Source of the DNA: Trichoplax adhaerens
Lineage: Eukaryota; Animalia; Placozoa
Reading direction: 5' to 3'
NCBI RefSeq assembly: GCF_000150275.1
Contig: NW_002060952.1
Span: 2,408,866 to 2,472,865, forward strand
Length of the DNA stretch: 64,000 bases
Position 1 is the first letter of the stretch. Each line of letters starts with the position of its first letter. Below are positions 1-64,000 of the stretch, piece by piece. The notes beneath the pieces were generated by a model. It searched no databases and was not told the DNA's origin. It saw only the letters and a list, made by a program, of their open reading frames with translations. A program made the translations under genes and the position numbers.

Positions 1-214
1 AACTTAGCAAGTTGAACTTGACATATTCTTTTATTCTCCGATGAATAGATTTTTGAAATATAGTGTTAAGTTAAGAAATATGATAATTCTATAAGATACC
101 GGTACTTTACTTTTTGAACCTGTACCAGTTCAACATCAAGATACTGGAGAAAATTGTCATCAAACTCAGAATTTACGTAGATGAAGAGATTGATACCTTA
201 ACTTTCTTTAATAG

Positions 215-1772
215 TCAAACGGAAGATGCAAAAGAAGGCTACAAGGATATGAGTTTCCAAGCTAGAATGGTTGAACTCCTAATTTTAAATCAAGCAAAAA
301 TATTCCGATATACACAAGAAGATACGGAAACTAATGACGAGCAAGACGAGAATGCAGCGCTCGAAAATTCAACTACTGTTTCAAGCGATGATCCGTCCGA
401 TCCTTCTCATCTAACCACGTCTGGAAATAAATCCTCTGATGATTTATCCGCCACAAGCAAATCTAATGACAGTCAACCCCTTCCTGTATATTACACGATA
501 TTGATTTCATTTTTGATGCTGTCATAATTATCCTATTCAACATTTTAAAAACAAAATATTAACAGTTAATGCTATTTCTTTCCTATCAAATCTTTATAGC
601 AGAATGAAAATGTCGATTACCCCGATAATACAGAAGATATTTCAAGTGATGATGACAGCGAATATGATTCTGATTTTATCACTGTCCACCATAATCAAAC
701 CAAGAACGAGTAAGTTCTAAAATTGCTATAAATAGGATTTAATTAAAGTGTTGCAAACTGCTCATCAACAATGGCATATATTTACTAAAGCCAACTCAAT
801 TTCGATCCTTATAAAAATAACTAGGGACCAACTAAAACGAAAAAATTCAATCAAACACGAAATTAAAAACAGCAATGACTTGGATTATGTGCCACCTGTA
901 AGTTTTTGTGCTTTTAAAGCCTCTATGTGTAAATTACAATATTTTACGTGTCGATATTTTTTGCGAGATAGGCAATATACCATGAATCTAATGACGATTT
1001 CATGCAAGAGGAAGATGAATTAAATAATAGCCAAATATCTTTTAGCACCGGAAGTTTAAGTAATTAATTTTCTAATTATTGCTTAAATGATCATCGAATA
1101 CAGAATAACTAAACGAATAACTCATCCCAACTTTCACTAGAATCAGATGAATATATGGAATTCCTGTCTACAGAATCTGCTCAAGATGTGATGACCAAAT
1201 CATCATCTCATAATATTATTAGAGAAGTTACGACAAGAAAAGCGCATCGATCAGCAAGCGATATTGGAAGATATAATGATAAACGTTTAGCTAGGCTAGA
1301 CTTTAATCCACCTCTTACTTTACCGATAAACCCTATCCCGTTCACCTATCCGCCAAAGCCTGTAACACCTAGCAGTCAATCTATAACGTTAAATAAATCA
1401 GTTTCTGTTCCTGACCGAGAACCGAATTATGCTAAACCTTCAATAGCCGGTGACCACTTTGATCCTGTTTATGAATACAGGAATGAATCTCTTAACGATC
1501 CAAATCATGCTTACAATAAACCTCATCATTCTCCAAGTGAAAGTAACTTAACTGCTAACTTGCGCCAACGACAATATGAACAATTATCGCAACAGCAAAC
1601 TACCAATGTCAATACTTTCCGATCATCTAAACTACGTCATCGACACTCGCTAGATCATCAACGTGCTGGGATTTATAGAGAACATTTACGTGAACGTGGA
1701 TATAGCACAACTAATTCAGAATTTGCTGCTACAAATAGCGGTGACGAAAACCCTAGGGTAAAATATGTTTGA
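215..1772 (+). CDS. 3' part of a multi-exon gene, probable RhoGAP (ARHGAP29/45/GMIP-like) with a long disordered tail; exons 215-485, 600-709, 825-897, 972-1059, 1141-1772
   Basis: The five exons have AG/GT boundaries with matching phases (2,0,2,0,1) and give one open frame to the TGA ending at 1772. The first exon encodes DMSFQARMVELLILNQAKIF, which resembles the final helix of RhoGAP domains. The tail is S/D/N/P-rich and ends in ...RVKYV*. The family call rests on one motif only. Confidence 0.6.
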
Positions 1773-4583
1773 AAGTATAAATGAGACATAAGATTGTCAA
1801 TTTTATAGCATAAAAACTAATAATATAGGAAGAAAGCTGTACTGAAATGATAATTATTTTACAAGTCCAATTTTACTAGTACTCCGTTAGTAGGTGCAAC
1901 AGCTTTCCTTCATCACTCTTTATTTGCCATTATGAAATAAGCTATCTAAGGTAGCAATAATTAGAATAAGAATTTTTTAGACTTAATAATTGACAAATAT
2001 TTCCATCATTCGATGACAATATCTAATATTAAGATATTGAGAATTTTCGTTAGGATGATTAACTGTCTTAGCTACCCAGATACAGTGTTAGAAAAATGGA
2101 TCAGAAACAATACGCACTCAATTTTCTATATATATATATACATGTAATTATTAGATTGTAGCCATGATAACAGCAACAATGATGAAAATGTCAGTTCAAT
2201 GTCTATGTTTATTATTTGTTAAGGTTGATCATAATGTTATAAAATATTAGCAGAACAAATTAAACGTGAATAAGCGGTTGTATGACAAGACTACTTGCTG
2301 TTAGTAAATGGTGTATTATGATCACATTGCTATTAATTGTAATTTTATATCATGATGGTGATATAGTACAGTAGGTAATTTAAACATTCTTATTGATTTT
2401 ATACAACCTAATACGGTTATAAAATTGCAGTAAAGTCATAGATTCAAAACTAATAGGGCATAAATTGCGCTATTTTATATATACTCCTATACCCGCCGTA
2501 TACGTTGAGCAAGGGAGACGAAATTTTATAACACCCAAAAAATGGATCTGGCTTGCAGTCGATAGCTCAAAAATGAAGAGCTACTGTGGAAATTAGTAAG
2601 ATACCTATAAAAGTTTCATCGCTCTATCCTCATTGAATATGCTTGGAATAGATTTATTATATCGTAAATCTACTTGCTATTCTATATTATCGTATTCAAG
2701 ATCTATAGCAACGATCATCATGTACCTTGCATTTATAATATTAGCTGTATTTTGATCATGCTGAAACAGGACAAGTACATGTAAATAGTTGACAATAAAT
2801 ATTCGTCAACAATAATTTTAAACATATAAAATTATAAAAAAAAATTGATTCTGCTATAACTTTTTCTTCAAAATAAGAGGTTTTTTATTATCTATACTAT
2901 ATTTCGTCTTGGTATTTATTAATTCTTACTAATAGTAACTATGAAGTAAACTTTAAAGTTACCTATTTTATGATATATAAATTTTTTGGATATGAAAACG
3001 TAGCTTTATTATATAATCAAGATATTAGTGGATCAATTTTTTATTGACTTATACTTTCCATTATAAAATCTATTGCATAGGAATGGCACAATATTGGTAA
3101 GGATAAATTCTGATTAGAATTTGATAATTAAGAAATAGGGAGTCGATTAGAGTATCAAAATAATAATATCCAAAAGTGATAAGAACATTTATTGTGTATA
3201 GCAAGACTGGCACTTGTCGACTGCCTAAATGATATTATGCAGCACCGTATTAGCCAATTTTAATTACACTTTGGTTATGTGACGATAGATAGAATTTTGG
3301 GGAGTTTTTTAAATAAAGCTATTATAAAGAATTGACTCGTGCCCATCGCTTATGTAATATTGCAATCTTTTAGCGCTGTAGAATTTATATTTTACTGAAA
3401 TACAGACTAAAGGCATCCAATCCATACTGATGATGATGATAGATGATCTCATTCTAACAGTATAACCGAAAATTTAGGCATTTTATTATCGCTGTTGACT
3501 TATCTCTATGATAGACCATTCTATAGGCATACCGCACCAGCATTCAATAGAGTATTGCTGATGTAAATTTTTCTATAACGTCTATAATTGAATTACATTG
3601 ATCACCAGTTCTCTAGCTATCTTATTAAGTTAAAAGAAGTTGATATCTGCAAGATCAGTTCTTATATTTACATCATGTATGATTTCTCTGAATTATACCA
3701 AAGATGCATGCCTAGATATCTTATGATAATCTCCAGAACGCCCTATCGGTAATAAGAATAGATATGCTAAATCTTTAATATATCTTTTTTTGTAAACTAT
3801 GGCTACATTCGGTATTCTATGCGATCAGCAATAAGATATAGGTGCAAAATCTACTGTACGTATTGTCTTTTTCCTTCGAATTATTCTGATACTGAGTGGC
3901 CCAAACATCAATACTACGGATCACAGAAAGACCAAATTTACAACAAGCGCTAATACAAAAGTCTACTTTATTAAGTATATCTATGTATATTTCATAGCCA
4001 CAATAACAAATTTTCAATGGTGCTCATAAAGTTTATTTTAATTAAAATTCGCTAAACCCATATCATTAGAAGATTATCACATCCTAATAGAGTTTATGGA
4101 CTTGTTAATCAGCTAATTATATTATGAAAAAATTTTACGAATGACCACCATTAATTATTAATTATTTAATTAGTTACTATCCTATAATCAAGCACTCTTA
4201 CTACTCAAGATTATGTGACTATAACTTCAATAAATTTTATAAACGGATAGAAATTGTCTTACCAATAAGATATAATGCACAAGTAAGGTGATGCTCCTTT
4301 CAAGAACCAAATTAATCTCGTTAATTATGGATGCAATATCTTACTATTATACAACAGAAATACCTTACTCACAGACAGTTCTTCACACAGTAATTATTTA
4401 AAATATACATATATAATAATAAATCGATTTAAATCAAATTAGAACCAGAAATCAAATAATATCTAAGAATTGATGTATTGCAAACTATTGACATGGATTC
4501 AAGTTGCAATTATTAAAGTAATATGCTATCTACTCGCATGAGCATCTCTGCAAAGAACTTATTAAGTTGCTAAAGGGTTAAGC

Positions 4584-5032
4584 TTAATGGTTTTGAAGCG
4601 GTTGCAGGATGGAATCCTTCAATTCGTCTTTAAAAGAGCGGGTCATACCTTCCGTACTATCTGTAGCACTCTCATATTTTATTGATGTATAAATAGAGTA
4701 ATTTTTGTCTCTTAAAATTGTATTACCTACTGTAATGAATATAATCTTACAATGATCGATGCCATCACCCGTACTTTCAATTATAGGAAAGTTTCGATAC
4801 CAATCACCCTCTTCAAAATTTTTATTCGCTATCACGACCACTTTATGACAAATGCGAATGAAATGATCGATGTTCCACATTTTGGTTTTACCAATAATAA
4901 AGTGTCGACCTCGTCGCAATACATTATACTTTCCAATCTTCAAGATCTCTTCAGCTATAGTTTTTGCAAAATCATGTTCTTGTCTTTCATGATAGACGAG
5001 TATCTTTGGTAATTGAAGATTCTGGTGAGTTT
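4584..5032 (-). CDS. Terminal exon encoding a TIR-like domain (second TIR)
   Basis: Acceptor tatag| at 5033, phase 1. Translation ETHQNLQLPKILVYHERQEHDFAKTIAEEILKIGKYNVLRRGRHFIIGKTKMWNIDHFIRICHKVVVIANKNFEEGDWY... follows the TIR pattern: betaA, BB-loop (RDFxPG-like RHFIIG) and the I..I..S.KVIVV.S.NF..S.W segment. Confidence 0.7.
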
Positions 5033-5825
5033 CTATATTAAACGATCAACACATATTTATTAATACTATTACCTCTTGCTAATATTATACGTTAGGCATA
5101 TATGCGTATAATGACAAACAGTGAATAATTTACACTCGGTTTTGAAGGATTGGTTGCAACCATACTATCTTCACAAGTCTAACATGGAAATTTCCATGTC
5201 GTACTACAGAAAAGTATGCGTGAGTATTCGATATTTTTAGATGTATATATAGAACTAGCGGAATTTTTTCATGTCATCATGGTTGCAATACTAACTGCAT
5301 CGCCTATACTAAACAATCAAAACATGTACATTAATACTTTTAACGGAACTAGTGGGAATCTCTGTGTGCCATCATGGTTGCAATGCCATCTGCATTGTCT
5401 ATTCGACAACTGGGATTAGAAAAATTGAATATTGCGTTGAAGTATCTAAAAGTACATACTGAATTATAATAGATATTGCCGTCTCTATTCGATGGAGGAT
5501 ATTAGCTTAGCATACTGCCAGTGTAGTATGCGATATCGAGGTATAAGATTTAGGCAACCTTATCTACTCCATACTCCATTACAGCAATCATTAAAATATT
5601 TAACTGCACTGCGAGAGATGTGTCCATAAGAGCACTTAAATATACTTTAGCTCAGATTATTTATATAACTACGCTACAAGATGTTGAATTAAATCATGAT
5701 ATTATCAGATATGGCACCAATAGATACATTAGTATGACGTTACTCTTGAAATAGGGAATAGAAATGTATAATATTTTATACTAGTAGAGATCGTTACAGC
5801 TAATAGCGTATCTCCTTTTATTTAC

Positions 5826-6317
5826 CAGGTGCTGTAGTGGGAGGGTTTTGATCTCTATTTCTTCCATTTCTCAATATCTCCATGACTTTCTTTGCTACTT
5901 CAGGCCATTCCATATAGCAATTCTCGATAACCCTTGTATCTTCCTGATCTCTATACATTGCTTGCAAGAGATTAGCATTAGGGAGGTTCTTGAATTCTTC
6001 CGTCGACAAATCGCTTAGTACAATAACCAGTTTATCGAAGATATTTTTCTTAACTAGTATAGAATCAATCACCGAACTACGGTTTTTCAATAGAAGCTTG
6101 GATAAAAATATAAGGAAATAATTCGAATTGGTAATAGCTTTCTCTATTTCTCTAACATTGCTAGCTCCTGGTAGCTGCTCTTCAGTCTTGCAAAAGTTTT
6201 CTTGAATCTTATTAATTTCTTCTTGTAAAGGACTGGCATCGCTTCTCTTCTCTTCGGGAGCATGCAATAAATATAATTGACCACTTAAAGGAACTGTCGA
6301 TGCGGTTTCTTCGGTTC
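5826..6317 (-). CDS. Internal symmetric (phase 1-1) exon encoding a TIR-like domain (first TIR)
   Basis: Acceptor cacag| at 6318 and donor GTAAAT at 5825; 492 nt open. Encodes GTEETASTVPLSGQLYLLHAPEEKRSD...EEQLPGASNVREIEKAITNSNYFLIFLSKLLL...KLVIVL, with a BB-loop LPG and the IEKAI.NS..FLIFLS motif. Splices in frame to the 5032 exon. Confidence 0.7.
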
Positions 6318-6439
6318 CTGTGACATAAATAGGACAAAATGGCTGTTAAATAACGATTAGGTAAATAAATTATCACATTCGAGCGGCGGCTAGTATCACC
6401 CATTTTGGGAAGGCGAAAAAAATAAATTTAAACGATCAT

Positions 6440-7390
6440 AAGGCACACAAATCATCGTTAAGAGTAGTAGCTGAAGAAAAAGTGAAATGATAAAATTGCT
6501 ATCGGTAGTGAATGAGGACTGGGAAAATAGATTATAACTTTATTAGGGTATCGATTGCTAATCCTCGTTCCTGCAAGGCAAAAATGGCGCAACTGAACGA
6601 ACAGGGGAACGTACATAATCGCCTGGAACAACAGCGGTTAGAAAGCGAAATGATGACTGTCGATAGTGGATGAGAAACAGGGAAGCAGATTGTAACTTAG
6701 AGCATGGACTGCTGCTCGTCGTTCTTGCAAGGCAATGATGATGAAATTGAATGACTTGGTGTCCATACGTACTGATACTCTTTGCTATGGGAAGGCAACA
6801 ATAACGGAATAATAATGAAACAGAATGATGACTACTGTCAGTATCTATAGAGCAATAGCGCTTGTAAAGTAAGATGATAAAACTGCTGTCGATAATGAAT
6901 AAGGAGGACTAGATAAATAAACTATTACTTAGAGTAGCCAATGATACTCTTCGTTCAAGGAAGGCCAAAGTTATACAGTCGAACGATGACTGGATACATA
7001 CCCTGTACATACATTATCACTTAGAGCAGTAGCTGATGAAAAAAGTGAAATGATGACATAGCTATCAACCATCGAAGTAGGACTAAGAAAATAAATCGAT
7101 CATTACTTAGGGTAGCGACTGATATTTCTTGCTCTGGAAAGTCAAAATTAACAAAATTAAATGACGGCTGGGTGTATACTGCAGATAAGCACTTAGAACT
7201 AAGAACTGAAGCTGGTAAAATGGGAAAATGATGAAACTACCGACAGTGAATAAGGACTAAATCACTAGATGGCGACTGAGAATAGGGACTGATACTCTTC
7301 GCTAGGGAAGGCAAAAGTGACGAAATCGCGACTAAATAACTAGATGGATAAAAATATGGGCCAGAGCAGTGGCTAATCGTCTTCCCTCTT
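6440..7390. repeat. Degenerate tandem repeat of ~160-220 bp (about 5 units) carrying intact and decayed 27-nt and 12-nt minus-strand micro-exon candidates
   Basis: Blocks atgataaaa..gtgaatgaggact..ttacttagagtagc..cttcgttc..aaggcaaa recur near 6490, 6650, 6870, 7050 and 7230. Intact AG/GT candidates are 7133-7107 (27 nt), 7032-7021 (12 nt) and 6723-6697 (27 nt). Confidence 0.65.
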
Positions 7391-7460
7391 GAACGCCAAA
7401 AAAGTTTTTATGCATTGAGTAAATGGCTAGACGCATCTAAAATAAAATAAATAACATTAC

Positions 7461-7976
7461 CAGCTACGACGCTAGTCGATGCTACCTCTTCCGTTCCTAT
7501 CAAAGCAAGGGTGAAATTAATAAAATTAGAACAGTAGTTATTACTCTACCCTTTTGAACGGTAAAAATATTAATATGCATTAAATAAATGGCTAAGCATA
7601 TATAAAATAAAGTAAATAAGTTACCAGAAACGACGCTGCTTGATGCCATTTTGTCCGTTCCTATCAACGTAAAGGTGAAATTTATAAAATCGTACCGTAG
7701 TTGATTAATAGCTACTACAACAAAATTACCATTTAAATGAGTAGCTGATCGCAAGCTATTCACTCCTGTGAAGTAAAGGTGAAATTAATAAAGTTATAAT
7801 TGATTAGTGACCACGTCAATAAGTTACCATTAAAATCCCTAGCTGATACTGAGCTTGTCATTCCTATAAAGTAAAATAAAAAAGCTTAAGTAAAGGTGAA
7901 ACGATAAAATTATCGATAATTACTAATTGCACGAAATAACTGCCTCTTTCCGTGATGATCTGTTGTGGAATACCAT
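7461..7976 (-). CDS. Five 36-nt phase 1-1 micro-exons (7976-7941, 7863-7828, 7765-7730, 7660-7625, 7496-7461), probably upstream exons of the TIR-TIR gene
   Basis: Each is exactly 36 nt, bounded by YAG and GT (four GTAA donors, one GTTA), open in phase 1, with introns of 62-128 nt. Peptides: xGIPQQIITERG / xMTSSVSARDFN / GVNSLRSATHLN / GTDKMASSSVVS / GTEEVASTSVVA. The last two match the first 36 nt of the TIR1 exon. Confidence 0.6.
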
Positions 7977-9749
7977 CTATCCCAATAAATACATAACTAT
8001 TTCTTAAGTATATTGCTACAGTACAAGAATACTGTAGTCTAAGATTGATCGCAATCAATTTTAATACAACTCAAAGAAACCTTATGTAGTTCCTATATTG
8101 AAATTATTCAAGTTTTATCGATAGCCAAACTACGTTGGTGTATTATTATTGAACTGATACACTACTAATAGTTAACTGCTGTATTCCCCCAAATAGATCA
8201 TACTGACTGAATGCAGTATATTAGTCGGAAGGAAAAAATTAATTTAGAATGGCCTATAGTTTACGTGATACAGTTGGATACAGACCAAGTTTATAATGCC
8301 CTAAAATCTAGACTATTCCCTAAATATTATAAATTGAATTATGAGCTAGATCTGGCTGAAATCTGGACTAGTAATTGTGGATTCAATTAGCTCGCCTACA
8401 ATAGAACTGTTTCTCAGTCAAGTGTTGAAATCGATTCTAATTTTGTAGTTAATGCCTCTTTGACTATTTCTTGAACGTCGACCATACCGAATATTATTAG
8501 GAAGAATAGAGTGGAATAGAGATTTAGAAATTTACTAAAGCGAGAAATTACATCCATAGTCGTGATTGCTTTCATGAGCTCAATTTCTTATTCGTCTACA
8601 GACTATCTTGCTACTTGAATGTGTTATATATCTATTAATATAGCTATTAGTATAGAGCCTATAATTCTACTTAATTAAAATAGGATGAGATTACTTCATC
8701 ATTTATGTGGAAATCTTGAAAAAAAATGATTATGCCTTTTCCTATAAGACGGATACGCTGTATCTATGCTTATGTAGCCTGTAATTTTAATGAGTTATGA
8801 AAAGGATAATTTGCCGTACAATTTACGCCTAAATCTTTCTCCAAAAAAGTTCAGCTCCACTTAATATCTGCATGCCAATGATGTACTCAGTTTTGACTGA
8901 ACAGAAATAAAATTGTTTTATGTGTTTATATGTAATTACTTTACATTGTTCAAGCATATAATATCGAATAGTTGAACCGAATGAAAAATAAATTTATTAC
9001 TCACCAAAGTCTTTAAAGCCAATCTTAGTTGCTACTCAAAAATTTCAAAAAAGCTGAAAATCTTAACTAAATTAGTTTTAGAATTTTTTTACGCTCGCTA
9101 TTTTAATGAGAAAAGGACTATTTCAGAGGTTATTGCATGACATCAGGGCTATTTATACCTATAGGTTACATCTTGAATAGAAAAATAAACTAATGAAAAT
9201 ATGACAATTTCCCCAGTTTCAGCAGGAGCACAACAGTGGCTGCAGAACCTTTAGCTATTTTGCTATTTTATTCTTTCAGCATGACCGCATGCTTATTTAT
9301 AAACACAATGTCCATATTCTCCGAATTACAGTAATATCCGATTAAAGTAGAAGCTTGGAAGTACACTAAAATCACGTAAGGTATCAGATAAAACCGATAA
9401 CTGGTTGTGATTGGTACACAAATGCATTAAATTTTCGTTTACGTAATAACATAAATAAACTATAACTATAGTGAAATATTACAATGCAAAGATTCACATG
9501 ATTTCTTGCCTACTCAACAGTTTTTTATTTGTCTGTACTTTACCTAGTGTTACTATTCTATTAATTTAAGGAACTCAATTTAGTTCCATAATTGATAAAG
9601 TTTTTCGCGGTAATTGTCCAATTACTCCAAATTGGACAAACATTAGAAATAGCAATTTATAAAGTTCACGTAGAATTGTTTATTTACAGTATATGCGTAC
9701 TTAGACCAGCCGACTCATGCTTTAAATTCCCATGCTTTATTGTAACTTT

Positions 9750-11040
9750 CTAACTAGCTCAGAAGTCTGATAATTTGTCAATAACTGAGCTTGTTTTACT
9801 CAATCTAGCGTAATGGTTTGATTTATCATATCTATTTTCTTGGTGAATCAAGATGATTAGTATTTATCTAGCAACCCATGATCTTTATTTTTTTGTCCAT
9901 GTTTCTAATAATATTAACACTAGTTCCTACTGTACTCGACTATTAACTAACATAGAAGCCTTTCAACTAGTACCTAAGCTAGTTGAATCAGATAATAGTT
10001 ATAGTGTAATGGTTTAATTCATTATATCTATTTTCTTAGAAAATCAATAACTTATATGACTAATATTTCTTAGCAACTCATAGTCTCAGTTCCATTGTCT
10101 ATATTTCTTTTCACATTCTACTTGTTAACTAACTCAGAAGTCTATCAACTAGAACTGAGTTTGCTAAATCAGATCAGGGCTATAGTGTAATAGTTTAATT
10201 CATAATATCTATTTTCTTAGCGAATCAATAACTAATATGACTAGTATCTTTTTACAGCTCATATTCTCCATTCCTTTGTCCATGTTTCTACTCTATTCAT
10301 TAACTAACTCAGAAACTTTTCAACTAGTAACTGAGTTTATCGAATCTGATAAAGGCTATAGCGTATTGGCTTAATGCACTACATCCATTTTCTTAGTGAA
10401 TCAATATGACTAGTACTTTTAGCAACTCATATTCTCAATTCCTTTGTCCGTATTTCTTCTCATAATTTACTTATTAACTAACTCAGAAGCCTTTCAACTA
10501 GTAACTGAGTTTGTTGAATCAGATAGTGGCTATAGTGCAATAGTTTAATTCATTGTATCTATTTTCTTACCGAATCAATAACTAATGTCACTAATATTTT
10601 TTGGCAACTCATATTCTCAATTCCGTTGTCCACATTTCTTCTCCTATCCTACTTATCAAGTAACTCAGAAGCTTTTCAACTAGTAACTGAGTTTACTAAA
10701 TAGATGAAGGCTACAGCGCAATGGTTTAAGTCATCATACCTATTTCTTTAGTGAATCAATAACTAATATAACACCATTTTCTACTAAATCAGTTTCTTTA
10801 TTCATGTTTTTACTCGATTTATCAACTAACTCAGAAGCCCTTTCAACTATTAATTTAGTTTTTTGAACCAGATAAAGGCTGCACTGTAATGGTTTGATCC
10901 ATCATATCCTTTTCCTTAGCGCACTAATTTGCTAATACGATTAGTGTTTTATAGCAGCTCGTATTCTCAATCCTGATTTCTGTATTTTTACTCAATTTAC
11001 TCAATTTATTAATTAACTTCGATTTTTTACTTAACTGAGT
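9750..11040. repeat. Degenerate tandem repeat of ~175-180 bp, about 7 copies
   Basis: The motif aactaactcagaagcctttcaactagtaactgag...gaatcaataactaat...gcaactcatattctcaattcc recurs near 9750, 9945, 10127, 10302, 10477, 10658 and 10824. Confidence 0.9.
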
Positions 11041-11559
11041 TCATTCCTTTAGTAAAAATTGGTCTGGCGGGTTCATGCTTCAGTCTCTTAATAATTAATG
11101 TATTAGTAACTAAATTGATTCAACTTACGAATCAACTCATAATCTCAATTTTTTTTTCTAGGTTTCCATTATATTTTATAACTTAAAATGTCACATCTAT
11201 CTAGTAACTGAATTCTCTTGTTGAGCAAACTGCTTGCTCAAAGGAGGCTGTATCGTATTGATTGGCTCATTACCCATTTTGTCAGCAGACTAACGTTAAA
11301 TTCAGTATCCATGTTCTCTATGGACTAATAGCTAATTTGATTCATATTTCCAATTCCTACTTTTAGATTTTATACTTTGAAACTAACTCAAGGCTTTATA
11401 AATTGCTAGTAAGGAGTTCTTTTGCTAAAATGAAAGTTGCACTGTAATAAGCAGCCATTGTCTAACTTTTTTTTCAATGGATTGGTACCGTAGCTAAAAT
11501 AATTACCGTCGTACTTGATAATTATCGGCAGAAATTATGCCAGTACTATTGACGCTATG

Positions 11560-12010
11560 CAACATATTACATCGCTCAATGCTATACCATATAGGAGGCT
11601 ATCCTCTAAATCTTTTAATCACTGTAGTATTTGATAGTTAATACCTACAAAAGGTATTCCTATTTGATAAACGTTATACATCATACCGTACCACTCAATG
11701 ATATAATATATAGGAAACCGAACTTTAATTTTTTTGTTTACCATGGTATTTGATAATAAATACCCGCTACAAGTTTCTTATTAAGGCTATGTATCATGCT
11801 TTATCTGCTAATGATATGCCAAACAGGAGATCATTCTCTAAATTTTTTTAATTACAATAATATTTGATAATAAATATCCGCAAAAAAATTTCTTAATTAG
11901 TCCTATGTATCATGCTATATATGCCAATAATATACCCTCTAGGAAGCAGTTCTTAAAACTTTTAATTGATACAGCTTTCGATAATGAATACCCATAAAAG
12001 TGGTTTATTA
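11560..12010. repeat. Degenerate tandem repeat of ~115 bp, about 4 copies
   Basis: tcatgct..aatgatat...tagga...tatttgataataaatacc recurs near 11560, 11680, 11793 and 11910. Confidence 0.7.
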
Positions 12011-12474
12011 TATAATTAGCTCAACACATCATGTTACATCATTTAATGATGTGCATGTAATGAGTGCGTCTCACAATAACTATCTTAGTCAAATGGTATT
12101 TTCTAAAAGGCTTTTATTACAAGGTTTTAGGAATAGTAGAGCAGTAATTAATTACTAGAAGAACTTAGTCTAAAATCTAAAGTATTCCGAGCTCAGAGCG
12201 AAGTGAAGTCTCTTCTCCTCTGTGAGCTCATCTGTGCAGTTCTTATAAACATTTCGTTAAATCTATTTATGGCAACTTGATTAATCTACAATCAGGCATG
12301 AGTCTTCAAACAAAATACTTTTCTCTAATAGTACATCATTATTTTCTACAATCTAAATCATTCTACTTAAGATGTCACTACCCTTATATTAACGTCTAGG
12401 CCCTTTCTTCGAAGGGTATCTTAACAACTACATTGTTTCTAGCTACATAAATCTTGTACCATAATTAGTCAACT

Positions 12475-12585
12475 CGGTATAAAGTTACTGAACCTCTGAC
12501 AGGTCTACGACAAATGGTAATACTATCTGTTAAATGAGCACATTATCGTAAACCGTCAGCAAAGTGACGGGAGTTTGTACTAGTA
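12475..12585 (+). repeat. Dispersed repeat, copy 1 (partner at 38666-38822)
   Basis: cggta.aaagttactgaacctctgaca...gtaatactatctgttaaatgagcacattatcgtaaaccgtcagcaaag..gtttg.actagta is nearly identical at both loci. Confidence 0.9.
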
Positions 12586-13044
12586 TCTATTCAAAGCAAC
12601 CTAACTATATCAAATATTGCTATCCGTATAATCAAATATGGGTGCATCACTACAGTGCAATACAGGAAACCATTCTGTAATTTTTACCAGACTCATCAAT
12701 GAGCCAATAGCAGTAGTTCGGTAAACTTACTCAATATTCATGGTTTATTCTGCAATATTAATGTTCTTTTGAACCCTTGGTCAATAGCTTAAATTTGAAA
12801 GTGAAACTGTATAATTTTTTACATTATACTCAATCGACAATAATGATTTATTGTACAGTAACTGTCTCATAATTTAGTTGCTTCTTTTGTGCCAGTATCA
12901 TTCGATTTTGATCGATTGTTGGGTAAAGAGTAAATTATCGATATTTCAATAGGATATAGCACCTGCTTAAAATTTTTACTTTGCCTGGCAAAATTGTATT
13001 ATCAAGGATAACAATTATATAGCGATACCTATTTATTGATGAAA

Positions 13045-13262
13045 ATCTACTTTCGATCAATGAATTTATTGAGCATAATCGGTTTTCTATTATTTAAAAA
13101 CCTTTTATATTGTATTGTATTAGTGTAAGATCTACTTTTGATCAATAAATTTATTGAGAGTGGCTAATTTTACATTAGTTAAAAACTTTTATACTGTATT
13201 TTTATAATATCTACTTTCGACCAATAAATCCATTGAGCGTAACTAGTTTTATATTAGTTAAA
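13045..13262. repeat. Degenerate tandem repeat of ~80-85 bp, 3 copies
   Basis: atctacttt.gatcaataaatttattgag...ttt..attagttaaa at 13045, 13130 and 13209. Confidence 0.8.
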
Positions 13263-15923
13263 TGTCTTCAACTAGTATTCTGTATCCTTGGTCAATTGTA
13301 GTGTCAGCTCTTTAAATCTAAAGACTCAGGTATAACAACTTTATTATTGGTCAAAACAGTTAATAATAGTAGAAAGTTATACAGGTAATAAATGATTTAT
13401 TAGCATTTCTCATTATTAATTGGTATGATAAAATATCACTGCTTTTTTTTCAAAAGGTAATTCTAAAACAATAGCGTCTGCATAAAAGTAATGGATACAT
13501 CTGCAGGATGGATTTGATAGTCATTATTATTCTATAAACCTTTTTCGAGCAATTAAATATTGGATAATATTCCTATTGCCTGTGTAACCTATGCAGCGAA
13601 TTATATAAGCGTACTAGCACTTCAGGAACTATTCAAATATTTAAATTAAATTAAAATCGTATTGTAATTATATTGTTAAAGTAGTCCCTAATTGTACCTA
13701 CTATCCAATTGAAATTGATCAATCTATCGTAATTATAATCGTTCTCAACGGTAATTGAATTAAAACGTACCTCTTCTCAGCTAAAATAATTGCTCTTGCG
13801 CCTCAATTTATTAACAATAATCGCCGTCAGTAGCTAATTATCTATAAGCTTGTTTATTCATTTCATCTTGATACAGTCTTTGATTCTGATCTTTGATCAT
13901 CGCTTTGTGTTGATATTGGAAACTTTTTCATGTAAGATTGCTTTCAGAACAGCATTAAAGTTAATTGAAACATTTCAGGTTGCCATTAAATATTTCTACG
14001 GAATAAAGGGCTTCTTACTTAATTAAACAATAGTATCGATTTTACTTTAAAATACCAATAATCTAAAGCAAAATTGTTATATTAAATTGATGTTAATTAA
14101 GCTATCGATCAATCTCGCACTTTTGGTCGCTGAGATGTATTAGTACTTTGATTTTCGTAATATATCGGATGAATGCCTACTGTCTATAGACATACTAGTG
14201 ATTAATAATTATTAGTTCATCACTGATGCATGATCAATCCTGAAATGCAATACCTCATCTTATCAATGACTGATCTTCTGGTTTAAAGCTCTAGTCGGGA
14301 CAAATATTGTGATATCAAATGTAAAGACCAAACATAAGGGCAATATTACGGCTCAAGAATTAGATACCCGAAACTTAATTCCAATAGTCCGTTTCCTAAG
14401 CATTTTTATTTAAATAAGACAGTTATTACAATCCATTCGACACGGCCTCCATAATTGTTAAGACAGCCCAATTACAAATGCTGTTAGGTCTATTAAGATT
14501 AAGATTCATATAGTCACATTTCTGATAGGAACAGATGTTGAACTATACACAAATCGTAATTACTTCAGTATTATTTGATTCTTTCAAATGATTTTATCAT
14601 GTCATTAACATGCACATGCTATAAAATCATTACATTTGAAGTGGCTATACCACAATATCATCGACGGCTGTAATCTAGACCTTTGTATTAAAAACTGTAC
14701 CTGGTTGTCTTTTTATCATAAGAATTTAAAATATCCTTGAACTGTAACGTATAAATATCAAGATAAAACCAAAACTTGATGACAAATCTAAAGCAATACA
14801 TAATTGTCAACTTTCTATCAACATAAGAACAATATTTTATAACAGTGACAATACATCATTCGGTAATGAACAACGGTAGTAACATCAACTTTTTACAAGA
14901 TCGAAGGATTTTCATGATATTTTAATCATACAGTAATTTACATACAAAGTTTAACCAAACGATCTTCTGCTGTTACATACGTATTACTAGAGAGTAGGAC
15001 GTTACTGTTCGTTACCGTAACTATATTTTCCCTAGTAGGTGGGTATTTAAAGCAATGATGTCAAGTTGTTCATTTGAAGATAAGCAGTGTAACTGTATCA
15101 GTAGTTGTTGCAGGTTAATAAAGAAAGTAAAATAATCGTTAATGACAGATTTTCGGTTTACATAATTTAGTAAAGTTCTTCTGTCCGTGAATTATCTTTG
15201 CTATTGGAAAAATTAAATTTTTTTAACAGTTGCAAGTATTAACAACAGCAAGATAGCTCTGAAGTAGTTCGAATTAAAAGTAATTAGGTAATGAATACAA
15301 ATATATAATAAAAGATGGCTATCACAGCTAATATGTTTAATTTGCGGTATAACGATAGAAATAATACCGCTAATTCTATGTAACAATTATCCATTCATCT
15401 GAATTGGCGATATGCCACGTAAAAATTAAAGGCTAATTCTTTAACAGGATATCATGTAAAGAATAGCTTAGTAAATCAAGCCGTATTTAGTATAACACAT
15501 TCTATTCACAAAGACCCCATATGTATATTACAAATAAAATATATACCGCTTTTCATCCGTTATAAAGCTAGATATTAACAGTGTTCTTATGGTATCGCAA
15601 CGTTATCTGATTTAGCATTGAAAATACTGTCGCGATCTTCTCAATACCATGAATTCCCTTACAAATGTATCTCCAAAATTATTCACTCATAACAGTATCA
15701 ACCACAATTCAATCCATCTTGAAACAACGTTGGAATTTCTTATCCTCTATCATTATTATTCTAAAACATTGAAAACATAATTCAACATGAGAACACATTA
15801 TAGAGAACATGATCAGTAAAGGAGTTTATCTATCATCTATTTTACTTAATAATATTGGGATTCAATAACTGTTAAAATAATTCCACACTTGTATTGATCT
15901 TATAGAAAGTATTGGATAATTAA

Positions 15924-18789
15924 TTAGTTAAAACTATAATGACAATACTCACTTTCTTCGCCACCAAATGCGGCATCAATATCTACTCCATTAACGTACG
16001 ATGAGAATAAAGCGACATCAATAGGTTCCATGCACGATGGACAATGAAAAGATCTAACTAACCAACTATCAATACATTCGACATGATATGTGTGCATGCA
16101 AGGTAAGTAGCGAATTGGGACACCAACAACAAATTCATTCATGCATATAGCACACCTATAGTATTACGTAAAAAGAAAGCATGGACATTTTAGTAAAAAC
16201 ATGGTAAGATAACATCTTATTACACCGAAGAATTTATTAATATATAAAAAGGAATATTAAGGTTACTAAATCAATATTATATTCATCGACATCATTTGAC
16301 GAAAGACAATAGAATTTATAGCCAATCTTATACTTTAATAATACATTTCTTAGTCTGTTGTTTTAGTCAAAGCTAATAAAATGATTATCTTCAATAAAAA
16401 TTTTGCTAAATGATTACCACTTCACTCCGTGAAAAGAATATTACACGAATATTGGAACTATACAATACATGTCATATTTCAATTAAATGTAAAAAGCAAT
16501 AATGTTTTGTGTACTAATACTGCAATATATAAAAAATGTTGCACCACTGTATAAATCTCTAAAATCTCTAAAACTCTAAAATACAACTGTTAATCGTATA
16601 TGTAGGCTCTTGTTCGCTTCTTAATAATATTGAACTATTGTGTTTTATCTTCCGATTATAACAAAATATCTTATTTATTGGTACAGTACTTACAGACAGA
16701 TTTAAAAACTCTTCTAGTATGAGTTATGTTTTTCTAACATACGTATAGCAACTGTCAAAAATCTCATCTAATCCTCTATGTAAAAAATTGGGTCGAATGT
16801 TAACGCGTAGGATTAGCAAGCACCCTTCTTGTTTCGGTTTATTCTAAAGTCTCTCTACAATATACCATAGCCATTAGAGTTAATAATTATAAGTGCCGAC
16901 ATAAACCATTTGATTCGTCGTTATTGGCTTACGATCAATTGCATACTCGGAAGGAAAATCTATTACTTGCTGATACTAACAAGCATTATAATACAGTGTG
17001 CTTAAAAAACTAGGCTACTACTGATGCGTATCAACTAATGTTAAAATCGAAGTGACACTTAAAAATAGAATACGATCGTTGCACAAATATTTTTTACGAC
17101 ATCAAAAAGAGAATAATTATGTTTTTAATAGCTGTAAGGTTGTTTACAGCTATGACATTACGAATTGCAACGCGAGTAGTAGCATTTAAGTCGTCCCTTT
17201 AAAGTAGAACAGTACACAGTACGTACAGTAGTAGTAGTAATAATATAATCTTCTGAATAGGGAATAATACAGTGCAGTTATAGAAGGACTCATTAACAAG
17301 TTAAAAAAAGGACGCTATTAATTAAATAAGATTTGTTAGCTATTTTGAGTTAAGCAAGCGACTTGGCTCCTGAATTAAAAAATTTCAGTATGGATAGTAT
17401 TTATCCCCACTCATATTATTATTATTTCTATTTTCTATCAGAAAACATGTAATATTTTACATAGATCGCAGATTCATTTTACATTATTTTAAATTAGCAT
17501 GGCACTCTCCCGACAGATTCAGTAGCAAACATTTTCTTAATTATTGCTAGGAAAGGGTTTATTACAAGTCGATCGCATATGTTCGCTACGTTACGATTGC
17601 TATGATTCGTTTTAAATTAATTAATAGTACATTTTACTCTTTACCAATGCCGATTTCCAGGTTGTGAGCGATCTTGCACAATTTAATGGTAAACTGCGGT
17701 AATTGTGCAATCCGAAATTCACTTTATACTGCACCTAGGCTTAACGCTACTTTATAAAAATGACTCTGGTACAGTGCGAAATAGCAATAGGTGGAAATCA
17801 AATATAAATTAAACGCAGGCGAAATAAATTCGCTTGGAAAGCTGACTACTATGGTAAGTGAGTCGGTGTAGTAATTAACAAGCTCTGTAATTCGTTAAAA
17901 TACAGTATGTATAAGACCAAATTTACGATACTATTTGTTCGTTACGAGGACAAAATGGAAATTTACAAAAGTTTAACGACTACTCGTATGTTAACCGATC
18001 TACCTCAGTTGTATGTATTCAATATTAAAACTTTATCTGCTTAATCAGCCTTAAAAAAGAAAAAAAAGTCCCCAATACTAAAGTATCAAAATTACTGAAA
18101 GAAAAATATACGCGTATATTCCGTTTTACGGGGAGACGCTCGAAATGAAAAAATATCTATATAATAATGTATAGTACATTTATTGCATGGGTGAAAATTT
18201 ATCGCACCTCCATTTTTTAATTAATTGATCCTCATAGTGTGCTGTAGTTTACGCATGATATATTAAGGTAACAAGACGCTATAATATTTCTGATTGCACT
18301 GTTACGTAATAATTCCATAGGAAAATGAAAAAGGAATGTACAATAAAGCAAATTACGACCTTATTTCCCAATCTATTCAATTTAATTTATAACGTATGGT
18401 GTTCAATTTAGTATTTCATACACATATCTGTCTCTGAGTTTAAATGTTGATAACATCGCGTACAGTGCTGTACTGTTACTACTGTACTTTGTCGAATTTG
18501 TATATTAATTTTAGGGAGAGCTAGATGGTAGAGATGATAAAGCTAAATGATCGAACAGCGTTCCGATGCACGAAAGAATTACTACACAGTACAGTACAGT
18601 ACAATACTGTATTGCTGTATGATGATTAACAATTGAGATTATCTCATTTTTTAAAGTTTACTTACTCGTTTAGTTTTTCAGATTTATGTCCTTCGTAGGT
18701 GCCGATAGGCAAATGATCAATCATAGCCAGGCGTTGCATTAATTTCGATTGCTGCGCCTCGGAACAATGCTGTTGTTGTTGCGTTTGTT

Positions 18790-18820
<31 letters not shown>

Positions 18821-20332
18821 GGGAGAATCTGCTTCGAAAGGAGACGATGAAACGGGAATGAAAGGTAATCTCTCCTAAAATTTCAATCATGAAGGATATG
18901 CTGTTATTGACCATTATCATTCGTGTCATAAAATAAACCAATATATAAATAATCATAACATCTGTGAGAAAACGAAAAACGACCAGCAAGTAAGGCCAAT
19001 GGACGTTTGTGCAGTAACTCTTAGTATTACGCTCTGACGTACTAGACAGTATACTAAACAACTTCGTTTAGTAAGAGAACACAGTAAAGTACAATAATTA
19101 ATTAATAAATATAAAATACTTCAGTAGTGTTTTCTTCTAACACCCTGGTATATTATTACAGTAATATACGCGTAGAAAAGATCAAAAAGAGCATATCATC
19201 ATACTCAAACTTTAAAGGAATAGACGCCTACAAGAATTAGTCAAGACTGAGAGATGATGCCGATTGAACATATATTTTTTGACTATTTCATTTTTTATTA
19301 ATCGATGGCCTGCATTAATGTACCGTCTTGTGGACTCTTTGTATCACCGCTTGCTATTTTTTATTCATCATCACAGACAATAGCCTAGTGTTTGGATACT
19401 ACAATGACTGAAGTACGCGAAAATGCTATTTGATCTGACTGGCTATTACATCTATTTCGTGTTCAAAACTGATTCAATTGCGAACAAGAAATGGCCAAGG
19501 CAAGGCAGGATTTGATGACAAGTCGATAGCGATTCTCTGTAGAATTATTATTATTAATATTGTACGTCAAGTATTTGAGCAAAAATATTATCGGCACTGC
19601 TTTAATGCTGTATCGAACAGGTTATCTCAATAATGATATGCTGTCGTTCCGTACAGTATTACGATTAATCTTCGATGTGCTCGTATGGATAATTCAAAGT
19701 CATTCTTCTAATAAATGAAATATTTCCGGAAAAAAAAAAAATGATTCACCGAAAATCGTCAGTTGCAATTAGTAATGTAAAATTATAGACTTGCGACTAG
19801 AAATGGGCAAATGATAGATTCAAGCCAGCCAATTCAATTCGTTGAAGGAAATTGAATGTAATTATATTGATACCGTAATTATAAGACAGGGGGGATCATA
19901 AAGCATTAACTCAACTTTAACTAAACGTAGCACAAATGATGTGGATGCTAGAATTTCAATCTGAATTGCTAAGCTATTGAACGAGGTAGTTTAATCGAGT
20001 AGCGCACAATAAGGTAGCAATAAAAAAGCATCAAGGAGATTTCACTGACAATCCATATTGAAGTATTGAAGAATCAACGTTGGGAAGAAGATGAACTTTT
20101 GCCATCATCAAATCCAGTGAACTTGTTCCCCACAAAACTCTCAACACATATTGTATAGCACTGTGAAACTATGGTAACTTGGATCAAAATGATAGAAATG
20201 AATTTATTCCTTCGAAATCAAAAATGGGGAAGTTCAACTCACTTCATAAGGTGGTGGTGGCTCATGATGTTCATAATCTTCGGCTAATAATTCATTACTA
20301 AAATCACTTCGACGACCAAGGCAGCTTCCCAT
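15924..20332 (-). CDS. RNF11: RING finger protein 11 (RING-H2 E3 adaptor); exons 20332-20243, 18874-18666, 16155-15924; 176 aa
   Basis: Exon 1 MGSCLGRRSDFSNELLAEDYEHHEPPPPYE has the Gly2/Cys4 acylation pattern and the PPxY motif. Exon 2 encodes ...QRLAMIDHLPIGTY... Exon 3 encodes CAICMNEFVVGVPIRYLPCMHTYHVECIDSWLVRSFHCPSCMEPID (RING-H2). Donors are GTGAGT and GTAAGT, with phases 0 and 2. Confidence 0.93.
18770..18817 (-). repeat. (CAA)n microsatellite encoding a polyglutamine tract in RNF11 exon 2
   Basis: The plus strand reads (tgt/ttg)n. The in-frame translation is QQQQQQQQPQQTQQQQ. Confidence 0.9.
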
Positions 20333-21989
20333 TTTCGCTGAGTAATTCGAGTTGAAGAAAGCTTGAAGGCAAGTCTTGACAGTAATACAAGTCAAAAGGA
20401 TTACAATACAAAGTAATAGGAAGGGAAGAAATCAATGGAATAATCCACCCGTTGAACGTTTCGTCTGCAGTATTCAAAGTACAATTTTGTCGTCGTCCAA
20501 CAAAGTCTTGTTTTCCCGTCGAGGTTGTGATAATTTTGGGCAAAAGCAGTACGTTTATGATCAGTCTTGCTTGTTTACACTACACAGTTTGCGGAATGAT
20601 GGTGGCTAATCAATATTCTACTCGTCGACAATATTTTCAAGAGTTTAATAGCGCTTAAAGACCAATTCCAATCAACTTGAAATTGGAGAAGAAGACTTTT
20701 CAACCAACGTCGTCGTTATCAGTAGTAGAGTTGACACTCCAGAATTGGTGTAATATCGGCTAGTACGTGGTTCTAAAAGAGGTCACTTGTCGTCAATGTC
20801 TAACGTGACTACGATAGACAGGGTACCTACTGGTTCAGCTGGTCTAGTCAAAAGATACCGTAACGTTTTTATTTCGACGAAAAGGCTACAATTCAATCAA
20901 GTACAGTCATTGACTGCATCAAAGTGGCGCTACGAAACAGAATTCAGTTTTAAATGATACCAATACAGTACAAGCTTAGCCTAATTTCAACATCAAAAAT
21001 AATTTCTTCAATATCAATGGAAAAAATCCACGGTAAAATGAGTCAATCAAGGTGGTCAAAGTGGAAAAGAGAGAGAAAAAAAAAATGACTTTATCTAAAT
21101 CGATGTCGTGATCGTATTGGTGTGTTGCTGCGATTGACGGCCTATAAATACACTCAGTGGATGAATGATTGACGGTACAGTACGCATCAGTCGTCTACTG
21201 CAGTTCTTTGAACTTATTTCATAATATTGACACCTATCGATTGATGGATGGACCGCGCAGAATCATAACTGGTCGAATGAAAATTGTTTTTGTTCTATTT
21301 CTGCGTCGAGCGAAGTTTACTTTCTTGGCTGATACATAGTATCAATCACAATCGGCTGAGCAGGACAGTAGACTGCCGCTAGTCACCCCTTTCGGTCATG
21401 TTTTTGTTTTTGTTGATTTTATTTTATTTTTAGAGCTAAAGAAGATGAAGCAATCCTTTCATAAAAAGCTTTGGATTATACTATGCATGACATACAATGC
21501 ATTAGCATGTCCGATACCTTTCAGTAAAAGCCTTGAATAGCTGTAAGTACAGTACATTACTCTGCAAGAGTCTATAGTAAGAGTACAACCAATTGAATCA
21601 AGCAAATGATGGTCTAAATTGAATCCATTCATCACATTTCAATGGCAGTATTTCAAGTCCCTCGAGAAAGAAAAAATTCCAGTGTACATTTTTGTGTTCC
21701 ACTTTGTCAGCATTAAAACAGCAGATCAACTTGCTTCCATTTACAGCAATAATTATGCTATGTTTTGAGACAAATTATAACTATCAAAACATCCATCGAT
21801 CAGTCATGTTATGCTACCAAATGGTACGAAAAAGCTCCTGCCATATTAATACTGAGCATTGAGTCAAAAAGAAGCCCTGACCCATCCTACACTGCAACAG
21901 TACAATCCATGACTAGCTAGTCTATTAAACAGCAGTACTGTATGAACACTAGAGCAGCTATTGTACAGTACCGTATTTGCGTGCCAAAC

Positions 21990-22180
21990 CAACAGACTGA
22001 GCCGTGACGTCAAAGTTGGGCAATCCCCTTTTGGGTAATGTACCGTTACGAAACGGAACGTATCCAGACTGAACAGCGCAGTACGCATGCGGCTGCTTCA
22101 TGCCTGAATGGCCTGATCGGCTGCGGTTTACCGGAAACAGGACAGTATCATCGACTGACGTCATCGCCGTGGATTTTTCC
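21990..22180. promoter_or_regulatory. GC-enriched putative promoter/enhancer with two perfect CRE palindromes
   Basis: TGACGTCA at 22005-22012 and 22156-22163, an NRF1-like ACGCATGCG near 22083 and an ETS-like ACCGGAAA near 22130. It lies about 1.7 kb upstream of the RNF11 ATG. Confidence 0.45.
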
Positions 22181-25136
22181 ATCCATCCAACAACAATGGT
22201 GCCGTAAATAGAAGCGAGAAGACAAAAACATGCATTGACTTGGAAAGTAAAATAAGGCCTGCAAAAGGCTAAATTTGAAGGCTAAAATGAATGCAGAATA
22301 ATCTTTGCATGATCTATTTTAGTCTTGTGCTGTATACATAGAGTTAAGCCCGATTAGAGACGATATACAGTTGCACAACGTCGACTTCCAACGCGAGTAC
22401 TGTATATATGTACACTGTACAGTAAAGTGTGCATACACTTGTACACTCACTCAAATGTACAGAAACATTCGTCATTTGAGTACAGTCATAAATCGAATTT
22501 ACGCTAGTCAATATCCAATACCGCAGTTTAGTTAGTATTTCGATAGAGACTGAGAAAATGGCTATGATTAGTATAGAAGATCCTCATTTATCGGCCATCT
22601 TCTAAGCCAATAGCGGCCCAGACCACTCTGGAAAGCGACGATCGATCGATCTGTAACCAATTGCTGGAACCTATACATGCCATACTCTATGTACATTGTA
22701 CAGTATACCCGCATGTATTCATGGATAAATGTAAAATAGTAGACAATATTTAGGAAATCAGATGTCACCCCGTAGAAGTTATACATAGATGAGTGTATCT
22801 TGCTATATTGTAAACTGTTAATTTAATATTTGCAAAATAAAAGACGCCAGATTTAGCGTCTATTTCCAATGGGATTGATCTAATGTCCGTGTGCAGTCTT
22901 CTATATAGAACAATATTGTATTGAGATGGCAGTATTGGACATTGTACAGTAATATTGTTTATATACCCATATATGGACAAAAAACACTAGTGCATTAAGC
23001 ATTTCTACAAATCTCTAATGCATAAAAGATATTGCATGTCTCAGAATTCCTCAACTATCACCCATGTAGACATGCATGTATTGCAATATGATAAAATTAG
23101 TTGAATACTGTCGGTAGGATTGTCTTACATGCCATACTAAGGATGCATGTAACTCAATTTATACAATTCACTTTCATCTGTTTTTCCAAATTATTCTTTA
23201 TTTGGCTTGTATTCTTCAGTTCTAGCACAAACATTATTTGCGTTCTGCTTGAACTGATAGATATAAATCTTTTATCGAGGAAATATGTAATACATGCACC
23301 TGCATACTTCCTATTGTCAACTTGTGGCTAGACTTTAAGGTACCGTATATTTAAATTATCATCATAGTTAAACTCATCCAATGAAATGTACAGTAGTCTT
23401 CGTTCCATTAATAGTTAATAAACGAGGTAAGTAGTCTGTTGTTTATTCTCTATCCGAAGCTAGCCAATATAGCCATTTAGAATATGTGTGCATGACGTAA
23501 ATCAATTCAAACTAAACATCAAGTTATAATTTTAGCAATAAATCATAGTTTTTAGTATTTTCTCAGACAGTTCCTTTTTCTAGGCTTGAATAAATTTTCC
23601 TGGCAATATCGTAATTTTAGTCCAATAATAAAGATTGAATGAATTATACATGAAGCAGTAATTTCCAATTTATAATTTCTAAGTAAACTATTTTCTATAA
23701 TTGCAATCATGGGATATGATACTTCAATTATTAAAGTTCTACTTTGGAGCAGAAACATACCAACTGGATAAGATAAAATCGGTAATCATTTACATATCTA
23801 TTTTAATGTTCTATATGCACAAGATTATTATATATATACAAACTTTAAGACTTACTCCATGGGTGAATAAGAACAGTCTAGTTCACCATAAATAATCACA
23901 ACATATAGTATAAAGCTAAGAATTTTACACTTACGATGCACTATAAACTTTCAATGGATAATTAAGTTGTGTCGTTTCACTGAATAATTTTGGCGATTGT
24001 ATTATGTAGGAGAAGAAAAGTATCACTCAATCTATTTTCATAGCTACATTTATGATCTTTTCACTTGTGCCTATAGAAAGTATTTATAGAGTATTTATTC
24101 ATGGATAATATTTATTTTTAAATTTAGCTTTTATCTAAGTAAACACTTTACGTACAGTACTAAAAACTGTACACACTTTGAAGAATATGATTGAAATTAG
24201 GCGTAGAAGGAAGTTATCACCGCTAAAACGGATCGATGTATGCGTTTTAGTTGGTCCATTAATTAATGATTTTAGTAAGTTGTTCGTTAAAAGTGACATT
24301 TTCCGTATAAGATAAGATGATTGGCAATAATGTTGATTTTCTACGATTTGTGGATCATTGTAATTGCTGGATGATGTTGATCACATCAAAATTTCCAGCA
24401 CCTGAGTGTAAGGATTTTACGAGTATTATCTGTAACCGGCAAATACTGAGCTTACCCTCTTCACAGTACTACTTTTAGCTGCAAAATAATTTTCAAATAG
24501 ACTTGCGAATATTCTTAGCTTGTATGCACTGTATTATTCATTCTCTTATAATTGCACCTCACGCACTATAGGCCGAAATTTTGATTAATCATGTCTTCTC
24601 CATGCTAATGAAAAGCTAGCTAACATGAAGTGTTCAAGGTTAGAATAATACAAATAATGTCGTCTTTGTCTGCTCCTTTGATATTTCCTTTATATACTGT
24701 ATCAATATTAAATCTAATCGCATTATAGATCAATGTGCAGCTATCAAGAAACTCGTATCATGTTATACAATTGGTATTAGTTTACCAAATGTTCTCACCA
24801 TAGAACAAGTAGTACAGTATATCATTGGCATAATGTAGCCTTAATGCAGCGTAAAATCGATTGTTTTATTAAAGCTATAATGAATTTTCTTAAATATATG
24901 GTAATAAGAGTATACGTTCACAGCACTTACAGCATTATATTCCATTGTCGCAAATACAATAATACAGTAGTTCTTTCTTCAATCTGTAGCAGTGCAAAGA
25001 TGCATTTTAAAAAGTCAAATAAATATCGCGATAACTAGCAATCGTATATTTAAGGAAATACACAGTTATTGCTTTATTAAAATGTAATTAAAGGTATAGC
25101 TATATAACAACGTTAAGAAATCTCTCGTTTAGCAAA

Positions 25137-26039
25137 TCAGTAACAGCAGGGTAAGTCTTGAATTGGTAGCGGCAAAAAGTGCTGCCAAAAGTAATTTCTC
25201 CTGCTAAAATATAGAACCTGCATCCGACTATTTTCTTGCAAAAATTCCATATTACGAAATTGATACCACATCTTGCGCAAGGATTTAGTTTGTCGAAACA
25301 ATAAGGAAAAATCAAGTGTGGATACATTGCATAGCAAACATATAATCTGAAATGCTAGCAATGTACCTAATGCTAGCCATAATGTGACGATAGGGACAAG
25401 AACAATTGCATTTTTACCTAAATTGAAACAAATTGATGCTGGTAAAGCATTGCGATAAGACGTTTGACCTATCATACATCCCATAAATGCTGTAAAAGTC
25501 ATGTAGATCGCAAAAGACATGCCTAACCAGGCGTAACCCAAGAACGATACAAAGTAGTAAAAATTGTTCAAGCCAACGCAATTGACAGTAAAGGGGCAAT
25601 GATGATCCATCATGCAAATACAGCGCTGGCAGACTTTACAATGTCTTGTAGCGCCTACTTTAATTCTATCACACTTTGTACAAACAGGATAATCCGTGTG
25701 AGAACCTAACGTAGCTAAAGGTGCTGTACCAGGATCATGAAAACTTGCATAAGTATAGTGAAAAAATGATACAATGCAAAAATAACTTGCTAAGAAAATA
25801 TGGATCCAACCATTGATGGTCGCGTATGGATTTTCAGCTTTAACGTAAAGGTAGGCTGAAAAGAATAAATACATAAAACCAGAATAGACTGTAACAACGA
25901 GAGAAAATAATAAATACGAGGCATAATCTTGTGTAATTCGTTCTATATTAAGACGAGGAAATAGATTTCGTATAACATCAACCAATAATGGCAGCTGTAA
26001 AATACCAACAGCAATAATAATAATGATAATGATATCCAT
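25137..26039 (-). CDS. DHHC-type protein S-palmitoyltransferase (ZDHHC family), intronless CDS, 300 aa
   Basis: DPG motif, Cys-rich domain CTKC...HCKVCQRCICMMDHHCPFTVNCVG, and several hydrophobic TM segments. Confidence 0.93.
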   Translation of the reverse strand: MDIIIIIIIAVGILQLPLLVDVIRNLFPRLNIERITQDYASYLLFSLVVTVYSGFMYLFFSAYLYVKAENPYATINGWIHIFLASYFCIVSFFHYTYASFHDPGTAPLATLGSHTDYPVCTKCDRIKVGATRHCKVCQRCICMMDHHCPFTVNCVGLNNFYYFVSFLGYAWLGMSFAIYMTFTAFMGCMIGQTSYRNALPASICFNLGKNAIVLVPIVTLWLALGTLLAFQIICLLCNVSTLDFSLLFRQTKSLRKMWYQFRNMEFLQENSRMQVLYFSRRNYFWQHFLPLPIQDLPCCY

Positions 26040-26424
26040 GCTAGCTGTTCATGCCGATAATACTACAACTGTGAGCTTGAACAGGTGTAGCTGGAACCTA
26101 GAAGACTATGATAATGACGAGGATTTAGCAAGCCGAACAGAATTATGATGTCTTTGTATAATGTATATTGGTGGCGATACGTTATGAGATAGGTCATGAA
26201 TCATCAACAGTTGCCATCTTAAATGCCAAAGAAATGAACATTCTGCGTTGAATATTAGCCACTGCAGTTGATGTACGAGTTAATCGAAGAGACTCGAAAT
26301 TGCATGCATGCAGCAGTCAGCAGCTATGTCAGCGTCTATGGCAAAAGTGATGCAGTACAGTATGGATGGACGCACAGACGTACGGTATCGACCTGTGAGG
26401 CTGTGCCTAGGGCTGGTTGGATTA

Positions 26425-26586
26425 TCTGTACTGTACAGTACAGTACTGGTTAGTGTACTGTAGAAGTTCATACTGTAGCGTACTGTACTGTACACAGTGT
26501 ACAGTACAGTACTGTACTGTACTGTACAGTATGTATAAGAAAAACCTTACAGTACAGTACAGTACATGTACACTTATTGTACTGTA
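26425..26586. repeat. TACAG/CTGTA pentamer low-complexity tract in the divergent intergenic region between the ZDHHC and DUF4787-like genes
   Basis: Runs such as gtacagtacagtactgtactgtactgtacagt. Confidence 0.8.
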
Positions 26587-26787
26587 GCGACTTCTACATT
26601 ACCACAGCAACGCTGCCGGATTCCTTTATTTCCTGCTGTTGATTCCCAACATTTGATCATGGACTTTCCAGCACTATCACAGCATGTACCTCAATTGAAA
26701 TACACGAACCCTTTCTCATGATTATATAGGGTATATAGTATACGTATTTTATTGATTTATCGGCAAAAACATATCAATAGAAGCATA

Positions 26788-27659
26788 ATGATTCAAGGCA
26801 GAATTTACATCTGGTTTATTTTACTGTGGATCATTCATTTGGCATTACCAATCCAATTTCAATATCCTTATTATTATTACAAGAAGAGAAGTTATCATGT
26901 AAGTTTTAAATTTTTAAATCTCTAGGACAAATCAATTTAGAAGTAGCAGTAAAATTTTTTATCTTATGTACGGATAAATATACATGTATATATGATGGTG
27001 GTTAAACGTGTCAGTAACTTAACTAACGAAACCTACATGAATTGAATGCATTCGATCCATTTCTAACAGTATCTGTACTTTGCGTTCATTTCATTTAGGA
27101 ACGCCGTTTTTATGAGAAGCAAGAGCTCTGTGCACACTTACCTAACTGTACGGCTTTAGGTGGAATCCTTCAAGACAGATGTATAAGGCAATGCATATCT
27201 CCCAGTTGCTATGGCAGTTTATATGCATGGGATGAGGTACGTAAATTGAGTCTACTAAAGTAACGGTTATAAGAATGATGTTAAAAAACTCAACCTTCTA
27301 CAAATATACCACTACAAAAAGTTATCCTTACCCTGTGCAGCTTCAGAAATATCACTAATGCTAAAATGACCTACTTTAACGTCTATAATCTCGCTGCAAA
27401 TCCCTTGATGCCTGATCATAGTAAAATCGTTGCTTATTGTATTCCTTAACTATATTGTGTTTCAATTTCATGTACAGTAGATAGTAGTATGCATAATTAA
27501 GAGAGAAGAGCTAAATGTCTTGGTATTAAGCTATATACATATTTTATGACGCTATATAAAACAACTTTCTTTTAAATTTTTTTCTCCTAGCTCGAAGAAG
27601 GAGAAATTGATATCAGACTGTCATCATTCAAAGGTTGCTTTGTTCAGGAAGCAAATTAA
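26788..27659 (+). CDS. Small secreted Cys-rich protein, DUF4787-like; exons 26788-26898, 27099-27236, 27591-27659; 105 aa
   Basis: Three phase-0 exons with GTAAGT/GTACGT donors and TAG acceptors give MIQGRIYIWFILLWIIHLALPIQFQYPYYYYKKRSYH|ERRFYEKQELCAHLPNCTALGGILQDRCIRQCISPSCYGSLYAWDE|LEEGEIDIRLSSFKGCFVQEAN*. It has a signal-peptide-like N-terminus, six Cys, and the C..QCISP.CY..LY..D.LEEGE.D motif recalled for DUF4787. Confidence 0.85.
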
Positions 27660-29448
27660 GGTACTAGCGATACCAAGAAATACGCAGATTTAAACATTTA
27701 TTTCTCTATACTATACTATAATGTAACCTACAGTACATTATGTAGTATTTTAAATAATCCTTTGATTAGTATTATTAAGTAAGTACAGTATAGCAGTAGT
27801 CATTCAATGTACTATCACTATCATCATTTTACAATAAAACAGCGTGACATATTTACATGCTATGCCTGTCTGAACTAAGACTTAAAGTTTCTCCTCTTAT
27901 TTACAGTTAATATACTCATATTATAATAGGTTGGTGTATGGTAAAATCCAAAAACATATAAAACGTTTTTCATTTCGAGCTCCGAAACAAGTGTCTATTC
28001 CATTCCTAATTACCTGACTCGATTGTTTACAAGATAGGGATGCTTATTGGACTATTCTGGAGTATTAATACAATTTACTCATATGATAGTACAGTAGTAG
28101 TAAAATGTCAATCATTAAATTAATATTATTTAATTACTGTATTATCGGATATCATATCAGTATTGCAAAGATGTAAATTAAAGGGATAAATTTAACGCAC
28201 TGGACATAGAACCAGTAACACATTAGGACTTAAAAATGTTGAATTTCTTGATTACAATTATTAATGCCTTCGCTAAGTATGATTACGTTAATTTACGTAG
28301 TTTCCTGTACTGTAGATATGTATGTACAATGTATATAGTCCAGTTTTAAACCGGTCAAAACTCTCATCCATTAAGCAATAAATTTAAATTGAACTAAAAT
28401 TGTATATTTATATTATTGTATACAACACGGAAGGGTATATGATTGGTAATCGATTTATAATATTGTCCATTCATTACACCAGCTACCTATCTTTATCACC
28501 TTACGGTAAAACAAGAAAATTTAAGCTCACTTTTCTGTAAAACTTCCTCTACGCAAACTGGAAGGTATACTGCATATAAGTCTTGTAACACTCTCATAAT
28601 ATTAATACCTAATGATACGCACTGCTCTTCCCATTTGCTATACTATCGAGATTACAATATACATATTAAAATAAATTATGTTTGCCTGCTATCAGGAAGA
28701 CAATAAATTATTATTTATAATATATCTGGCATGCTATACTGTAAGTGTATCTTAACCTGTAACAGAGACATACTTTACATTATTAATTAAAGATTCTATC
28801 CGAGTATTCGGTCATAAAAATCTTTAATACGAAGAAAATAGCCCACAAAAGCAAATTTTTGATACAAAGGCCAAATTTTGATTAAGAAAGTATAGAAATC
28901 AAAAGTAGTAATTAAGTACTGTACATCTAGCGTTATACAGAAATGTAATTAATTACAATATATCATGTATCGATAAACAATAAGTCGCTTTAACTAGATA
29001 CTAAGCCATACCACTTTTCGACTATAGCTATCAAAACCTCACAAACTAACCAGTCGATTATAATAACATCAATAATTAATATAATTAATTAATATATTGT
29101 AATGAGTGCGGTAGTATTCTCCACCTTTGAAAAAGAAAAGATTATGCTTCTACTTCGTTTATTGAATAAAATTTGTATTTTATTCTTGCACCGAAAAATT
29201 ACACTAACAATTTTAGGGTTGAAATTATCAGTGCATTCCAAGCTATTCAAGGGTTTCAATCCTCACCCTATACTACATAGTTCGCACTTGAGGTTCAACG
29301 TTGTTAAAAAATTGACTGAATACATTGCTTATAATTTGAATAAGTCTTCAAGTTATGAACAATTCTAAAGATGAAGATTGCTCATCTTAAGATTGCACGA
29401 GCAACTAGTACATTTTACAGTACATAAATTTATTATTAGAGAAATACT

Positions 29449-32400
29449 CTACTTTATCTTAGCCCTTTTACTTAGTCCACTTTCATTAGCAACAACTTTT
29501 CCACTGACAATTTTCTTTTTTGCTTGAGGTTGCTTTCTAGATTGAACTTGTTCATGCCGTGTAACAGTTGAGACGCCATCTACAAATTTTGTTTTAAACA
29601 AGACGTTCGCGTTATTAAACATTCCATCTTTCAAAGAAACAACTATAAATTGTGAGTGCTTGAAATGTGTGCGTAACATTTGTCCTATATTTTGGGTATG
29701 AGAAAGATCTAATGCAGCATCAACTTCATCCAATATATAAATAGGTGCAGGCTTAAATAGCAGTAGAGATAATATCAATGATAGCGCCACCAGTGATCTA
29801 TGCAAAGCCAATTTATAGGTCATATTTTAGTGACAGCTCTAATGCACGTTTCTATATACAGTACAGTATATCTAATTCATAAAATAATACCTTTGACCTC
29901 CACTAAGCTCCGACAAGCTTTCTTTCCAAACTTGACCAAATCCTACTTTGACTTCGAGTCCATCAAATATAGTCTGATTCTCTGGCGCTGAAAGTTTTGC
30001 CGTTGCTCCCGGTAGGAGAGTCGAAAAAATCGATGAAAAATCCTAATATATCAATTAAATAATTCACGATTACCATCAAAATTCATCACTATCAGATTAT
30101 TCCAACGACACAATAATACCGCACCTTCGTTACTTGCGCAAAGGCTACAGACAAATGTTCCTTCTTCTTTTTGTCAAGTTCAAGTATGGTAGATTCAATT
30201 TTTTTCTTATCATTTTCCACAATTTTCTTTTTCTTCATCAGGTCATTATACTTTTATATAAATTGATTTTGAGTAGTTAAAATGTAAAAGTACTTGATTA
30301 GATATCACATATCGCGAACGAGTAGCAGATGAAGTAATCTCTTACTTTTTCTTCGACTTTTCCCAACATGTTCATAGCTCTCATATTAACAGTTTTCGAT
30401 AATTTTTCTTTAGTTTCTTCGAGTTTTAGCAATCTTTTCGATGCTTCTTTCGGGTTATTGGCTTTGAAGTCATAAGCTGTATTCGGCTGACCGAAGAATT
30501 GCTTTTCGGTGGCAATCCAGTCATTTTCTGCAATCATACTTGCCACCTATTAAATACGGTAATATTCACAAATTAAGTCGAAAATTCACCTACATCAATC
30601 AATGTAGTACAGTATCGAAATATTACATAAAAAGTCTGCTAGTTACTACGTACCTTCTGTGCAGCATCTTTACTATCCTTACTCAACTTTGAGAGCTGAT
30701 GCATTTGATCTTTCATTTCTAAGCAAGAATCTGCCTTAGCCTTAGCAAGGCTTTGCCGTTCGCTGACATGCTTCGAGATTTCCTAATTACAGATGAGCTA
30801 GGGTTTAATTAAAATAATTACTAAAAAAAATAAGCAGATATCTATACCTTGTTGCATGCTCTCAAAGAAGTACGTTGGCTTTCAAGTTCTCCTTTAGCAT
30901 TCTCATAATCAGCCTAAAGAAATAGTGAACCGCAAGGTATTACTCTTATTGCTTTCTGCAACAAATTGAATATCTATATGCCTATACGGGTAGTACCTTT
31001 GCTTTTGCTAAGGTTTCATCTAATGATTTGACTTTGTCTTCCATAGTAGCGGCATTCTTAGACGCATTCAGAATCTAAGATCCAGTATCATATTAAATAG
31101 ACTAGTTTATTGGCAGAATACCGAAATAGCAATTCTATGCTACAGTATATACCTGTTCATCTAAGTTAGCAATTTCTTGCGTAATCGCCGCCGCTTCGAG
31201 CTTTAAAGCTTCTATCTCCTATTTCGGTAGTTAATATAAAGACGTCACTCCTCCGTGCCATATATTCATCGTAATGACTTTAGAGTAACTTAATATACGA
31301 ATTAATACCTGAAATTTAAGCTTTGTTTGTTTAGTAGATTCTTCTGATTTTGCTTTGGCGGCAGTTAATTTCTTTTCAGCAGATTTTAACTCTTTTTCAC
31401 GAAGTGATTTAGCGTCCTTGCCATTACAAGTATTAAAATAAACATCAATTATATTATATTATGATTTGGTTTTTGGGCACTGAGTAGTTGCTTAAAATTC
31501 TTTTACCTTCATTTTCTTTTCAATTGTGGTACATTTATTAGATGCATTTTTTATCGTTTCTTTTGCAGCTTTCATCTTATCTTTTTGTTCATCTATAGTG
31601 GAGAAAGGAATTTAAAAGATACCGTTTAAATACAGACTAACTATTTTACTGATTAATTATTATCATTGATTGTATACCAATGGCCTTTTGGAGGCTGGTA
31701 ATCTCTTCTAAGAGCTGGTAGTGTGAACTTTGCTCCAAACTATTTTGGAGCAGGCTGGCCTCTTTTTCTGCGAGTCCAAGTTGACGAGAAACCTTTTTGT
31801 GCCTAGACGGCGTGTAAATAAAACAATGTAATTAAATAGCAAGATGTTGAAAGCGACGAAGTTAAGACAACTTACTCTTCCGCGATCTTTTCAATTGATG
31901 CTAATTGAGAAGCTACTTTCGTCAATTCATTAGATTTTTGTTGTAATTCCTGCTTTAAATCATTTATTTCGCTAAGCTTAGCTAAAATAGAGGAAGATGG
32001 CGGAGGTCTCGAACCTACGTTAAATGACACCTAATTTAGTAGCTAGTCTTTATTGCGAAACAACAAAATTATCGCAAAGTATTGGTAGTTACCTCCGGTT
32101 AATGTTCCTGAAGGGTTTAAGATATCCCCTTCTAAGGTTACTGTTCGCTTCTTAACATCTTCATTAAAAGTAACCTTAACAGTAAAGGTATGAAGTTAGT
32201 TAATCATACTGCTGCAAAATAACCGAAAAGGGTATTGAAATACACATATGTCCTAATTACAACTTACGATTTTAGCGTTGTCGATGTTATTACACACTAG
32301 TGTAGACCCAAAGATGAAGGACATAGCAGCTTCCAGTTCATTATCGTATCCGACCAATGAAAGGGCAGTATGGACATTTTCCTTACCAACCTTAATTCAA

Positions 32401-35400
32401 TAATTATAAAATTATCATCATTACTTACATGATAAATAAATTTATATAAAGCCGATTTCTTCTCATATAATCAGACTTTACAATAAAGACTTACCAAGCG
32501 CCTAGCTGCAGCTACAGTTTTTTCTGAAATACTAGATGAAGCAATCTGATTTAACGGGATGATGGTAAAACGCCGTTTTAATTGACCATTCTTCAATAGT
32601 TGTTTGCCAGTCTCTTCGGTATCTACGACTACACTGTATAACTAAAGAGTAGAGATTATCGTTAGAGTACTCGCTAAAATTGTTAAATAGCAAAACAATT
32701 CTTAGCTCAGTATTCATATTAATAATAAATTACCTTATTTCCTGCAGTTACTTCAAGGGCAGTTGCTGTAGATACGTCTTTGACTGTAACCAAGCCAGCT
32801 ACGAGTCCACGTACCTATCGAGGATTAAATCAATAATTTAGTAAAGAACTTTTAACAATTATAAGTGAGGTTTTTTACCTTCTTACGATCGAATTTTGGT
32901 GTAGGATTTTTATATTCGAAATTCATGTTTGGAAATCTACATATAGGATAGTAAATAAATTTACAATATAAAGATATCTAAACACACAGAGAAGATGGCA
33001 AAAAGCTCTATTAAAGGCAGTTACTTGGCTTCCAGTGTTTCTGTTGTGGTTGTAAGAGTTGAAATTTTCTCTTTTAGTTCGTTCCTTAATTATTTGTCAT
33101 ACAAGATTAGTAATCATTTTTATAAAAATTTGATCTCATCAAATATTCATGTTAAACTAAAGAATCACTTTTTTTGGCGTAGCTGATTTTCCTTTTCCTC
33201 TTCATAATTTAGTTGATTGATTTTATCCTACAAGAAATGTAATTTTGTTCGATACTTAGAATGATACTCGCCTTAAATTTCATGTAATATGATAAAAACA
33301 CTTGTGCCTTAATTTACCATAACCGTTTCTGATATGAATGTTTATAGCTATTATTACCTTTAGCTGTTCAATTCGTTTCATAGCACTATCTAATGCTTTT
33401 TTATCCTCTTTATACTTTTTTTCTGTCCCTTGTGATTCTTTTTGCTTGTTCTTAATTTCCCCTTGGTCATGTTTTAATCTAAAAATATATAATGTAATTA
33501 TTAATAGCCCTGCAATCTGTTGAATTCATGGCGAAATTTCAATCTCTTACTTCATTTCGGCTTGTTTAATCTCTGTTTCCGCTGTACTGATATCTTTCTT
33601 AGCGGCTAATATAAAAAAATAATGACAATGCTTTATAATTAATCAATGGCTTTTAAGACACTGAATTGGTATCATTGTTGATAACAGTTGTTATGCTTAA
33701 TTTATGGCGTACTCATTAACTGATCAGCTAATGTCTTGTCTTCGCCGTTATCATCCTCGGATAATCCAGCAGAAACCGCTTGAAAATGTTTTTGACTAGC
33801 AGCAAAAGTGTCTGCATCGCTTTGACTCTTTTCTTGCAACTTTGTAAAGTCAATTTGATACTGTTCAATTTCATTTTTTTTCTCCTTCAGTAAAGTAGCT
33901 TCATTACTACGAGCTTTTTCTATTTCTTTAACTTGCTTTTTTTCTGCTTGCAACGATTTTACAGCATGCTCTGCCACAGACGAAACTTTAACATGTTCCT
34001 TCGATAGAGCATCTACCTGCTGTTCTAAGGCTTTGATAGATTTATTGGACATTTCATTATCTCTCTTTTTCTCTAATTCAGCTATGGCAGCATCACACTT
34101 TTCCAAATCACTATCGATTTGATTCAATTTTTCCTTTAAGGCTTCAATGCAAGCATTTAATGATTCGAATTTTTCAGCAGCATTTTCTTTTAATTCTTCA
34201 GCACAAATAAAATTGTAAGCAACACATAACTTTGTTAAATGTTCTATTTCACGGGTAATTTTTTGATATTCTAAATAAGATGATCGTTCTTGTTTAAGTT
34301 TATTCAATGTTGGTGTAATTTCATCGTTGAGAATATTGCTGATTTCGACTAATTTGCTCTCTTTCTTTTCTATCGTCCGTTGAGCTGAAGCTTTCTTGCT
34401 TTCATACATTCTTGTACCCGCGGCTTCTTCGATCATTGCCAATATCTGTCAAGGAATAGATACAGTTAAAAAGAGTTATTGGACACTATTGCACTGCGGC
34501 TCAAGAATCTTCTAGAAAATAGAGAGGCCAAATTTAGGTGAGAGTAAGATTACTATAATGTATTACACTGCTAGACCAAATTCCGAACTGTTTCGCTACT
34601 CTAGTTAAAGTTTTATTAGAATACGTGATACGAACACAATCATTAATATCCACGTTTGTATGCCTTTACCTCTGGTGGTTTCATATTTAAAACCTTTGTA
34701 ATTCTGCCTTGCATGATGAGAAAATGTGGATTGTTGACATTTAACTGGACAGAACGAAATAAATCTTGCACACGAGTATTATTAGCATTGACACCGTTGA
34801 TCAAATATTTATTGCGACCACCGATGACGACCTGCCTAGTAACGGTAATTTCATCGTGTGTCTCATAGCCTAATGGACTCTGTTTTTTATCCTGATTATC
34901 AAATGTAATTGTCACAGTTGCTTTCGTAACGCCTGCTTGGCCACTCTTATATACTAAATCTTGCAAGCTACCAGCGCGAACCTTAAAGCGAGTGATAGAG
35001 AAAAAATTTGAATTTTAAAAATATTACAACGGCAATCATTAGAGAGTACTATTTTCTACAATTACTATCATTGTGCTATTAAGTTTGCTACATGACTTGC
35101 AATAAAGCTACTTCACGTTAAGTACTGTATGATGCCTATGCTATTTGCTAGCCCTTTCTGATTTATTAAGTTGGCTATAAGACTTGTGAATCAAGTTATT
35201 CCACGTTCATTATGATAGTTATGTTACTTGGTAGCATGTTAGGGAGGTTAGAATTTATCATAAGGTATGATTTCTATTGCGCTTAAAATTGGCTATACTG
35301 CGTGACTTATACAACAAGTCATTGATAATAAGTATGATGTGTATGTTTACTTGGTAGCATGTAAAGGAGACAAGGATAAGATATGTATGTGCATCATTTC

Positions 35401-35871
35401 ATTTCATCAACAGGACATATTTACAAGATGACTGAGGTGTATGAAAAGAATCCATAGTAAGATATGATCTTCATGTTAAGACAGGTAATATTCCGATGTG
35501 ACAGCTGCATCATTGGATTGATATACGTCTATTTACTATCCAGTCAATATTTTTGTAGTCAAAAATACGGTATGCTATTAGTTCGTCACGAGAGCGACTA
35601 CCTTAGGATACTATACAAGTATTGCTCGTCCATTTTGGCGGACATTGAATCGTACTGGTTATAATTAGCTATTCGAAATTAAGGATAGCGATTTAAGACT
35701 TACTTGCTGTAAGTTTGAAATGCCCAAGACAAAACAAATAGAATCCAAGATATTGGATTTCCCACTGCCATTTAAACCGGTAATGGCATTAAATAAAGGA
35801 TCGAAATTATTGACTTCAGTTCGCTGAGCGTACGATTTGAAACCATCAATCACAACTTGCTTGATATGCAT
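29449..35871 (-). CDS. SMC2: Structural maintenance of chromosomes protein 2 (condensin ATPase), about 24 exons
   Basis: First coding exon 35871-35704 has Walker A GLNGSGKS. Exon 34981-34670 has the Q-loop [12 protein letters not shown]. Coiled-coil exons follow, then hinge [18 protein letters not shown] (~32170-32000), signature LSGGQR (exon 30042-29891), and Walker B/D-loop [13 protein letters not shown] in the last exon 29797-29449. Introns are short GT-AG. Confidence 0.97.
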
Positions 35872-36704
35872 GGTAACTTCCTATCCATTTTTTGATGTAT
35901 TTAGGCGTTGTTAGGATTATTTTCAATGATTCATGGTAAACAACAGATTTAGCTTAAAAGTGTCATCCATATCATTTTATTTTACCTTTTTCTCGATGAT
36001 ATCCTATTGAAAATGGAGATTGTTCTTGGAGGCAATAAAATCACTCTTCTTGTGTTCAAACCTATTTAAAAAATAGACAATTGGCATAAAATAATTTGAA
36101 TTGGTTATTCCATGTCCAGATTTTTGGATTGGAAAGCATTAAGAAATAGAAATGATGACACAACAACGACTGCATCTCAGGCTCTTTCTACTGTGCATTA
36201 TTCTCGATCATGTCCATTTCAAACTAGTTCAAACTGCGATCATCGTAAGCAGCGAATCGTTTCAATTTGACATCCACGGATGAAGAATTGATGGATACCT
36301 TGTAACTTGTATTAATAGTGACGAGTAATAGAGGATTTGCAATAGTTCCTAGGTTACGATGAAGGAAGAAATGAGAAAACTTTCCCTCTTGACGATGGAT
36401 GATGGCTGTATATGGTCAGTATGGATGCGATGGGTTTGCAGCTTTGTGTTTTTAAACTAGCGGTCGGTTGATTTGGCAGTTAACGGCCAGCGGTAAGGTC
36501 GACTCGAGTACAACACATTGCAGCCAGTCCAATACTAAACCCTATATGTTATTGTACAATCCAGTAGCACTCGTGTTTACCGTACACTTGTACCAGATCG
36601 TAGTATCCTATTGTGACTGTATGCTGGGCATAATCAAGCGCGTTTAGCCCATTTGAAAAATTGGCATAATACAGTAGACAATTTGAATGAATTTCTTGTT
36701 TACG

Positions 36705-37250
36705 ACAGTTTTTTATATCGATTTAGGGCTTGATGCATTGGCAATGATGATGATGATGATTAGAGACCGTAATGATCATCATCCGTCATATAGAATCAAT
36801 TCAACATGGATGATTTTGAAATGCTTGTATAGAGACACAGTATTTTATATCGATTTAGGTAGGGCTTGGTGCATGGGCAATGATGATGATGATGATTAGA
36901 GACCGTAATGATCATCATCCGTCATATAGAATCAATCCAACATGGATGATTTTGAAATGCTTGTATAGAGACACAGTATTTTATATCGATTTAGGTAGGG
37001 CTTGGTGCATGGGCAATGATGATGATGATGATTAGAGACCGTAATGATCATCATCCGTCATATAAAATCAACCCAACATGGATGATTTTGAAAAGCTTGT
37101 ATAGAGACACAGTATTTTATATCGATTTAGGGCTTGGTGCATTGGCAATGATGATGATGATGATTAGAGAGAGACCCTAATGATCATCATCCGTCATTTA
37201 TTAAAATCAATCCAACATGGATGATTTTGAAATGCTTGTATAGAGACACA
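36705..37250. repeat. Young tandem repeat of ~131-136 bp, 4 near-identical copies with an internal (ATG)n run
   Basis: ttttatatcgatttag(gtag)ggcttggtgcat.ggcaatgatgatgatg...ttagagaccgtaatgatcatcatccgtc...gtatagagacaca repeated four times. Confidence 0.95.
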
Positions 37251-37433
37251 TTGTAGAGTGAGTGTCCGTAGTCGCCATGGAATAGGTCAGATTTGACCCA
37301 CTTCAATCAGTAGTGTCTATGTTACGGCTAATGCCGAAATTCGGTTATTATACTGCTTGCAATAGCCATCAGCAACTGGTAGTCAAGAAATTAAAGACTC
37401 TTGGTGCTGATCATTCACGAAACGAATATCGCT

Positions 37434-38103
37434 TCGATCGATGGTGCTCTGTTTTCTTTTTGAAACAGTTAACTGTCAAAACGTTCTAGATATTCAAATT
37501 TACGCGCGCAGTCGCACGCCCAGTACAGTATTTTTGGCTACAGTACAGAGCGTATTGTACTGTACGCCTGCGAGTAACGACGCACTCTCTTTCCGTTCAG
37601 TTCAGTGATCTAGTACTGTACTTAGTACTAGTAACTAGTAGACTAGTACTAGTCGGTAGTCGGTACCTTTTTTACATACGATTGCAGACCATCGAGATAC
37701 AGCACAATATAGTATAAGAAAAAATCTCTATGATCTGCAGTAAGGTATCGATCGATGGTGCTCTGTTTTCTTTTGGAAACAGTTAACTATCAAACATTCT
37801 ACACATTCAAATTTACGCGCTCAGTCGTACGCCCAGTACAGTATTTTTGGCTACAGTACAGAGCGTATTGTACTGTACGCCTGCCAGTAACGACGCACTC
37901 TCTTTCCATTCTGTTCAGTAATCTACTAGTACTAGTACTAGTACTTAGTAGTACAGTACTAGTACTAGTACTAGTAGACTTAGTTACTAGAGTACTAGTA
38001 CTGGGTAGTTCGGTACCTTTTTTACATACGACAGCAGACCATCGAGAATTAGAGATACAGTACAATATACAGTAGTATAAGAAAAACCTTTATGATCTGC
38101 AGT
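37434..38103. repeat. Direct tandem duplication (37434-37742 and 37748-38103) containing (TAGTAC)n and a CDE/CHR-like element
   Basis: tcgatcgatggtgctctgttttc...cccagtacagtatttttggctacagtacagagcg...tatgatctgcagta occurs twice. The second copy has an expanded actagt run. Confidence 0.92.
37493..37509 (-). promoter_or_regulatory. CDE/CHR-like (DREAM/MuvB) element oriented toward SMC2; second copy at 37806-37820
   Basis: The minus strand reads GCGCGCG-TAAA-TTTGAA: a GC-rich CDE, a 4-nt spacer and a perfect CHR. Confidence 0.5.
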
Positions 38104-38221
38104 ACTGTAAATACTGTACAGTGTTGCAGTTCAACTCTTTCTCTTTCGTTTGATAAAAAATTTATTGAAGAAACTTTCAAATTTTGATACATTTGCTTTC
38201 ACCAAAATCATCGAAATTAGC

Positions 38222-38425
38222 CTGTACTGTACACTGTGCACTGTACTGTACTGTACTGTACACTGTACAGTACAGTAGTCTATAATTACAGTACAAACTG
38301 GAAGAGTGAGAATGCTTTGTACTGTATTGTACACTGTACACTGTACAGTACAGTATAGTACAGTACAGTGCACAGTGGACAGTACAGTATTGTACTGTAA
38401 AATACTGTACTGTACACTGTACTGC
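38222..38425. repeat. TACAG/CTGTA(CA) low-complexity quasi-palindromic tract
   Basis: ctgtactgtacactgtgcactgtactgtactgtactgtacactgtacagtacagt and similar runs. Confidence 0.85.
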
Positions 38426-38665
38426 CCTACGAGTCATCTCTAATAGCAACTGCAGCAACTGCTGCGAACGCTCAATTTCAACTGGCAGTATTGCCGCATC
38501 AAATGTGGATGGACTCGATTAAATGCGCCAATTGGAAATCTCATTGAAGTATTTCCATGGACTACCGTAGGAGTACGAGAGTCACTGACTACGGAAATGA
38601 AATTGGCGAATAGCATTTATCATAACAAGTACAGTACTTTTGTACAGCATACAGTAAAGAGTACA

Positions 38666-38822
38666 CGGTAAAAAGTTACTGAACCTCTGACACGTCTATC
38701 AAATGGTAATGTTAATCTTAAGGACAAAATCATTCTTAGGAATGGCCGTAACAGTAATACTATCTGTTAAATGAGCACATTATCGTAAACCGTCAGCAAA
38801 GCGACAGGAGTTTGCACTAGTA
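38666..38822 (+). repeat. Dispersed repeat, copy 2 (partner at 12475-12585), with an extra 48 bp bounded by GTAAT direct repeats
   Basis: Direct alignment by eye; GTAAT at 38706-38710 and 38754-38758. Confidence 0.9.
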
Positions 38823-39959
38823 ATGATAAAATAAGCCAATATTCCACGATCATAATTACCGTACAATAAAAGGCGATAAAATATTTCTCGCGTAATATCA
38901 ATTATTCTTCGCAATTCTTCATTGATATGATAAAAGCAGTATCTTACGAATATCGCTCTAATAAGGCTATTATTCTTTATTCTCTTATCGTATCATGTAG
39001 GTGAATGTTGTATACCAACATTAACTAATTAATTTAGGATTACAGAATTTAGAGAATCATTTTATCGTCATGCTTTATTGCTACTTCTATATTTTCTAGT
39101 ATCACTGTTGTCGAAATGACATTGCGGTAAAATCATACCATGTTGTTATACAGAATGGTATTTGCAATATACTTCGATTATACCGTAACTTGAACATTTT
39201 CTTAAATATAGGCATTTAATGCTGTTCTTAAATATGGAGATACTTACAGTCTTATTGCGTGATAGTCAAATATAGCCTATTAGGTTTAGTACTTACAGTC
39301 TGCACTATTTTCTACAATCATTTGCTATTTCATAATGTCTTATGGTATATGTTGTTATGGTATCTAATGCAACCAAATTTTCTACCGCTGACTCATCCAA
39401 CCCTCTATCTTAGGTATAGAAACAGTGAAATAACTTTAAACGAGTATTATTGCTAAGAATATGATAACATGATCAGATGTCCGCACAGGACAAACATTGA
39501 AAAAAAAAGATTAAACCTTATTCTGTTTTAGATAGCAAATATCAAAATCTAATTTAACTAGTAGAGATGTACGAATAGCAGTAACAACTTATATTGACCA
39601 TCACCTACTTAAATAAAATTATACTTGCATTATCACAGCAAGACATTGAGCAATTACTGGTAGTCTATTTTAGATGAGAATGTGTTAAGATCAAATTGCG
39701 GTAATGTGGACGTACGAATAGCAGTAACGACCTGTATTATAATAATCAATTAACAGTTGAGGATTGTTGTCTACAACACGACAATCTCTAATAATATTTT
39801 TAATCACACGACAGTATATCATTACAGTTATTCTACTATCGTAGTAAATTACTACCAGTTATACGCGAGGAGCATCAAGCTCCGTAACAAGCATCCTGCA
39901 CATAATATCGTTAGAAGTGATTGATGCTTATCGTACTCTATGTAGTAATATGAAATATT

Positions 39960-40588
39960 GCCACATACGTGTATAAATAGCAGTATGGCCAAAATTGTGA
40001 TCAAAGCTGACAGTAGAATTTTGAATGATTTCTGACAGATAGAAATAGCTTGTTTATTTTTGCCCGATTATCATATGCAACTCCCATGTTGTTATATGAT
40101 GTGGCATGATCGAGATAATTGTGATGAAGAACTGACAATTGAATTTTGAATGACTTCCCTTACATCGAAGAAGCTTCTTCATAATTGCTTTGATCTAAAT
40201 ACGCATTTCATAAATTGTTATATGACATAGCAACTTCGTGATGATAGTGCTCAAGGACTGATAATGAAATTTGAGTGATTTCTTATATATAGAAATAGCC
40301 TCTTCATCCTTACCCTGATGAACTATATGCAGCTCCTGGGTAACCATATGATTTAGCAACATTAGAATAATTACGACCAAGAACTGACAATCGAATTTTA
40401 AGTGATTTTTTATCATAAAAATAGCCTCTTCATACTTGTCCTAATGAATATACGGGGCTCCCATGTTGTTATACTTGTATGATATGGCAATATTGGGATA
40501 ATTGTGATCAAAGAATAATAATTGAATCTCGATTTACTTCTCATACATAGAAATAGCTTCTTCATACTTGCCTTGATTAGTTATTATA
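39960..40588 (-). pseudogene. Decayed continuation of the TPR array (about 5 degenerate 126-bp units with indels and stops)
   Basis: Recognisable fragments (QGKYEEAISMYEK, QGKDEEAISIYKKSLKF) lie in shifting frames beyond the ORF stop. Confidence 0.8.
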
Positions 40589-43500
40589 TTATATAATTTT
40601 GGCAGTATCGGGATGATTGTGACCAAGGGCTGATAATTGAATTTTGAGTGACTTTTCATACAAAGCAATAGCCTCTTCATGCTTACCTTGATGTCTATAT
40701 GCAGATCCAATGTTGTTATATGATTTGGCAATGTCGGGATGATTATGACCAAAGACTGACAATTGAATTTTAAGAGACTTCTCATACATAGAAATAGCCT
40801 CTTCATGCTTACCTTGATTAGAATATGCAGCTCCCATGTTGTTACATGATCCAGCAACATCGGAATGATTATGACCGCAGACTGATAATCTAATTTTAAG
40901 TGCTTTCTCATACATAGAAATAGCCTCTTCATGCTTGCCTTGATTAGAATATGCAGCGCCCATGTTGTTATATGATGCAGCAACATCAGGGTGATTATAA
41001 TCAAAGACTGACAATTTAATTTTGAGTGACTTCTCGTACATAGAAATAGCCTCTTCATGCTTTCCTTGATTAGAATATGCAGCTCCTATGTTGTTATATG
41101 ATTTGGCGATATCGGGATGCTCATGACCAAAGACCGATAATTGAATTTTGAGTGACTTCTTATACATAAAAATAGCCTCTTCGTGCTTGCCCTGATTAGA
41201 ATATGCAGCTCCCATATTGTTATATGATCTGGCGACATTGGGATGATTATGATCAAAGATTATTAATTGAATTTTGAGTGACTTCTCATACAAAGCAATA
41301 GCCTCTTCGTGCTTGCCTTGATCTAAATACTCATTTCCTAGATTGTTATATGATTTGGCAGTATCGGGATGATTATGACCAAATACTGACAATTGAGATT
41401 TGAGAGACTTCTCATACATACAAATAGCCTCTTCATGCTTACCTTGATTAGAATATGCAGTTCCCATGTTGTTATATGATTTGGCAACATCTGGATGATT
41501 ATAACCAAAGACTGATAATTGAATTTTGAGCGACTTCTTATACATAGAAATAGCCTCTCCATGTTTGCCTTGATTAGAATATGCAGCTCCTATGTTATTA
41601 TATGATCCAGCAACATCCGAATGATCATGACCAAAGACTGACAATCTAATTTTAATTGATTTCTCATACATAGAAATAGCCTCTTCATGCTTGCCTTGAC
41701 TATTATACACATTTCCTAGATTGTTATATGATTTGGCAACGTCGGGATGATTATGACCAAAGACTGACAATCTAATTTTGAGTGACTTCTCATACATAGA
41801 AATAGCTTCTTCATACTTACCTTGATCATCATACACATTTCCTAGATTGTTATATGATGCAGAAACATCGGGATGATTATGATTAAACTCTAACAGTGTA
41901 ATTTCAAGTGACTTCTCATACATAGAAATAGCCTCCTCATGCTTGCCTTGATTAAAATATACCTCTCCAATGTTGCTATATGATTTGGCAACATCAGGAT
42001 GATTATGATCATAGACTAACAATTGAATTTTGAGTGACTTCTTATACATAGAAATAGCCTCTTCATACTTGCCTTGATCATTATACACAATTCCTAGATT
42101 GTTATATGATATAGCGACATCGGGATGATTAGGACTATAGGCTGATAATTGAATTTTGAGTGACTTCTCATACATAGAAATAGCCTCTTCATGCTTGCCT
42201 TGATGCCTATATACAGATCCCATGTTATTATATGATTTGGCAACATCGGGATGATTATGATCAAAGACTGATAATTGAATTTTGAGTGACTTCTCATACA
42301 TAGAAAGAGCCTCTTCATGTTTGCCTTGATCATTATATGCAATTCCTAGATTGTTATATGATTTGGCAACATCGGGATGATAACGACCTAAGACTGATAA
42401 TCTAATTTTAAGTGACTTTTCATACATAGAAATAGCCTCTTCATGCTTGCCTTGATGTCTAAATGCAGATCCCATGTTGTCATATGACGAAGCAACATTG
42501 GGATGATTATGACCATAGGCTGATATTGCAATTTCGAGTGATTTCTTATACATAGAAATAGCCTCTTCATGCTTGCCTTGATTAGAATGTGCAGCTCCCA
42601 TGTTGTTATATAATTTGGCAACATCGGGATGATTATGACCAAAGACTGATAATTGAATTTTGAGTGACTTCTTGTACATAGAAATAGCCTCCTCAAGCTT
42701 GCCTAGATTAAAATATGCATTTCCTATGTTGTTATATGATTTGTTAATATCGGGATGACTATGATCAAAGACTGATAATTGAAATTTCAGTGACTTCTCA
42801 TACATAGAAATAGCCTCCTCATGCTTGCCTTGATTAGAATATGCCTCTCCCATGTTATTATATGATGCAGAAACATCGAGATGATTATGACCATAGACTG
42901 ACAATTGAATTTTGAGTGACTTCTTGTACATAGAAATAGCCTCTTCATGCTTGCCTTGATCATTATACACAATTCCTAGATTGTTATATGATTTAGCAAC
43001 ATCAGGATGATTAGGACTATAGACTGATAATTGAATTTTGAGTGACTTCTCATACATAAAAATAGCCTCTTCATGCTTGCCTTGATGCCTATATACAGAT
43101 CCCATGTTATTATATGATTTGGCAACATCGGGATGATTATGATCAAAGACTGATAATTGAATTTTGAGTGACTTCTCATACATAGAAAGAGCCTCTTCAT
43201 GCTTGCCTTGATTATAATACATAATCCCTAGGTTATTATATGATTTGGCAACATCGGGATGATAACGACCTAAGACTGATAATCTAATTTTAAGTGACTT
43301 TTCATACATAGAAATAGCCTCTTCATGCTTGCCTTGATCTAAATACACAATTCCTAGATTATTACATGATTTGGCAACATCGAGATTATTATGACCATAC
43401 ACTGACAATGCAATTTTGAGTGACTTCTTATACATCAAAATAGCCTCTTCATGCTTGCCTTGACGTCTATATGCAGCACCTATATTGCTATATGATTTGA

Positions 43501-43909
43501 CAACATCGGAATGATTGCAACCAAAGATTGATAATCTAATTTTGAGTGACTTTTCTAACATAGATATAGCCTCTTCATAATTACCTTGGTCGTAGTAAAT
43601 AATCCCTATCTCCTCGTATGAATTAGCGACACTCGAATTATATTCTCCTATGCACCTTAATTTTATATTAATTGATTTCATATAACTATTCAGTGCCCCA
43701 TTCCAATCTCCTTCTACTTGCTTGATATCACCAAATCTATGTAAACTTTCAGCTATCATCATTTCATCCTTTAGCTTCTCACCTATTCCTCGTGCTTTTT
43801 CTGTCAATTGTTTGGCCTTCAGGTATTCACGTTGCGGTAAATATATGGCACTAAGAAGAAGGCAGACATGATATTGAAGTCGATCAAGATCAACAGCACT
43901 TGTCGACAT
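40589..43909 (-). CDS. Intronless TPR-array protein (42-aa kinesin-light-chain/NPHP3-type repeats; 24 conserved plus about 2 divergent), 1106 aa
   Basis: Consensus HNHPDVAKSYNN(L/M/I)GxxYxxQGKHEEAISMYEKSLKIQLSVFG repeats with a 126-bp period. The ORF ends at a frameshift within a repeat. Confidence 0.93.
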   Translation of the reverse strand: MSTSAVDLDRLQYHVCLLLSAIYLPQREYLKAKQLTEKARGIGEKLKDEMMIAESLHRFGDIKQVEGDWNGALNSYMKSINIKLRCIGEYNSSVANSYEEIGIIYYDQGNYEEAISMLEKSLKIRLSIFGCNHSDVVKSYSNIGAAYRRQGKHEEAILMYKKSLKIALSVYGHNNLDVAKSCNNLGIVYLDQGKHEEAISMYEKSLKIRLSVLGRYHPDVAKSYNNLGIMYYNQGKHEEALSMYEKSLKIQLSVFDHNHPDVAKSYNNMGSVYRHQGKHEEAIFMYEKSLKIQLSVYSPNHPDVAKSYNNLGIVYNDQGKHEEAISMYKKSLKIQLSVYGHNHLDVSASYNNMGEAYSNQGKHEEAISMYEKSLKFQLSVFDHSHPDINKSYNNIGNAYFNLGKLEEAISMYKKSLKIQLSVFGHNHPDVAKLYNNMGAAHSNQGKHEEAISMYKKSLEIAISAYGHNHPNVASSYDNMGSAFRHQGKHEEAISMYEKSLKIRLSVLGRYHPDVAKSYNNLGIAYNDQGKHEEALSMYEKSLKIQLSVFDHNHPDVAKSYNNMGSVYRHQGKHEEAISMYEKSLKIQLSAYSPNHPDVAISYNNLGIVYNDQGKYEEAISMYKKSLKIQLLVYDHNHPDVAKSYSNIGEVYFNQGKHEEAISMYEKSLEITLLEFNHNHPDVSASYNNLGNVYDDQGKYEEAISMYEKSLKIRLSVFGHNHPDVAKSYNNLGNVYNSQGKHEEAISMYEKSIKIRLSVFGHDHSDVAGSYNNIGAAYSNQGKHGEAISMYKKSLKIQLSVFGYNHPDVAKSYNNMGTAYSNQGKHEEAICMYEKSLKSQLSVFGHNHPDTAKSYNNLGNEYLDQGKHEEAIALYEKSLKIQLIIFDHNHPNVARSYNNMGAAYSNQGKHEEAIFMYKKSLKIQLSVFGHEHPDIAKSYNNIGAAYSNQGKHEEAISMYEKSLKIKLSVFDYNHPDVAASYNNMGAAYSNQGKHEEAISMYEKALKIRLSVCGHNHSDVAGSCNNMGAAYSNQGKHEEAISMYEKSLKIQLSVFGHNHPDIAKSYNNIGSAYRHQGKHEEAIALYEKSLKIQLSALGHNHPDTAKII

Positions 43910-44315
43910 CGCTTGAATTCTTGCGCGTATTGAAAATTCGCGTATAATGAATAAAATTTCGCCAGATTAAGATTACCAGATAGATAGAATATTACTACTT
44001 TAACATATAATGATTTTACTGCTCATAATTGAAGGATCAATAATTCCTTTAAAAAACTGACGAAAAATAGGTACGCTCTATATCAGGTAACATATATGTA
44101 GTGAACGCACTACACAATTCAACCTTGTAACTATATCTTCCTGTAAAACCAAAATTATGATAAGTATTGCAAATAGCTTCCTTCACTGTAAAAGTCTTAA
44201 ATTTATTATCACCTGAGACTCTAATTTCCTATTGATATTCTACCGTAACGTGATAAAAGGCTGCAATAACAATTTTAGGGCGTCAACGAGTAAAAGTTAT
44301 TTTACTTAGAACCGC

Positions 44316-47156
44316 TCGTGATGCAATACTGTCAAAGTACTTGTTTGTTGCTTATTTACTTAGTTGTTTGCAAGTAATTCTATTTGAAGCATTTACTTAA
44401 GCATAATACCGAGATAGCTGTAAAAGTATATGATGGATTTATATTGTAATATAGTTGAGAGAGGAATAACTAAGTATAGCAAAAATAATTGTACTTATTA
44501 GTTTATTATTGAACCTCGTGCAATAAGACAGCATAAATAAACTGACAAAAGGATAACATTGATCATATAATTGATAGCCAAATTGACAAATATTCACATA
44601 GTATACTTTTAGCCTTAGCTACGCTATAAAACAGTTTAATGATGAAGACAAACATGTTACAAGAGCAGATATCAATTAGTGGAACAGAATTATCGGTCAT
44701 ATGAAACTTGTACTCGACGATATAAAGAGAACTTAAAAACATTTCAATTGGAATTCAATCTAATCTTTGTTTTACGACTAATAAATAAATGTGGAATAGT
44801 ACAAAGACGACCTAGGTTCAAAGTATTTATCAATAAAATTGATTATATTATAAATTAAGGATTACAATTTCCTATAAGTTTATGTTTTATAATATCTACA
44901 AATAACAGGGCCAAACGTTTAAAGATTTCCGTAAAGTAATAAATTAAATGTAAAGATGACCATATACAGTACAATACAGTCTAGTAACCTATTATTAATA
45001 GATTAATCGTATGTTCATTGCCGTAGGGTGTCTCCGCGAGTATCATATATTATTTGATAGTCTATTCATTTCCTATCTTCTTAATCGGAATTGGCTTCAT
45101 GGAATGGATAAACTAGATGGCTGGTAAAAAAGGGAACACTTTTACGTTCAACCTGCTTAGAAATATTCATAAAACATATTTATATCGGAGATCATTATCC
45201 ATTATTATGATCAACTTGACTAATCTACGAGTATACCCTGTAGCATAATCTCACTGATATAAATTAACAGATCAATTACCGAATATTTCTTTAAAAAAAT
45301 AATGACAATGACGACATAATCAATTACAGCTAAACATAGGATACAGGTGCGCTAGTCGTTTTCTTCACCGTTCAATAGAATGCACATATCGTCTCATTTA
45401 GATAGTAGTGATACTCAAGATCACAAAATTAGCCTACAGCAATAGAATTACACCCTGTAATGTAACTAGTATTGTGATTATAGACTATTAGCCATGTTTA
45501 GTATAATGTACGGTAGATATTTATCCTAAGAGATATTTGGTAGCCATAACTATAGACTGTAGTGGTATTGACTCTATGCTAGAGTACAGATGACTATATA
45601 CAGTAAGGTGTTGAGTTACTAATAAGGCTATAGGTAAAAATAAAGCTGTAAATCATATATTAGGATATGGTTAATTCATTGTACTTTGGCTGGTGTGAAT
45701 AATGTCTACGTAAGTACTATCTATAGTCGTATCCATATTGGATTAATGATGTTCCGCGGTAGAATAGTCTTACTAAGAATAATTTAACTATGTATAAAAT
45801 AAGGTAAAAGGTTGCCATGCGGATTTGTAGCTGCGAATGCTACGGAAAGTATAAAAGCATGCAACTTTAGATTATTCTGTTAGTTCGTTCTAGAAGTCTT
45901 TAGTAGTATTATTCGGCTGGAGTAGAGCTGTGTGTAGTTAATCTTTGCATAAGATTCAATAAAGCCCTTATTTTTAAATTATAACGTTAAATGGCCTAGG
46001 AATAAAATGATTACGTTACTGTTTAGGCCTAATAGTTTATCATCACAGCATAAATGAACAATGGTCAAATTACTGTTCAAGAATAAACTCGCTAACCATC
46101 TAAAAAATCTGCATATCCTCGACCTTAACCGGCCGTAGATATGAACTAATCTGACTGTTTTCAATAATTCGCAATGGTGTTATACTTTTAGGTATAACTA
46201 CAATACTCCGCTGAATGTTAAAACGAAGACACACTTGAGCTGGAGGTTTGTTGTACTTCTTGCCAATCGATTGAACAACTGGATCATTTAATAAGATTGG
46301 ATTATCGGAAACAGTTGCATCAGGCCGATTAGGTGATCAAAGCGGACAATATGCAGTTACTGCAATATCACTACGCTGGCATTGTTGGATCCATCGATTA
46401 CAAGTCATGTAAGGATGCGTTTCAAATTGATTAACTGCTGGTTTAATACTGCAATTTTCCATGATATTATCGACTTGCTTTGTATTGAAATTCGATAAAC
46501 TAATGGCTTTAACTAGGCCATCATCGACTAATCGTTCCATCGCTTTCCAAGTTGTTTTATAATCTTCGTTACTAGTAATAGGAACTCCGTCATCATCGAG
46601 CGGCAAAATATTATCGTGACCTTGAAAAATAGTACTATGTGGTTAATGAATTAGAAATAAATCTAGATACTCAAGATGAAGATTTTTCAACGCCATCTGT
46701 GTTCCTTCTTCGACACGATCAGGCTCCATCATGGTAATCTATAATTTGGATGTTACAAATAGGTCTTTACGCTGGATAATATGGTCAACGGTATCTGCAA
46801 ATGCTTGCCCAATTTCTTTTTCATTTTGATAGACACAGGCACAATCGATATGTTTATAATTATTCTTTAAAGCAGTAATTGCAATCGCCAATTGATCAAA
46901 AAACATCCAACTACTATTCTAGGGATGCTTCTACTGAATTTATAATTTTAAACTAATAGTAGAAGTAAACTAGGAACCTACATAAAGGTCTTTTTTATAT
47001 TTTTCTGTATTGAACCACTGAATACATTCTTTTCATCATCACTTTATTCATCACAAAAGTCTCCTTATATTTCGAGGGATATAAACTCGACAACTACTGA
47101 AGTGAGCTATTCATGAGTAAACTTTGGTCGATCACAATACTGTTATACTTCTGCTA
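44316..47156. repeat. Segmental duplication block: 44316-45455 ~ 59426-60655; 45977-47156 ~ 61850-63139; 44936-45780 ~ 63156-64000
   Basis: Long stretches of near-identical sequence, e.g. ctcgtgatgcaatactgtcaaagtac at 44316 and 59426, and agtaataaattaaatgtaaagatgaccatatacag in all three copies. Confidence 0.95.
45081..46876 (-). pseudogene. Aldo-keto reductase (AKR1-like) pseudogene, copy 1
   Basis: Exon 1 remnant 46876-46151 has a 111-bp deletion removing the ATG and N-terminus, the same two Trp>stop changes and AT donor as copy 2, and an extra GGA>TGA at CPL*. Exon 2 is absent. Last exon 45152-45081 encodes VERKSVPFFTSHLVYPFHEANSD*. Confidence 0.9.
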
Positions 47157-47404
47157 AGCCTAATCAACAATAAACTGTCTGAATAAGCTTGCAGGCAACT
47201 ATTAAAATCATTATTAGCCGGCTTCTTGGCAAAATATTGATTAAATATTTCATTTTATCCTCAAGATATGCTTACTTAAACTAATTCAAGTTTTATCAGC
47301 AGTACGTAAATAGATTACGTTCCCTAGTGAGTTCATTATTTCATCTTAATGACTGCCACCCGAAGAATGGCGTACCACTATTACAAGGAATAAAGGAATT
47401 CAAT

Positions 47405-47690
47405 ATTATTCGAATATAACTTACGCAGTAGCTCTGATAAAAATAAGAAGAATATTGTCTAGCGACGGATTGTTCAGTGTAATAAGACAAGGAATGAGGG
47501 AACCCAAGATGATTCGAATATAACTAAGCCAGCAACTATAAAAAATACGAATATTATCGAGCAACAGATTGTTCCGTAGAATAAGACAAGGGATGAGAGT
47601 GAATGTAACATGATTCGAATAAAACTCCGGCAGTAACTGAAAAACTTCCGAATATTATCTAGTGACAGATTATTCTGTGAAATAAATTCC
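47405..47690. repeat. Degenerate tandem repeat of ~103 bp, 3 copies
   Basis: attcgaatataact..gcag.a.ct..aaaa...gaatattatct.gc.acagattgttc.gt..aataagacaagg near 47408, 47513 and 47613. Confidence 0.8.
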
Positions 47691-50569
47691 TGATTCGGCT
47701 AGCAATAAATCCATCTTTAAAACTAGGTTCATATATAGCGTACTTCTCGTCATCAACTAAATAGGTAGACTGAAAATCGAAGTTTAGATAATTAATATAG
47801 ACCAATGATAATTATCAATAAAAACGTCTTTAGCTGACTATCACTACTCCATAATCTCTTATGATTATTTAATATGAGTTATAGAATGAGTTGCAAAATC
47901 TAGAATTGATCTGTACTACTGAATCTTAAGAAGATTTCGACGATGATTAACTACGAACTAACGACATTATATTTGCAGTATTGATCCAAATCTTAGAAAG
48001 TAGACTCCATAGAAATTATATTACTATCCGAAGCTTAGTAAGTCAGCACTTCATAATAGCATATGATTTCCTTCTTGGCTGACTAGAATTTTAACAAAGT
48101 TCATAAATGTATGTAATTAGGGTTTTTAAATAGCCTCCATACGAGATAATTACGTAGTAGATGATAACCTATAAAAGTCTTCATTACTTCCATCGTCATT
48201 ATCTGATATCGTAATGAATTAAAGATTCAGCTCTAATCAGCTCTTTAACATGAAATCGATCAATTATAATCAACTCCATTAGTTACCGAAAGGATCCTAG
48301 AGGAATATTATTAAACTAAGAAAACAAGCTTAATCTAATTGGCATTATTCCTCCATTATTTAATTCTTACTTAAGACATCTTATAAGTAAATATAAATCA
48401 CAATAAATTATTTCGGCACCTATCATATTACGGACGTAGAAAATTTTATATAGCCTTCCTATTCCATATATAATTATTGATGATATTATCGTATTGATGA
48501 GGCCGACCCAGCTAGATAACATATTCTGTTGAGACACAAAATAATTCGTATTTGTTGTTCCTGCTTTCAATGGATAATGCTATTGAATTCTACGACAATG
48601 TATCAAATAACTTGAGTCATTAACCCTGCTCTTAACGGCACTTATGCCTGCGATTTTATTGTATGAATAAAAAGTAATAACTACCGTAACTTTGTTATTC
48701 GGAGAGAGATTAAACATAATCCTATCCTCCATAAAGCTAGCATGTTTATAAGATAGATACAGTTAGCTAAGCTATTTTTTTATCTTATATGCTGTACTAT
48801 GCAGTGATAAAATAATTCACATTTATTAATTTTGCTTTTAAATAGAGAAATCGAACAAATTATGATATTTATTTAGCTATACTGCTCAGCAAAAATCATA
48901 TAACTATTTCATCACTCTATACTTTCTTCTTGCTTGAGAAATGGTCTGGAGAAATTGTAGACACGAACCAAAGTTTCTTGGTAAAATATTTTAGAGAATA
49001 TTTCTGCTTTTACAGCATACTTGTAACTACTAAGTCAATAGATCGCAGTACTATCACTGTTTCAATCACAAGAATATAAAACTGACTTCCTACAAATATG
49101 TCTTGTCTTAATGAGTGTCGATTATACGCTAAAGAAGATTCTTTATTCTTCAACTATAATATATCAACAAATGTTTATCACTATAAATTCATCTTTAGGT
49201 CGCTAATAGTATCCAAAACACACCAGTTATTATATCCAAGCAAATATCCATTTGAATTAGTAGTTATCCTTTAATTTTTCAATAGAAGTACATCCACTTA
49301 TATTTATTACAAGTACGCTAGCATTCAATTTTCATATTTCGATTCAAATTCAATGTAAAAACTTGCCAATAATCATAATCAACTAACTATTTAGTTAGAG
49401 TATTATTTATTCTCTCAATTAAGGCACATTAATTTACACTTATTATCAACTTAAATAGTTCTCATATTTCAAATACTAATGAAATGCAAAAGAATATCAA
49501 TCGTCATGGCCAAACAGCTATTTAGTTGTAGTATCCTGATCGCCCATTCATCGAAACATAGGTGTTAGTGTATTATTATCATAATTTATATACAGATTAT
49601 TAATGAAATAGAACAGAATATCCGTCATTACAATCAAATAGCCATCTAATTGCAGTATCCTTAAACTGTCTCATTTTTAAACATACTAACCAACCATCAC
49701 TAATGTAGCTCATGTTCTGATTACTAGTAAAGTATTGAGAATGCCATCAATCATGATAATGAAAATCTAAAAAATTCCTTTATAGTTTTCAATGTAGAAC
49801 AGTAATCTGCTAGTCTTCATTTAGAACACCTAAAGTTTGAAGAGCAGGAATAGATCAGCAGCGATCTATTCTCCAAAAGACCTCTTACCTTAATTATAAT
49901 TTATTAATATTAATCAATTATCATGTAGTTATTCGAGAGCAGAGGCAAAGGCATCGCTTTGCCAAGACCAATGCACGGCTAGATAGATATTTTAGAAATT
50001 TATAAAAAGTTGTGTATTTGAACTAATATTATTATCATTTTCAAAATATCTGAAAGTACTTTCATGTGATTGATTAAAATAATTAATTTAATGCCCGAAT
50101 CGTTCCTATTTAAAGATTAACTTTATTTTTTTTAATTTTACGTAATAAAATTTGAAGTTAAATATAAAAGTTAATGTGTTTCATTGTTACTTTGCTAGCT
50201 ATATAACATTTTGTAGAGGAAATTAGGGTGTCTGTTATCTGACTGTTTATCGTTAAGAATTCATATTTTTCATGTAATAAAAACAAGAGAATTCAGCAGT
50301 CATCATCCAATCATCCAATGATTAAAATGTTCTTTAGCCTTGTCCTGAAGTAATAAAATATTATTTGTCCTAAAATTCATCGGTAGAGTTTAATATTAAA
50401 TATACAAGAAAAATATCGCTAGTTGTAATCAAATCATTACCTAGTGGAACAATCAACTAATACTATATATTGTAACAAACATTTTTACTGCTTGTAATAA
50501 TGAAATGGGATGTTATTCTAAAGAGTAATCGTAAACTAGAATGAAAGCTATCAGCTTTAAACCTTGCAT

Positions 50570-52785
50570 TTATAACTGTTAGTTGGTTACGTTTTAGATA
50601 TTCATTTCGTGTTCAAGGATCTAGGTTGGAATTATTCTCTCCACTATAGTGCTTATTACTAATCCGTTAAAATAGTAATGCAACTTTAATTATCCTGATC
50701 ATAGATTTTCAGCGCTCTTGATTGCAGGAGCCACGAAATAATCAATTAAAATAAATCGAACGGCATAATATTAAATTCTATATATCAACAGCGTTGTTCA
50801 TAAAGTACTGAATCGACGCTCAATGACCTAAAGCAGAGTTATAATCCTTGAAGATGAAACCAGCGATTTATCTATATTTTCACATTCGAATCGATTTCAA
50901 AATTATTATCAGTAGCCAGTCAAAACTGCGACTATAGCAATTTACTATTATGCCTATTGGATTTTCATCTTTCCATAAATATTCATAAACAGGATAGCAT
51001 TCTATTCACAATATCATTATATATGTTGGGTATATATTATAAAGGATCGATGCAGATGTGATATTTACAAAGCTAAGTGGAAGTTAGCTGTACTTCAATG
51101 ATATTTACTGATGAGTGAAATTTCATGAAGTAAAAACTATCCTACCTCACTAATTAGAGATCTATTCGTCCTAATATGAGTTATTATAATGAATAATAAG
51201 GTATACACATTCTAATAATTCATGAGATCATAAAGAAATTCAATATTAGTTTATGCGGAAGTGATGGCCGAATTAAAAATATATGTCAGCTTGGTAACAA
51301 ATCATAATTATATATTGCGTATTTAATCTATTTACTCATATTATCATCAGTTATTATAATCAACCGTAAAGTAAATACGTTCTGACAATTCATGAAATCA
51401 CAAAGACACTGTACTTAATAATGCCTACTTGTGCGGTCGTAATGATGGATTTAAATATACATCGACATAGCAACGAATGATTCATTACTTATTGCTATCA
51501 TTTAATTGATCAGAATTACTGTTTCAAATCATTCTCATTAATCCTTCTTTAAACAAAACAATGATATTGAATTGAGTATTTTTAGATATTTCTAGTTTAT
51601 GTCTAGTAGATATGAAAAGAATATCAAACCCTTGATGGACTATCAATCTTAAAGTCAGGTATTAAGTATTAGAATATAAAATGAATGGTCTATTAAGGTA
51701 GCTTTTAATCGTATTTCAGATGCTAACTTATTAGCTAGCTAGGCATCATTGGAATTTCTAATTAATTATTATACAAAGTATCTTAATAAATCATTCTCAT
51801 TTAAAGCAACTTTGACACCAAATGAAAATTGGAGAAATAATCGATTAACAATTTATTAAGAAAACGTGAGAGAGACAGATCAAACAACCTTCCAAATACT
51901 TAATTCTAAGTATTATAAGTGAACAAATAAACGAAAGAACTGAAAGTGTCAACAACCAAACAACCTAACATAAGAAGAACGTTTTCACTTACGACAGTTC
52001 GACCCGCAGGCCTTTAAAACTCAACAAGTTCTTCAAAAGAATCTTCTTTTACTCNNNNNNNNNNNNNNNNNNNNNNNNNNNNNNNNNNNNNNNNNNNNNN
52101 NNNNCTATATTCACAACTCATTAGAAAGACAAATGAAGAAATTGCTAAAAATTTCTGAGTATAGCTTAATCAACTCTATCATTTCAATCTGGTTCCTTAG
52201 ACTTTGCCATACGATCTAGAAATCTTTTTACCGAATCTATCTATTTAATCAAACCCGCTATTATAATTCTTTTAGTTTGATTTTATTCGTCAAGCTTCGT
52301 TTGCAATCCAGAAGGACTTGTATATAAATTCATCTTTAATCACTCCTGATAATACTTCTATCAAAATCTCTTTTTAGTCAATTCTGCTGGTTAATCTCCT
52401 TCCTTGCGCGTCATTTCGTGCCCTAGAAATACTTGTACTAATTTCATTCCCCAAATCAATTCTATTGATTTAATCTGGTTTTTACACTCCATCTCACGAT
52501 CTAGAAATACTTGTACAGAATCCATCCTTCAATCAATTCTGTTGTTTTAATCTATTTCACGATCTGGAAATACATGTACTTGAATTTATCTACTTAATCA
52601 ATACTGAAATTTAATCTTCTTTCTAGCGCTTTATCTCACGATCTAGAAATACTCGTATTCAGTTCATTTATTTAATCAATTCTGGTGCTTTAATCGCTTT
52701 CTTTGAACCAATATCCAGCGATCTAGAAATAAAATATATTAAATTCATCTATTTAATCAAACTCATTATTTTAATTCCTTTCCTT
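50570..52785. repeat. Older duplicated non-coding block upstream of the GPCR (partner 56860-59425)
   Basis: Colinear similarity of 50570-51800 with 56860-58305, and of 52120-52785 with 58770-59425; visibly more diverged than the AKR blocks. Confidence 0.88.
52055..52104. other. Assembly gap (50 N)
   Basis: Run of n. Confidence 1.
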
Positions 52786-52802
52786 ACACTTTATCTCACA
52801 AT
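52205..52802. repeat. Degenerate tandem repeat of ~78 bp directly abutting the GPCR start codon (second array at ~58855-59425)
   Basis: atctcacgatctagaaatacttgtactgaattcatctatttaatcaattctg recurs near 52213, 52422, 52498, 52561, 52640 and 52720. The last partial unit ctttatctcacaat runs into the ATG at 52803. Confidence 0.88.
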
Positions 52803-53816
52803 ATGAATAATTCCAGTAATAGCAATGGCACAATCGACTATGTTGCAATCAACTCCTATGCTTATGCTGCAGCTGTACCAGCCAGTATTATCGGCTTGAT
52901 AGCCAATACACTTGTGATGTTTATCTTGATGAGGTATAAGATATTCCATAAAACAACTTATTTTCTACTTCGTATTTCGATTGCATCCGATATTATCTCC
53001 AATACAACAACGGCCATATCATACTTGATTGTAACAGCAATCCATGTTACCTATCCTCTCGGTGTTATATTATGTCGTATTGCAGTTTTTGTTATACTTT
53101 CATCTTATGGTATTTCCATAATGACTTTATGTACTATTGCGATCGATCGTTACTTTGCTATCGTTAAGCCATTATCATCGTTCTATCGTCGAAATAAGTT
53201 CCTACTAATCGGTGGCCTATTAACTGTAGGTTGTTTATTAACATTTAGTATTACCATCCCAGCATTATTTTTTGTCGATGTTTATCACGATGATACTAAA
53301 TTTTGCGATTTTAGAAATGTAACACCGCTAATATCTTTTTATTTTACTATGAGCACCTTTAATTTATACATTATTCCTGCCGTTACGTTAGCTACTAGCT
53401 ATGGTAATATTATTGTTTATATGAGAAATTACGTTCGACCTGGTGAGGATACTAATTTTAATCGTGCTGTAGAAGATCAGAAAAGGAAAAAATTTATTAA
53501 AGCATTATCGCTAATCGCTAGCTCCTATTTATTAATCAGTTGGCCATTTTTTGCAACAAGCTTAGGTATGGCTATTACAGGAAGCTCAATACGAGAAATA
53601 CGTCGAGTTGGGGTAGTCTATTATCTATTTGCATTTTTCTCCTTTTCTACTACAGCAGCTATTAGCATTATTAATCCCTTTTTATACTTGAAGTTCGATC
53701 ACGCTATTCAATTAAAGGCTAAAAGTTTAATTTCTCAATTGTCTACGATTCGCACTGCAGTCGATTCAAGCAATGACAGTGTCCCCAATTCAACAAATAA
53801 AAGTGGGATAGCATGA
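52803..53816 (+). CDS. Intronless class A (rhodopsin-like) GPCR, orphan, 337 aa
   Basis: N-glycosylation sequons at the N-terminus, seven hydrophobic segments, TM1 GLIAN, TM2 Asp (IASD), TM3 C...IAIDRYFAIVKP, ECL2 Cys, TM5 P...Y, TM6 SWP and TM7 NPFLY. Confidence 0.95.
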   Translation: MNNSSNSNGTIDYVAINSYAYAAAVPASIIGLIANTLVMFILMRYKIFHKTTYFLLRISIASDIISNTTTAISYLIVTAIHVTYPLGVILCRIAVFVILSSYGISIMTLCTIAIDRYFAIVKPLSSFYRRNKFLLIGGLLTVGCLLTFSITIPALFFVDVYHDDTKFCDFRNVTPLISFYFTMSTFNLYIIPAVTLATSYGNIIVYMRNYVRPGEDTNFNRAVEDQKRKKFIKALSLIASSYLLISWPFFATSLGMAITGSSIREIRRVGVVYYLFAFFSFSTTAAISIINPFLYLKFDHAIQLKAKSLISQLSTIRTAVDSSNDSVPNSTNKSGIA

Positions 53817-54866
53817 AGAAATTAATAATCTATTCTTAATAACGATTCCTTATACTGTAATTCTATCATCCAATATCAGATAGTCTATGATTGCAGAATA
53901 ATAAATTAATGTAATATTTTATAAAAATTTTTCTCATACTGGTATGTGATATAATTCGCCATCTTATCATTTTATTCTTCTTATTTTAATGAATTAAGAG
54001 TGGCTTTAATTACAAGCTTTTATTGGATAATAACTGATTATGGTAAGACCTAGCGAGCTGTCAATATCTTCATCGATTATGAGCTATTCCTATTTTTAAT
54101 TCTACTTACTATTACTGGTATAGTAATTGATATAGTAAATTGTTAACCGACAAGATAGCTAGACTCATACCTAAAATTAAGATAGATTTCAGTGGAAAGA
54201 TCATTTACTACTTAGTATTAGACTGTAGTTAATGAATTTTAATCACTATCATCTACCGTAGCATGGTTTCAATAACTATAATTCACCAGAATTAACCCGA
54301 GAAAAAATAAAAGAGTAGCCTTTTTACTGCACGGTGATCCGATATTTTCTGATTAATCAAGTTATTACTTCTATACTAATTCATGTAATTTAATATTAAT
54401 CATAGAATTTATCAAAATTTAATCCTATGAAACTCTAAAGTATATTGTGCTATAACACATGTTATGTTTGCAGTATACTATAATGTACCGCACAGCGTGA
54501 TTCACTTTGGGAGGATTTTAATATAGAAAATCAGAGAGGTGAAAGAAAAAGACTTCGTTTACCTCTATGTAGAAAATAAATGAGATCGTACGGTAGCTAT
54601 AGACATAAAATATGCTATTCTATTTCTTTTGACAGATAAGCAACTTGTCATGTAAATTATGCTCATGCATAATTAATTTTATATCCATTCTGTATGATAA
54701 GAAATAAAATTAGCAGGATTTAAAGTCGAGATGTAGAAATTGTAAAATAGACGCCTATGCGATATTTATGAATTGATAAGTGTATATTATTGTTACGGTT
54801 CATAATTACCGTAAATAAAAAAAAAAGAAAGATATTCATATTTTTCTAAAGTAGAGTTGTGATATG

Positions 54867-55440
54867 TCAAGTCGTTAATGGATTTCCATTAACGAATGTG
54901 TAATAAAGATTATCACACTTGATTAGTGAGTTGTTAAGTAACAAGTCTAGTTGATTTGTTAATTGGAGTAAGAGTGGTAATTTCTCAGAATTCCTGGCAA
55001 TATCTAATATATTATAACGGGTTCTTTCATCTTGGATACCACATATCCAGATTGATTTAAGGATGACATCTTTTGAATATTCCACAACGGGATTCTCGCT
55101 AAGTGCGCAAAACTTGTCTTCATATGACTGCATAGATTCACCCGGATCTTGCTTGCAATGTAAAAGTTCTAGAAACGTTGTGATAGTTGATACGGTTTGC
55201 GAAGCTTGTTCTTTAACTATCTTCCACAAATCCTTCATATTTCATGTCTACGATTTGCTGAGTCCCTGCTTGCCTGATTACTCGTCTTTTAACAGTATTC
55301 GAGAGTGCGGCGTATAGAAGGCTGACTTTTTGATTATCTTCTTTCGCATCTTTGAGAACGAACGTTGTCTTCATAGCCTGCTCCAGGACTTCAACAGGAT
55401 CCACATCTGGATTCCATTCGTAAGTAGTATGATTTGCCAT
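54867..55440 (-). mobile_element. Ty3/Gypsy-like Gag (capsid) coding remnant of ~190 aa, split by one extra base at ~55232
   Basis: Removing one G from TATGAAGGATTTG joins MANHTTYEW...KVSLLYAAL...DMKYE to DLWKIVKEQ...CKQDPGESMQSYEDKFCAL...ILKSIWICGIQDERTRYNIL. This has a major-homology-region-like Q.PGES...Y and a Gypsy Gag-like I.GI.D...R..IL. No pol or LTR was seen. Confidence 0.65.
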
Positions 55441-56859
55441 CCTGTTCACGACACCAATTATTAAGTTCGTGGTAAACGGTGTAGGTTTAATTGAGAATCG
55501 TTTATTAATAAATTTATGAAGGTATTTGTACATTTGCTAGATTACTTCACTTTAGTTTAGCTACATGATTATCCATATAAGATGTAAGATTAGCTTAAAA
55601 TGATAATTACATAATTAGAACGTTAATCATTTTGAACTGTAATCCTACAGTACGACTTTTAATCATTCTATATATGATACTACTATACAGTATGCTGTAT
55701 ATGTAATTGCTCCATGTATAACAGTAAACACTCAATATTAATTTACAGATATTTATTCTATACTGACTATCATAAATACATATTATACAAAACCGAGTAT
55801 ATTGTAAATAGAATTATGCCGATAGAAACTGGCACAGGTATATAAGAGCGTGCCTTTTATCATAGAAGGAGGTCTGATATTACATTGCCTAGTAGTATAT
55901 TCTATCGTTCGAATAAAGAGGATTTATGAAGTCATCTGGATATACTCATTGGCTGAATAAAGTCGTATACTGAACTGGTCGAGTTAGTGAAGCTTATTAG
56001 CAACGGTATATTACGGTAGAGCGGTTACGCTAGGAATCAGATTAGTTACTTGTGCCACAAGCGACGTTGTGACAATTATTACTCTTTAAACCATAGTCAC
56101 ATTGACTACGTAAGCTTTAAAAAGTCAAGTTCGGTTAGTGTGTTCCGATCATATTTACGGTATACTATGCTCAGAATACCCTTTAAAAATACGATTATTG
56201 TTTACAAAGAATAATTTCCTTTTATCATTTTCACCTATAGCAGATAAACTAATAAAATACAAAGCAACGTTTACTGTTTTATATCATGCTAAATGTTGAA
56301 CTGTCGAGTAAAGTATTCGCTAGCCAGCTTAATGCATAGATAAATATACTATCGATACTGATAAGTCATGGTAGTCGAGATACTGGCCATCTAGAGTTAG
56401 CATTATTTTAAGTATAGTGTAGATAATTCTCGTCGACTTGAAAATGTCAGCCAGTAAATTTACACTACCAACGTCGAAGTAATTTGCTAATCAACTTACT
56501 TACTTACTATACTTACAGTACTGTGCAGTTTTCCAGAATTTACAGTACAAGTATTAAGAAATAAAGCCAAGATTTTTTCTTACTCTCCAATACAGTACTG
56601 CTTACTTTACTGTAGACTTTCGATTTATCAAAGAATCTACGATAAGGAAGATTTTCCATAAAATGATAAAAAAAGAAATAACACTTCACTGTACTATAAC
56701 TATCTGTATGCAGTTAGTCATACATTATGTTGCCAAGATACAATAATCGATATCAATTTGTAGTTAATAACAAACGTTTTTACTGTTCGCCATGATTAGA
56801 TGATATTTTGATAAGTAATTGTAAACTACAACTATCCGCTTAGTCCTTATGTTTCAAAA

Positions 56860-59425
56860 TTTACAACTGCTAGTTGGTTACATTTTAAATATTCGATTCG
56901 TTTTTAAAGATCCAAGTTGGAATTATTCTTTACAGTATAGTACTCATTGCTAATCTATTAAAATAATGATGCAACCTAAAATTATCCTGATCATTGATTT
57001 TTTATCGTTCTTGCATTTGCGAGAGCCGAAAAACGATCAATTAAAATAAATCGAATGGCATAATATTAGGTTTCTATATATCAGTAGTGGTATTCATAGA
57101 CTATGAAATCGATGCTTAACGACCTAGATTAGAAGTAATTATGATTCTTGAATACGGATCCGGTAATTTATCCATATTTACACATTCGATTCGATTGCAT
57201 AGTTGTAAGTATCGGTAGTCTGTCAAAACCGCTACTATAATAAGCTATTATTATACTTATTAGGCTTTCATCTTTTCGTAATTTTTCATAAACAGGATAG
57301 CATTCCATTCACGATATCATTATATATCTTATAAACAGTCGATGCAGATGTGATATTTACAAAGCCAAAGGAAATTGGCTGTATTTAACTCACTTCCTGG
57401 TATGCATAGTTTCTTGAAGTAAAAATTATTCTATCTCGACGCTCCGTGACCTGAAGTAATTTATCTGTATTTACACGTTCAATTTGTTCAAAAAGTTACC
57501 AGTATGGTTAGCCTGTCAAAACTGCTATACTATAATAAGCAAATATTATACTTATCGGTCTTTCATCCTTCGTAAATATTTATAAACAGTATAGCATTCT
57601 ATTCGCGATATCATTATACATATTACCATATATTACGAAGAATCGATGCAGATGTGATGTCTACAAAGTCAAGCTTAAGTTAACTATATTTTAACTCATT
57701 TACCGGCAAGTACGTACAGTTTCTTAGAGCAGAAATTATTCAACCTTGCTAATTGGAGATCTATTCGTCCTATTATCAGTTACTATAACGTAGAGTAAAG
57801 TAAACACATTCTGATAATTCATGAAATCATAAAGAAACTGTAATATCTATGTATGCAGTAGCGATAGCCGATTTAAATGTGGCAATGAATTATGATTATT
57901 TATTACTAGCATTCAATCGATCTATTTATCTCACCATCAGTTGTTACAATCAACAGCAAAGTAAAAAAGTTCTGACAATTCATGAATTAATTGATTGATT
58001 GATCAAAATTACTATTTCAAAATTATTTAAATTATTCTCATTTAATCCTTCTGTAAACGAAGAAAATGATATTGAATTAAGAGTTTTAGATACTTCTAAT
58101 TTATTTCTAGTTGATATGAAGGAAATACCAAACCCTTGACGAACCATCATCCTTAGGGTCAGATATTAATTAAGTTATAGAATATAAAATGGATGACTTT
58201 GAGGCTGCTTTTAATAATACTTTAGATAATAACTAACTTATTATCTAGGCATCAGTGGAATTATTGATTGTTATATAAATTCTCCTAATCAATTATTTTC
58301 ATTTGACAATTCCTTCACTACGGTAATCAATTGTAAAAAAATCAAACAATGAACTTTAACCTTTGATATTAATTAGTTACTAGCCATACCGATTAGAAAT
58401 CGATAAATAACATTATTCTCTGCATCATATCAATATCAGCTGCTGTTCTACCAATTAGAGTCACTGTCCATTCTCGATTGATACAATATCATAAGTTTAT
58501 TATTTTATTCTTCTGCGAAGCCATGCTAAATTTAACTTTTACCTAAAGTATAATGAAGGCACTTGAAAAGGTAGAAAGATAATGAGCTCTATTATTAATC
58601 AACAGTTATATTAGTCTCTAGAAGAGATGATTGGGTACTACGCTATGCTACATTTTATAGCATTTTTTTATATTATAAAGAAAGAAAATGAAATAATTAA
58701 GATATCATTACGCCATCTTTAAAATATCGATAACGTAAATTTAAGTTTAATCTAAATTTAACAACTCTTAAAAAAAGTCAAACAAAGAAATTGCCGAAGA
58801 TTTCTGGTACAGCTTAATCAGTTCTATCATTTCAATCTAGTTCCTTAGACTTTGCCATACGGTCTAGAAATAATTTGTAACGAATTCATCTACTTAATCA
58901 AGCCTGCCGATATAATTTTGTTTTGATTTTATTTGTTGAACTTCGTTTTGCCATCTAGAAATACTTGTATCTGAATTCACCTTTAATCAGTCTTGTTAAT
59001 ATTTGTACTAATTCTTCGTTTAATCAATTCTGTTGATTTCATCGCCTTCCTTACACTTCATCTCACGATCTAGAAATACTTTTACTGAATTCATCTCCTT
59101 AATCAATTCTGTTAATTTAATCTCACTTTTGCACTTCGTCTCACGATCTAGAAATACATGTAATAAATTCATCTCTCTAATCAGTTCTGTTGTTTAATTT
59201 CCTTGCTTTGTGTTTTAGTTACGATCTAGAAATCCTTGCACTGAATTCATCTGCTAAATCAATCCAGATAATTTAATTTTTTTCTTGCGCTCTATCTTAC
59301 GGTCTAGAAATTTATTTACTCAATCAACCCTGCCACTTTGTCGCTTTTCTTGAACCAGTATCTCACAATCTAGAACTTAATGCACTAAATTCATCTATTT
59401 AATCAATTCTGTTGTTTTAATTTCC
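56860..59425. repeat. Duplicate of the GPCR upstream region, with an internal ~290-bp duplication (~57160-57430 / 57455-57740), truncated before any GPCR CDS
   Basis: Colinear with 50570-52785. At 59425 it switches abruptly into the AKR 3' flank block. Confidence 0.88.
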
Positions 59426-60278
59426 TCGTGATGCAATACTGTCAAAGTACCTGTTTGTTGCTTATTTACTTAGTTGTTTGCAAGTAATTCTATTTGAAGC
59501 ATTTACTTAAGCATAATACCGAGATAGCTGTAAAATTATACGATGGATTTATATTGTAATATAGTTGAGAGAGGAATAACTAAGTATAGCAAAAATAATT
59601 GTACTTATTAGTTTATTATTGAGCCTCATGCAATAAGACAGCATAAATAAACTGACAAAAGGATAACATTGATCATACAATTGATGGTCAAATTGACAAA
59701 TATTCACATAGTATACTTTTAGCCTTAGCTACGTTATAAAACAGTTTAATGATAAAGACAAACATGTTTCATGAGCTGATATCAATTAGTGGAACGGAAT
59801 TATCAGTTATATTAAACTAATACTAGACGATATAATGAGAACTTAATAACATTTCAATTGGAATTCAATCTAATCTTCGTTTTGAGACTAATAAATAAAT
59901 GTGGAATAGCACAAAGACACCTAGGTTCAAAGTATTTATCAATAAAATTGATTATATTACATATTAAAATTACAATTTCCTATAAGATTATGTTTTATAA
60001 TATCTACAAATAACAGGGCCAAACATTAAAGATTTCCGTAAAGTAATAAATTAAATGTAAAGATGACCATATACAGTACAATACAGTCTAGTAACCTATT
60101 ATTAATAGATTAATCGCATGTTCAGTCGTTAAATCGTTATCCGCAGGTACCGGTAACGAATTAACTGAATAAATTTATTAGCAGACTCGGTGGAAAAGTA
60201 TACAGTGTCTGTTCATTGCCGTAGGGTGTCTCCGCGAGTATCATATATTATTTGATAGTCTATTCATTTCCTATCTTC

Positions 60279-62852
60279 TTAATCGGAATTGGCTTCATGG
60301 AATGGATAAACTAGATGGCTGGTAAAAAAGGGAACACTTTTACGTTCAACCTGCTTAGAAATATTCATAAAGCATATTTATATCGGAGATCATTATCCAT
60401 TATTATGATCAACTTGACTAATCTACGAGTACACTCTGTTGCATAATCTCACTGATATAAATTAACAGATCAATTACCTAATATTTCTTTAAAAAAATAA
60501 TGACAATGACAACATAATAAATTACAGCTAAACATAGGATACAGGTGCGCTAGTCGTTTTCTTCACCGTTCAATAGAATGCACATGTCGTCTCATTTAGA
60601 TAGTAATGACACTCAAGATCTCAAAATCAGCCTACAGCAATAGAATTACACCCTTAAGGCAATATTATCTTGAATAATTTTGAAGCTACGCATATTCAAT
60701 ACAATTGATTGCTAATCATATCATCAACGATAAATAAATTCATATTTTAATAAATCTCTTTCAACTTTTTTCGCCTAGGGGTTCTGTCTACTCTCTATCG
60801 AGCATGCCACTCAATATTGATATTTAATGCCAAAATTTAATGGAATAGAAATGACATACGAGAGTATAAAATTGCAGTAGTGAATAGATTTTAATTCATG
60901 TGTTTAATTTAGCACAAGATGTCTTTTACATCGCCCATCCTAAAAGCAAGATTAATGCAGATTAACAATAATCTATTTTATCCCTTCATTTCGCTAAAAT
61001 TTTAATCATGGTAATTGTACAATTATCTCAGGCTCTATGCACATGTAGAATTAGCTCGAGTAGTTACCCACCATTTGAGAACTCGAATTGTAAATATAAT
61101 AATTGCATTGCTACAGTATACCAAATGTTCCCTTAATTTTAGCTCCAAATTTCTAAAAAATAATCCAACTTCCATCCCATTCAACTGATTATATTTGCAT
61201 GTTTATAATAATCAAGTAAAAACACTGCGGCTGTTTAACGTATATTTCTATAAACGCTATAGTCTATTATCTTTAGTAAAAGTTTATATTTACTCTACTG
61301 TAGCATAACTCCATGTATGTATAATCTATATTGAACAATTTTAACATTGAAAAACTTCTTATTACTTATTGGCGTTTATAAATAATTCTCTTCTGCTGCG
61401 TTTCCTACATTACAAAGGCTGTCTTCATGTATCTATCGAAGTGCGTTCATCTCGCTAATTAGTCTGATAGTTAAGGCGGTAAACTTACAAGCTTACCTAT
61501 TCTAATTTACTATAGCTATTCCATTACTTCACATCGTTATACGAGTGTACACTGTAACCTTATACGATTTTTCTCCTCATTCTAGCTGCGATAAAGGCTA
61601 CTATTTCTCTAAGCTATTCTCTTGTAATTCTTGTAAATATGATGGAATCTCATTCTTCCGAAATATCACAGGTTGATTATTAAAGAATATTTAAATCACT
61701 TACTATTTTTTGAATGTTGTAATATCTAATATTTCGATTTAATCCTCTAATAACTTTCATGTCTTCGTCAGATAAAGTGAAATCGAACACCTATTGCAAT
61801 AGATATTTCTGTTTTAGATGGCAACTTACGCTACTTTCGAAATAGACAAAATTATAACGTTAAATGACCTAGGAATATAATGATTACGTTACTGTTTAGA
61901 CCTAATAGTTTATCATCACAGCATAAATGAACAATGGTCAAATTACTATTCAAGAATAAACTCGCTAACCATCTAAAAAAATCTGCATATTCTCGACCTT
62001 AACCGGCCGTAGATATGAACTAATCTGACTGTTTTCAGTAATTCGCAATGGTGTTGTACTTTTAGGTATAACTACAATACTCCGCTGAATGTTAAAACGA
62101 AGACACACTTGAGCTGGAGGTTTGTTGTACTTCTTGCCAATCGATTGAACAACTGGATCATTTAATAAGATTGGATTATCGGAAACAGTTGCATCAGGCC
62201 GATTACGTGATCCAAGCGGACAATATGCAGTTACTGCAATATCACTACGCTGGCATTGTTGGATCCATCGATTACAAGTCATGTAAGGATGCGTTTCAAA
62301 TTGATTAACTGCTGGTTTAATACTGCAATTTTCCATGATATTATCGACTTGCTTTGTATTGAAATTCGATAAACTAATGGCTTTAACTAGGCCATCATCG
62401 ACTAATCGTTCCATCGCTTTCCAAGTTGTTTTATAATCTTCGTTACCAGTAATAGGAACTCCGTCATCATCGAGCGGCAAAATATTATCGTGACCTTGAA
62501 AAATAGTACTATGTGGTTAATGAATTAGAAATAAATCTAGATACTCAAGATGAAGATTTTTCAACGCCATCTGCATTCCTTCTTCGACACGATCAGGCTC
62601 CATCATGGTAATCTATAATTTGGATGTAACAAATAGGTCTTTACGCTGGATAATATGGTCAACGGTATCTGCAAATGCTTGCCCAATTTCTTTTTCATTT
62701 TGATAGACATAAGCACAATCGATATGTTTATAATTATTCTTTAAAGCAGTCTTAATCGATTGATTTACTTTTTCTCCCGGAATTTGCCATGTCCCTAAAT
62801 CCAAGATGGGTATTTCTGCTCCTGTATTTAATGTAACATAATGACTCGCCAT
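60279..62852 (-). pseudogene. Aldo-keto reductase (AKR1-like), copy 2, full-length with three exons (62852-62025, 61790-61704, 60350-60279) but with two nonsense codons and a dead splice donor
   Basis: MASHYVTLNTGAEIPILDLGTW...HIDCAYVYQNE...FVTSKL*(TAG 62615-62613)...YLDLFLIH*(TAA 62519-62517)P...IPKSTTPLRITENSQ|VFDFTLSDEDMKVIRGLNRNIRYYNIQKI|VERK...YPFHEANSD*. The D/Y/K/H catalytic tetrad is intact and there is no frameshift. Intron 1 begins ATTAGT. Confidence 0.92.
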
Positions 62853-63300
62853 TTTTTGGGTAATTGCAATCGCCAATTGATCAAAAAACATCCAACTACT
62901 ATTCTAGGGGTGCTCTACTGAATTTATAATTTTAAACTAATAGTAGAAGTAAACTAGGAACCTACATAAAGGTCTTTTTATATCTTTCTGTATTAAACCA
63001 CTGAATACATTCTTTTCATCATCACTTTATTCATCACAAAAGTCTCCTTATATTTCGAGGGATATAAACTCGACAACTACTGAAGTGAGCTATTCATGAG
63101 TAAACTTTAGTCGATCACAATACTGTTATACTTCTGCTATCTTCTATCTTTCTGAGTAATAAATTAAATGTAAAGATGACCATATACAGTACAATACAGT
63201 CTAGTGACCTATTATTAATAGATTAATCGTATGTTCATTGCCGTAGGGTGTCTCCGCGAGTATCATATATTATTTGATAGTCTATTCATTTCCTATCTTC

Positions 63301-63372
63301 TTAATCGGAATTGGCTTCATGGAATGGATAAACTAGATGGCTGGTAAAAAAGGGAACACTTTTACGTTCAAC
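63301..63372 (-). pseudogene. Last exon of a third AKR copy; the remainder presumably lies beyond the window end
   Basis: Same sequence as 45152-45081, and the flanks 63156-64000 match 44936-45780. Confidence 0.8.
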
Positions 63373-64000
63373 CTGCTTAGAAATATTCATAAAACATATT
63401 TATATCGGAGATCATTATCCATTATTATGATCAACTTGACTAATCTACGAGTACACCCTGTAGCATAATCTCACTGATATAAATTAACAGATCAATTACC
63501 GAATATTTCTTTAAAAAAATAATGACAATGACGACATAATCAATTACAGCTAAACATAGGATACAGGTGCGCTAATCGTTTTCTTCACCGTTCAATAGAA
63601 TGCACATGTCGTCTCATTTAGATAGTAGTGATACTCAAGATCACAAAATTAGCCTACAGCAATAGAATTACACCCTGTAATGTAACTAGTATTGTGATTA
63701 TAGACTATTAGCCATGTTTAGTATAATGTACGGTAGATATTTATCCTAAGAGATATTTGGTAGCCATAACTATAGACTGTAGTGGTATTGACTCTATGCT
63801 AGAGTACAGATGACTATATACAGTAAGGTGTTGAGTTACTAATAAGGCTATAGGTAAAAATAAAGCTGTAAATCATATATTAGGATATGGTTAATTCATT
63901 GTACTTTGGCTGGTGTGAATAATGTCTACGTAAGTACTATCTATAGTCGTATCCATATTGGATTAATGATGTTCCGCGGTAGAATAGTCTTACTAAGAAT

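What the first reader, a model, noticed from the sequence alone, without database searches (positions are those of the whole stretch)
4584..7976. Micro-exon gene architecture feeding a tandem TIR-TIR protein
Seen: upstream of two TIR-like exons is a ladder of symmetric phase 1-1 micro-exons. There are five of exactly 36 nt (7976-7461), two of 27 nt (7133-7107, 6723-6697), one of 12 nt (7032-7021), and a further 27-nt candidate with a GTGAGT donor at 9031-9005. All lengths are multiples of 3 and all are open in phase 1, so any subset can be skipped without a frameshift. The 492-nt TIR1 exon is also 1-1 symmetric. Known: this layout defines the micro-exon genes (MEGs) of schistosomes, which generate protein variants by exon skipping, and TIR domains are innate-immune signalling modules. 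Inference: a combinatorial-splicing system diversifying the Ser/Thr-rich N-terminal region of an immune adaptor in an early-branching animal. The ORF track does not resolve this structure.
Basis: partly seen in the sequence, partly recalled or inferred. Interest (0 to 1): 0.85.

Follow-up and report, generated by a model that had tools for sequence, protein, structure and literature searches.

The report
Tandem micro-exons heading a TIR-TIR gene
A single-copy Trichoplax gene for a small protein with two TIR-like domains has grown a Ser/Thr-rich front end from four real, spliced 36-base exons made by tandem duplication of its own first coding bases; the other proposed micro-exons and the claimed exon mixing have no RNA support, and the public gene model is wrong.

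Summary
The window is Trichoplax adhaerens; the locus is TRIADDRAFT_59415, annotated "uncharacterized". Spliced contigs from two independent studies, one a declared RNA-seq library, join on the minus strand: a non-coding first exon (about 9123-9005), four 36-nt phase 1-1 exons (7863-7828, 7765-7730, 7660-7625, 7496-7461), the 492-nt exon (6317-5826) and the last exon (5032-4584).

The fifth (7976-7941) and the 27/12/27-nt candidates are skipped. The "27-nt" candidate is the 3' end of the first exon. AG..GT, in-frame, phase-1-open segments occur at about the shuffled number in one intron and, because of decayed repeats, at twice it in the other.

Region 7900-6282 is one tandem array with a period of about 100-165 nt. 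It holds four spliced copies, about seven decayed copies inside the 1143-nt intron, and the start of the TIR1 exon as the source copy. Relatives on metagenome contigs keep the two large exons but show no ladder; their ATG sits just after the acceptor.

TIR identity is supported only by profiles; both fold models failed. Exon skipping was not seen. Two runs hint at extra unit copies. The gene is not a schistosome-type MEG. The scan has noted duplicated symmetric micro-exons at other Trichoplax loci.

The parts
9005..9123 (-). First exon, non-coding (5' UTR). The 5' end is approximate. The GTGAGT donor follows 9005. A TATAAATA box lies at 9157-9150, about 30 nt upstream of the contig end.
   Evidence: the X15 contig covers 9004-9123 and is joined to 7863; X5 shows the same junction; no ATG in 9130-9005; sequence.
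7828..7863 (-). Micro-exon m1, 36 nt, phase 1 at its 3' end. It holds the first ATG of the mRNA (7861-7859) and encodes MTSSVSARDFN.
   Evidence: (junctions 9005|7863 and 7828|7765 in X5 and X15).
7730..7765 (-). Micro-exon m2, 36 nt, phase 1-1. It encodes (G)VNSLRSATHLN and matches m1 at 25 of 36 bases.
7625..7660 (-). Micro-exon m3, 36 nt, phase 1-1. It encodes (G)TDKMASSSVVS and keeps an in-frame ATG like the start of the relatives' exon.
7461..7496 (-). Micro-exon m4, 36 nt, phase 1-1. It encodes (G)TEEVASTSVVA. It matches m3 at 26 of 36 bases, with 26 of 30 in the upstream intron, and matches the start of the TIR1 exon at 21 of 36.
   Evidence: TRF period 165 over 7380-7690.
6318..7460 (-). 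A 1143-nt intron removed as one piece. It consists of about seven decayed copies of the micro-exon unit, anchored near 7301, 7133, 6958, 6790, 6723, 6570 and 6400.
   Evidence: junction 7461|6317 in X5, two contigs, and in X15; self-similarity 7707-6511 against 7543-6349; unit alignment.
5826..6317 (-). TIR1 exon, 492 nt, phase 1-1. Its first 36 nt (6317-6282, TEETASTVPLS) are the source copy of the repeat, with a donor-like GTCAAT at the equivalent place. The rest is a TIR_2-like domain.
4584..5032 (-). Last coding exon, a second TIR-like domain. The TAA stop is at 4586-4584. The 3' UTR continues to at least 4250.
   Evidence: junction 5826|5032; the X5 contig runs 4250-5032.
7941..7976 (-). 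It is not used in the contigs, is not a member of the repeat family, and has a weak donor.

Best explanation
This is one single-copy Trichoplax adhaerens gene with seven exons on the minus strand, for a cytosolic protein of about 360 residues: a Ser/Thr-rich, probably disordered N-terminal stretch followed by two divergent TIR-like domains.

The N-terminal stretch consists of five 12-residue repeats. Four are each encoded by their own 36-nt phase 1-1 micro-exon. The fifth is the start of the TIR1 exon.

The ladder arose by tandem duplication of a unit of about 100-165 nt. That unit held the end of the upstream intron, the acceptor, the ancestral start-codon region and about 55-60 nt of the first coding exon. 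A GT inside the former coding sequence became the donor of each copy. Equal length and phase 1-1 symmetry follow from copying one unit, not from selection for skipping.

Four upstream copies are still spliced, constitutively in the dominant mRNA. Translation starts in the most upstream one. About seven copies have decayed and now form most of a 1143-nt intron.

Shown: the exons, the junctions, the repeat homology, the single copy, and the lack of a ladder in relatives. Inferred: the direction of duplication, the TIR fold, and the role of the tail as a flexible, possibly phosphorylated extension of a TIR adaptor.
For: - Junction contigs from two studies include all four 36-nt exons in order and skip every other candidate.
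- The first exon has no ATG; the first ATG lies in m1.
- A self-similar array spans 7707-6349. TRF finds a period of 165.
- The unit alignment places decayed copies and the TIR1 exon start in register with the exons, with similarity continuing about 20 nt past the donor position.
- Pairwise identities are m1-m2 25/36, m3-m4 26/36 and m4-TIR1 start 21/36.
- No second copy of either large exon or of the array exists in the 105.6-Mb genome, by protein, DNA or profile search.
- Relatives P0002-P0007 begin with ATG 2-10 nt after the acceptor of the TIR1-like exon. Their 675-1262 nt of upstream sequence show no self-repeats. L004 and L009 carry a TIR2-like exon downstream.
- For TIR1: TIR_2 matches 6 of 7 family members, best E 1.3e-11. 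The best PDB profile hits are mostly TIR domains.
- For TIR2: the profile's best PDB hits are TLR2, TLR6 and TLR1 TIR domains, E 0.007. Protein-language-model neighbours of both exons are TIR clusters.
Against: - The RNA evidence consists of assembled contigs, which drop rare isoforms, so constitutive inclusion is shown only for the dominant form.
- Run X5 has unexplained in-frame variants around m4: a 27-nt form, and m4 followed by a near-identical copy absent from the reference.
- The window's own TIR scores are below Pfam's cut-offs (20.5 against 28 bits; 13.6 against 21.3).
- Both AlphaFold models were unusable, with pLDDT 38 and 41.
- A profile comparison of TIR1 against TIR2 found no similarity.
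- The source organisms of the relatives are unknown, so 'the ladder is specific to the Trichoplax lineage' rests on unplaced contigs.
- Intron loss that fused a former micro-exon to the TIR1 exon is not strictly excluded.
Confidence: 0.7

Rival explanations
1. MEG-like combinatorial splicing. The symmetric micro-exons are skipped in varying subsets, possibly with occasional use of decayed copies such as 7133-7107, to make many N-terminal variants of an immune adaptor.
For: All four exons are 36 nt and phase 1-1, so any internal subset keeps the frame. Candidate 7133-7107 has good splice signals, TCCAG acceptor and GTAATG donor. X5 carries an in-frame 27-nt form next to the 36-nt form of m4.
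Against: Only the all-inclusive order was assembled, in two independent studies. Exon m1 holds the start codon. No junction touches any decayed copy. Symmetry is an automatic result of unit duplication. The protein has no signal peptide, unlike MEG products.
Confidence: 0.12
2. Germline rather than splicing diversity. The array behaves like a minisatellite, so haplotypes or strains differ in the number of spliced micro-exon units and hence in N-terminal repeat number.
For: - In the DNA-like run X1, depth is about 1.5-fold in 7434-7632. Half-depth contigs there are 4-7% diverged copies of the m3 and m4 units, and one continues into a third version of the unit's intron.
- In X5, m4 is followed by an m4-like copy with 1 mismatch in 20, which is absent from the window and the whole reference genome.
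- X5 shows three different m4-like sequences.
Against: Depth of contigs is unreliable by the tool's own warning. The extra pieces are short (61-142 nt). The reference assembly may simply have collapsed a unit. X15, a diverged strain, shows the same four exons as the reference.
Confidence: 0.3
3. The micro-exons are mostly 5' UTR. Translation starts at the ATG in m3 (as in the public model) or further downstream, so the ladder has little or no protein-level meaning.
For: Exon m3 keeps an ATG in the same context as the start codon of relatives. The public model P0001 starts there.
Against: The m1 ATG is the first in the mRNA and is in frame through all junctions with no stop. All four exons stay open only in this frame; three of the four have stops in both other frames.
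Confidence: 0.1

Closest known systems
Tandem exon duplication, in which an intragenic repeat grows by copying one exon-plus-intron unit
   Same: Neighbouring exons have equal length and phase, with similarity extending into the flanking intron. All functional copies are included in the mRNA, giving a peptide repeat. Decayed copies are left in an intron.
   Different: The copied unit is the acceptor plus start-codon end of the first coding exon, so each copy needed a new donor inside former coding sequence. The exons are very short (36 nt), and more copies have decayed (about 7) than survive (4).
Schistosome micro-exon genes (MEGs; bioRxiv 10.1101/2023.06.21.545858)
   Same: Short symmetric exons whose lengths are multiples of 3, so skipping would keep the frame. 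Automatic annotation fails on them.
   Different: MEGs have 10-20 micro-exons making up most of the coding sequence. They encode secreted proteins with a signal peptide and have verified isoforms by exon skipping. Here four micro-exons make 13% of the coding sequence, the protein has no signal peptide, and no skipping was seen.
TIR-only adaptor proteins (TIRAP/MAL-type; the TIR-only proteins of placozoans listed in PMC6321704)
   Same: A small cytosolic protein made only of TIR-like domains. Profile matches go to TIRAP, TLR1/2/6 and bacterial TIR domains.
   Different: It has two tandem, mutually very divergent TIR-like domains. The window's own scores are below Pfam cut-offs. The family is tiny, with 7 representatives among 1.84 billion. 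No partner, ligand or activity is known.

Membership tests
Schistosome-type micro-exon gene (MEG) | Symmetric exons whose lengths are multiples of 3 | tested here: met
   Four 36-nt phase 1-1 exons with RNA-supported junctions.
Schistosome-type micro-exon gene (MEG) | Most of the coding sequence is built from 10-20 micro-exons | tested here: not met
   144 of 1080 coding bases lie in four micro-exons. The rest lies in exons of 492 and 449 nt.
Schistosome-type micro-exon gene (MEG) | N-terminal signal peptide, secreted product | tested here: not met
   The N-terminus read from m1-m2 (MTSSVSARDFN, VNSLRSATHLN) has no hydrophobic stretch. This is by inspection only; no predictor was run.
Schistosome-type micro-exon gene (MEG) | Protein variants produced by skipping micro-exons | tested here: inconclusive
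   Only the all-inclusive form was found in contigs of two studies. Contigs cannot show rare isoforms, and X5 has one unexplained 27-nt form.
Tandem exon duplication | Adjacent exons are similar in sequence, with similarity extending into the introns | tested here: met
Tandem exon duplication | Duplicates are included together in the mature mRNA | tested here: met
   The X15 contig holds m4-m3-m2-m1 (144 nt) plus the first exon. X5 has the same junctions.
TIR domain (Pfam TIR_2 PF13676 / TIR PF01582) | Score above Pfam's gathering cut-off | tested here: not met
   TIR1 exon: TIR_2 20.5 bits against a cut-off of 28, E 7e-4. TIR2 exon: TIR 13.6 bits against 21.3, E 0.059.
TIR domain (Pfam TIR_2 PF13676 / TIR PF01582) | Homology shown through family relatives or profiles | tested here: met
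   - 6 of 7 TIR1-family members hit TIR_2, best E 1.3e-11.
- The A2 profile's top PDB hits are Cat1 TIR, TIRAP and PdTIR, E 0.05-0.3.
- The A3 profile's top hits are TLR2, TLR6 and TLR1 TIR domains, E 0.007.
- 2 of 3 TIR2-family members hit TIR_2, best E 1e-3.
The case is stronger for TIR1 than for TIR2.
TIR domain (Pfam TIR_2 PF13676 / TIR PF01582) | Flavodoxin-like alpha/beta TIR fold | tested here: inconclusive
   AlphaFold2 gave pLDDT 37.9 (single sequence) and 40.9 (3-sequence alignment). Both are too poor for a fold search.
TIR NADase subclass | Catalytic glutamate after the beta-C strand | tested here: inconclusive
   In the HMMER alignment to TLR2 the TIR2 motif W-Y-R-N-F puts Phe where TIR enzymes have Glu. 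For TIR1 no reliable alignment covers this position.

The most novel reading that the evidence does not exclude
The micro-exon array is a live minisatellite inside a gene. Unit number differs between Trichoplax haplotypes or strains, and together with alternative acceptor or exon choice around m4 this gives individual-specific N-terminal repeat variants of a TIR-TIR signalling protein. That would be a germline-plus-splicing route to diversity in an innate-immunity-type adaptor of a very simple animal.
Probability: 0.2. Interest if true: 0.55.

Novelty: new member of a known kind. Interest (0 to 1): 0.35.

Why it matters
- It corrects a public gene model. TRIADDRAFT_59415 (251 aa) starts in the third micro-exon, invents exons inside an intron, reads through a donor and loses the whole second TIR-like domain.
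- It adds a divergent TIR-TIR protein that domain scans with standard cut-offs would miss to the placozoan set of TIR proteins.
- It is a clear, RNA-supported case of new coding exons arising from tandem copies of the start of an exon, with both the surviving and the decayed copies still visible.
- It also shows that symmetric micro-exons alone do not prove combinatorial splicing.

Tried and rejected
- AlphaFold2 on the TIR1 exon alone and on a 3-sequence TIR2 alignment gave pLDDT 38 and 41. I ran no fold search because such models give meaningless matches.
- hhalign of the TIR1 profile against the TIR2 profile gave probability 0.4%, so the two halves cannot be shown to be duplicates of each other.
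- The search for homologous proteins returned only the public model and already known metagenome ORFs. It found no Trichoplax sp. H2 model and no full-length transcript-derived protein, so isoforms could not be read from protein databases.
- Searches of the own genome for paralogous loci, by protein, DNA and profiles, found only the locus itself.
- A paper search for the locus tag found nothing. A search for Trichoplax plus microexon found only the mitochondrial cox1 case.
- I considered the X5 'go-back' joint 7497->7466 as evidence of an extra exon and rejected it. It is the ordinary m3|m4 junction aligned a second way, because both exons share AGCGTCGT.
- I did not build or search the joined (spliced) protein. 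All searches were exon by exon, by reference.
The single read-laying run used 5951 letters.
Full report
**Identity of the locus.** The window is AT-rich eukaryotic DNA, about 32% G+C. It belongs to a 105.6-Mb assembly of 1414 contigs. A database protein identical to the translated 492-nt exon is named [quoted passage not shown].

**The observation at sequence level.** These criteria are weak. AG..GT segments of 9-60 nt that are a multiple of 3 and open in phase 1 number 57 in the 1143-nt intron (shuffles 26.5 +/- 7.5). They number 20 in the 1141-nt intron (shuffles 25.6 +/- 7.3).

**RNA evidence.** One search found 20 public runs holding the stretch. I laid contigs of four runs on window 4250-10200.
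- Run X1 covers exons, introns and upstream DNA evenly without any joint. It behaves as genomic DNA.
- Runs X5 (study P2) and X15 (study P6, a declared RNA-seq library of a strain about 1-2% diverged) give the same joints.
- Read on the minus strand, the joints are 9005|7863, 7828|7765, 7730|7660, 7625|7496 and 7461|6317, each with GT..AG ends.
- X5 also gives 5826|5032. The X15 contig of the 492-nt exon carries a 13-letter loose end equal to the first bases of the last exon.
- One X15 contig of 265 nt consists of exactly 144 nt (the four 36-nt exons) plus 9004-9123.

The introns are 1141, 62, 69, 128, 1143 and 793 nt long.

- Four of the five 36-nt exons are real: 7863-7828, 7765-7730, 7660-7625 and 7496-7461.
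- The fifth, 7976-7941, is skipped. It shares only 4-8 of 36 bases with the real ones and has a GTTATT donor.
- The 27-, 12- and 27-nt candidates lie within the intron that both runs remove in one piece.
- The "27-nt candidate" at 9031-9005 has the predicted GTGAGT donor. It is the 3' end of a first exon of at least 119 nt that contains no ATG. A TATAAATA box at 9157-9150 lies about 30 nt upstream of the contig end.

**The coding sequence.** The first ATG of the mRNA lies in micro-exon m1 (7861-7859). By arithmetic the coding sequence is 34 + 108 + 492 + 446 = 1080 nt, or 360 codons. Each exon border splits a Gly codon, except the last border, which splits a Glu codon.

**Origin of the ladder.**
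- A self-comparison shows that 7707-6511 aligns with 7543-6349, and TRF reports a period of 165.
- An alignment of 13 unit anchors puts three things in one register: the four spliced exons, seven decayed copies (near 7301, 7133, 6958, 6790, 6723, 6570 and 6400), and the first 36 nt of the TIR1 exon.
- The TIR1 exon has GTCAAT where the copies have their GTAA donors. Similarity continues about 20 nt further, into bases that are coding in the TIR1 exon and intronic in the copies.
- Identities are m1-m2 25/36, m3-m4 26/36 (26/30 in the upstream intron) and m4-TIR1 start 21/36.
- The encoded units are MTSSVSARDFN, VNSLRSATHLN, TDKMASSSVVS, TEEVASTSVVA and TEETASTVPLS. 21 of the 55 residues are Ser or Thr.

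**Relatives.** A search of 1.84 billion representatives found only six relatives of 158-187 residues. All are ORFs on short metagenome or run-assembly contigs with 30-35% G+C.
- In all six the ORF reads on from a Gly codon into GT-starting bases just before its stop; in four the tail reads GK. This is what a read-through phase-1 donor would give, as in the window.
- Two contigs carry a TIR2-like exon 0.7-1.5 kb downstream, at 39% and 31% identity.
- In every relative the ATG lies 2-10 nt after the acceptor of the TIR1-like exon, in a context like that of m1 and m3.
- Contigs with 675-1262 nt of upstream sequence have no internal repeats.

The simplest history is that the ancestral gene had a UTR exon, a TIR1 exon starting with the ATG, and a TIR2 exon. 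In the Trichoplax lineage the acceptor-plus-start region was copied in tandem about eleven times. Four copies kept working splice sites and about seven decayed. My alignment confirms the homology, but the relatives suggest it is the source rather than a fusion.

**No paralogues.** Protein, DNA and profile searches of the whole genome find only this locus.

**TIR identity.**
- The window's own Pfam scores are below the cut-offs: TIR_2 E 7e-4 and 20.5 bits for the first domain; TIR E 0.059 for the second.
- Through relatives the first domain is well connected. 6 of 7 members hit TIR_2, best E 1.3e-11. The family profile's best PDB matches are Cat1 TIR, TIRAP and PdTIR.
- The second domain's three-member profile hits the TLR2, TLR6 and TLR1 TIR domains best, at E 0.007 over the BB-loop to beta-C region. 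2 of 3 members hit TIR_2.
- Protein-language-model neighbours of both exons are TIR clusters.
- Both structure predictions failed.
- The two halves cannot be related to each other by profile comparison.

"TIR-TIR" is therefore likely but not proven for the second half. In the TLR2 alignment the second domain has Phe where TIR enzymes have the catalytic Glu. That suggests an adaptor rather than an NADase, but it is an inference.

**Diversification.** No skipped form was seen, and m1 carries the start codon. Contigs cannot exclude minor isoforms. Three observations remain unexplained:
- An X5 contig has m3 followed by three other letters plus the last 24 nt of m4, then TIR1. This is an in-frame 27-nt form.
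- An X5 contig has m4 followed by an m4-like copy with one mismatch in 20, which is absent from the window and the reference genome.
- In the DNA-like X1 run, short half-depth contigs are 4-7% diverged versions of the m3 and m4 units, and summed depth in that bin is about 1.5-fold.

Together these suggest that unit number differs between haplotypes or strains, or that the reference collapsed a unit.

**Comparison with known systems.** The layout shares exon symmetry with schistosome MEGs. It lacks their signal peptide, their dominance of micro-exons in the coding sequence, and documented skipping (bioRxiv 10.1101/2023.06.21.545858). It is best filed as tandem exon duplication acting on a TIR-only protein. 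A survey of placozoan immunity genes counted 16 TIR proteins in Trichoplax sp. H2 by InterProScan (PMC6321704). This gene would probably escape such a scan. Other agents of this scan report real micro-exon genes at several other Trichoplax loci, one with the same "duplication, not mixing" reading. I did not test those.

**Public model.** P0001 (251 aa) starts at the Met of m3 and uses m4. It then strings together segments from inside the 1143-nt intron, and ends in "APGK" by reading through the TIR1 donor. The RNA contigs contradict each of these choices.

Noticed in passing
window 9939-10769: A tandem satellite with a period of about 181 nt and 4.6 copies lies just upstream of the gene's promoter. 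Each unit contains a short inverted repeat (aactcag...ctgagtt). No contig of the four runs was laid beyond about 9660.
   Followed up: partly
window 5817-5826 (minus strand): The donor of the TIR1 exon reads G|GTAAATAAAAGG, so an AATAAA signal and an in-frame stop (GK*) sit directly on the splice site. The public model ends there. In X15 the contigs on the last exon have far lower depth than the TIR1 contig. A short single-TIR form made by intronic polyadenylation is possible, but contig depth is not reliable evidence.
   Followed up: no
window 7434-7660: Runs X1 and X5 hold variant copies of the m3 and m4 units that are not in the reference genome: an m4-like exon following m4, a 27-nt in-frame form, and half-depth diverged contigs. 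This suggests unit-number polymorphism or a collapsed repeat in the assembly.
   Followed up: partly
L004, L010, L013 (one metagenome sample); also L005, L011, L012: One environmental sample carries at least three paralogues of the TIR1-like exon (P0002, P0005, P0007), while T. adhaerens has one. The source organism is unknown; G+C is 30-33%.
   Followed up: no
window 6163-6165: Runs X11 and X15 share a three-base replacement in one codon of the TIR1 exon (Ala to Met). X5, X11 and X15 share R24G at 6246. Divergence in the exon (about 1.2%) is as high as in the adjacent intron (about 1.4%), which suggests weak constraint or fast evolution.
   Followed up: partly
window 15924-16142 (minus strand): An ORF with a RING-H2-like motif (CMHTYHVECIDSWL...CPSC), probably an exon of a neighbouring E3 ligase gene.
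   Followed up: no
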